A stretch of DNA of 15,439 nucleotides from an uncultured Oscillochloris sp. (GTDB lineage: Bacteria; Chloroflexota; Chloroflexia; Chloroflexales; Chloroflexaceae). Under the pieces are notes generated by a model. The model had not been told where the DNA came from. It was given only the letters and a program-made list of their open reading frames with translations, and did not search any database. The DNA lies in the NCBI GenBank assembly GCA_903920315.1, contig CAIXLU010000243.1, positions 1-15,439 of the forward strand. The letters run 5' to 3'. A program made the translations under genes and the position numbers. Positions 1-15,439 of the stretch are shown here, one piece after another. The first letter of the stretch is position 1, and every line of letters begins with the position of its first letter.

Positions 1-54
1 GCGGGATTTTCCCGCGCCCACCCCCTTCCTGTTGCCTCTTCCCTGTTGCCTCGA

Positions 55-1359
55 TTACGGCTTGAAGGGTTTGGCTGTGGGGACGGTCTTCTGATCAATG
101 TCACCGGAGATCGGGTCAACGCCGGTGGTGAGCGTCCCATCAGCCAGGGCCTTCTGGATCTCCACGATCCGGGCCTTCACCGCCGCCGGGATGGCCGCGT
201 CGGTGTTGTGGTAGGGTGCTAGGCCCACGCCATTATCCTTGGCCTCGTAGATCACCGCATGCTTGCCCTTGAATGTGCCCGCCGCAATCGCCTTGATCTG
301 GTCGTAGACGGCCACATCCACCCGCTTGATCGCGCTGGTGAGTACCTTGCCGGCGCCCGATGCCTTGCCGCCCTGGAATGTTGGGCCGGCGTACTCATCC
401 TGATCCACGCCGATCACGTACACGCCCTTGGCTGCCGCCGCCGTGATCCCGCCCGATCCGGTCTGGCCACCGGCACCAAAGATCACGTCTGCCCCGTCAC
501 CGATCATCTGCTCTGCCGTGGAGGCACCGAGCGCAGAATCGATAAACGAAGGTACGTATACGCCCAACGCGTTTACTTCGGGATTGACATACTTCGCGCC
601 ATTCTCATAGCCATTCCGGTACTTCTTCACCGGCGGGATCTCCATACCCGCCACGATCCCAATCGTCCCGCTCTTTGTCACCATCCCGGCCAGTGCCCCG
701 GCCAGGAAACCCGCCTGATCCTCGCGGAACCGCAGGGTGACCAGATTGTCGGTCATGGCCTCGTCCTCGGTGACGGGAACCGCCGTTGCCGCTGACGGAA
801 CGGCTGTTGCCACCGGAGCCTTGGCGGAGTAGGTCTGATCCACCCCGATAAACTTAATCTCCGGGTGCGCGGCGGCTGCAGCCTGGGTCGCATCCGCAAT
901 CAGGAAGCCTACCGTGATGATCACGTCGTACTTCTCATCCACAAAGGTCTGGATGTTCTTCACGTAATCTGCCGATGCCTGGGTCTCGATGAATGTGAAC
1001 TCAAGGCCAAGCTCATCGGCGGCCTTCTTCGCACCCTCGTAGGCAAACTGGTTGAACGTGCCGTCGTTCACCTTACCCGTATCCGTCACCAGCGCAATGC
1101 GTGGCTTTGAGGAATTTGTCCCGGCAGCAGTGGGAGCCGTCGTCGCGGCAGTGGTTGCCTCAGTCGTGGGGGCCGTCGTTGCGGCAGCGGTCGCCGCAGC
1201 AGTTGCGGCAGTGGTCGCCGCAGCGGTCGCCGCAGCGGTCGCCGCAGCGGTCGCCGCCGGAGCGGCGGTGGGTGATGCCACTGGCTTGCCGCCACAGGCG
1301 GCCAACAACGGCACGATCAGCACGAGGAGAGTGAGCAAGCGTACAAGAGTCTTCCGCAT
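55..1359 (-). CDS. BMP-family (Med/PnrA-like) ABC transporter substrate-binding lipoprotein
   Basis: 434 aa. The N-terminus is a signal peptide with lipobox LLAAC-GG, followed by a long Ala/Thr-rich linker. The core carries BMP/PnrA-like motifs (GFLAGALAGM, IGVDQD, GGQTGSG). An RBS AAGGAG lies about 11 nt upstream of the ATG at 1359. Confidence 0.8.
   Translation of the reverse strand: MRKTLVRLLTLLVLIVPLLAACGGKPVASPTAAPAATAAATAAATAAATTAATAAATAAATTAPTTEATTAATTAPTAAGTNSSKPRIALVTDTGKVNDGTFNQFAYEGAKKAADELGLEFTFIETQASADYVKNIQTFVDEKYDVIITVGFLIADATQAAAAAHPEIKFIGVDQTYSAKAPVATAVPSAATAVPVTEDEAMTDNLVTLRFREDQAGFLAGALAGMVTKSGTIGIVAGMEIPPVKKYRNGYENGAKYVNPEVNALGVYVPSFIDSALGASTAEQMIGDGADVIFGAGGQTGSGGITAAAAKGVYVIGVDQDEYAGPTFQGGKASGAGKVLTSAIKRVDVAVYDQIKAIAAGTFKGKHAVIYEAKDNGVGLAPYHNTDAAIPAAVKARIVEIQKALADGTLTTGVDPISGDIDQKTVPTAKPFKP
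1184..1255. repeat. About six tandem copies of a 12-nt unit (GCAGCGGTCGCC and variants) encoding the (TAAA)n linker of the lipoprotein
   Basis: The 12-mer tandem array is directly visible in the sequence. It translates on the minus strand to ATAAATAAATAAATTAATAAAT. Confidence 0.7.
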
Positions 1360-1475
1360 GGTGTAGGTCGCTCCTTAGACTAAAACGGGGTATCCATTCA
1401 TGAAGGGTAGTGAGGCCGAGCGATTATAGCATACCTGTTTGGCTATGGCGTATGCGTGGGAATCTTCAAACGGCT

Positions 1476-1504
1476 TTGACGCACCCTGAGGGGACGGGTA
1501 TAAT
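1476..1504 (+). promoter_or_regulatory. Sigma70-type promoter TTGACG-17bp-TATAAT in the divergent intergenic region upstream of the flippase-like gene
   Basis: A near-consensus -35 (TTGACG, 1476-1481) and a perfect -10 (TATAAT, 1499-1504) are separated by a 17-nt spacer. The element lies about 40 nt upstream of the ATG at 1543. Confidence 0.45.
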
Positions 1505-1542
1505 CGCGGCAGCATCAAACCAACGACAGGCGCTCGTCACCC

Positions 1543-2532
1543 ATGTCACTGAAAACCCTTCAGGGCAAGATTTTTGCCTCGCTCTTGCTCGGTCTCGCCG
1601 TGCTGGTGATGATCGGTCTCGCCAGCGATGTTCGCCAGGTCGGTCACGATCTGGGAGCCTTCCCCTGGGCGCTGCTGCCCGCTATCCTCGGTTTCACTCT
1701 GCTCAATTACATCTTGCGCGGGCTTAAGTGGGACTACTACCTGCGTCGGCTTAACCTGGGCGATGGCGTCGGACACCTCGACAGCGGCCTGATCTTCACT
1801 GCCGGCATGGTGATGGCCGTGACACCGGGGAAGATGGGCGAGGTGTTTAAGTCCTACCTGCTGAAGCGGATCAACGGCACGGCAGCCAGCATCTCGGCAC
1901 CGATTGTCTTGGCGGAGCGGCTCACCGATGGCCTGGCGATGCTCCTGCTGATGGCCTTCGGCCTGACTCTCTACCCACCGGCGCGTATCCTCTTCGCTGT
2001 GCTGCTGATCGCCAGCGTTGCCGGTATTTTGGTCGCTCAGAGCCAGCCACTTTCGCTGGCGATCATCGGTATGATCGAGCGGATGCCCTTTGGACAGCGG
2101 GTTGCCCCGCCGCTGCGCAATATCTACACGAGTACCGCTCAGCTCCTCAACTGGCGCATCCTGCTGATCTCCACCGTCATCAGCGTGATCTCATGGGGCT
2201 GCGAGTGTGTGGCCTTCTACTATGTTCTGACCGGCCTGGGTGTGGTCGGTACACCCCTGCTACTGCTCCAGGCAACCTTCATTTTTGCGGCCAGCACGCT
2301 GTTTGGTCTGGTCTCATTCCTCCCTGGTGGCCTGGGAGCCTCAGAGGTGAGCAGCGTCGGCTTGCTGGTGGCCCTTGTCGGCCAGAGCGCCAGCGCCGCT
2401 ACGACCGCCACGATCATCATTCGCTTTTGCACCCTGTGGTTTGGCGTCCTGCTTGGTGCCATCGCCCTGGCCTGGTTTGGCAGGCGACATACGGATCGCG
2501 GGGATCTTGTGGGTGCCGCAGGTTCCCAATAA
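1543..2532 (+). CDS. Flippase-like domain membrane protein (UPF0104 / lysyl-phosphatidylglycerol synthase TM-region family)
   Basis: 329 aa and polytopic. It has the characteristic loop motif W-YYLRRL...PGKMGEVFKSYLLKR (the P..GE..R..L signature of the UPF0104/LPG_synthase_TM family) followed by several further TM helices. Confidence 0.6.
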   Translation: MSLKTLQGKIFASLLLGLAVLVMIGLASDVRQVGHDLGAFPWALLPAILGFTLLNYILRGLKWDYYLRRLNLGDGVGHLDSGLIFTAGMVMAVTPGKMGEVFKSYLLKRINGTAASISAPIVLAERLTDGLAMLLLMAFGLTLYPPARILFAVLLIASVAGILVAQSQPLSLAIIGMIERMPFGQRVAPPLRNIYTSTAQLLNWRILLISTVISVISWGCECVAFYYVLTGLGVVGTPLLLLQATFIFAASTLFGLVSFLPGGLGASEVSSVGLLVALVGQSASAATTATIIIRFCTLWFGVLLGAIALAWFGRRHTDRGDLVGAAGSQ

Positions 2533-2562
2533 TGGATCATACTGCTGGATGGAGGAATAGCG

Positions 2563-2979
2563 ATGGCTTCAATCTTCACGCGCATTGTGAACGGAGAGAT
2601 CCCGGCAACCAAGATATACGAGGACGCGCAGACACTGGCCTTTCTTGATGTAAACCCGGCCTCTCGCGGACACACCCTGGTGATCTGCAAGCAGGAACTG
2701 CCAACTCTGCTTGATCTGCCGCCCGACCTGCTGGCTGCGGTGGGGAATTCGGTGCAACGGGTGGCCCGTGCGATCATGGACGCCCTGCACCCCGATGGGT
2801 TGAACATTGTGCAGAACAACGGTGTCGCCTCTGGGCAGACGGTGCCGCACTACCATGTGCATATTATCCCGCGCTGGGAGGGTGACCACGCCCTGAGCCA
2901 CTGGAAACCGGGCAGCATCACATCCGAGGAACTGCGCGAGCTTGCTGTGACGATCAGTTCGCGTATAGGGGGGGTGTAG
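2563..2979 (+). CDS. HIT-family (histidine triad) nucleotide hydrolase
   Basis: 138 aa. It carries the histidine triad HYHVHIIPR near the C-terminus and the N-terminal ...IP...YEDA...AFLDV...GH.LV motif typical of the HINT branch. An RBS GGAGGAA lies 7 nt upstream of the ATG. Confidence 0.85.
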   Translation: MASIFTRIVNGEIPATKIYEDAQTLAFLDVNPASRGHTLVICKQELPTLLDLPPDLLAAVGNSVQRVARAIMDALHPDGLNIVQNNGVASGQTVPHYHVHIIPRWEGDHALSHWKPGSITSEELRELAVTISSRIGGV

Positions 2980-3015
2980 GAGTGACTGGCGAATCGCCCC
3001 TACGGCCCAACAGAT

Positions 3016-3465
3016 ATGGATGACGCACAGATCTTCATCACTGTGGCCAGTCAGTCTGGCTACGGTGCCGCAGCGGCGGCGACAGCCTTGGCCTGGGCGC
3101 GAAATCGCCTGAGCGTTGGAGGCGTCGTGCCGTCCCGGCTCTATATTTTTCGTGGGGCCAGCAACAGTAGCGAGGGCACAGGTCAGACACCAAGCTCGCC
3201 TAGCCGCCCGCGTGTACTACTGGCCTTCGCTAGTGCCGACGCAGCCCTAAGCTTTGCTCAGGCCAGCGGGATTGCCGCCGCCCCACGCCTCGCCGCCTTG
3301 AGTATCGAACAGTTGCTCACGGCGCTCATCCAGCGTCCCATGATCACTGCGCTGCTCGTGGCTGATGATGGTGATAGTCCGCATGAGGCGGGCCTGCCCG
3401 CCGGGTTGCGTATTGAACGTGCTGCGCTGCTCGATCAATTGCAGAGTGCAGAGTGCAGATTGTAG
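3016..3465 (+). CDS. Hypothetical protein (149 aa), Ala-rich, with no recognisable domain
   Basis: This is the only long ORF in the region and its GC is typical of coding sequence. The last 8 codons are encoded by the CAGAGT/CAGATTG heptamer array, and the RBS is weak. The ORF is bracketed by a 12-bp direct repeat (see findings). Confidence 0.35.
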   Translation: MDDAQIFITVASQSGYGAAAAATALAWARNRLSVGGVVPSRLYIFRGASNSSEGTGQTPSSPSRPRVLLAFASADAALSFAQASGIAAAPRLAALSIEQLLTALIQRPMITALLVADDGDSPHEAGLPAGLRIERAALLDQLQSAECRL

Positions 3466-3583
3466 ATTGGTCAGCGCATCATCAGTGACGTATTTTGCCG
3501 TAGGGCACGACGTGCTGCCCCTACGGCCATATCGTGTTTGTATCTACAATCTGCGATCATACAATCTGCAATCTACAATCTGG
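3441..3583. repeat. Composite symmetric repeat: a degenerate heptamer array (GCAGAGT GCAGAGT GCAGATT GTAGATT) at 3441-3469, a GC hairpin (CCGTAGGG / CCCTACGG, 8-bp stem) at 3498-3526, and the same heptamer family in inverted orientation with three direct TACAATCTG copies at 3545-3582
   Basis: This was read directly from the sequence. CAGATTGTAGATTG (3456-3469) is the exact reverse complement of CAATCTACAATCTG (3569-3582). TACAATCTG occurs at 3545, 3560 and 3574. Confidence 0.7.
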
Positions 3584-3592
3584 AGGGGTGCT

Positions 3593-4594
3593 ATGGGGAG
3601 CCGGTTCGATGAACTGCGGATCTTTGCGGGGAACGGGAACACCGCCCTTGCCCACGCGATATGCCACCGTATCAATGTGCCGCTTGGCGATGCGACGATT
3701 GTGAAGTTTAGTAATGAGAATATTTTTATTAAGCTGAATGAAAGCGTGCGCGAGAAGGATGTCTTTGTGGTGCAGTCGCTCTCGGCACCAAACCTGAGCG
3801 ACCGAATTATGGAACTGCTGATTATGATGGATGCCTGTAAGCGGGCCTCAGCAGGGCGGATTACGGCGGTCATCCCGTACTACGCCTACGGGCGCACCGA
3901 TAAACGCGATCAGCCGCGTGTGCCGATTACCGCTCGCTTGCTCGCTGATATGATCCAGGTCGCCGGTGCCCATCAGGTACTCACTATTGATCTGCACGCT
4001 GGGCAGATCCAGGGCTTCTTCAACATTCCCACCGACGAACTGACCGCGATGCACCTGCTGGTGCGCTACTTTGCTGACAAGGGGTGGGACGACACCATTG
4101 TTGTTTCGCCTGATGTCGGCTTTGCCAAGCGGGCGCGCAATTTTGCCGAGGCGCTCGGTGCGCCCCTGGCCATCGCCGAAAAGCGCCGTGTGCAGCACTT
4201 TGGCCGTAGCGACGGCGGCAGCCTGACCTCGCCCGAGATCTTGAATTTGATCGGCGATGTGGCTGGCAAGCGCTGCATCCTGGTGGATGACGAGATCGCC
4301 ACCGGCGGATCAATGCTTGAGGTCATCGGACTCCTTGAGCGCGAGGGTGCCCGCGAGATTTACGCGAGCTGTGTTCATGCGGTGTTGGCAGGCAACGCGG
4401 TTGAGCGCTTGCGCAACAGTTCGCTTAAAGAGTTGGTCACCACCGACACCCTGCCCCTGCCAGCGGAGAAGCGCTGGCCCGAACTGACGGTTCTTAGCGT
4501 GAGCCACCTGATCGCCGAGGTGATCCAGCGCATCCACAGCGGCATCTCGGTGGATACAATCTTCCAGCAGCGCAACCACCCGGCGCTGGGGTGA
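3593..4594 (+). CDS. prs: Ribose-phosphate pyrophosphokinase (PRPP synthetase)
   Basis: 333 aa starting at MGSRFDELRIFAGNGN; the long upstream extension in the ORF track is non-coding. It has hallmark Prs motifs: DLHAGQIQGFF, VVSPDVGFAKRARNFAE and the PRPP-binding loop ILVDDEIATGGSM. An RBS GGAGGGG lies 4-10 nt upstream. Confidence 0.92.
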   Translation: MGSRFDELRIFAGNGNTALAHAICHRINVPLGDATIVKFSNENIFIKLNESVREKDVFVVQSLSAPNLSDRIMELLIMMDACKRASAGRITAVIPYYAYGRTDKRDQPRVPITARLLADMIQVAGAHQVLTIDLHAGQIQGFFNIPTDELTAMHLLVRYFADKGWDDTIVVSPDVGFAKRARNFAEALGAPLAIAEKRRVQHFGRSDGGSLTSPEILNLIGDVAGKRCILVDDEIATGGSMLEVIGLLEREGAREIYASCVHAVLAGNAVERLRNSSLKELVTTDTLPLPAEKRWPELTVLSVSHLIAEVIQRIHSGISVDTIFQQRNHPALG

Positions 4595-4601
4595 TGTGAG
4601 A

Positions 4602-4660
4602 ATAGCCGATAGCCGATAGCCGATAGCCGATAGCCGATAGCCGATAGCCGATAGCCGATA
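4602..4660 (+). repeat. Heptamer short tandem repeat (ATAGCCG) x 8.4, immediately after the prs stop codon
   Basis: Eight perfect tandem units plus a partial ATA are visible. The array is preceded by GGTGATGTGAGA, which contains the prs TGA stop codon. Confidence 0.9.
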
Positions 4661-4661
4661 C

Positions 4662-4747
4662 AGCAATCCTCTTGGATCCGTGAAGGAGAGTCAAGGCTTC
4701 AGCCGACTAAAGCCTTGACTCCCCTTCACGGATCCAAGAGGATTGCT
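4662..4747. repeat. Very long hairpin / inverted repeat with two 38-nt arms (1 mismatch) and a 10-nt loop CAGCCGACTA
   Basis: The left arm AGCAATCCTCTTGGATCCGTGAAGGAGAGTCAAGGCTT (4662-4699) is the reverse complement of the right arm (4710-4747) except for one position. No T-tract follows it. Confidence 0.85.
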
Positions 4748-4866
4748 ATACCAACAGGCGGTGATGATTCTTCCCCATGTGTTCGTAATAAGCGTATACT
4801 ATACTCTGATCGTACCCACCGACCCACGTCGTTATTATCGGCTTTTGTCGTTGTGAGGAGAGATCT

Positions 4867-5538
4867 ATGAGCACACAGACCTGCCCAACATGTGATGCCC
4901 CTCTGCCCATAAACGCTCGCTTCTGCTCCAATTGCGGCCACGTCATTGCTCAGACCAATGAGACAGTATCACTCACCACACCGCAACCCCCAGTCCAGAC
5001 TTCGACCCCAAACCCGTATGCGGCGCAACCTCTTGCCCCCCAACAGCCCTACCCGCCACAACCAATGCAGGGACAGCAACCCTACGGTCAGCCGCAGCCC
5101 TACGGTCAGCCACAGCAGCCCTATGGTCAGCCGCAGCCCTACGGTCAGCCACAGCAGCCCTATGGCCAGCCGCAGCCCTATGGCCAGCCGCAGCCCTATG
5201 GCCAGCCGCAGCCCTACGGCCAGCCGCAGCCCTATGGCCAGCCGCAACAAATCAACGTAGTGGTCAATACAACGGCTCAGGCGGTGGCTCAGGGAAGCCC
5301 AATGGGCGTAGTCATTGTGAAGCAGAAGAGTGTTCTTGTCGCATTCCTGCTGACTTTCTTCTTCGGCCCCCTTGGTATCTTCTACGTGAATGTGGTCGGA
5401 GCGATCATCTTCACCCTCGTGACAATTGTCCTGGGCGTGTTAACATACGGTACCTTTAGCTTTTTGGCCTGGATTATCAGTATGATCTGGGGTGTTGTTG
5501 CCGCGTCGAACTACAACAAAAAGATCATCGTGCGCTGA
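4867..5538 (+). CDS. Zinc-ribbon domain / TM2-like domain membrane protein with a Pro-Gln-rich PYGQPQ repeat linker
   Basis: 223 aa. The N-terminus is a [19 protein letters not shown] zinc ribbon (CxxC-x14-CxxC). The central region has about 11 copies of (Q)PYGQPQ. The C-terminus has two TM helices with the TM2/NINE-like signature [22 protein letters not shown]...W. An RBS GAGGAG lies 6 nt upstream of the ATG. Confidence 0.6.
5080..5247. repeat. In-frame tandem 18-nt (sometimes 21-nt) repeat CCCTACGGTCAGCCGCAG (Q), about 9 units, encoding the PYGQPQ repeats
   Basis: This is a visible nucleotide-level tandem repeat with synonymous variation (TAC/TAT, GGT/GGC). Confidence 0.8.
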
Positions 5539-5565
5539 TGTGAAACATAAGCAGTGGTTTTGCAT

Positions 5566-5609
5566 AAAAAACACGATGGAGGAGGCGAAGCCTCCTCCAT
5601 CGTGTTTTT
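5566..5609. terminator. Bidirectional rho-independent terminator between convergent genes
   Basis: AAAAAA + ACACGATGGAGGAGG (stem) + CGAAG (loop) + CCTCCTCCATCGTGT (stem) + TTTTT. The 15-bp perfect stem is flanked by an A-run on one side and a T-run on the other, so it can terminate transcripts from both the + gene ending at 5538 and the - gene ending at 5650. Confidence 0.85.
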
Positions 5610-5649
5610 CGCGCTGACCAGCGGCGACGTTACCCCGTTGCCGAGCGAG

Positions 5650-6336
5650 TTATTTTCGGTGTCCGAGAATATATCCGATCAGGAAGGCGACGATCACCCA
5701 GGGCAACCAGGACTGCTCCTTGAGAAAATTCTCCACCGCACCGCGAGCTACATCAGCCTCGCTGAGTTGCTCGTGGGCGGGGACAATGATCACGCGGCGC
5801 TCGAAGCTGGGAGCGGGAGATAACTCGGGGACGACCACCTCAACCGGCGCGGGAGCAGCGACCGGCTCCATCTCAACGGGGGCGAGTTCGCCGCTGCGGC
5901 GGGATTCGATCAGGTCTGCTAGAGCCTTCAGGTTTTGATTGATCAACGTCTTCGCCGCACCGTCAATCAGGCGCTGCCCCACACTCGCAATCGCGCCGCC
6001 AATATGGGCCTCGCCGCCATAGTCGAGGATTGTTGTGCTGCCCTCATCACGCAGCTTGATGGTGCCAGTACCCTTGAGAAAACCGTTGCTGCCCTTACCC
6101 TCAACATGAATCGCATAGGACTCAGGAGTGACAAGGTTGTCAATCTTCACACGACCGTGGTAGACGCCACGCACCGCATGAAGGGCAATTTTCACAGTCG
6201 TCTCATACTCATCGTCACCGACATGGTCAAGGTGCTGACAGCCTGGAATGGCCCGTGCCATCACCTCAGGGTTCCTAATCGCCGACCAGACTTCCTCACG
6301 GGTGGCCTCGAAGGTGTAGTTTCCTGCAATCCTCAC
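5650..6336 (-). CDS. coxG: CoxG-like SRPBCC-family protein (carbon monoxide dehydrogenase subunit G family) with a C-terminal membrane anchor
   Basis: 229 aa from a GTG start (VRIAGNYTFEATREEVWSAIRNPEVMARAIPGCQHL...), which matches the CoxG family N-terminus. An RBS AAGGAG lies 5 nt upstream of the GTG. The longer ORF extension back to 6531 runs through an AT-rich, low-GC region and is probably not translated. The C-terminus has a hydrophobic helix WLPWVIVAFLIGYILG followed by HRK. Confidence 0.65.
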   Translation of the reverse strand: MRIAGNYTFEATREEVWSAIRNPEVMARAIPGCQHLDHVGDDEYETTVKIALHAVRGVYHGRVKIDNLVTPESYAIHVEGKGSNGFLKGTGTIKLRDEGSTTILDYGGEAHIGGAIASVGQRLIDGAAKTLINQNLKALADLIESRRSGELAPVEMEPVAAPAPVEVVVPELSPAPSFERRVIIVPAHEQLSEADVARGAVENFLKEQSWLPWVIVAFLIGYILGHRK

Positions 6337-6647
6337 AGATGCTCCTTCGTCGGCAACCCGACGACGCACACACAACACGCGAAGCGGCGGTGCAGCATCG
6401 CGTGGTATTGATACACTGGTGAATATAATATTAATACTCTTGGATACAGTCATCGTACCTGAAGCCCATTCCCTTATCAAAATAGGTATGACAGTAAACC
6501 AGGGTTGGTTCCCATGCCTTACCCACATCATCTGCTACAATAGCTCTGTTGAACACGCATCTGCATAGCGGGTGCGGTGTTCCAAATCTAACACCTGAAA
6601 CCTCGTCATAGTGCCTTAATCTTACACGTGGAAGTGAGATAGAGAAC

Positions 6648-7598
6648 ATGATCACAACACTCCAGAAAAAGATCGGTGACCCGCAGCAGTCGGTGACGCT
6701 CTATGGCTCAACCCCGCCCCGTGCGGGCGCATCGGCAGAGGTGTGTTCCAGAGCAGCGGCGCGTCTGGCTGAGCATGTGCGCGATTGTGGACTCGACGGA
6801 CTGGTGGTCTACGATGTGCAAGATGAGCAGGAGCGCACCAGTGAGCCTCGGCCCTTCCCCTATCAACCAACGATTGAGCCACGTATCTACGCCCACCTGC
6901 TTCAGGAACACACGGGATTAGCGACGATTACCTACAAGAGCGTGGGCACTCTGAGCGAGCCGGCGTGGCTCGACTGGCTGAAGCAGGCGCATCAGAGCTA
7001 CGGCCTTGGAATGCTCACCCTTGTGGGCTCTGCTACGCCTAACCCGCCGCCGGATGCGCTCTCCGCTGACCGGGCCATGCAGCTTGCGCGCACGCACGCC
7101 CCACACGTTATGCTGGGCGGTGTGATGATCGCCGAGCGCCATACTCCAGCCTACCGCGAGAGCCAGCGGCTGATCGCCAAGGCTACCCAGGGCAGCCGCT
7201 TTTTTGTCTCACAGGTAGTGTACGATCCTGAGCCGACCGCCCGGTTGCTCACCGATTACGCCCAGGATTGCCGACAGCATGGGGTGACGCCGCAGCGCAT
7301 TATCCTGACCTTCTCGCCCTGCGGGCGACCCGCCACGATGACGTTCCTGAAGTGGCTGGGCGTGGCCATGCCCCCAGCGACTGAGCAGGCTATTCTGGGC
7401 GACTCGGCCCCCTTCACGAAGTCTATCCAGATCTGTTGTGCAAACCTCGCGATTCTGACCGAAGTCGCCGCCGCCGAGAGGATTCCGCTGGGGATTAATA
7501 TCGAGAGCGTTTCGATCCATAAGGATGAACTGGCCGCCTCGATTGAACTAGTTCAGGCTCTGCGTGCGGTGGCAACCCCGCATTCGCATGCGGACTAA
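6648..7598 (+). CDS. Methylenetetrahydrofolate reductase (MetF/MTHFR)-family protein, divergent
   Basis: 316 aa. The segment KATQGSRFFVSQVVYDPEPTARLLTDYAQDCRQHGVTPQRIILTFSPCGRPATMTFLKWLGVAMP follows the MetF pattern GA.RAITQ.FFD......F.......G..V.IIPGI.P......F......V.IP. The N-terminal TIM-barrel-like region is consistent. The family assignment comes from motif recall, not a search. Confidence 0.5.
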   Translation: MITTLQKKIGDPQQSVTLYGSTPPRAGASAEVCSRAAARLAEHVRDCGLDGLVVYDVQDEQERTSEPRPFPYQPTIEPRIYAHLLQEHTGLATITYKSVGTLSEPAWLDWLKQAHQSYGLGMLTLVGSATPNPPPDALSADRAMQLARTHAPHVMLGGVMIAERHTPAYRESQRLIAKATQGSRFFVSQVVYDPEPTARLLTDYAQDCRQHGVTPQRIILTFSPCGRPATMTFLKWLGVAMPPATEQAILGDSAPFTKSIQICCANLAILTEVAAAERIPLGINIESVSIHKDELAASIELVQALRAVATPHSHAD

Positions 7599-7608
7599 CT
7601 AGGCTAAA

Positions 7609-7626
7609 ATAGCCGATAGCCGATAG
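7609..7626 (+). repeat. Heptamer repeat (ATAGCCG) x 2.6, 10 nt after the stop of the MetF-like gene
   Basis: AAAATAGCCGATAGCCGATAGTTGG. Same unit and orientation as the array at 4602. Confidence 0.8.
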
Positions 7627-7794
7627 TTGGGCATCAGCGACCATTTTCATTGGATGTTGTGCGCGAATCGCATGGACATCTGATGCACAAGACAAGATTC
7701 GCAGACGCTTTACAGTTCAGGCCAGAATGTGGCATCCTGATGCGCTCGACCTGAAACCTAAAACCTCGCACCTGAAACCTTGTCCAACAGCACT

Positions 7795-9099
7795 ATGCGC
7801 AACTCCCTGCACATCCAGCTTGAACGACTCGCCAGCGACCGCTGGGCACGGCGCGGCGTCCGTATTCTCATGCGCTCGGTTTGGCTGGGTCTCTCGCTCT
7901 GCTGCCTGATGCTTGGCGTCAGTCTGTTCCTCGATGTGACACCGCCCTGGCAGTGGGTTCTCGCCCTCGGCCTGATCTGCATTGCGGGTGGGGCGATCTT
8001 CATTCTGCGCCCGCGTATGTCGGCGGTTGAGGTGGCTCGGCGGCTCGACCGGCGCTTTCGTCTGAATGAGCAGATCGCCACAGCCCTGGAGATTGACTCC
8101 GCACCGACCGGGATTGAGGTCTATCTACTTGATGAGTCGCGCCGTGCGGTTGGCCAGATCCGCCGCAGCGTTGCGCAGCGCCGGGGCTTTCCCTGGAGCG
8201 AGGCGGCGATGATCCTGGCCCTGCTGATCACCCTCGGCGGTCTGGCGGTTATGCTAGGGATCGGCACAGCCAATCCGCTGGCTGCGCCCGAGCCTCTGCC
8301 CGGATTAGCCACGCCCCAGAGCCTGGCGAATGCCTTCCCGACTGAGCCAGTGAGCACACCGAGCAGTCAGCAACCCAGCCCCGACTCTCGTAATGCCGCC
8401 GCTCCCGGTGCCGGCGACCCTGCGGTGATGCGCGCCCTCGCCAACGCTCTTCGCGACCAGAGCATTACCCGTCAGGCAGCAGAGGCTCTTGATCAGGGCA
8501 ACCTCGCCGGAGCTGCCCAAAACCTGCGCGCTCTCGCCGATCAGGCTGGGCGGATCTCGCAGTCGGCTCGCAACGACCTGGGTACCGCCCTGCGTCAGGC
8601 GGCCAGTCAGGTGCAGGCCAGCAGCCCCGATCTGGCCGACCAACTGCGCACTAGTGCCGCCGGTCTCCAGTCCGGCAATGATTCGCAGGCAGCCCAGTCT
8701 CTTCAGGATCTGGCGGGTGCGGTCGAGAAGATGGGTTCTGGCCAAGCCTCCCAGACGGGGGCGGGTCAACAGCCCGGCAGTACCCAAGATTCGAGCCAGA
8801 CGAACGGCCAGGGACAAGGCGGCGGAGCCGGTAACTCAAGCCTGCCCGGCGGCGAGCAGCGCGAACAACCTGCTGATCGGCTCGGCATTGATGGTGTGCC
8901 GCTTGATCTTAATGCCAAGGGCGATGGCACCGCCGCCACTCAGGGTCAGGCCAACAGCAATGCCGGTGGTACCGGTAATAGCGGCGCCTTCTCGCAGGGT
9001 GAGTCAAACCCCAGCACCGACCCGGTGCTGGCAGCCGACGATCCCCTGCGCATTCCAACGGATCTGCGAGATGTGGTTCAAGACTATTTTTCGCCATAG
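7795..9099 (+). CDS. Hypothetical membrane protein: 3 TM helices followed by a long Ala/Gln/Ser/Gly-rich low-complexity domain
   Basis: 434 aa starting from ATG 7795 (MRNSLHIQ...). The ORF track starts at TTG 7780, which has no RBS. TM helices are at about residues 28-50, 54-75 and 140-165. A periodic A/L/Q-rich coiled-coil-like region is followed by a Q/G/S/N-rich disordered tail ending in DYFSP. The last 29 nt overlap the start of the downstream DUF58 gene. Confidence 0.6.
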   Translation: MRNSLHIQLERLASDRWARRGVRILMRSVWLGLSLCCLMLGVSLFLDVTPPWQWVLALGLICIAGGAIFILRPRMSAVEVARRLDRRFRLNEQIATALEIDSAPTGIEVYLLDESRRAVGQIRRSVAQRRGFPWSEAAMILALLITLGGLAVMLGIGTANPLAAPEPLPGLATPQSLANAFPTEPVSTPSSQQPSPDSRNAAAPGAGDPAVMRALANALRDQSITRQAAEALDQGNLAGAAQNLRALADQAGRISQSARNDLGTALRQAASQVQASSPDLADQLRTSAAGLQSGNDSQAAQSLQDLAGAVEKMGSGQASQTGAGQQPGSTQDSSQTNGQGQGGGAGNSSLPGGEQREQPADRLGIDGVPLDLNAKGDGTAATQGQANSNAGGTGNSGAFSQGESNPSTDPVLAADDPLRIPTDLRDVVQDYFSP

Positions 9100-10042
9100 G
9101 CGTCAACCACCAGCCAATAACCGCCAGCCAACGGGCGGGGGTCGTCGTCCTGAGCGCAACGAAGGGCCGCTCTTCGATGAGGCGTTTTTGCGGCGTGTGG
9201 AGCGTATGAGCCTCCAGGCGCAGCGTACCCTGCGTGGCAATCCATCGAGCGGCGAACACCCGAGCCGTCACCAAATTCCGACCAGCATTTTTAGCGACCA
9301 CCGGCCCTACACCAGTGGCGACGATCTGCGTTATGTTGACTGGAATGCCTACGCTCGCCAGAACCATGTGTTGCTACGACTCGGTGAAGCCGAGCAGGAT
9401 GTGAATGTTCATCTCCTGCTTGACGCCTCGCGAAGTATGGCGGCGAGCAACTCGCAGCGCATGCGCCGCGCCCAGCAGCTTGTCGGTACACTTGGCTACC
9501 TGGCCCTGGCCCACAGTGATCGCCTCCAAATTGTGCCTTTTGGCTCAGCCGCCATGCCCGCCTTCGGGCCAACCCAGGGCAAGGCGCGCCTGATCGAGAT
9601 GCTGCGCTTTGTTGAGAACCTCACGCCACAGCCCGCAACCAGCCTGACCGCCGTGATCCGGCAGCACGCCGTGAGCCATCCCCGGGGTGGCCTGATGGTG
9701 ATCTGCTCTGACCTGCTTGCCCCCGATGGTCTGGCTGAGGCACTGGCGACCCTTGCCCCGCCCCGCTGGCAGGTTCTGGTGCTGCACATGCTCAGCCCCG
9801 ACGATCTCCAGCCCAGCACAGAGGGGCCGCTTGAACTAGAGGACAGTGAGACCGGCCAGCGCATGGAGATCATCCTGGACGACGAGACCCTGGCGGCATA
9901 CCGCAAGAGCGTGGCCCACTGGCGCGAGGGATTGGCCAAAGCCTGTACCCGCCGGGGTGCCACCTACGCCCCGATCATGAGCAACTGGCCCCTGGAACAG
10001 CAGGTGGTGCCCTACCTACGCTCCCGGCGGCTGTTGCATTAG
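9071..10042 (+). CDS. DUF58 family protein (vWA-fold, usually the partner of a MoxR AAA+ ATPase)
   Basis: 323 aa from ATG 9071. The ORF-track N-terminus from 8489 is a shadow frame inside the upstream gene. The DUF58 signature is present: LRRVERMSLQAQRTLRG...HPSRHQIPTSIFSDHRPYTSGDDLRYVDWNAYAR. A vWA MIDAS-like DASRS motif is also present (LLLDASRSMAAS). Confidence 0.75.
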   Translation: MWFKTIFRHRRQPPANNRQPTGGGRRPERNEGPLFDEAFLRRVERMSLQAQRTLRGNPSSGEHPSRHQIPTSIFSDHRPYTSGDDLRYVDWNAYARQNHVLLRLGEAEQDVNVHLLLDASRSMAASNSQRMRRAQQLVGTLGYLALAHSDRLQIVPFGSAAMPAFGPTQGKARLIEMLRFVENLTPQPATSLTAVIRQHAVSHPRGGLMVICSDLLAPDGLAEALATLAPPRWQVLVLHMLSPDDLQPSTEGPLELEDSETGQRMEIILDDETLAAYRKSVAHWREGLAKACTRRGATYAPIMSNWPLEQQVVPYLRSRRLLH

Positions 10043-10055
10043 GGCGGACGTGAAG

Positions 10056-10083
10056 ATAGCCGATAGCCGATAGCCGATAGCCG
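10056..10083 (+). repeat. Heptamer repeat (ATAGCCG) x 4, 13 nt after the DUF58 stop
   Basis: GACGTGAAG + 4 perfect units. It is flanked on both sides by CGGACGT (10045-10051 and 10082-10088). Confidence 0.85.
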
Positions 10084-10107
10084 GACGTAACGGCCTCGAT
10101 CCTCTGG

Positions 10108-10136
10108 TTGACAGCCCGGCAGGCGCGTGCTATTGT
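10108..10136 (+). promoter_or_regulatory. Sigma70-type promoter TTGACA-17bp-TATTGT upstream of proC
   Basis: A perfect -35 TTGACA (10108-10113) and a -10-like TATTGT (10131-10136) are separated by a 17-nt spacer. The element lies about 40 nt upstream of the proC ATG. Confidence 0.4.
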
Positions 10137-10173
10137 CGCCACAGTGAGGCGTATTTACACACTTCTAGGATAT

Positions 10174-10992
10174 ATGCTTAAAGATCTGAAAATCTCTGTG
10201 ATCGGGGCGGGGGCGATGGGCGAGGCGATCATCGGCGGTTTGCTGCGGCAGGAATTGGTGTCGGCTGAGCAGGTGCTGGCGACCGATCTGCAGGAAGATC
10301 ACCTGCGCAAACTACAGGCTCGCTACGGGATACAGACGGGCTTGGATAATGTCGCTGCGATCCAGTGGGGCCAGATCGTCATTTTCGCCGTGAAGCCCCA
10401 GCATCTGAAGCAGGTACTCCAGCCCCTGCGCGGTCTGCTACGCAGCGACGTTTTGGTGATCTCGATTGTGGCGGGAGTGACGATCAGCACATTCGCCACC
10501 ATTCTCGATCACCCGGCGGTGGTGCGGAGCATGCCCAACACACCCGCGATGATCGGCGAGGGGATGACGGTCTGGACGACTAGCGAGGCGGTTGGCGAGC
10601 AACAGCGCGGCTGGGCGCGCACGATACTCAGCGCCCTGGGCCACGAGCTGTTTGTGGATAACGAAAACTACCTCGACATGTCCACCGCGCTGAACGGATC
10701 GGGTCCAGCCTACTTCTTCCTGATGATGGAGGCCATGATTGATGCCGGCGTCCACATGGGACTCTCGCGGCCCATCGCCCAGGAATTGGTACTCCAGACG
10801 ATGCTCGGATCGGTGCACTACGCCCAGCAGAGCGGTATGCACCCGGCCCAACTGCGCAACGCCGTCACATCACCCGGCGGAACCACCAGCGCCGCCCTGA
10901 GCGAACTAGAGCGCGGCGGTATCCGTACGGTTCTCTCCGATGCGATCTGGGCCGCGTATCGGCGGTCAGTAGAACTGGGGAAGCAGGGATAG
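10174..10992 (+). CDS. proC: Pyrroline-5-carboxylate reductase
   Basis: 272 aa from MLKDLKISVIGAGAMGEAIIGGLL, a Rossmann GxGxxG fold. It has ProC motifs IFAVKPQ, MPNTPA and GGTTSAALSELE. The upstream part of the ORF-track ORF from 10108 overlaps the promoter and is not coding. Confidence 0.88.
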   Translation: MLKDLKISVIGAGAMGEAIIGGLLRQELVSAEQVLATDLQEDHLRKLQARYGIQTGLDNVAAIQWGQIVIFAVKPQHLKQVLQPLRGLLRSDVLVISIVAGVTISTFATILDHPAVVRSMPNTPAMIGEGMTVWTTSEAVGEQQRGWARTILSALGHELFVDNENYLDMSTALNGSGPAYFFLMMEAMIDAGVHMGLSRPIAQELVLQTMLGSVHYAQQSGMHPAQLRNAVTSPGGTTSAALSELERGGIRTVLSDAIWAAYRRSVELGKQG

Positions 10993-11044
10993 CCCTCATG
11001 TCGGGCTGTCGGTTGGTCTTACCTACGCAAGGAAGGAGATTCCG

Positions 11045-11566
11045 ATGCTCCGCTATCGTATCGTCGTTCTTATTGCTCTCGCCATGCTGGCGATCCTCGC
11101 CCTTCCCACAGGAATCTTGGCTCAGGGAACGACAAGTATCAATGGGGTCGTCTTCCTCAGCGATGCGGCGACACTCCCCAGCAGCGCCGTGATCACGATT
11201 CAGCTCGCCGATGTCACGCAGGCGGGTGTGCCGGCAAAGGTAATCACAGAGCGGGTGTTCAGTACGGGCGGGGCGCAGTCGCCATTTTCATTCAGCCTAC
11301 CCTACAGCCCGCAGCAGATCAGCCAAAATAGCCGCTATATCATCCAGGGGAATATTCGGGTGGCCGGACAGACCCTCTACCGGACAATGGCACCCCATAC
11401 GGTGAGCGCCTCTGGGACCCCATCCAACAACCTCCAGGTGACGATGGTGAAGGTTGCCAATAGCAGTCTGCCCCAGTCGAGCGCGGGGACGCAGCCCCTG
11501 CTGCTGGCCGGTACACTGCTGCTGGCCGCATTCGCTGTTATGGCGCTGAGGCGGCGGTTGATGTGA
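11045..11566 (+). CDS. Secreted/cell-surface hypothetical protein with an N-terminal signal peptide and a C-terminal hydrophobic anchor plus basic tail
   Basis: 173 aa. An RBS AAGGAG lies 5 nt upstream. The signal peptide is MLRYRIVVLIALAMLAILALPTGILAQG. The C-terminus is ...SLPQSSAGTQPLLLAGTLLLAAFAVMALRRRLM. This is the tripartite layout (motif, TM helix, basic tail) typical of C-terminal sorting signals. Confidence 0.6.
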   Translation: MLRYRIVVLIALAMLAILALPTGILAQGTTSINGVVFLSDAATLPSSAVITIQLADVTQAGVPAKVITERVFSTGGAQSPFSFSLPYSPQQISQNSRYIIQGNIRVAGQTLYRTMAPHTVSASGTPSNNLQVTMVKVANSSLPQSSAGTQPLLLAGTLLLAAFAVMALRRRLM

Positions 11567-11568
11567 CA

Positions 11569-11582
11569 ATAGCCGATAGCCG
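11569..11582 (+). repeat. Heptamer repeat (ATAGCCG) x 2, 2 nt after the stop codon, between convergent genes
   Basis: TTGATGTGA(stop)CA ATAGCCG ATAGCCG GG. The array lies in a 26-nt gap between the + gene ending at 11566 and the - gene ending at 11593. Confidence 0.75.
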
Positions 11583-11592
11583 GGTATTGTGT

Positions 11593-13572
11593 TCAGCTCC
11601 CCTCTTTCATAAGCCCCTTACGGATCTGGGCGCGCAGGGCGTCGGCCTCGCTACTGGCACCCGTACTCGCTCCGATGCTGCTGTTGGCCGAGACCGCCTC
11701 CATGCGCTCGGAGAGCAGCATCGCCATAAGCCCTTCCATGAGGCTGCCGCTCCCGCCGCCGTTGCTGCCGCCACCGCCAACCACCATACGCGGAACCACA
11801 TCCACGCCCGACTGCTGGATCGCTTCGGCAAAGCGGCTCATTACCTGCTGCGTCACCTGGAACTGGGGGCCACCGTAGGCGCGCACTTTCTCGTCAATGG
11901 CCATGGCCTCGGCGATACCCAGGCGAGCGATCTTCTCGGCCTCGGCCTCGGCTAAGGCGCGGATCTGGGCGGCCTGCTGGAGCGCCCGCTGGTACTCGGC
12001 CTTGCCTTGGTTGCTCTGCACGGTGATGCTTAGCTCCGACTCGGTAAGCAACGTCTGTTGGCGTGCACGCGATTCAGCCTCGCGTAGCTCGCGCTCCTTC
12101 ACCGACGCTCGCTCCTGACGCCCGTAGGTCTCGATCTGCTCCTCGGCAATCTGCCGTGCGCGCAGTTGGGTCAGGATGTCTTCGATCTTGGTGTCACCCT
12201 TACTTGATGTCGGCGTACCGATTAGCACCTCTTCCAGTTCGAGGTTGTAGACCGCGAACTTCTCACGCATCTGCTCGCCCGCCAGCGATTGGATGGTACT
12301 GCGATCCTGGAGCAACTGGATAATCGTGCGGGTCTGGCCGATATTCTTGAAGTAGGCAGCCACCATGGGGTCGAGGGTCTGCTCAACCAGCCGCTTCACG
12401 TCGCCAAAGCGCTGCACCACCAAGGGCGCTTTGCGGTAGTCAATATGGATCACCACCGAGAGCGGCAGAGATGGCTCGAAGGCATCGCGGGTGATCAGGG
12501 CAATCTCCGAGAGGTTCTCGTCGAGTCGGTGGGCACCAATCTCACCCCGAGTCCACTTCAAGATAATATTGGTCGTCGGCACCATGATCATCTTGCCGGC
12601 GTAGGTGTTGAAGGCGTATTTACCTGGCAGCATCGGGGCACTCCAGACACCTCGGCTACCCTGGCGCACCATCTCGCCGTGGGTATAATCCTCACCCGAA
12701 ATATCAGCGCTGGTGTCCCCGGTGTACGAGACGACGACGCCCACACTGCCAACCTCAATGGTCGTCTTGGGGATTGTTTCAATGGTGGCAAAGAGCCGGT
12801 TGATGTAGTAGGTACCCTCGGTAAGCACCTGGAGCTGGCGTCCGCGCTGACCACCCGCACGCAGGAAGGCGTCGGGGTCCTGGAAGTTGTTATGGTACGT
12901 TATCGGCTCTCCCGGATTATCGCCAACGGTCTGACAGATAATCTCACCCTGCGAGAGGGATGGGCCGTCGTGGACGGTGACGATGCCTACGAGGTCATCG
13001 GTACCCTTGATCACCATGGGGAAGAATCCCGCACGCTCGCTGATGATCACGGCCATATGCTTAATGATCTCGTCGTCCTCGCGGCTAAGGGGTAGAGAGA
13101 AGACCCGCTCCTCAGTGATGACCACGAACTGCATAAGGTTGATCGCGTAGGTACCCTCGCGTAGGACGAGGCGCTGGGGGCCGCGCTGGCCTCCGGCCCT
13201 GAGGAATGCCGCCGCATCCTGGAAATCAACGTCGGGGATCGTCTCGGCCAAGGTCTGGGTGGGACTGAGGGCGCGACCGTCGCGGGCGAAGATATAGCCG
13301 ATCTTGCCCTGAGGGATCGTCACCAAGGGCAGCATATGGATGGTGTACTGGAATGGTGTGATCAGATGGATGCCACCACGCAACACCTGGGGCTGGTAGC
13401 CAGCCTCGCCGCCAAGGGCGATCAGGCCCGAGCGCAACGAACCGCGCCCACCGAAGCGCTTTTCAACAACGCCAATACGGTTGTTCGGGATGATGCGAAC
13501 CCAGGAGAAGAACACGATCAGCATGACAACTACGATAATGGTGATGACCACAAGCGAAATGATCCCAGCCAT
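11593..13572 (-). CDS. Flotillin-like SPFH/band-7 family membrane protein (YqiK/FloT-like), long form
   Basis: 659 aa. It has an N-terminal TM helix (IISLVVITIIVVVMLIVFFSW), a flotillin-type N-terminal region (RIGVVEKRFGG...), a C-terminal E/A/R/Q-rich coiled coil and a Gly/Ser tail. An internal duplicated segment is present (D.AAFLRAGGQRG.Q..VL.EGTY.IN occurs twice). An RBS GTGAGGA lies about 7 nt upstream. Confidence 0.8.
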   Translation of the reverse strand: MAGIISLVVITIIVVVMLIVFFSWVRIIPNNRIGVVEKRFGGRGSLRSGLIALGGEAGYQPQVLRGGIHLITPFQYTIHMLPLVTIPQGKIGYIFARDGRALSPTQTLAETIPDVDFQDAAAFLRAGGQRGPQRLVLREGTYAINLMQFVVITEERVFSLPLSREDDEIIKHMAVIISERAGFFPMVIKGTDDLVGIVTVHDGPSLSQGEIICQTVGDNPGEPITYHNNFQDPDAFLRAGGQRGRQLQVLTEGTYYINRLFATIETIPKTTIEVGSVGVVVSYTGDTSADISGEDYTHGEMVRQGSRGVWSAPMLPGKYAFNTYAGKMIMVPTTNIILKWTRGEIGAHRLDENLSEIALITRDAFEPSLPLSVVIHIDYRKAPLVVQRFGDVKRLVEQTLDPMVAAYFKNIGQTRTIIQLLQDRSTIQSLAGEQMREKFAVYNLELEEVLIGTPTSSKGDTKIEDILTQLRARQIAEEQIETYGRQERASVKERELREAESRARQQTLLTESELSITVQSNQGKAEYQRALQQAAQIRALAEAEAEKIARLGIAEAMAIDEKVRAYGGPQFQVTQQVMSRFAEAIQQSGVDVVPRMVVGGGGSNGGGSGSLMEGLMAMLLSERMEAVSANSSIGASTGASSEADALRAQIRKGLMKEGS

Positions 13573-13650
13573 AATGTAATCCTCACTTCCGCAAATATGC
13601 AGAGCGTCGGTGCGACACTCAAGGGTAATACGTAGAGGATAGGAGGGAGG

Positions 13651-14766
13651 TTACACTCCGGGAAGGCGGATCCTATGGTGGAGCGCACCTTCAAGATCAC
13701 GATATGTTCGCACGTTGTCAAAATCCAGTCTTAGCCCGACCAGTGTCTGGGCCACCTCGGGGCGAATACCTGCCACGGAAACTTCAACACCCAGGAATCG
13801 CGCCGCATGGATTACGTTGAGCAATCCTTCGGCAATCTCATTGTCAACCAGCAGCACCCCGCTGATGTCCAGGATCAGCCGGCGGATCATCCCACCTTGG
13901 ACGGCAAGCAGCGCTCGTTCCTGGAGAGTCTGGATCCGTGCACGGTCGAGTACTCCGATCAGCGGCAACACGAGTGTGTGTGCATCTACGGGTAGCAGCG
14001 GCACACTCAGTTCGCGGATGGCCTCACGTTGCTGCGCGATCTCGTTCAAGAGAGTGGCCTGCTCTGCCGCACGTGCCTCAACCTCGGCGAGTACACTACG
14101 CAGATCAGCGGTACGCTCACCAACCATATTCTCCAGCGTGTCTCGCTGCACAATGATCTCGTGCTCGCGCTCTAGTGCGGCACGCAGTGCGGTGCGTAAC
14201 ATATGGCCAAAGTGGGTGACAAACACACCCAGCACAACCGCAATAGCTAGAAATCCTCCCAGTACGCCACCGATGTTCTCACCGTGCGGTGCTGCGAACC
14301 CAACCCACGGGGTTCCCGCAATCTCTAGCACGATTACACCGCCGATGCCGGCGAGACTCAGGCCCACACTCCAGAGTGCCCCGCGATGTCCAACCAGCAA
14401 CCCCGCAAAGATGATCGGCAGGGCAAAGGTGAACATGGTCGCCCCAGAGCTGTGCGTACCTGTTGCGAACAGTAGTCCGACACAGAGTACGACGATGCTC
14501 ACGCTTGATAAGAGAACGGCATGCGAAAAGTCGCCCCGCCGTAGCACTACCAGCGCAATGATGTACAGCGGTAGTTCGAGCAGCACCAACGACTCAACTG
14601 CGAATGCCTGCGGCAAAGGCAATTCGGTGAGAAACGGCAATGGTGTTGCGATTACTGTCATCGCGATCAGTGCCAAAAGGAGAGTTTGAACCAGCGACGA
14701 CTGCTGTTGCTCCAATGGGTCACGAAACGTGACTGCGCGGATCCAAGCCTGCACCTGAGCCATCAT
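13651..14766 (-). CDS. Polytopic membrane protein with a C-terminal STAS (anti-sigma-factor-antagonist-like) domain
   Basis: 371 aa. The N-terminal half has about 6 TM helices. A coiled-coil linker follows (RSVLAEVEARAAEQATLLNEIAQQREAIREL). The C-terminal ~110 aa have a STAS/SpoIIAA-like pattern (VPLLPVDAHTLVLPLIGVLDRARIQTL...ILDISGVLLVDNEIAEGLLNVIHAARFLGVEVSVAGIRPEVAQTL). It lies 78 nt upstream of the flotillin gene on the same strand, so the two are probably co-transcribed. Confidence 0.65.
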   Translation of the reverse strand: MMAQVQAWIRAVTFRDPLEQQQSSLVQTLLLALIAMTVIATPLPFLTELPLPQAFAVESLVLLELPLYIIALVVLRRGDFSHAVLLSSVSIVVLCVGLLFATGTHSSGATMFTFALPIIFAGLLVGHRGALWSVGLSLAGIGGVIVLEIAGTPWVGFAAPHGENIGGVLGGFLAIAVVLGVFVTHFGHMLRTALRAALEREHEIIVQRDTLENMVGERTADLRSVLAEVEARAAEQATLLNEIAQQREAIRELSVPLLPVDAHTLVLPLIGVLDRARIQTLQERALLAVQGGMIRRLILDISGVLLVDNEIAEGLLNVIHAARFLGVEVSVAGIRPEVAQTLVGLRLDFDNVRTYRDLEGALHHRIRLPGV

Positions 14767-14791
14767 GAATGCTACCGTCCTGTTTATAAGG

Positions 14792-14809
14792 GGATTGATG
14801 CATCAATCC
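14792..14809. promoter_or_regulatory. 18-bp perfect palindrome GGATTGATGCATCAATCC in the leader/promoter of the STAS-flotillin operon
   Basis: The sequence is exactly self-complementary. It lies 26 nt upstream of the ATG at 14766 on the minus strand, at the edge of a locally lower-GC segment. Confidence 0.5.
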
Positions 14810-14948
14810 TCTCCATGAATATGGATGACCACGACCTTGTTCTATGCATCCTATCACTGATCGGCAACATCGTACTCTTGCTCCTCCCGTGCGCTAGCCC
14901 GCAAAATATCAGCGCCCGCCTTGTGACATCCACACGAGCGTGCGATAA

Positions 14949-15398
14949 GAGATCATCCCCGTCCTGCACGAACTCGGCATCGGCCTCGTGCCATTCTCGC
15001 CACTTGGTCGCGGTTTTCTGACCGGCGCGGTCAAGCGGGCAGAAGAGTATCCTGAGGGCGATTTCCGACGCGGCGCCCCGCGCTACCAGGGCGCGAACTT
15101 CGACGCCAATGTACGGGCGGCGGAGGAGGTGCGCGACATGGCGCGTGGGATCGGCGTCACACCAGGGCAGATCGCATTGGCCTGGCTGCTCCACAAGGGG
15201 CCGGACATCGTGCCGATCCCGGGCACGAAGCGGGTGACGTACCTGGAGGAGAACGTGGCTGCGGCGTTGGTCACGCTCGACGAGGCACAGATGCGGGCGC
15301 TCGACGAAGCGCTCGCGCCGGGGAGAAGGTGGCCGGGCCGCGCTATAACTCAACTATTATGGCCACGATTGAACGGTAGGGGGTATCTTCTGAGGTAA
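14949..15398 (+). pseudogene. Aldo/keto reductase (AKR) family, C-terminal fragment only
   Basis: The in-frame translation starts right after a TAA at 14946-14948: EIIPVLHELGIGLVPFSPLGRGFLTG...IALAWLLHKGPDIVPIPGTKRVTYLEENVAAALVTLDEAQ. This corresponds to the last ~150 aa of an AKR. The N-terminal ~170 aa carrying the Asp-Tyr-Lys-His catalytic tetrad is missing, and no other frame upstream encodes it. The minus-strand 189-aa ORF here is an antisense shadow. Confidence 0.6.
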
Positions 15399-15439
15399 AA
15401 ATAGGCAGGTGTCGGGGAGGGGCGCGTCGCGACGCGCCC

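Follow-up and report, generated by a model that had tools for sequence, protein, structure and literature searches.

The 149-aa open reading frame upstream of prs (ORF149) in the 15,439-nt stretch of DNA analysed here (the window, from an uncultured Oscillochloris sp.) was shown, by homology and synteny, to be a genuine, vertically inherited and ordinary conserved gene of the Chloroflexales. Comparison with related loci also showed that the spacer between ORF149 and prs was colonised by two classes of small dispersed repeats, a heptamer satellite and a REP-like hairpin. The reading favoured here, with somewhat better than even confidence, joins both points to a coding tail under selection and to a predicted stem in the mRNA with a modulatory effect. 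The features of the locus are summarized in Table 1.

Table 1. Features of the window at and around the ORF149-prs boundary (positions counted from the first nucleotide of the window)
Feature	Position	Strand	Remarks
Sigma-70-like promoter	1476..1504	+	TTGACG-17-TATAAT, 11/12, best match in the scan; 5' of the LPG-synthase-TM gene
HIT-family gene	2563..2979	+	Pfam PF01230, E = 6e-29; adjoins ORF149 upstream
First copy of the 12-bp repeat	2996..3007	+	Right arm, now orphaned, of a REP-like hairpin that was ancestral, from alignment with relatives
ORF149	3016-3465	+	Conserved Chloroflexales-specific protein; TAG stop (3463-3465) inside the forward array
Forward heptamer array, ATTGCAG x 4.6	3438..3469	+	Units CAGAGTG, CAGAGTG, CAGATTG, TAGATTG; predicted 5' arm of a long-range stem
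REP-like GC hairpin, GCCGTAGGGCA / TGCCCCTACGGC	3497..3527	+	Arms 3497-3507 and 3516-3527; right arm carries the second copy of the 12-bp repeat (3517-3528)
Reverse-complement heptamer array, CAATCTG/CAATCTA units	3542..3582	+	Abuts the prs Shine-Dalgarno; predicted 3' arm
prs Shine-Dalgarno, GGAGGGG	3584..3590	+	5' of the prs ATG at 3593
prs (ribose-phosphate pyrophosphokinase)	3593..4594	+	Pfam PF13793, PF14572, PF00156
(ATAGCCG)8.4 array	4602..4660	+	Starts 7 nt past the prs stop; other heptamer family
Palindromic MITE-like element, ~90 nt, near-perfect	4661..4752	.	-72.7 kcal/mol, z = -14.8

ORF149 and the 12-bp direct repeat around it

An earlier reading made from the letters of the window (the sequence-only reading) had proposed a homology search with the 149-aa protein, and this returned conserved homologues in synteny with prs across the Chloroflexales: 18 in the database search, all from Chloroflexales or Oscillochloris, with identities of 36-95% across the order. 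ORF149 loci were recovered from genomes (25) and metagenomes (18), and prs was the next gene downstream in nearly all of them. The protein had no match in Pfam or NCBIfam, the best hit of a profile search against the PDB had E = 0.51, and the AlphaFold2 model (19-sequence alignment) had a mean pLDDT of 47.8, too low for a fold search. In the window, ORF149 likely belongs to an LPG-HIT-ORF149-prs operon, in which the four genes are co-directional with gaps of 30-127 nt and of which the sigma-70-like promoter in Table 1 is the likely start.

Between the ORF149 stop and the prs ATG, the deepest lineages had a gap of -17 to +10 nt, with stop and start overlapping in the deepest relatives, and members of the Oscillochloris clade had one of 23-364 nt. 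The loci form a well-resolved evolutionary series: overlapping genes in the deepest lineages, then a short spacer with one array, and finally inverted arrays around a spacer, which accumulates other small elements. The MITE-like element found 3' of prs in the window was present as a ~100-nt insertion within the reverse heptamer array of the closest relatives (L001, L002, L007 and L033).

The 12-bp sequence GCCCCTACGGCC occurs exactly twice in the window, as had been noticed, 9 nt before the ORF149 ATG and ~50 nt past the stop, and these two copies were the grounds for reading 2996-3528 as a mobile cassette of ~530 bp inserted between target-site duplications. The probability of this reading is next to nil. 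The comparison of the HIT-prs region among relatives, suggested as a check for an indel, showed a vertically inherited ORF149 in synteny at more than 40 loci, and no locus with an empty site turned up; the GC content of the segment is in line with that of its flanks, mobility genes are absent from it, and chance alone predicts about ten exact 12-mer repeats per window. Rather than a duplicated target, the two copies represent right arms of homologous hairpins, and in relatives the orthologue of the first copy is a hairpin lying 3' of a different gene. The cassette was ruled out by the refuting condition of the sequence-only reading itself, because related genomes hold the same gene, with a conserved protein and in the same arrangement, at the same site 5' of prs.

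One exact 12-mer direct repeat is by itself unremarkable: dispersed exact repeats of at least 12 nt numbered 20 in the window vs. 10 +/- 2.9 in first-order Markov simulations, and a second exact 12-mer pair is present within the same 800 nt. The repeat is nevertheless real, because the comparative data make both copies arms of one hairpin family, and it was shown in this way to consist of two right arms of a REP-like family dispersed in related loci, one in an intact hairpin between the heptamer arrays and one orphaned before ORF149. Relatives keep a 325-aa gene (p325) between HIT and ORF149, lost in the window lineage only, and in them the hairpin sits between the p325 stop and the ORF149 ATG (L011, GCCGTAGGGACGCAGCGCGCTGCGTCCCTACGGCCCAAT...; L003; L006), where it aligns with positions 2996-3015 of the window. 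These alignments show that the left arm was lost with the p325 deletion in the window lineage. The first copy differs at two positions in the 92%-identical L001.

The sequence-only reading had also placed the second copy in the right arm of a GC hairpin, and both arms were found (Table 1). This hairpin is a short GC-rich imperfect palindrome (3498-3526, -14.3 kcal/mol) and is the centroid of its ensemble. The family, CCGTAGGG...CCCTACGG, recurs at at least six independent sites in 433 kb of related loci (among its positions, L009 1447, L011 17958, L019 13344, L020 4406 and L023 4178), with invariant GTAGGG/CCCTAC core columns, a conserved stem including some compensatory pairs, and a variable loop. 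Annotators of these genomes should note that a small ORF flanked by direct repeats is usually flanked by arms of REP-like hairpins and not by the scars of an insertion.

A dispersed heptamer satellite that became coding sequence

Heptamer arrays on either side of the hairpin, forward upstream and reverse-complement downstream, had been described from the letters and were recovered by TRF (period 7 at 3438-3469 and 3542-3581), in the same register in all clade members. The symmetry is exact over 14 nt, CAGATTGTAGATTG (3456-3469) being the reverse complement of CAATCTACAATCTG (3569-3582), and TACAATCTG is present on the + strand at 3545, 3560 and 3574. The last ~8 codons of ORF149 and its TAG stop are encoded by the forward array, so that the ORF does end within a repeat element. 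As proposed, CAGATTG/CAATCTG and ATAGCCG are two separate heptamer families, and related genomes hold more copies of the former. All the features which the sequence-only reading had listed were found at the positions it gave.

The CAATCTG/GAGG junction at the prs Shine-Dalgarno (SD) was retained in 7 of the 10 clade lineages, and L003 carried CTATCTG/GAGG. The reverse array was absent in Ca. O. fontis (L012), with a 23-nt gap, about 1.5 reverse units were left in L010 and L013, and both arrays were decayed in L015. The TACAAT units of the window were TGCAAT, CTATCT or absent in other species.

CAGATTG-type arrays were found in ~20 places in the recovered loci, unrelated sites included (L011 7155, 7301, 12592 and 12688; L016 3861; L020 273; L021 6854), in both orientations and after stop codons. 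The window's own genome was covered over 15 kb, with one CAGATTG site and three ATAGCCG sites, and the claim of a dispersed family therefore rests on the related genomes. Locus L032, ~99.3% identical to the window over 6.4 kb, differed from it in length only at one extra CAATCTA unit (inserted at 3569), one extra ATAGCCG unit (in the 4602..4660 array) and two coding repeats. Through these comparisons, (CAGATTG)n was shown to be a microsatellite-like family that is dispersed in related genomes and gains and loses 7-nt units even between near-identical strains.

Inverted array pairs were seen at six independent sites with four different units, and three of the six span the interval from a stop codon to the next SD, or fall at most 5 nt short of it (ORF149-prs, coxL-coxM in L011, and p325-ORF149 in L038/L016). 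Array contexts were read by eye; in the stop-to-stop frame test, stop-free arrays are absorbed into the frames of neighbouring genes in this GC-rich DNA. All three independent CAGATTG pairs were ordered CAGATTG...CAATCTG, three sites being too few to give this order a meaning.

In the Oscillochloris clade, the forward array supplies the last seven residues of ORF149 and its stop codon. The tail QIADCRL-stop corresponds to (CAGATTG)3 read in three frames, because ORF149 reads into the forward array; its form in the window is QSAECRL-stop. IADC(R/S)L was kept in 9 of 10 distinct lineages of the clade, with heptamer-breaking synonymous changes in four lineages (L006, L012, L013 and L015), and the pN/pS of the tail was 0.13. 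To judge from these substitutions, purifying selection acts on the tail, and the locus clearly exemplifies how a satellite array, stop codon included, can be taken over as conserved coding sequence. The tail also had a lower pS than the body of the gene (0.30 vs. 0.61), a difference that is suggestive only, with ~5 synonymous sites and non-independent pairs.

Predicted pairing of the arrays and expression of prs

Inverted arrays of this kind far exceed what chance would give. For the window, the duplex between the arms was calculated at -36.4 kcal/mol, with z = -5.3 when the 3' arm was shuffled by mononucleotides, and values of -25 to -56 kcal/mol (z = -2 to -11) were obtained in 9 of 10 clade lineages, with ~0 in outgroups and z = -0.8 in L015. 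The predicted arm-arm pairing probability was 0.79 per nucleotide, and in the predicted structure of the free mRNA the prs SD was mostly paired.

The arrays would thus pair in the operon mRNA over ~25 bp. The resulting stem would close the variable spacer and bring the ORF149 stop codon beside the prs ribosome-binding site (RBS). A ribosome ending ORF149 would have to melt the 5' arm, and initiation at prs, perhaps along with the processing or stability of the mRNA, would therefore depend through the stem on translation upstream; changes of array length by slippage would adjust how strong the effect is. The predicted effect on prs was judged modulatory and dispensable, not that of an essential device. 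A selected coupling function of the arrays is possible but unproven, because two species lack the pairing or have it in decayed form, and the variant units are uncompensated: CAGAGTG in the window and CTATCTG in L003 each leave a mismatch in every unit.

A stronger version makes the inverted arrays a selected long-range RNA device, either a stop-to-start bridge which restores ORF149-prs coupling, with array length as a rheostat, or an RNase III processing site which would set the relative stability of the two cistrons; this is possible but doubtful. Deeper lineages would achieve translational coupling of the two genes through gene overlap, the predicted pairing of the SD fits such a device, most of the clade retains both arrays despite ~0.6 synonymous divergence in the gene body, and the tail pS is half the body value, but this last contrast has the few sites given above, copy number is polymorphic, and L012 has lost the pairing and L015 shows it decayed, without unit changes that would compensate. 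The stop-array...anti-array-SD architecture appears with different heptamers at independent intercistronic sites, but arrays filling a short intercistronic spacer would in any case reach both the stop and the SD. In silico masking of the 3' end of ORF149 gave a mean gain in predicted RBS accessibility in the clade and none in outgroups, but the effect was inconsistent between loci (+0.16 in the window and +0.24 in L013, no rise in L011 and L001) and was not counted as support.

Extended to the whole group, the proposal would be that inverted heptamer arrays, expanding by themselves, serve filamentous Chloroflexales generally as an evolvable device between cistrons, in which the stem bridges stop and SD and couples downstream translation (or RNase III processing) to upstream translation, while 7-nt slippage tunes cistron ratios in populations. 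This generalisation is rather unlikely; if true, it would explain what the heptamer repeats common to filamentous cyanobacteria, Beggiatoaceae and Chloroflexales do, a long-standing puzzle.

The heptamers might instead act as DNA or RNA sites for proteins: TACAAT as -10 elements or operators for prs, as the sequence-only reading suggested, or sites in single-stranded RNA, beside the start codon, where a Csp- or S1-like protein would bind, a role that has been suggested for the TAACTGA repeats of Beggiatoaceae. We know of no binding protein for these heptamers. TACAAT matches 5/6 of the -10 consensus, with three copies 19-48 nt from the prs ATG, and a TGnTACAATAG box lies upstream of prs in sister clades, but a scan with the sigma-70 consensus (-35/-10, spacer of 16-18 nt) called no prs promoter in 3400-3600, and the units were not conserved across species. 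L010, L013 and L003 have TGCAAT or CTATCT units, or one unit abutting the SD, and a single unit abutting the SD leaves no room for a promoter plus leader. A weak TTGTAT-N15/16-TAC(A/G)AT arrangement, which visual inspection picked out in four lineages (L001, L008, L015 and that of the window), is at most a weak candidate for a prs promoter. Regulatory roles for heptamer repeats near start codons were reported or proposed elsewhere (PMC4679880; bioRxiv 10.1101/2022.06.06.494920), but here the heptamer is found in both orientations and after stop codons, and a protein-binding or promoter role is quite improbable.

No intrinsic terminator (GC stem and U tract) was called on the + strand in 3400-3600, where the tail of the hairpin is CATATCGTGTTTG; in L010, another hairpin does precede a T5 run. 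A search of the entire window against Rfam had no hits at the gathering threshold, and positions 2950-3650 had none even at E <= 1.

Comparison with known systems

Heptanucleotide repeats at gene boundaries have been recognised in filamentous cyanobacteria since 1990 and later in Beggiatoaceae. The families of cyanobacterial short tandemly repeated repetitive sequences (STRRs) were reportedly defined by Mazel et al. in 1990. The heptamers of the ORF149-prs locus are not members of the named STRR1-3, because their hosts are Chloroflexales/Oscillochloris and not the heterocystous cyanobacteria of the original definition. The locus extends the heptamer phenomenon to a further phylum of filamentous phototrophs, with no description in Oscillochloris relatives found in the literature searched, and O. 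trichoides DG6 (L013), a named isolate with a scaffold-level genome, is a natural organism for testing the coupling hypothesis.

The CCGTAGGG...CCCTACGG hairpin shares with the REP/BIME elements of enterobacteria a short GC-rich imperfect palindrome, an intercistronic or post-stop position, a conserved stem core and a variable loop, but has no sequence relationship to REP. In the coat-replicase region of phage MS2, long-range RNA pairing couples the translation of adjacent cistrons. There, as predicted here, a helix between the upstream ORF end and the downstream RBS region is opened by the translating ribosome; the resemblance is at the level of mechanism only, the helix here being made of repeats and not conserved in all species.

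The literature on repeats in Oscillochloris and on heptanucleotide repeats in Chloroflexi yielded only a satellite census of Chloroflexus, in which a (GATAGRA)n heptamer satellite is scattered in the C. aurantiacus genome (PMC6749651). It shares with the present arrays the order Chloroflexales, the period of 7 and the dispersal through the genome, seen for the present arrays in related genomes, and its GATAG core resembles the ATAGCCG family and the CAGATAG units of L003; the unit sequence differs, and the work is a census without gene position, inverted pairing or coding use. Heptamer repeats beside start codons, with 7-nt indels between strains, were described in Beggiatoaceae, cyanobacteria and Bacteroidetes, in a paper that does not mention Chloroflexi (PMC4679880). 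Their TAACTGA arrays are likewise intergenic in filamentous bacteria, end a few nucleotides from a start codon or SD, vary by 7-nt indels between close strains and are suspected of a post-transcriptional role, but they are direct, mostly without a canonical SD, and proposed as single-stranded protein-binding sites, whereas here an inverted pair lies next to a strong SD.

In kind, the arrays resemble the cyanobacterial STRRs, 7-bp repeats which form intercistronic hairpins (hupS-hupL in Anabaena/Nostoc) for which roles in transcript stability or translational coupling have been proposed (PMC2670836). Both consist of tandem units of 7 nt which, in a filamentous phototroph, are scattered between genes (for the present arrays, as seen in related genomes), with hairpins, here predicted, between the cistrons of an operon. 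The ORF149-prs arrays differ in phylum (Chloroflexota), in the units of the family (CAGATTG, ATAGCCG, AGTGCTG and AATGCTG), in a loop expanded by other inserted elements, and in the recruitment of the forward array as coding sequence, including the stop codon.

ORF149, its neighbours and its coding tail

Eighteen database homologues of ORF149, the 149-aa hypothetical ORF upstream of prs (ribose-phosphate pyrophosphokinase), were found at 54-95% identity, all in Oscillochloris or Chloroflexales and none with a Pfam domain; a genome scan gave 25 species-level loci (identity down to 36%) and a metagenome scan 18 further loci. The gene prs lay directly downstream in nearly all loci where the contig reached far enough, the usual order was LPG-synthase-TM, HIT, p325 (a 325-aa gene), ORF149 and prs, and the GC content of the ORF149 region was continuous with its flanks. 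ORF149 is therefore an ordinary conserved gene. The features observed in the sequence-only reading all held, and its interpretation held in part: the ORF does end inside a repeat, and the alternative of an inserted ~530-bp cassette was excluded by the conserved homologues, the synteny with prs, the usual gene order and the flank-like GC, a conserved protein in the same arrangement in related genomes being what that reading itself had named as favouring an ordinary gene.

A near-consensus promoter was found upstream of the LPG gene and none was called in the ORF149-prs spacer; these genes are therefore likely to form an operon. The lack of a called promoter also speaks against the proposal that the TACAAT-containing heptamers serve prs as promoter or regulator sites, as do the units themselves, which were not conserved, and the spacers of L010 and L013 (O. 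trichoides DG6), too short for a promoter plus leader; this explanation is weak. Sister clades (L014, L016, L017, L021, L029, L031, L035, L037-L039, L041 and L049) carried a conserved extended -10-like box, TG(G/C)TACAATAG, at 60-230 nt before prs. The leader downstream of this box is conserved as well, measures about 170 nt in L029, L031 and L049, and may be a structured 5' UTR.

In the Oscillochloris clade the ORF149 tail, DQLQIADCRL*, corresponds to (CAGATTG)3 translated through its three frames, then TAG. IADC(R/S)L was kept in 9 of 10 distinct Oscillochloris-clade lineages, and several synonymous changes broke the heptamer periodicity: AGG CTA in L006, AGG in L012 and L013, TGT in L013, and ATC, GAC and TGT in L015. 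Across nine sequences pN/pS was lower in the last nine codons than in the body (0.13 vs. 0.33), so the tail peptide is under purifying selection; pS was also lower (0.30, from about five synonymous sites, vs. 0.61), which could reflect nucleotide-level constraint or array homogenisation. One heptamer array has been recruited into coding sequence.

Coordinates of repeats and related features in the window and in the compared loci
Feature	Position	Context
ORF149	window 3016-3465 (+)	TAG stop inside heptamer array
prs start	window 3593	preceded by GGAGGGG
LPG promoter	window 1476-1504	
Forward array	window 3438-3469	period 7
Reverse array	window 3542-3582	reverse complement of forward array
14-mer	window 3456-3469	exact reverse complement of 3569-3582
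TACAATCTG	window 3545, 3560, 3574	
GCCCCTACGGCC	window 2996-3007, 3517-3528	no third site in window, even at one mismatch
GC hairpin	window 3497-3507/3516-3527	between both arrays
p325 deletion	window 2980-3015	vs. L008 508-1536, L003 1956-3000
CAGATTG/CAATCTG	L011 7155, 7301, 12592, 12688; L016 3861; L020 273	among unrelated sites
CAGATTG/CAATCTG	L021 6854	just past prs stop
(ATAGCCG)n	window 4602-4660, 7609-7626, 10055-10083; L016 2449-2470	
Coding repeat	window 1124-1257	12/24/36-nt units, Bmp-like lipoprotein gene
Coding repeat	window 5073-5246	18/39-nt QPYGQP-type units, zinc-ribbon protein
REP-like hairpins	L009 1447; L011 17958; L019 13344; L020 4406; L023 4178	unrelated places
MITE-like palindrome	window 4661-4752	after (ATAGCCG)8
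MITE-like palindrome	L001 3550-3613 (also L002, L007, L033)	inside CAATCTA/G array
MITE-like palindrome	L020 170-237	between 9-mer array and CAATCTG array
ACCTGAAACCT-repeat element	window 7700-7790 (12-mer also at 6592)	
ACCTGAAACCT-repeat element	L040 ~1180-1260	directly after ORF149 stop
Array hairpins	L011 12573-12719, 15634-15733	minus-strand cox-like cluster
Inverted pair 1	ORF149-prs, window and its clade	stop-to-SD type
Inverted pair 2	coxL-coxM, L011	stop-to-SD type; 12 forward (CAATCTG) and 4 reverse (CAGATTG) units fill spacer, 8-nt loop
Inverted pair 3	p325-ORF149, L016/L037/L038	stop-to-SD type; TAG stop within first AGTGCTG, last ACTCAGC adjoins next gene's AGGA
Inverted pair 4	upstream of coxS, L011	(AATGCTG)4/(CATTCAG)4 hairpin; co-directional genes; ~85 nt past upstream stop to 11 nt before SD
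Inverted pair 5		divergent promoter region
Inverted pair 6	L010 17956/18138	

Satellites, hairpins and mobile-like elements

Period-7 arrays were common in the compared loci, CAGATTG/CAATCTG being the commonest unit. L032, a strain from a different sample with ~99.3% identity to the window over 6.4 kb, showed only four length differences (+1 CAATCTA at 3569, +1 ATAGCCG at 4602 and two coding repeats). The arrays are hence slippage-prone satellites. The window ATAGCCG arrays started 7, 10 and 12 nt past the stops of + strand ORFs and had no reverse-complement partner; read cyclically, ATAGCCG gives TAG in all three frames, and the AGTGCTG, AATGCTG and ACCTGAA units give TGA in all three. The two coding tandem repeats were in frame and differed by 12 and 18 nt respectively between the window and L032; the presence of CCCTACGGCC in the second is coincidental.

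The window held 20 exact dispersed repeats of at least 12 nt (about 10 expected by chance), and an exact 12-mer repeat by itself is nothing unusual. The intact GC hairpin holding the second GCCCCTACGGCC copy as its right arm came out as the centroid when the spacer was folded, and belongs to the same family as a hairpin found between p325 and ORF149 in relatives, where the left arm is made up of the p325 stop and the codons just before it (...CTG CCG TAG) and the right arm precedes the ORF149 start. This was perfect in L011 (Oscillochloris sp. ZM17-4; GCCGTAGGGACGCAGCG/CGCTGCGTCCCTACGGC, then CCAATACATTCATGATG) and less so in L003 and L006. Window positions 2996-3015 (CGCCCCTACGGCCCAACAGATATG) aligned with its right arm and leader, and p325 was lost in the window lineage (window, L001, L002, L007, L032 and L033) and kept in the 78%-identical L008 and in outgroups; the first copy is therefore an orphan hairpin arm, and in L001 it already has the sequence CACCTCTACGGCC. 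Across the family the GTAGGG/CCCTAC core was invariant and the upper stem showed some compensatory changes, consistent with a REP-like dispersed palindrome. A target-site duplication was rejected, both copies being right arms of this one family. The protein p325, carried by most relatives, has a Pro/Ala-rich N-terminus, a conserved C-terminal half and no family match; its deletion also altered the HIT C-terminus in the window lineage.

Two further ~90-nt elements were observed. One, a near-perfect MITE-like palindrome (AATCCTCTTGGA..GTGAAG..GAGTCAAGGCTTCAGCCG.CTAAAGCCTTGACTC...), folded at -72.7 kcal/mol (z = -14.8); all three independent copies adjoined or sat inside a short tandem array, which hints that it targets arrays or is co-generated with them. 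The other, with ACCTGAAACCT repeats (GCTTTACAGTT.CAG...GATGCGCTCGACCTGAAACCTnAAACCT.GCACCTGAAACCTTGTC), was common to the window and the distant relative L040, had no match in Rfam and may represent an sRNA or a further small mobile element.

Spacer evolution and predicted pairing of the arrays

In the deepest Chloroflexaceae (L023, L025, L027, L028, L030 and L046) ORF149 and prs overlapped or were at most 10 nt apart. In a middle clade the spacer was 74-126 nt, longer where other palindromes had inserted, with a TGnTACAATAG box, and ORF149 ended in ...LLAGVTP* or ...LIDLLR*. In the Oscillochloris clade ORF149 was about six codons longer, and the spacer (23-364 nt) had contents unrelated between subclades: a CCGTAGGG hairpin in the window, L001, L003 and L015; another hairpin, then T5, in L010 and L006; two other hairpins in L013; two additional forward arrays in L011. 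The closest relatives (L001, L002, L007 and L033) had a ~100-nt MITE-like palindrome inside the reverse array; L012 (Ca. O. fontis) lacked the reverse array entirely. L020 and L040, sisters of this clade, carried a degenerate CAGATTT/TAGATTG array just past the ORF149 stop, which suggests that the array arrived first and ORF149 read into it later. Spacers of a MAG group (L022, L031, L042, L044 and L047-L049; up to 781 nt) were filled with multiple copies of the palindrome GGGGAAACCCGGTTTCCCC interleaved with GGGAGGG...CCCTCCC hairpins. In several clades the ORF149-prs junction is a hotspot where repeats accumulate.

Inverted pairs, in which the reverse complement of an array comes after it, occurred at six independent sites with four different units. 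Three of them started at the upstream stop codon and reached the ribosome-binding site of the next same-strand gene or ended no more than 5 nt from it. The 20-kb L011 locus held 17 heptamer arrays. At ORF149-prs, predicted pairing of the arms was strong in four loci (window, -36.4 kcal/mol, z = -5.3 against mononucleotide shuffles of the 3' arm; L011, -55.7 kcal/mol; L008; L006), moderate in L001, L003 and L013, and weak in L010; the duplex calculation gave none in L015 or any outgroup. By partition function, the probability of pairing with the 3' arm was 0.79 for each nucleotide of the 5' arm (~25 pairs), and the SD was also largely paired; the full 160-nt spacer folded with z = -2.4. In-silico masking of the last 12 codons, as the ribosome-covered end of ORF149, raised predicted RBS accessibility in the window (+0.16), L013, L012, L032 and L010, not in L011 or L001, and changed it by about zero in outgroups.

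The intercistronic spacer holds dispersed satellites and REP-like hairpins, with arrays that vary by slippage. On a polycistronic mRNA the arrays would form a stem linking the stop codon of ORF149 to the prs SD. Ribosomes terminating on ORF149 would have to open this stem, which could make prs initiation or mRNA processing depend on upstream translation, to a degree tuned by array length. That this stem is a selected device is unlikely, because two species lack the pairing or retain it in decayed form, and compensation has not maintained it: unit variants (CAGAGTG in the window, CTATCTG in L003) left one mismatch per unit. The stem is more likely a tolerated by-product of satellite expansion whose effect is modulatory at most.

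Relation to known heptamer repeats

Known classes of small repeats account for most of what is seen at the locus. TAACTGA heptamers, located a short distance 5' of start codons in Beggiatoaceae, cyanobacteria and Bacteroidetes, show 7-nt indels between strains, and a post-transcriptional regulator was proposed for them in a paper which does not mention Chloroflexi (PMC4679880), and Nostoc reporter data suggest that heptamer repeats affect recF and recO expression (bioRxiv 10.1101/2022.06.06.494920). A census of Chloroflexus aurantiacus listed 22 scattered (GATAGRA)n satellites without positional analysis (PMC6749651), and our literature search found no report linking Oscillochloris to such repeats; the locus brings filamentous Chloroflexales into the heptamer-repeat puzzle. 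Its closest analogue is the STRR (short tandemly repeated repetitive sequence) of cyanobacteria, whose 7-bp units fold into hairpins in the hupS-hupL spacer with a proposed effect on transcript stability or translational coupling (PMC2670836), and the ORF149-prs junction offers a clean system for testing the coupling idea. Less usual here are the inverted arrangement that runs from stop to SD around an enlarged loop, and the recruitment of an array as coding sequence.

Follow-up and report, generated by a model that had tools for sequence, protein, structure and literature searches.

The four ATAGCCG arrays and the single array-less relic found in the window (the whole 15,439-nt stretch of DNA analysed here) are interpreted, with moderate confidence, as lineage-specific short interspersed composite repeats of filamentous, uncultured Oscillochloridaceae-like Chloroflexales. 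The full unit consists of a 10-nt head, followed by an (ATAGCCG)2-9 array and then, usually, by a hairpin of ~56 nt. The head-array unit occurs at dozens of unrelated sites, its presence or absence varies at an orthologous gene end, and the head lies exactly on a gene's stop codon. Array length changes from strain to strain by whole 7-nt units, older copies have point-mutated units or a lost head, and other small palindromic elements insert within or beside the arrays.

A previous reading, made from the sequence only, had placed four arrays on the + strand, each starting 2-13 nt past the stop codon of a + strand gene, and both the coordinates and the distances were reproduced. The features of the window are the following:

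4592-4601, + strand: head TGATGTGAGA, with the prs stop codon as its first TGA (4592-4594)
4602-4660, + strand: array 1, (ATAGCCG)8.4, 7 nt past the prs stop, every unit identical, confined to the lineage of the window
4662-4747, no strand assigned: 86-nt palindromic MITE-like insertion, with ATAC duplicated at 4658-4661 and 4748-4751
4688-4721: inner hairpin nested in the 86-nt palindrome
5536-5565, + strand: relic without array, head TGATGTGAAA (5536-5545) and then CATAAGCAGTGGTTTTGCAT
7596-7608, + strand: degenerate head TAACTAGGCTAAA, whose TAA (7596-7598) is the stop codon of a 316-aa gene
7609-7626, + strand: array 2, (ATAGCCG)2.6, 10 nt past the stop of the 316-aa gene
7630-7685, + strand: T1 hairpin module GGCATCAGCGACCATTTTCATTGGATGTTGTGCGCGAATCGCATGGACATCTGATG, usually found 3' of a head-array pair
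10043-10055, + strand: head variant GGCGGACGTGAAG, beginning right after the DUF58 stop codon TAG (10040-10042), with its core GGACGTGAAG at 10046-10055
10056-10083, + strand: array 3, (ATAGCCG)4, 13 nt past the DUF58 stop
10108-10136: promoter-like site for proC, 3' of array 3
11559-11568, + strand: head TGATGTGACA, whose second TGA (11564-11566) is the stop codon of a YscW-domain gene
11569-11582, + strand: array 4, (ATAGCCG)2, 2 nt past the YscW-domain gene stop and 10 nt from the stop (11593-11595, - strand) of a convergent Band7 gene

The heptamer occurs 18 times in the window, always on the + strand, against 2.2 expected (none of 200 shuffles reached 18), and TRF gave 8.4, 2.6, 4.1 and 2.0 perfect units for the four arrays in coordinate order, the single units at 11328 and 13294 being at chance level. 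An (ATAGCCG)n array has TAG in all three forward frames and no stops on its antisense strand. Two gene labels had to be revised: the product of the 316-aa gene, formerly called MetF-like, has no Pfam hit, and in the product formerly labelled "secreted protein" a YscW lipoprotein domain was found.

The head, with the consensus T(G/A)A(Y)GTGA(A/G)A, has stops in two of the reading frames. The sequence-only reading had described it as near-identical before three of the four arrays, and it was recovered at 4592-4601, 10046-10055 and 11559-11568; the further claim that a TGA inside it is twice the real stop of the upstream gene stands for prs and the YscW gene. The relic is a fifth member of the family that had been overlooked, where the TGA of the head is the stop codon of a zinc-ribbon gene and CATAAGCAGTGGTTTTGCAT is similar to the start of the T1 hairpin. 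All five copies of the window are on the + strand, and none of its five - strand genes has a copy.

Beyond the window, a metagenome scan that took in head-bearing arrays only, and is thus not an unbiased census, found the head with at least two units at 71 distinct loci unrelated to each other, of which 25 are contigs of one lake metagenome that also contains a 98.9%-identical variant of the window. In one MAG, several copies of the head-array-hairpin unit are nearly identical to each other and their flanks are unrelated. In the scan of genomes, whose counts refer to the matches listed and are likewise not an unbiased census, 29 of 39 Chloroflexales arrays begin in phase ATAGCCG, with the 3' ends spread over several phases, while arrays of other phyla show no fixed phase. 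Heads numbered 26 against 14 expected among the matches listed, and the surplus consists of array-linked copies, which indicates that the head is not a general stop-codon context.

These data bear on the simplest alternative, in which the arrays are plain microsatellites formed by polymerase slippage in place at each site, with no copying and with the shared head as a coincidence or a favoured stop context. Period 7 dominates the tandem repeats of these genomes, with many different units, array length is polymorphic in whole units, and in viral contigs the frequency of arrays of at least 3 units was about the same for composition-matched control heptamers (2, 3, 13 and 1 times) as for ATAGCCG (8 times). 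That bacteria generally have too many heptamer repeats, with slippage proposed as the source, is also found in the literature (Mrazek 2007, as cited in PMC4679880 and PMC4692102). However, a 14-nt seed with a 10-nt head could not have originated independently at 71 loci, and the fixed 5' phase, the ~56-nt tail common to copies and the entirely array-linked surplus of heads argue in the same direction. We agree with the earlier claim that a conserved non-repeat head overlapping stop codons, common to the arrays, sets them apart from independent microsatellites. As a general account the microsatellite reading is quite improbable: it is already contradicted for the head-bearing copies and possible for the head-less arrays. 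Among the matches listed, roughly three in every four Chloroflexales arrays have no canonical GTGA(A/G)A head, and these head-less arrays may be of another origin.

The composite-repeat reading draws further evidence from relatives, for which presence/absence and unit-number differences had been proposed as checks. The prs copy is missing in four relatives (L119-L122), where the prs product has the same last residue and the stop codon is TAG or TAA; in the syntenic L122 the stop is TAG, and unrelated sequence follows where the window has the head. In the 98.9%-identical strain (L002) array 1 has 9 units, exactly one unit off, and the two sequences differ by only two non-coding indels, +1 ATAGCCG and +1 CAATCTA. 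The empty prs site and the one-unit difference together indicate that arrays come in by insertion or replacement and are later altered by slippage.

L122 shares arrays 2, 3 and 4 (316-aa gene, DUF58 and YscW gene), as well as the zinc-ribbon relic (kept as TGACGTGAAACATAAGCAGCGGTTTTCCAT), all of them altered in unit number, by variant units or by insertions. The degenerate head TAACTAGGCTAAA is identical there but for one change, and the array after it has 5.6 units and includes two ATAACCG variants. The DUF58 site has no head variant in L122, its array directly following TAGGG; this array is longer, includes GAGAGCC and GAGAGCT variants and is interrupted by a MITE of ~150 nt. The head of the YscW gene is TGATGTGAAA in L122, with almost two units (ATAGCCGATAGCC) and then an additional GC-rich hairpin insertion of ~85 nt.

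How strictly the element is tied to gene ends is a separate matter. In 27 of 63 loci an ORF of 100 aa or longer is terminated by a stop of the head, compared with 6.4% per TRA; for 200 aa or longer it is 21 of 63, compared with 1.9% per TRA. A head stop stands at the end of a long ORF about seven- to nine-fold more often than a random TRA; both stops of the head are in use (19 and 8 loci, respectively). Among the matches listed, 14 of 26 Chloroflexales genome loci have a sense gene end between -16 and +15 nt from the array, with one case of an antisense-only gene end, and in about half of these 14 the stop is the array's own TAG and the protein ends in ...NSR*. The "strict" gene-end placement previously asserted does not hold, as the majority of head-bearing copies adjoin no long ORF and some arrays lie between divergent genes.

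The same reading had suggested target-site duplications. The direct repeats CGGACGT and GGTGATG do exist as sequence around the arrays but are no such duplications: flanking repeats of at least 7 nt were found in 2 of 33 arrays, versus 1.7% of permuted pairs, and do not characterise the family. GGTGATG after prs was rejected as a duplication, its right-hand copy matching ancestral sequence seen in the relative (GGCGCTGAT). The 33 arrays checked for flanking repeats showed no consistent duplication, and neither inverted ends nor a linked transposase was found for the head-array-hairpin unit.

An insertion that actively recognises stop codons, mobile or templated as in a stronger form of the earlier reading, with heptamers made in the manner of telomerase by copying a short template over and over from one fixed 5' position, would fit several of these observations: the head substitutes exactly for the prs stop codon, the 5' phase is fixed and the 3' phase variable, all eight units of the young prs array are identical, and heads are seven- to nine-fold enriched on real stop codons. 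We give this mechanism little credence, however, since target duplication is not consistent, most copies are off stop codons, slippage accounts for the change in unit number, and no reverse transcriptase or other enzyme is linked to the element; moreover, selection alone can give gene-end enrichment, an argument also made for TAACTGA (PMC4679880).

For the composite repeats that we favour, new copies would be made either by copy-and-insert or by recombination, with neither inverted ends nor target duplication, and those in sense orientation adjoining a gene 3' end would survive best. Since head and array halt translation within a few codons, an insertion overlapping an ORF's 3' end would cost the protein no more than a few residues; an antisense insertion would lengthen the protein, the antisense strand having no stops. 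After arrival, replication slippage would expand or contract the array. Selfish or neutral DNA is the most likely nature of the element, which may have been co-opted as a 3'-end module. Against this reading, three orthologous copies have persisted since the split from L122, and this persistence and the location of all five copies on the + strand would also suit a function or a replication-strand bias.

The third module, usual but not universal, is the ~56-nt T1 hairpin (GGCATCAG...CTGATG), and a T1-type tail lies 3' of at least 37 of the 71 head-bearing arrays, its hairpin potential being apparent in 80.6% of cells paired. Two of the four window arrays are free of a hairpin, and the hairpin after prs does not form a single unit with its array, as had been assumed, but was inserted separately as a palindrome, duplicating 4 bp (ATAC) of its own. 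This 86-nt palindrome has a fold energy of -72.7 kcal/mol (z = -14.8), and L122 has a single ATAC at the corresponding empty site. A related copy of it with TATAGCAATCC ends, clear of any array, is found in another locus (L022), and the inner hairpin occurs alone beside an array in a further one (L046). A second small element, TACNACAGTTGT, has repeatedly inserted within ATAGCCG arrays, which adjoin roughly 28 of its ~36 recognisable ends (counted by eye).

The hairpins, together with the sense orientation to the upstream gene, invite a functional alternative, a 3'-UTR module acting on the mRNA, in which head and array would ensure translation termination in every frame, the hairpin would end or stabilise the transcript, and a putative single-strand RNA-binding factor would bind the unstructured (AUAGCCG)n. 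Read as UAG-N4-UAG-N4, this repeat has the register of HutP-type proteins. Array 1 as RNA is less structured than 200 of 200 shuffles (z = +3.2), the T1 stem, in a consensus paired by hand, has several G-U pairs that work on the sense strand only, and one hairpin subfamily is followed by a TCTTTTG run resembling an intrinsic terminator. Three copies and the relic are kept at orthologous sites in L122, and other heptamer families of the same genomes are position-specific, just 5' of Shine-Dalgarno or start sites. Nevertheless, we consider this module unlikely: four relatives do without the prs copy and show no sign of needing it, the number of units and their sequence are free to drift, the arrays tolerate insertions of 86-150 nt, half of the window arrays are hairpin-free and no terminator-like site was found at any of the four, and hairpin covariation in T1 is not above shuffles.

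Among known repeats, cyanobacterial STRR, TAACTGA repeats and REP/MITE-like repeats come nearest, and the likeness drawn earlier to the STRR of heterocystous cyanobacteria is apt. These short tandemly repeated repetitive heptanucleotides, with units CCCCAGT, TTGGTCA and CAACAGT, were reportedly described by Mazel et al. in 1990 (cited in PMC4692102), and they too are tandem heptamers dispersed in the intergenic DNA of a filamentous phototroph. STRR form several families, with copy numbers sufficient to break assemblies and to fingerprint strains. Their host is a cyanobacterium, whereas the window has no HIP1 site and encodes Chloroflexales-like proteins, and the units differ; to our knowledge, no head overlapping a stop codon has been reported for STRR. 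In Nostoc punctiforme, Elhai et al. (2008, Genome Res 18:1484) are said to have described very small hairpin-forming mobile elements inside tandem heptamer arrays, a nesting resembled here by the TACNACAGTTGT element and the ATAC-flanked palindrome, although phylum, units and inserted elements differ.

Like the REP/BIME, REPIN and MITE-type repeats (REPINs: PMC3116915), the head-array-hairpin unit is multi-copy, about 80-130 nt long and hairpin-bearing, extragenic and typically just after gene ends, single or tandem, and polymorphic for presence. Unlike them, it lacks terminal inverted repeats and target duplication, has an internal microsatellite, and has no linked RAYT or other transposase. 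The GGGAATC / GGGGAYT heptamers of Xanthomonas and Nostoc form about 180 intergenic arrays per genome, some as inverted pairs (Rehm et al. 2015, PMC4692102), and they share with ATAGCCG the location between the same gene pairs across related species with variable length and sequence; however, they are G-rich and able to form quadruplexes, an ability that ATAGCCG lacks, and have no reported stop-codon association (PMC4692102).

Another close parallel is the TAACTGA direct repeat of marine Beggiatoaceae, some Cyanobacteria and Bacteroidetes (MacGregor 2015, PMC4679880). Both consist of one heptamer in short sets (2-6 units for TAACTGA, occasionally long, at >100 intergenic sites), with a strong orientation bias to the neighbouring gene, forward stops in three frames and none in reverse, unstructured RNA, 7-nt indels between strains, other heptamers intermixed and contigs breaking at arrays (PMC4679880). 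In the reference genome, the TAACTGA sets precede start codons by a few nt, whereas ATAGCCG arrays lie a few nt downstream of stops or on them; unit and phylum (Chloroflexota for ATAGCCG) differ, and a conserved non-repeat head or hairpin tail, present here, is not described for TAACTGA (PMC4679880). The suggestion of an undescribed family thus stands for the ATAGCCG unit and its head, no description of the unit string having been found in the literature searched, and fails for the kind, as stop-rich forward-strand heptamer arrays were already known from TAACTGA (PMC4679880). Other heptamers are also present in the window, namely ATTGCAG/AGTGCAG at 3438-3469, ATCTRCA at 3542-3582 and ACCTGAA at 7749-7780.

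The window holds 18 copies of the heptamer ATAGCCG, on the + strand only, where 2.2 would be expected by chance, and 16 of the 18 are found in four perfect tandem arrays (TRF, period 7, 100% matches), in agreement with the number, strand and coordinates given by the sequence-only reading. The arrays start 2-13 nt past the + strand stop codons of prs, of a gene for 316 aa that matches nothing in Pfam, of a DUF58 gene and of a YscW-domain gene, a placement that holds at all four genes as first described.

ATAGCCG arrays of the window (unit numbers from TRF)
4602-4660, + strand: array 1, 8.4 units, after prs
7609-7626, + strand: array 2, 2.6 units, after the 316-aa gene
10055-10083, + strand: array 3, 4.1 units, after the DUF58 gene
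11569-11582, + strand: array 4, 2.0 units, after the YscW-domain gene

The heads previously written out after prs, DUF58 and the YscW gene were recovered unchanged. The first TGA of TGATGTGAGA is the prs stop codon and the second TGA of TGATGTGACA that of the YscW gene, so two heads do supply the stop of the upstream gene, as had been claimed, while GGACGTGAAG stands 3′ of the DUF58 stop codon. A fifth, relic copy (5536-5565) consists of a solo head, TGATGTGAAA, on the stop of the zinc-ribbon gene, without an array and followed by a remnant resembling T1, the hairpin that often closes the element. With a TAG in every unit and a unit length not divisible by 3, an array stops all three forward frames; the reverse strand is open, also as predicted, and an artefactual 118-aa - strand ORF (4310-4666) crosses array 1. 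Family members stand at 5 of 10 + strand gene ends and at 0 of 5 - strand gene ends, a count in which gene orientation is inseparable from replication-strand orientation within a single 15-kb window. At 5568-5609 there is also a perfect bidirectional terminator-like hairpin, AAAAACACGATGGAGGAGGC...GCCTCCTCCATCGTGTTTTT, common to the zinc-ribbon gene and the convergent CoxG gene.

The closest relatives of the prs and proC proteins belong to Oscillochloridaceae and other Chloroflexales, and the window has no HIP1 site, which together rule out a cyanobacterial origin and identify the host as an uncultured filamentous member of the Chloroflexales. ATAGCCG arrays are present at many loci of several Oscillochloris-type MAGs, where stop(TGA/TAA)-YGTGA(A/G)A lies immediately 5′ of ATAGCCG at independent loci and a common tail, GGCATCAGCG(A/G)CCAT(G/T)TTCATCG...GCATG..., follows the arrays, including array 2 of the window. 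Cultivable relatives with arrays include Oscillochloris sp. ZM17-4, Chloroflexales bacterium ZM16-3 and the Ca. Viridilinea enrichment. A metagenome scan requiring the head plus two units returned 71 stretches, each with a distinct upstream 25-mer; 25 of them are contigs of one metagenome, the same that holds L002, a strain 98.9% identical to the window. The locus of the window is itself present in at least five lake-metagenome contigs. The commonest heads among the 71 loci are TAACGTGAAA (34) and TGATGTGAAA (24). T1 (~56 nt, GGCATCAG...CTGATG) comes next after at least 37 of the 71 head-bearing arrays, and a different element, T2, after at least 10; sometimes a second head and array stand 3′ of T1, forming tandem units. 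In the genome loci, 26 heads were counted versus ~14 expected, and since the surplus is linked to arrays, the head is not a general stop-codon context. ATAGCCG is the starting phase of 29 of the 39 Chloroflexales arrays, with A as the preceding base in 23; the 3′ ends of these arrays are spread over several phases. As the best explanation, and on balance a probable one, we propose a lineage-specific multi-copy repeat of head, array and hairpin, new copies of which are made at gene ends and thereafter undergo microsatellite evolution.

Positions 2 and 4 of the head covary across the 71 loci (L259-L329: TGAT 27, TAAC 36, TGAC 7, TAAT 1), and no pairing partner was found in these loci to account for it. 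One IMG/VR contig classed as viral, L128, from the lake metagenome that is also the source of L002 (3300021602), carries (ATAGCCG)4 on its - strand at about 11026-11053. GGGCATCAGCGAC, with which T1 starts, and an inverted CTATCGGCTAT come after this array. The contig belongs either to a phage or prophage carrying the repeat of its host or, if misclassified, to the host itself.

The history of individual copies can be followed in L122, a relative with a 93% identical proC and complete synteny between prs and the STAS gene.

Gene-end sites compared between the window and L122
prs site, L122: same final glycine and TAG, then ~70 nt of unrelated sequence, with homology back at ATACCA(A/T)CAG
Zinc-ribbon gene site, window and L122: head TGAYGTGAAACATAAGCAG... 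without array, then sequence like the T1 start
316-aa gene site, window and L122: array and T1 in both; 5.6 units in L122, two of them ATAACCG variants
DUF58 site, window and L122: array in both; in L122 directly after TAGGG, with no head and with GAGAGCC and GAGAGCT variants
YscW gene site, window and L122: head and two units in both; in L122 an extra ~85-nt GC-rich hairpin 3′ of the array

Head, array and palindrome are all missing from the prs site of L122, and the same absence is seen in three further relatives, L119-L121. A ~150-nt element interrupts the DUF58 array of L122; its inverted ends measure 12 bp, TACGACAGTTGT...ACAACTGTCGTA, and ATAG stands on either side of it. Between the window and L002, the sole non-coding indels in 10 kb are two whole units, one additional ATAGCCG and one additional CAATCTA, array 1 having 8 units in the window and 9 in L002. 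The site-by-site comparison and these indels therefore indicate that copies are gained at gene ends, the head replacing the stop codon, and then persist, slip in length, mutate and collect insertions. Slippage in place alone, which matches the whole-unit indels, is a very unlikely account of arrays that share a head and a tail.

The link with stop codons can be measured. Among the 63 head-bearing loci with sufficient upstream sequence, 27 have a head stop that terminates an ORF of 100 aa or more (the first stop in 19, the second in 8) and 21 have one that terminates an ORF of 200 aa or more, against baselines from the same loci of 6.4% and 1.9% per TRA, respectively. Of 26 arrays in the Chloroflexales genome loci, 14 have a sense gene end between -16 and +15 nt relative to their start and one has an antisense gene end only; in about half of the 14 sense cases the stop is the array's own TAG, which results in C-termini like ...NSR*. 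Nevertheless, the strict gene-end placement that had been claimed is not maintained, as over half of the head-bearing copies are off the stop of any long ORF and some arrays sit between divergent genes. Active targeting of stop codons with templated synthesis of the array would suit the enrichment at stops and the fixed 5′ phase; given the many copies away from long ORFs, we consider it very unlikely. Equally little credence can be given to a more elaborate version, where the head and array would be a non-autonomous gene-end cassette that integrates precisely at stop codons, provides a new stop and acquires a templated heptamer tract from a fixed 5′ start through a telomerase-like or other enzyme, or to the related idea of the UAG-N4 array as a platform for a ring-shaped RNA-binding regulator at gene ends.

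A function of the element at RNA 3′ ends, which would be compatible with the copied repeat that we favour, seems possible if rather unlikely. T1 has hairpin potential (a 15-pair model with 80.6% of cells paired), and TCTTTTG follows one T1 subfamily, in other genomes only. Covariation in the 15-pair model was not above shuffles, so the RNA-level structure of T1 is a predicted one, and RNAalifold retained only a 6-bp invariant stem. The RNA of array 1 folds worse than 200 of 200 shuffles (z = +3.2), a terminator scan returned nothing at or just 3′ of the four window arrays, and Rfam 15 gave nothing at arrays or T1, its sole hits being generic hairpins below the gathering score on the palindrome (4663-4746). 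T1 occurs in tandem units; no REPIN-like doublet was observed. This lineage was covered by pieces of 8-21 kb. A pairing of the head with CATCAG at the hairpin start, enclosing the array, was discarded, as the commonest head, TAACG, is left unpaired with no compensating change. A resemblance of ACGTGAAA / GTGAAACA to parS was likewise dropped, since it covers a half-site only.

The target-site duplications proposed by the sequence-only reading, CGGACGT at DUF58 and GGTGATG at prs, must be rejected. Both are ancestral flank sequence in the window, the right-hand GGTGATG 3′ of prs having an aligned counterpart, GGCGCTGAT, in L122. No general signal was obtained for 33 Chloroflexales and 82 other arrays compared with permuted flank pairs, and flanking direct repeats of at least 7 nt were present at 2 of the 33 Chloroflexales arrays versus 1.7% of permuted pairs. 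Moreover, the array and hairpin after prs, formerly taken as a single flanked unit, are separable, the hairpin being an independent MITE-like insertion with its own 4-bp duplication.

Palindromic element after array 1
4662-4747: 86 nt, near-perfect, -72.7 kcal/mol; ATAC at 4658-4661 and 4748-4751, single in L122

A relative of this palindrome is found in L022, a retrieved locus (1120-1218), remote from any array, and the hairpin nested within it (4688-4721, GAGTCAAGGCTT-N10-AAGCCTTGACTC) occurs alone beside an array in another MAG (L046, 665-705). T2 is also a MITE-like family, and roughly 28 of its ~36 recognisable ends, as read from the listed sequences, adjoin ATAGCCG arrays at ATAG, so that other small mobile elements use the arrays as landing pads. 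The ~150-nt element of L122 (5741-5888), absent from the window, encloses a CCCCCCCGCAAGCGGGGGGG hairpin between inverted ends of 12 bp, TAC(G/T)ACAGTTGT; it recurs in L023, L079, L111, L270, L277, L284, L287, L298, L310, L319, L324 and L327, almost always at ATAG inside ATAGCCG arrays and in a few cases at other xTAG/xTAT sites. Comparable small elements nested in heptamer arrays are said to have been described in Nostoc by Elhai and colleagues in 2008. Inverted ends, a MITE feature, were found only in the two elements inserted into arrays: in the head-array-hairpin copies, AGGGTGACTGATGTGAAA on the left and ...GTCTTTTGCGGTAGTGCGAA on the right are no inverted repeats of one another. The MITE-like trait that these copies do show is their multiplicity with unrelated flanks (71 loci), along with the empty prs site in L119-L122.

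Dispersed heptamer repeats have reportedly been known since 1990 as STRR; the units of STRR1-3, from heterocystous cyanobacteria, are CCCCAGT, TTGGTCA and CAACAGT. With this kind of repeat, including TAACTGA and GGGAATC, the ATAGCCG family shares a head-to-tail 7-nt unit (period 7 at all four sites), its presence at many separate, mostly intergenic loci (four in 15 kb; 25 contigs in one metagenome) and whole-unit differences between strains (8 vs 9 in L002; the AATCTRC array by one). It differs from STRR proper in the unit, in a Chloroflexales host and in the absence of HIP1. According to Mrazek (2007), as presented in PMC4679880 and PMC4692102, long simple repeats are, in many bacteria, most often heptamers, and a slippage hypothesis has been put forward. 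Arrays of GGGAATC are known in Xanthomonas (PMC4692102), and sets of TAACTGA lie just 5′ of start codons at 169 sites (MacGregor 2015, PMC4679880). The argument of stops in every forward frame was already made for TAACTGA (PMC4679880), which has in common with ATAGCCG an open reverse strand, whereas ATAGCCG is a different unit and its arrays follow stop codons by 2-13 nt or supply the stop instead of preceding starts. The ATAGCCG repeat string was not found in the literature searched. What is new with respect to earlier heptamer families is a conserved non-repeat head and tail, which makes copies recognisable, alignable and datable, together with a fixed 5′ phase, a measurable stop-codon link and states of gain, loss and decay between close relatives. 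These handles make it testable whether the arrays are copied or born in place and whether anything binds them, and this in organisms abundant in lake metagenomes. In practical terms, the arrays interrupt assemblies (several contigs end within them), generate false - strand ORFs and can displace called gene ends.

According to the genome scan, arrays of three or more ATAGCCG units are also present in at least 10 phyla, among them Gemmatimonadota, Acidobacteriota, Bacteroidota, Verrucomicrobiota and Planctomycetota. Outside Chloroflexales, the start phase is scattered, there is no head and no sense bias is present (6 sense-only vs 14 antisense-only). In viral contigs, composition-matched control heptamers gave 2, 3, 13 and 1 stretches against 8 for ATAGCCG and 107 for TAACTGA. 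Because the controls are about as frequent, we do not take this wide spread as evidence for a conserved factor, and both such a factor and horizontal transfer were set aside; in our reading, ATAGCCG in other phyla reflects a background of heptamer slippage, to which a small number of independent amplifications add. Several phyla often have inverted pairs, (ATAGCCG)n-spacer-(CGGCTAT)n (L008, L038, L058, L067, L086, L100, L102, L110), giving long hairpins with heptamer-repeat stems, and the one-base variants GATAGCT, GATGGCC and GACAGCC are mixed into arrays of Gemmatimonadota, Bacteroidota and Acidobacteriota.

In 294 kb of Chloroflexales loci, tandem repeats most often have a period of 7, with 110 arrays, 66 of them non-ATAGCCG and several units recurrent. 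Across all fetched genome loci there are 188 perfect period-7 arrays; periods 5, 6 and 8-12, taken singly, have between 0 and 14. The window itself contains ATTGCAG/AGTGCAG (3438-3469), ATCTRCA (3542-3582), which belongs to the reverse-complement family of the former, and ACCTGAA (7749-7780). The first provides the TAG stop of a 149-aa gene, the inverted second adjoins the GGAGG Shine-Dalgarno of prs, and base pairing between the two is possible, with a hairpin in the middle (about 3496-3530; fold z = -3.1). L119 (prs 92% identical) has both at matching places with ~300 nt more in between, and L002 has one more CAATCTA unit in the second (ATCTRCA/AATCTRC). The ACCTGAA/ACCTAAA array ends 16 nt 5′ of the ATG of a 434-aa gene and is identical in L122 (3398-3429); position-specific heptamer families, of a 3′-end and a 5′-leader type, may therefore exist in this lineage.

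At 10988-11010, the stop TAG of proC falls in ATAGCCC, which forms the 5′ arm of a hairpin resembling a terminator, GATAGCCC-TCATGTC-GGGCTGTC, with GGTTGGTCTT after it. In L122 (about 6815-6840) its 3′ arm is GGGCTATCGG, equal to the reverse complement of the repeat unit, and the hairpin may be a decayed inverted pair of ATAGCCG units. In-frame coding repeats are present as well, of 18/39 nt and QPYGQP type in the zinc-ribbon protein (5073-5246) and of 12 nt in the N-terminal part of a Bmp/PnrA-like lipoprotein (1124-1257), and both show whole-unit indels (18 nt and 12 nt) among near-identical metagenome strains.

Follow-up and report, generated by a model that had tools for sequence, protein, structure and literature searches.

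A long hairpin downstream of prs in an uncultured lake-dwelling Chloroflexales bacterium, a probable copy of a dispersed MITE-like inverted-repeat element

Genomic context of the hairpin

The window analyzed here (the whole 15,439-nt stretch of contig CAIXLU010000243.1) derives from an uncultured member of the Chloroflexales inhabiting stratified lakes. It harbors a prs gene encoding ribose-phosphate pyrophosphokinase (positions 3593–4594, plus strand), the product of which is most similar to metagenome proteins (92% identity) and to a protein of 'Oscillochloridaceae bacterium umkhey_bin13' (89%), followed by those of an 'Oscillochloris sp.' MAG (86%) and of Chloroflexus (83–84%). Downstream of prs lie a 100% perfect tandem array of 8.4 ATAGCCG heptamers (4602–4660, plus strand) and, abutting it, a 92-nt palindromic element (4659–4750, without assigned strand) that was delimited from its inverted repeat, its fold and the related copies identified elsewhere. 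The element starts 64 nt past the prs stop codon and would therefore belong to the 3' UTR of prs or else to read-through RNA. It ends 116 nt ahead of the start codon of a co-directional gene (4867–5538, plus strand) encoding a zinc-ribbon protein with a PYGQ-type repeat region, and a consensus scan of the interval between the hairpin and this gene returned no sigma-70-like promoter. Farther downstream, 800 nt from the hairpin, a bidirectional intrinsic terminator with a perfect 20-bp stem, a 3-nt loop and A5/T5 flanks (5567–5609) separates convergent genes. The presence of such a classical A5/T5 structure indicates that this organism does use U-tract terminators, and it is this site, called at about 5578–5598, and not the prs hairpin, that a terminator scan reports.

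Repetitive sequence is also found upstream of prs (3438–3582), where (ATTGCAG)n and inverted (ATCTACA)n arrays form 23-nt arms with 87% complementarity that enclose a GC-rich hairpin at about 3498–3527. The (ATTGCAG)n array overlaps the end of a 149-aa open reading frame, and an ATTGCAG array occupies the equivalent place in two loci from relatives, L095 (position 9609) and L097 (position 251).

Geometry and stability of the hairpin

The initial annotation of this region described an inverted repeat at 4662–4747 with 38-nt arms, one mismatch and a 10-nt loop, and direct reading of the sequence bears this description out. A left arm, AGCAATCCTCTTGGATCCGTGAAGGAGAGTCAAGGCTT (4662–4699), and a right arm, AAGCCTTGACTCCCCTTCACGGATCCAAGAGGATTGCT (4710–4747), which differ by a single A/C mismatch, enclose the loop CAGCCGACTA (4700–4709), and GGATCC is present in both arms, as had been noted. 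A repeat search showed that the symmetry reaches farther, to 44-nt arms (4659–4702 and 4707–4750, plus strand) that are complementary at 41/44 positions (93%) around a 4-nt central spacer, CCGA (4703–4706, plus strand). The reverse complement of the right arm is TATAGCAATCCTCTTGGATCCGTGAAGGGGAGTCAAGGCTTTAG, corresponding to the A-type arm of the family described below, from which the left arm, also of A type, departs by three transitions (TAcAGC, GGaGAG and CTTcAG). Across the whole window, just three further inverted repeats of at least 16 nt were detected. No open reading frame of 60 aa or more starts inside the 92-nt element, which in size (such elements measure less than about 500 bp) and non-coding character is in keeping with a miniature inverted-repeat transposable element (MITE).

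Fold prediction for the hairpin RNA yielded a minimum free energy of −72.4 kcal/mol, against −21.7 ± 3.2 kcal/mol for 200 dinucleotide shuffles (z = −15.7). Folded as DNA, the hairpin reaches −44.8 kcal/mol (z = −14.6), and the minus-strand RNA of a 111-nt segment containing it forms 50 consecutive pairs (−92.4 kcal/mol).

Dispersed copies of the element

The check suggested in the initial annotation, for a multi-copy hairpin, gave a positive answer across metagenomes. An exact arm 21-mer is found in JGI metagenomes not only at this locus (L011) but also in three unrelated contexts (L008, L009 and L010). Profile searches (nhmmer) with the whole element and with individual arms, covering 1.56 Mb of fetched loci, recovered all copies at E-values between 1e-8 and 1e-33. 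They also brought in others, some diverged and some halved or nested, in L012, L110, L111/L112 and, weakly, L108. Related elements are present at a minimum of seven other intergenic sites (L010/L099, L008, L009, L012, L110, L111/L112 and L108), all of them in the same or closely related uncultured Chloroflexales; about eight loci are known in total across metagenomes, and at least two of these (the window and L010/L099) come from shared samples.

The copies lie in ordinary housekeeping intergenic regions. The L010 copy, located between a rhodanese gene and a GGDEF gene, was found again at the same locus in ERZ27300037 (L099), and both samples (3300021602 and ERZ27300037) also contain the organism of the window. 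The L008 copy fills a 97-nt gap between two co-directional genes, a gap that recurs at the same length in a P0131 contig. L009 retains a single arm that overlaps the stop codon of a metallophosphoesterase gene. In L012, from the relative with 86% prs identity, half an element in diverged form precedes prs (3550–3616, E = 5e-10). L110 has a degenerate copy (1510–1636) and L111 (= L112) a further copy with a nested insert (9753–10000). In L108 (5133–5302) each arm has kept no more than its outer ~25 nt, and the GC-rich core between them is unrelated. Copies occupy 3', 5' and divergent intergenic positions, and their orientation with respect to the direction of the flanking genes is mixed, with two each way among the four best copies. 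The half element of L009 is followed by a palindrome rich in G/C runs (CTACCCCCCTAGCCCCCCGCAAGCGGGGGGGG ... CCCCCCCGCTTGCGGGGGGGCTAGGGGGGGTAG) and bracketed by ACTTTACA / TGTAAAGT (1890–2010 for the whole arrangement), which may be another inserted element replacing the right arm.

The 21-mer CTTGGATCCGTGAAGGNGAGTC has no match in 185,579 species-representative genomes, so that the species, or this region of its genome, must be absent from that set. It is also absent from IMG/VR, where searches with the inner stem with a free loop and with the arm core gave no match, and hence no sign of viral origin, and a distant blastn search of PLSDB plasmids with the 111-nt element returned nothing. The element profile likewise found nothing in about 1.25 Mb of sequence from more distant Chloroflexota or in 41 kb from the relatives with 92% and 89% prs identity, and rightward extension of the organism's contig gained 4.4 kb with no additional copy. 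In Rfam 15 there were no matches at gathering thresholds; a permissive search brought up miRNA-precursor models alone (31–55 bits, against thresholds of 77–110), as is expected of any long hairpin. The host lineage of the family is that of uncultured, lake-dwelling Chloroflexales resembling Oscillochloridaceae/Chloroflexaceae, and the element is a real, repeated and modular unit that is confined to intergenic sites and occurs in both orientations.

Arm types and modular architecture

Alignment of single arms resolves two arm types of ~44 nt that are joined tail to tail, the A arm given above and a B arm that reads, as reverse complement, TATAGCAATCCTATCCCGGTTGTGAAGGCGGAGTCAAGGCTT. Complete elements are about 90–100 bp long and have ends, TATAGCAATCC...GGATTGCTATA, that are conserved across copies in the manner of MITE terminal repeats. 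TA flanks most element ends, and TA(TA) is the sole recurrent flank; it is palindromic and inseparable from the terminal repeat, and the copies have no longer flank in common. The reverse complement of the window's right arm is identical to L009 at 43/44 positions, to L010 at 42/44 and to L008 at 41/44. L008 and L010 are A/B elements, the own arms of which are alike at 30/46 and 30/47 positions, respectively. Their right arms belong to the same asymmetric B type (40/47 identical) in different genomic contexts, and a B arm common to copies at different sites points to the copying of whole elements, not to the independent formation of hairpins. L110 and L111 are B/B-like.

In the consensus fold, an outer stem of 12 bp leads into an internal loop with about 9 nt per side and then into an inner stem of ~22 bp, such that A/B and B/B elements, the usual forms, are imperfect hairpins interrupted by this loop. 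Only the window copy is of the A/A form: here the left arm, too, is of A type, apart from the three transitions, and the pairing of two A arms closes the internal loop, producing a nearly perfect 44-bp palindrome. Single 44-nt arms are not palindromic (z = −0.6 and −1.2 against shuffles). Three pairs are changed on both sides in L111 (e.g., TCAAG/CTTGA to TCGAG/CTCGA), and the TCGAG variant is common to L110 and L111, which come from the same sample.

The loop had been reported to contain AGCCGA, a sequence related to the heptamer unit of the adjacent array. The motif is indeed present, and in its longer form (AGCCGAC / GTCGGCT) it recurs in the loops of the L008 and L009 copies. Since the ATAGCCG array is absent from the available sequence of these two loci, the motif was not borrowed from the array and constitutes a trait of the family.

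Possible mobility and possible long-term retention

The reading of the hairpin as a MITE-type element stands in so far as it concerns a multi-copy inverted-repeat family, and falls where it concerns a unit of array plus hairpin bounded by GGTGATG, to which we return below. Taken together, the data suggest that the hairpin is probably one copy of a lineage-specific, non-coding, dispersed inverted-repeat element akin to MITEs and to Correia, ERIC and RUP elements, which would form a 3' stem-loop when co-transcribed with prs. Its spread would have come about through transposition, with TA as a possible target site, or through some similar copying process. MITE-like signs of decay are apparent in the half copies of L009 and L012, in the termini-only copy of L108 and in the nested insert of L111.

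The L111 insert (9819–9954) is a 136-nt inverted repeat placed in the loop of the family member, with ends AATACTTTTC...GAAAAGTATT and CACGAAT-like repeats inside. An 11-nt direct repeat on either side, CGGCTAAAGCC, looks like a fresh target duplication, and this nested arrangement indicates that small elements do insert in these genomes.

No empty site was identified for the family itself; every contig spanning the prs 3' region carries the element. Other species lack it after prs, but their gene order differs too, and they do not provide clean empty sites; the prs loci of the closest clusters (P0001–P0004) show no synteny after prs, and in the neighborhoods of L008 and L010 the L008 site was found to be filled in a relative as well. 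The fetched flanks of the copies contain no transposase, and among the fetched loci there was no autonomous IS sharing the ends of the element. The correspondence with MITEs is incomplete, comprising size, inverted repeats and dispersal over loci of several metagenomes, and not insertion polymorphism.

In L008 and L111, the copies sit in one and the same intergenic gap, flanked by orthologs with products that are only 73%, 69% and 66% identical, and each copy carries its own species' inner-stem variant (TCAAG vs TCGAG). A site filled in both loci speaks for prolonged retention, perhaps accompanied by concerted evolution, or for insertion into that place more than once, and against recent hopping. 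The same observation is one argument for a different view of the family, according to which the hairpin is a vertically inherited, non-mobile cis-acting RNA structure kept by selection, and its copies are old functional duplicates. The level of identity between the flanking products (66–73%) would accord with such inheritance, as would the preservation of the outer stem, internal loop and inner stem with three pairs changed on both sides. However, terminal inverted repeats, or the concerted evolution of a repeat family, would be just as likely to show changes on both sides, and the TCGAG variant comes from two loci of one sample. The view draws further on the element end, which supplies a Shine-Dalgarno sequence (AGGA-N7-ATG) directly ahead of a start codon in L111 and L108 and a weaker one in L008. 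Against it, the copies are found in both orientations and at 3', 5' and divergent positions, and half and core-replaced copies exist. The three arm mismatches of the window copy, which are A.C on the plus strand and all G.U on the minus strand, are a further point in its favor, but the odds of three out of three mismatches being G.U on one strand are about 1 in 4. Strand preference by fold is, moreover, inconsistent: the window copy favors the minus strand, but L008 and L010 have opposite preferences, and the G.U pairs are for this reason not taken as an indicator of strand. Finally, no Rfam family corresponds to the element, the sub-threshold miRNA-precursor look-alikes being all that was returned. 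We consider unlikely, though not negligible, a vertically inherited structure of this kind, which might be an operon-internal or 3' stabilizer, an RNase III processing site or a means of translational control.

Hairpins at gene ends and start codons

In relatives with 83–92% prs identity the element is absent after prs, and an unrelated hairpin lies there in five of the six, including a stem of 23 perfect base pairs in L095 (z = −9.4) and, in L097, one of 30 bp built from inverted heptamer arrays (z = −12.4). Stem-loops are thus common at this place in the lineage, in line with a general requirement, or tolerance, for such a structure at the 3' end. Under the dispersed-element reading preferred here, the window copy would be co-transcribed with the prs 3' region and form a stable 3' stem-loop, the stem of which may bar 3'→5' exonucleases, stall the polymerase or, with its 38–44 bp of near-perfect duplex, act as an RNase III substrate. 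Our best estimate is that the inserted element would serve, or at least be tolerated, as the prs 3' stem-loop. The second reading offered in the initial annotation, a processing or protective 3' stem-loop of the prs transcript, agrees with where the hairpin lies.

Like an intrinsic terminator, the hairpin is a stable stem-loop shortly past a stop codon; unlike one, it has a stem of 38–44 bp, as opposed to about 5–15 bp, and no U-tract on either strand. Both the excessive stem length and the missing U-tract had been pointed out in the initial annotation, and both are borne out by the sequence, no T-run being present after the stem on either strand. As the genome uses a textbook terminator nearby, the lack of a U-tract implies that the hairpin is not a classical terminator. 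It is very improbable that the structure evolved in place, outside any repeat family, as a locus-specific terminator or protective prs 3' stem-loop. Its start at 64 nt past the prs stop codon, the hairpins found after prs in relatives and the extreme stability of the stem would all suit such an origin, but the same sequence, at 41–43/44 nt per arm, stands beside unrelated genes, and the 44-bp stem lies far beyond the range of terminator stems, has no U-tract and escapes the terminator scan that calls the site at about 5580–5600. The paralogous copies refute an origin in place, whereas a terminator-like effect of the inserted element is possible.

At the other end of genes, a terminal arm of the element ends exactly at a start codon in L111 (9990–10003) and L108 (5131–5144, minus strand), in both cases as AGGA-N7-ATG, and the same arrangement is seen in L008 (2060–2075) with a weaker AAGA. 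In ending at start codons, the arms supply an apparent ribosome-binding site that lies inside the outer stem. These arm ends at three loci, together with the orthologous retention accompanied by two-arm changes and with the hairpins after prs in five of six relatives, are the grounds for a broader reading in which the family would not be selfish DNA but a lineage-specific, selectively maintained hairpin module at gene boundaries that, along with inverted heptamer arrays, shapes transcripts. We hold this broader reading to be decidedly unlikely. Possible uses of such a module would include 3'-end formation without U-tracts, RNase III processing and the masking of the Shine-Dalgarno sequence in the terminal AGGATTGCTAT.

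Heptamer arrays, contig breaks and other repeats

ATAGCCG arrays occur four times within 7 kb of the window (4602–4660, 7609–7626, 10055–10083 and 11569–11582), all on the plus strand, and each begins 2–12 nt past the stop codon of a plus-strand gene. The arrays at 7609, 10055 and 11569 are not accompanied by a hairpin. The array following prs has 8 or 9 units depending on the strain, whereas the hairpin is invariant. Other loci of close relatives, about 100 kb in all, contained no ATAGCCG array. A count of perfect heptamer arrays with at least 3 units gives about 11 for roughly 190 kb of the lineage, as compared to 1 in 1.25 Mb of distant Chloroflexota.

The initial annotation had combined the array and the hairpin into a single unit flanked by a direct repeat, GGTGATG. 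This heptamer is present at 4590–4596 and at 4760–4766, as would be expected if array and hairpin moved together and left a 7-bp target duplication at their borders. As a target duplication, however, the pair does not exceed chance, since about 5% of random pairs of 30-nt windows set 170 nt apart in the same stretch share a 7-mer or longer match, and the first GGTGATG is made up of the last prs codons and the stop codon (GGG TGA TG). Elsewhere in the family, copies lack both a neighboring ATAGCCG array and flanking repeats of this sort, which speaks against the array and hairpin being one unit. With three ATAGCCG arrays standing alone in the window, and with an array length that varies between strains next to a constant hairpin, a composite mobile unit is extremely improbable. 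The array and the hairpin are therefore neighbors, and the array lies outside the repeated unit.

Inverted heptamer arrays were also seen to build hairpins at gene ends on their own. In the relative with 92% prs identity, (ATGTTGA)4 and its complement form the 30-bp stem mentioned above directly after prs (L097, 1384–1450; z = −12.4), and in L010 (1571–1670, equivalent to L099 4099–4154) an array of (GGATTGT)8.9 is followed by (CAATCCA)4.7 between convergent genes.

The 92-nt element is base-for-base identical in contigs of several lake metagenomes from both ENA and JGI (L001–L004 and L011). Contigs from three assemblies end within the array or the hairpin (L005, L006 and L007), in a manner compatible with a repeated sequence but not proof of one. 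Although such contig ends are what a palindromic chimera made by the assembler might leave behind, the probability of an artefact is practically nil, because the identical hairpin is internal to contigs with unique flanks on both sides in different samples (L001–L004), in independent assemblies.

Other repeats are apparent in the lineage. A second family of about 130 nt, better conserved than the first, has ends (GA)ACCTTGTCTAAGG and a core GTAGTAGGGGCTTTAGCCCC, with copies in L012 (5006–5140), L110 (1677–1804 and 1–51), L093 (3730–3772) and L107 (2806–2847). Although they come from different organisms, the copies in L012 and L110 share 93% identity across 128 nt, and the L012 copy sits just after prs. 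By eye, positions 7690–7790 of the window (minus strand) resemble an adjacent element at L012 4930–5003, a resemblance that blastn-short did not confirm. Contigs of several assemblies (L092 and L094) stop within a few hundred bases of the right end of the window, at about 15400, and a GGDEF paralogue (P0123) is found on contigs of about 2 kb in many samples (L102–L106), suggesting that further assembly-breaking repeats exist.

Comparison with known repeat families

Correia elements (CREE) have ends that start with TATAG, and variants of their left and right repeats combine into subtypes. The family described here shares many traits with these Correia/CREE/NEMIS elements of Neisseria, which are also non-coding and intergenic, measure about 100–150 bp and have long terminal inverted repeats with TATAG ends. 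TA flanks are common to both, the subtypes of CREE are comparable to the A/A, A/B and B/B forms, and a long hairpin is expected upon co-transcription in either case. The two nevertheless belong to different phyla, and no similarity was recognized beyond the TATAG start, as judged without a CREE consensus. CREE number hundreds per genome, as opposed to about eight known loci here, and the IHF site, the creation of promoters and the TA duplication belong to the CREE side and are not demonstrated for the present family. Correia hairpins are bound or cut by RNase III, altering the expression of neighboring genes (PMC2649163). More generally, transcripts of MITEs such as Correia and SPRITE are established to form terminator-like or RNase III-sensitive hairpins (PMC2649163; PMC10969869), and 3' stem-loop effects have been proposed for MITEs at large (PMC10969869).

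Bacterial MITEs, including ERIC/IRU and RUP, have been reviewed (PMC10969869; PMC2229807). The present family resembles them in consisting of small, non-coding, intergenic imperfect palindromes that can yield terminator-like or regulatory RNA hairpins, and the nested insert of L111 parallels the BOX/RUP/SPRITE clusters of pneumococci. It differs in that no parent IS, clear target duplication or insertion polymorphism was found for it, and the conservation of one site between species is more reminiscent of ERIC than of an active MITE.

REP, BIME and REPIN sequences are also extragenic palindromic repeats located after genes, singly or as inverted pairs, and the combination of Y and Z units in BIMEs is similar to that of A and B arms. 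In contrast to REP units, which are in themselves imperfect palindromes of 20–40 nt, the 44-nt arms are not palindromic and end in TATAG instead of bearing a GTAG/CGTC tag. Copy number in the present family appears low, whereas REPINs have RAYT transposases and hundreds of copies; no RAYT gene was found in the fetched loci. Roles in termination and mRNA stabilization have been proposed for REP/BIME sequences (PMC3733652). A REP-unit model was rejected for the family on account of the single arms, given their lack of palindromic character (z = −0.6 and −1.2). An integron attC site was also discarded, as the ends are without the GTTRRRY core (RYYYAAC ... GTTRRRY), the neighbors are housekeeping genes and no integrase was seen.

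The neighboring ATAGCCG array has a counterpart in the STRR sequences of cyanobacteria, which are tandem 7-nt intergenic units present as several different units per genome. The similarity extends to the filamentous phototroph lineage of the host, and the differences to the phylum and the units themselves. In the lineage studied here, hairpins at gene ends are often made up of inverted arrays (L097, L010/L099 and window 3438–3582). A literature search on Chloroflexi MITEs or heptamer repeats retrieved nothing specific.

Discussion

The element is of a type already familiar among bacterial repeats and does not represent a new kind of system. Such elements are well documented in Neisseria, enterobacteria and pneumococci, so that the finding makes no more than a modest addition in terms of concepts. 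It does, however, add a small inverted-repeat family that is new for uncultured freshwater Chloroflexales, a group for which no published description was found, and the same lineage is seen to contain heptamer arrays as well as a second repeat of ~130 nt. These repeats explain the breaks of metagenome contigs at gene ends of this organism, and the variation of array length between strains makes the arrays possible strain markers. Beyond its interest as a repeat, a near-perfect 44-bp stem in the 3' UTR of a housekeeping gene offers a test case for how transcripts end or are processed without U-tracts outside the model phyla.
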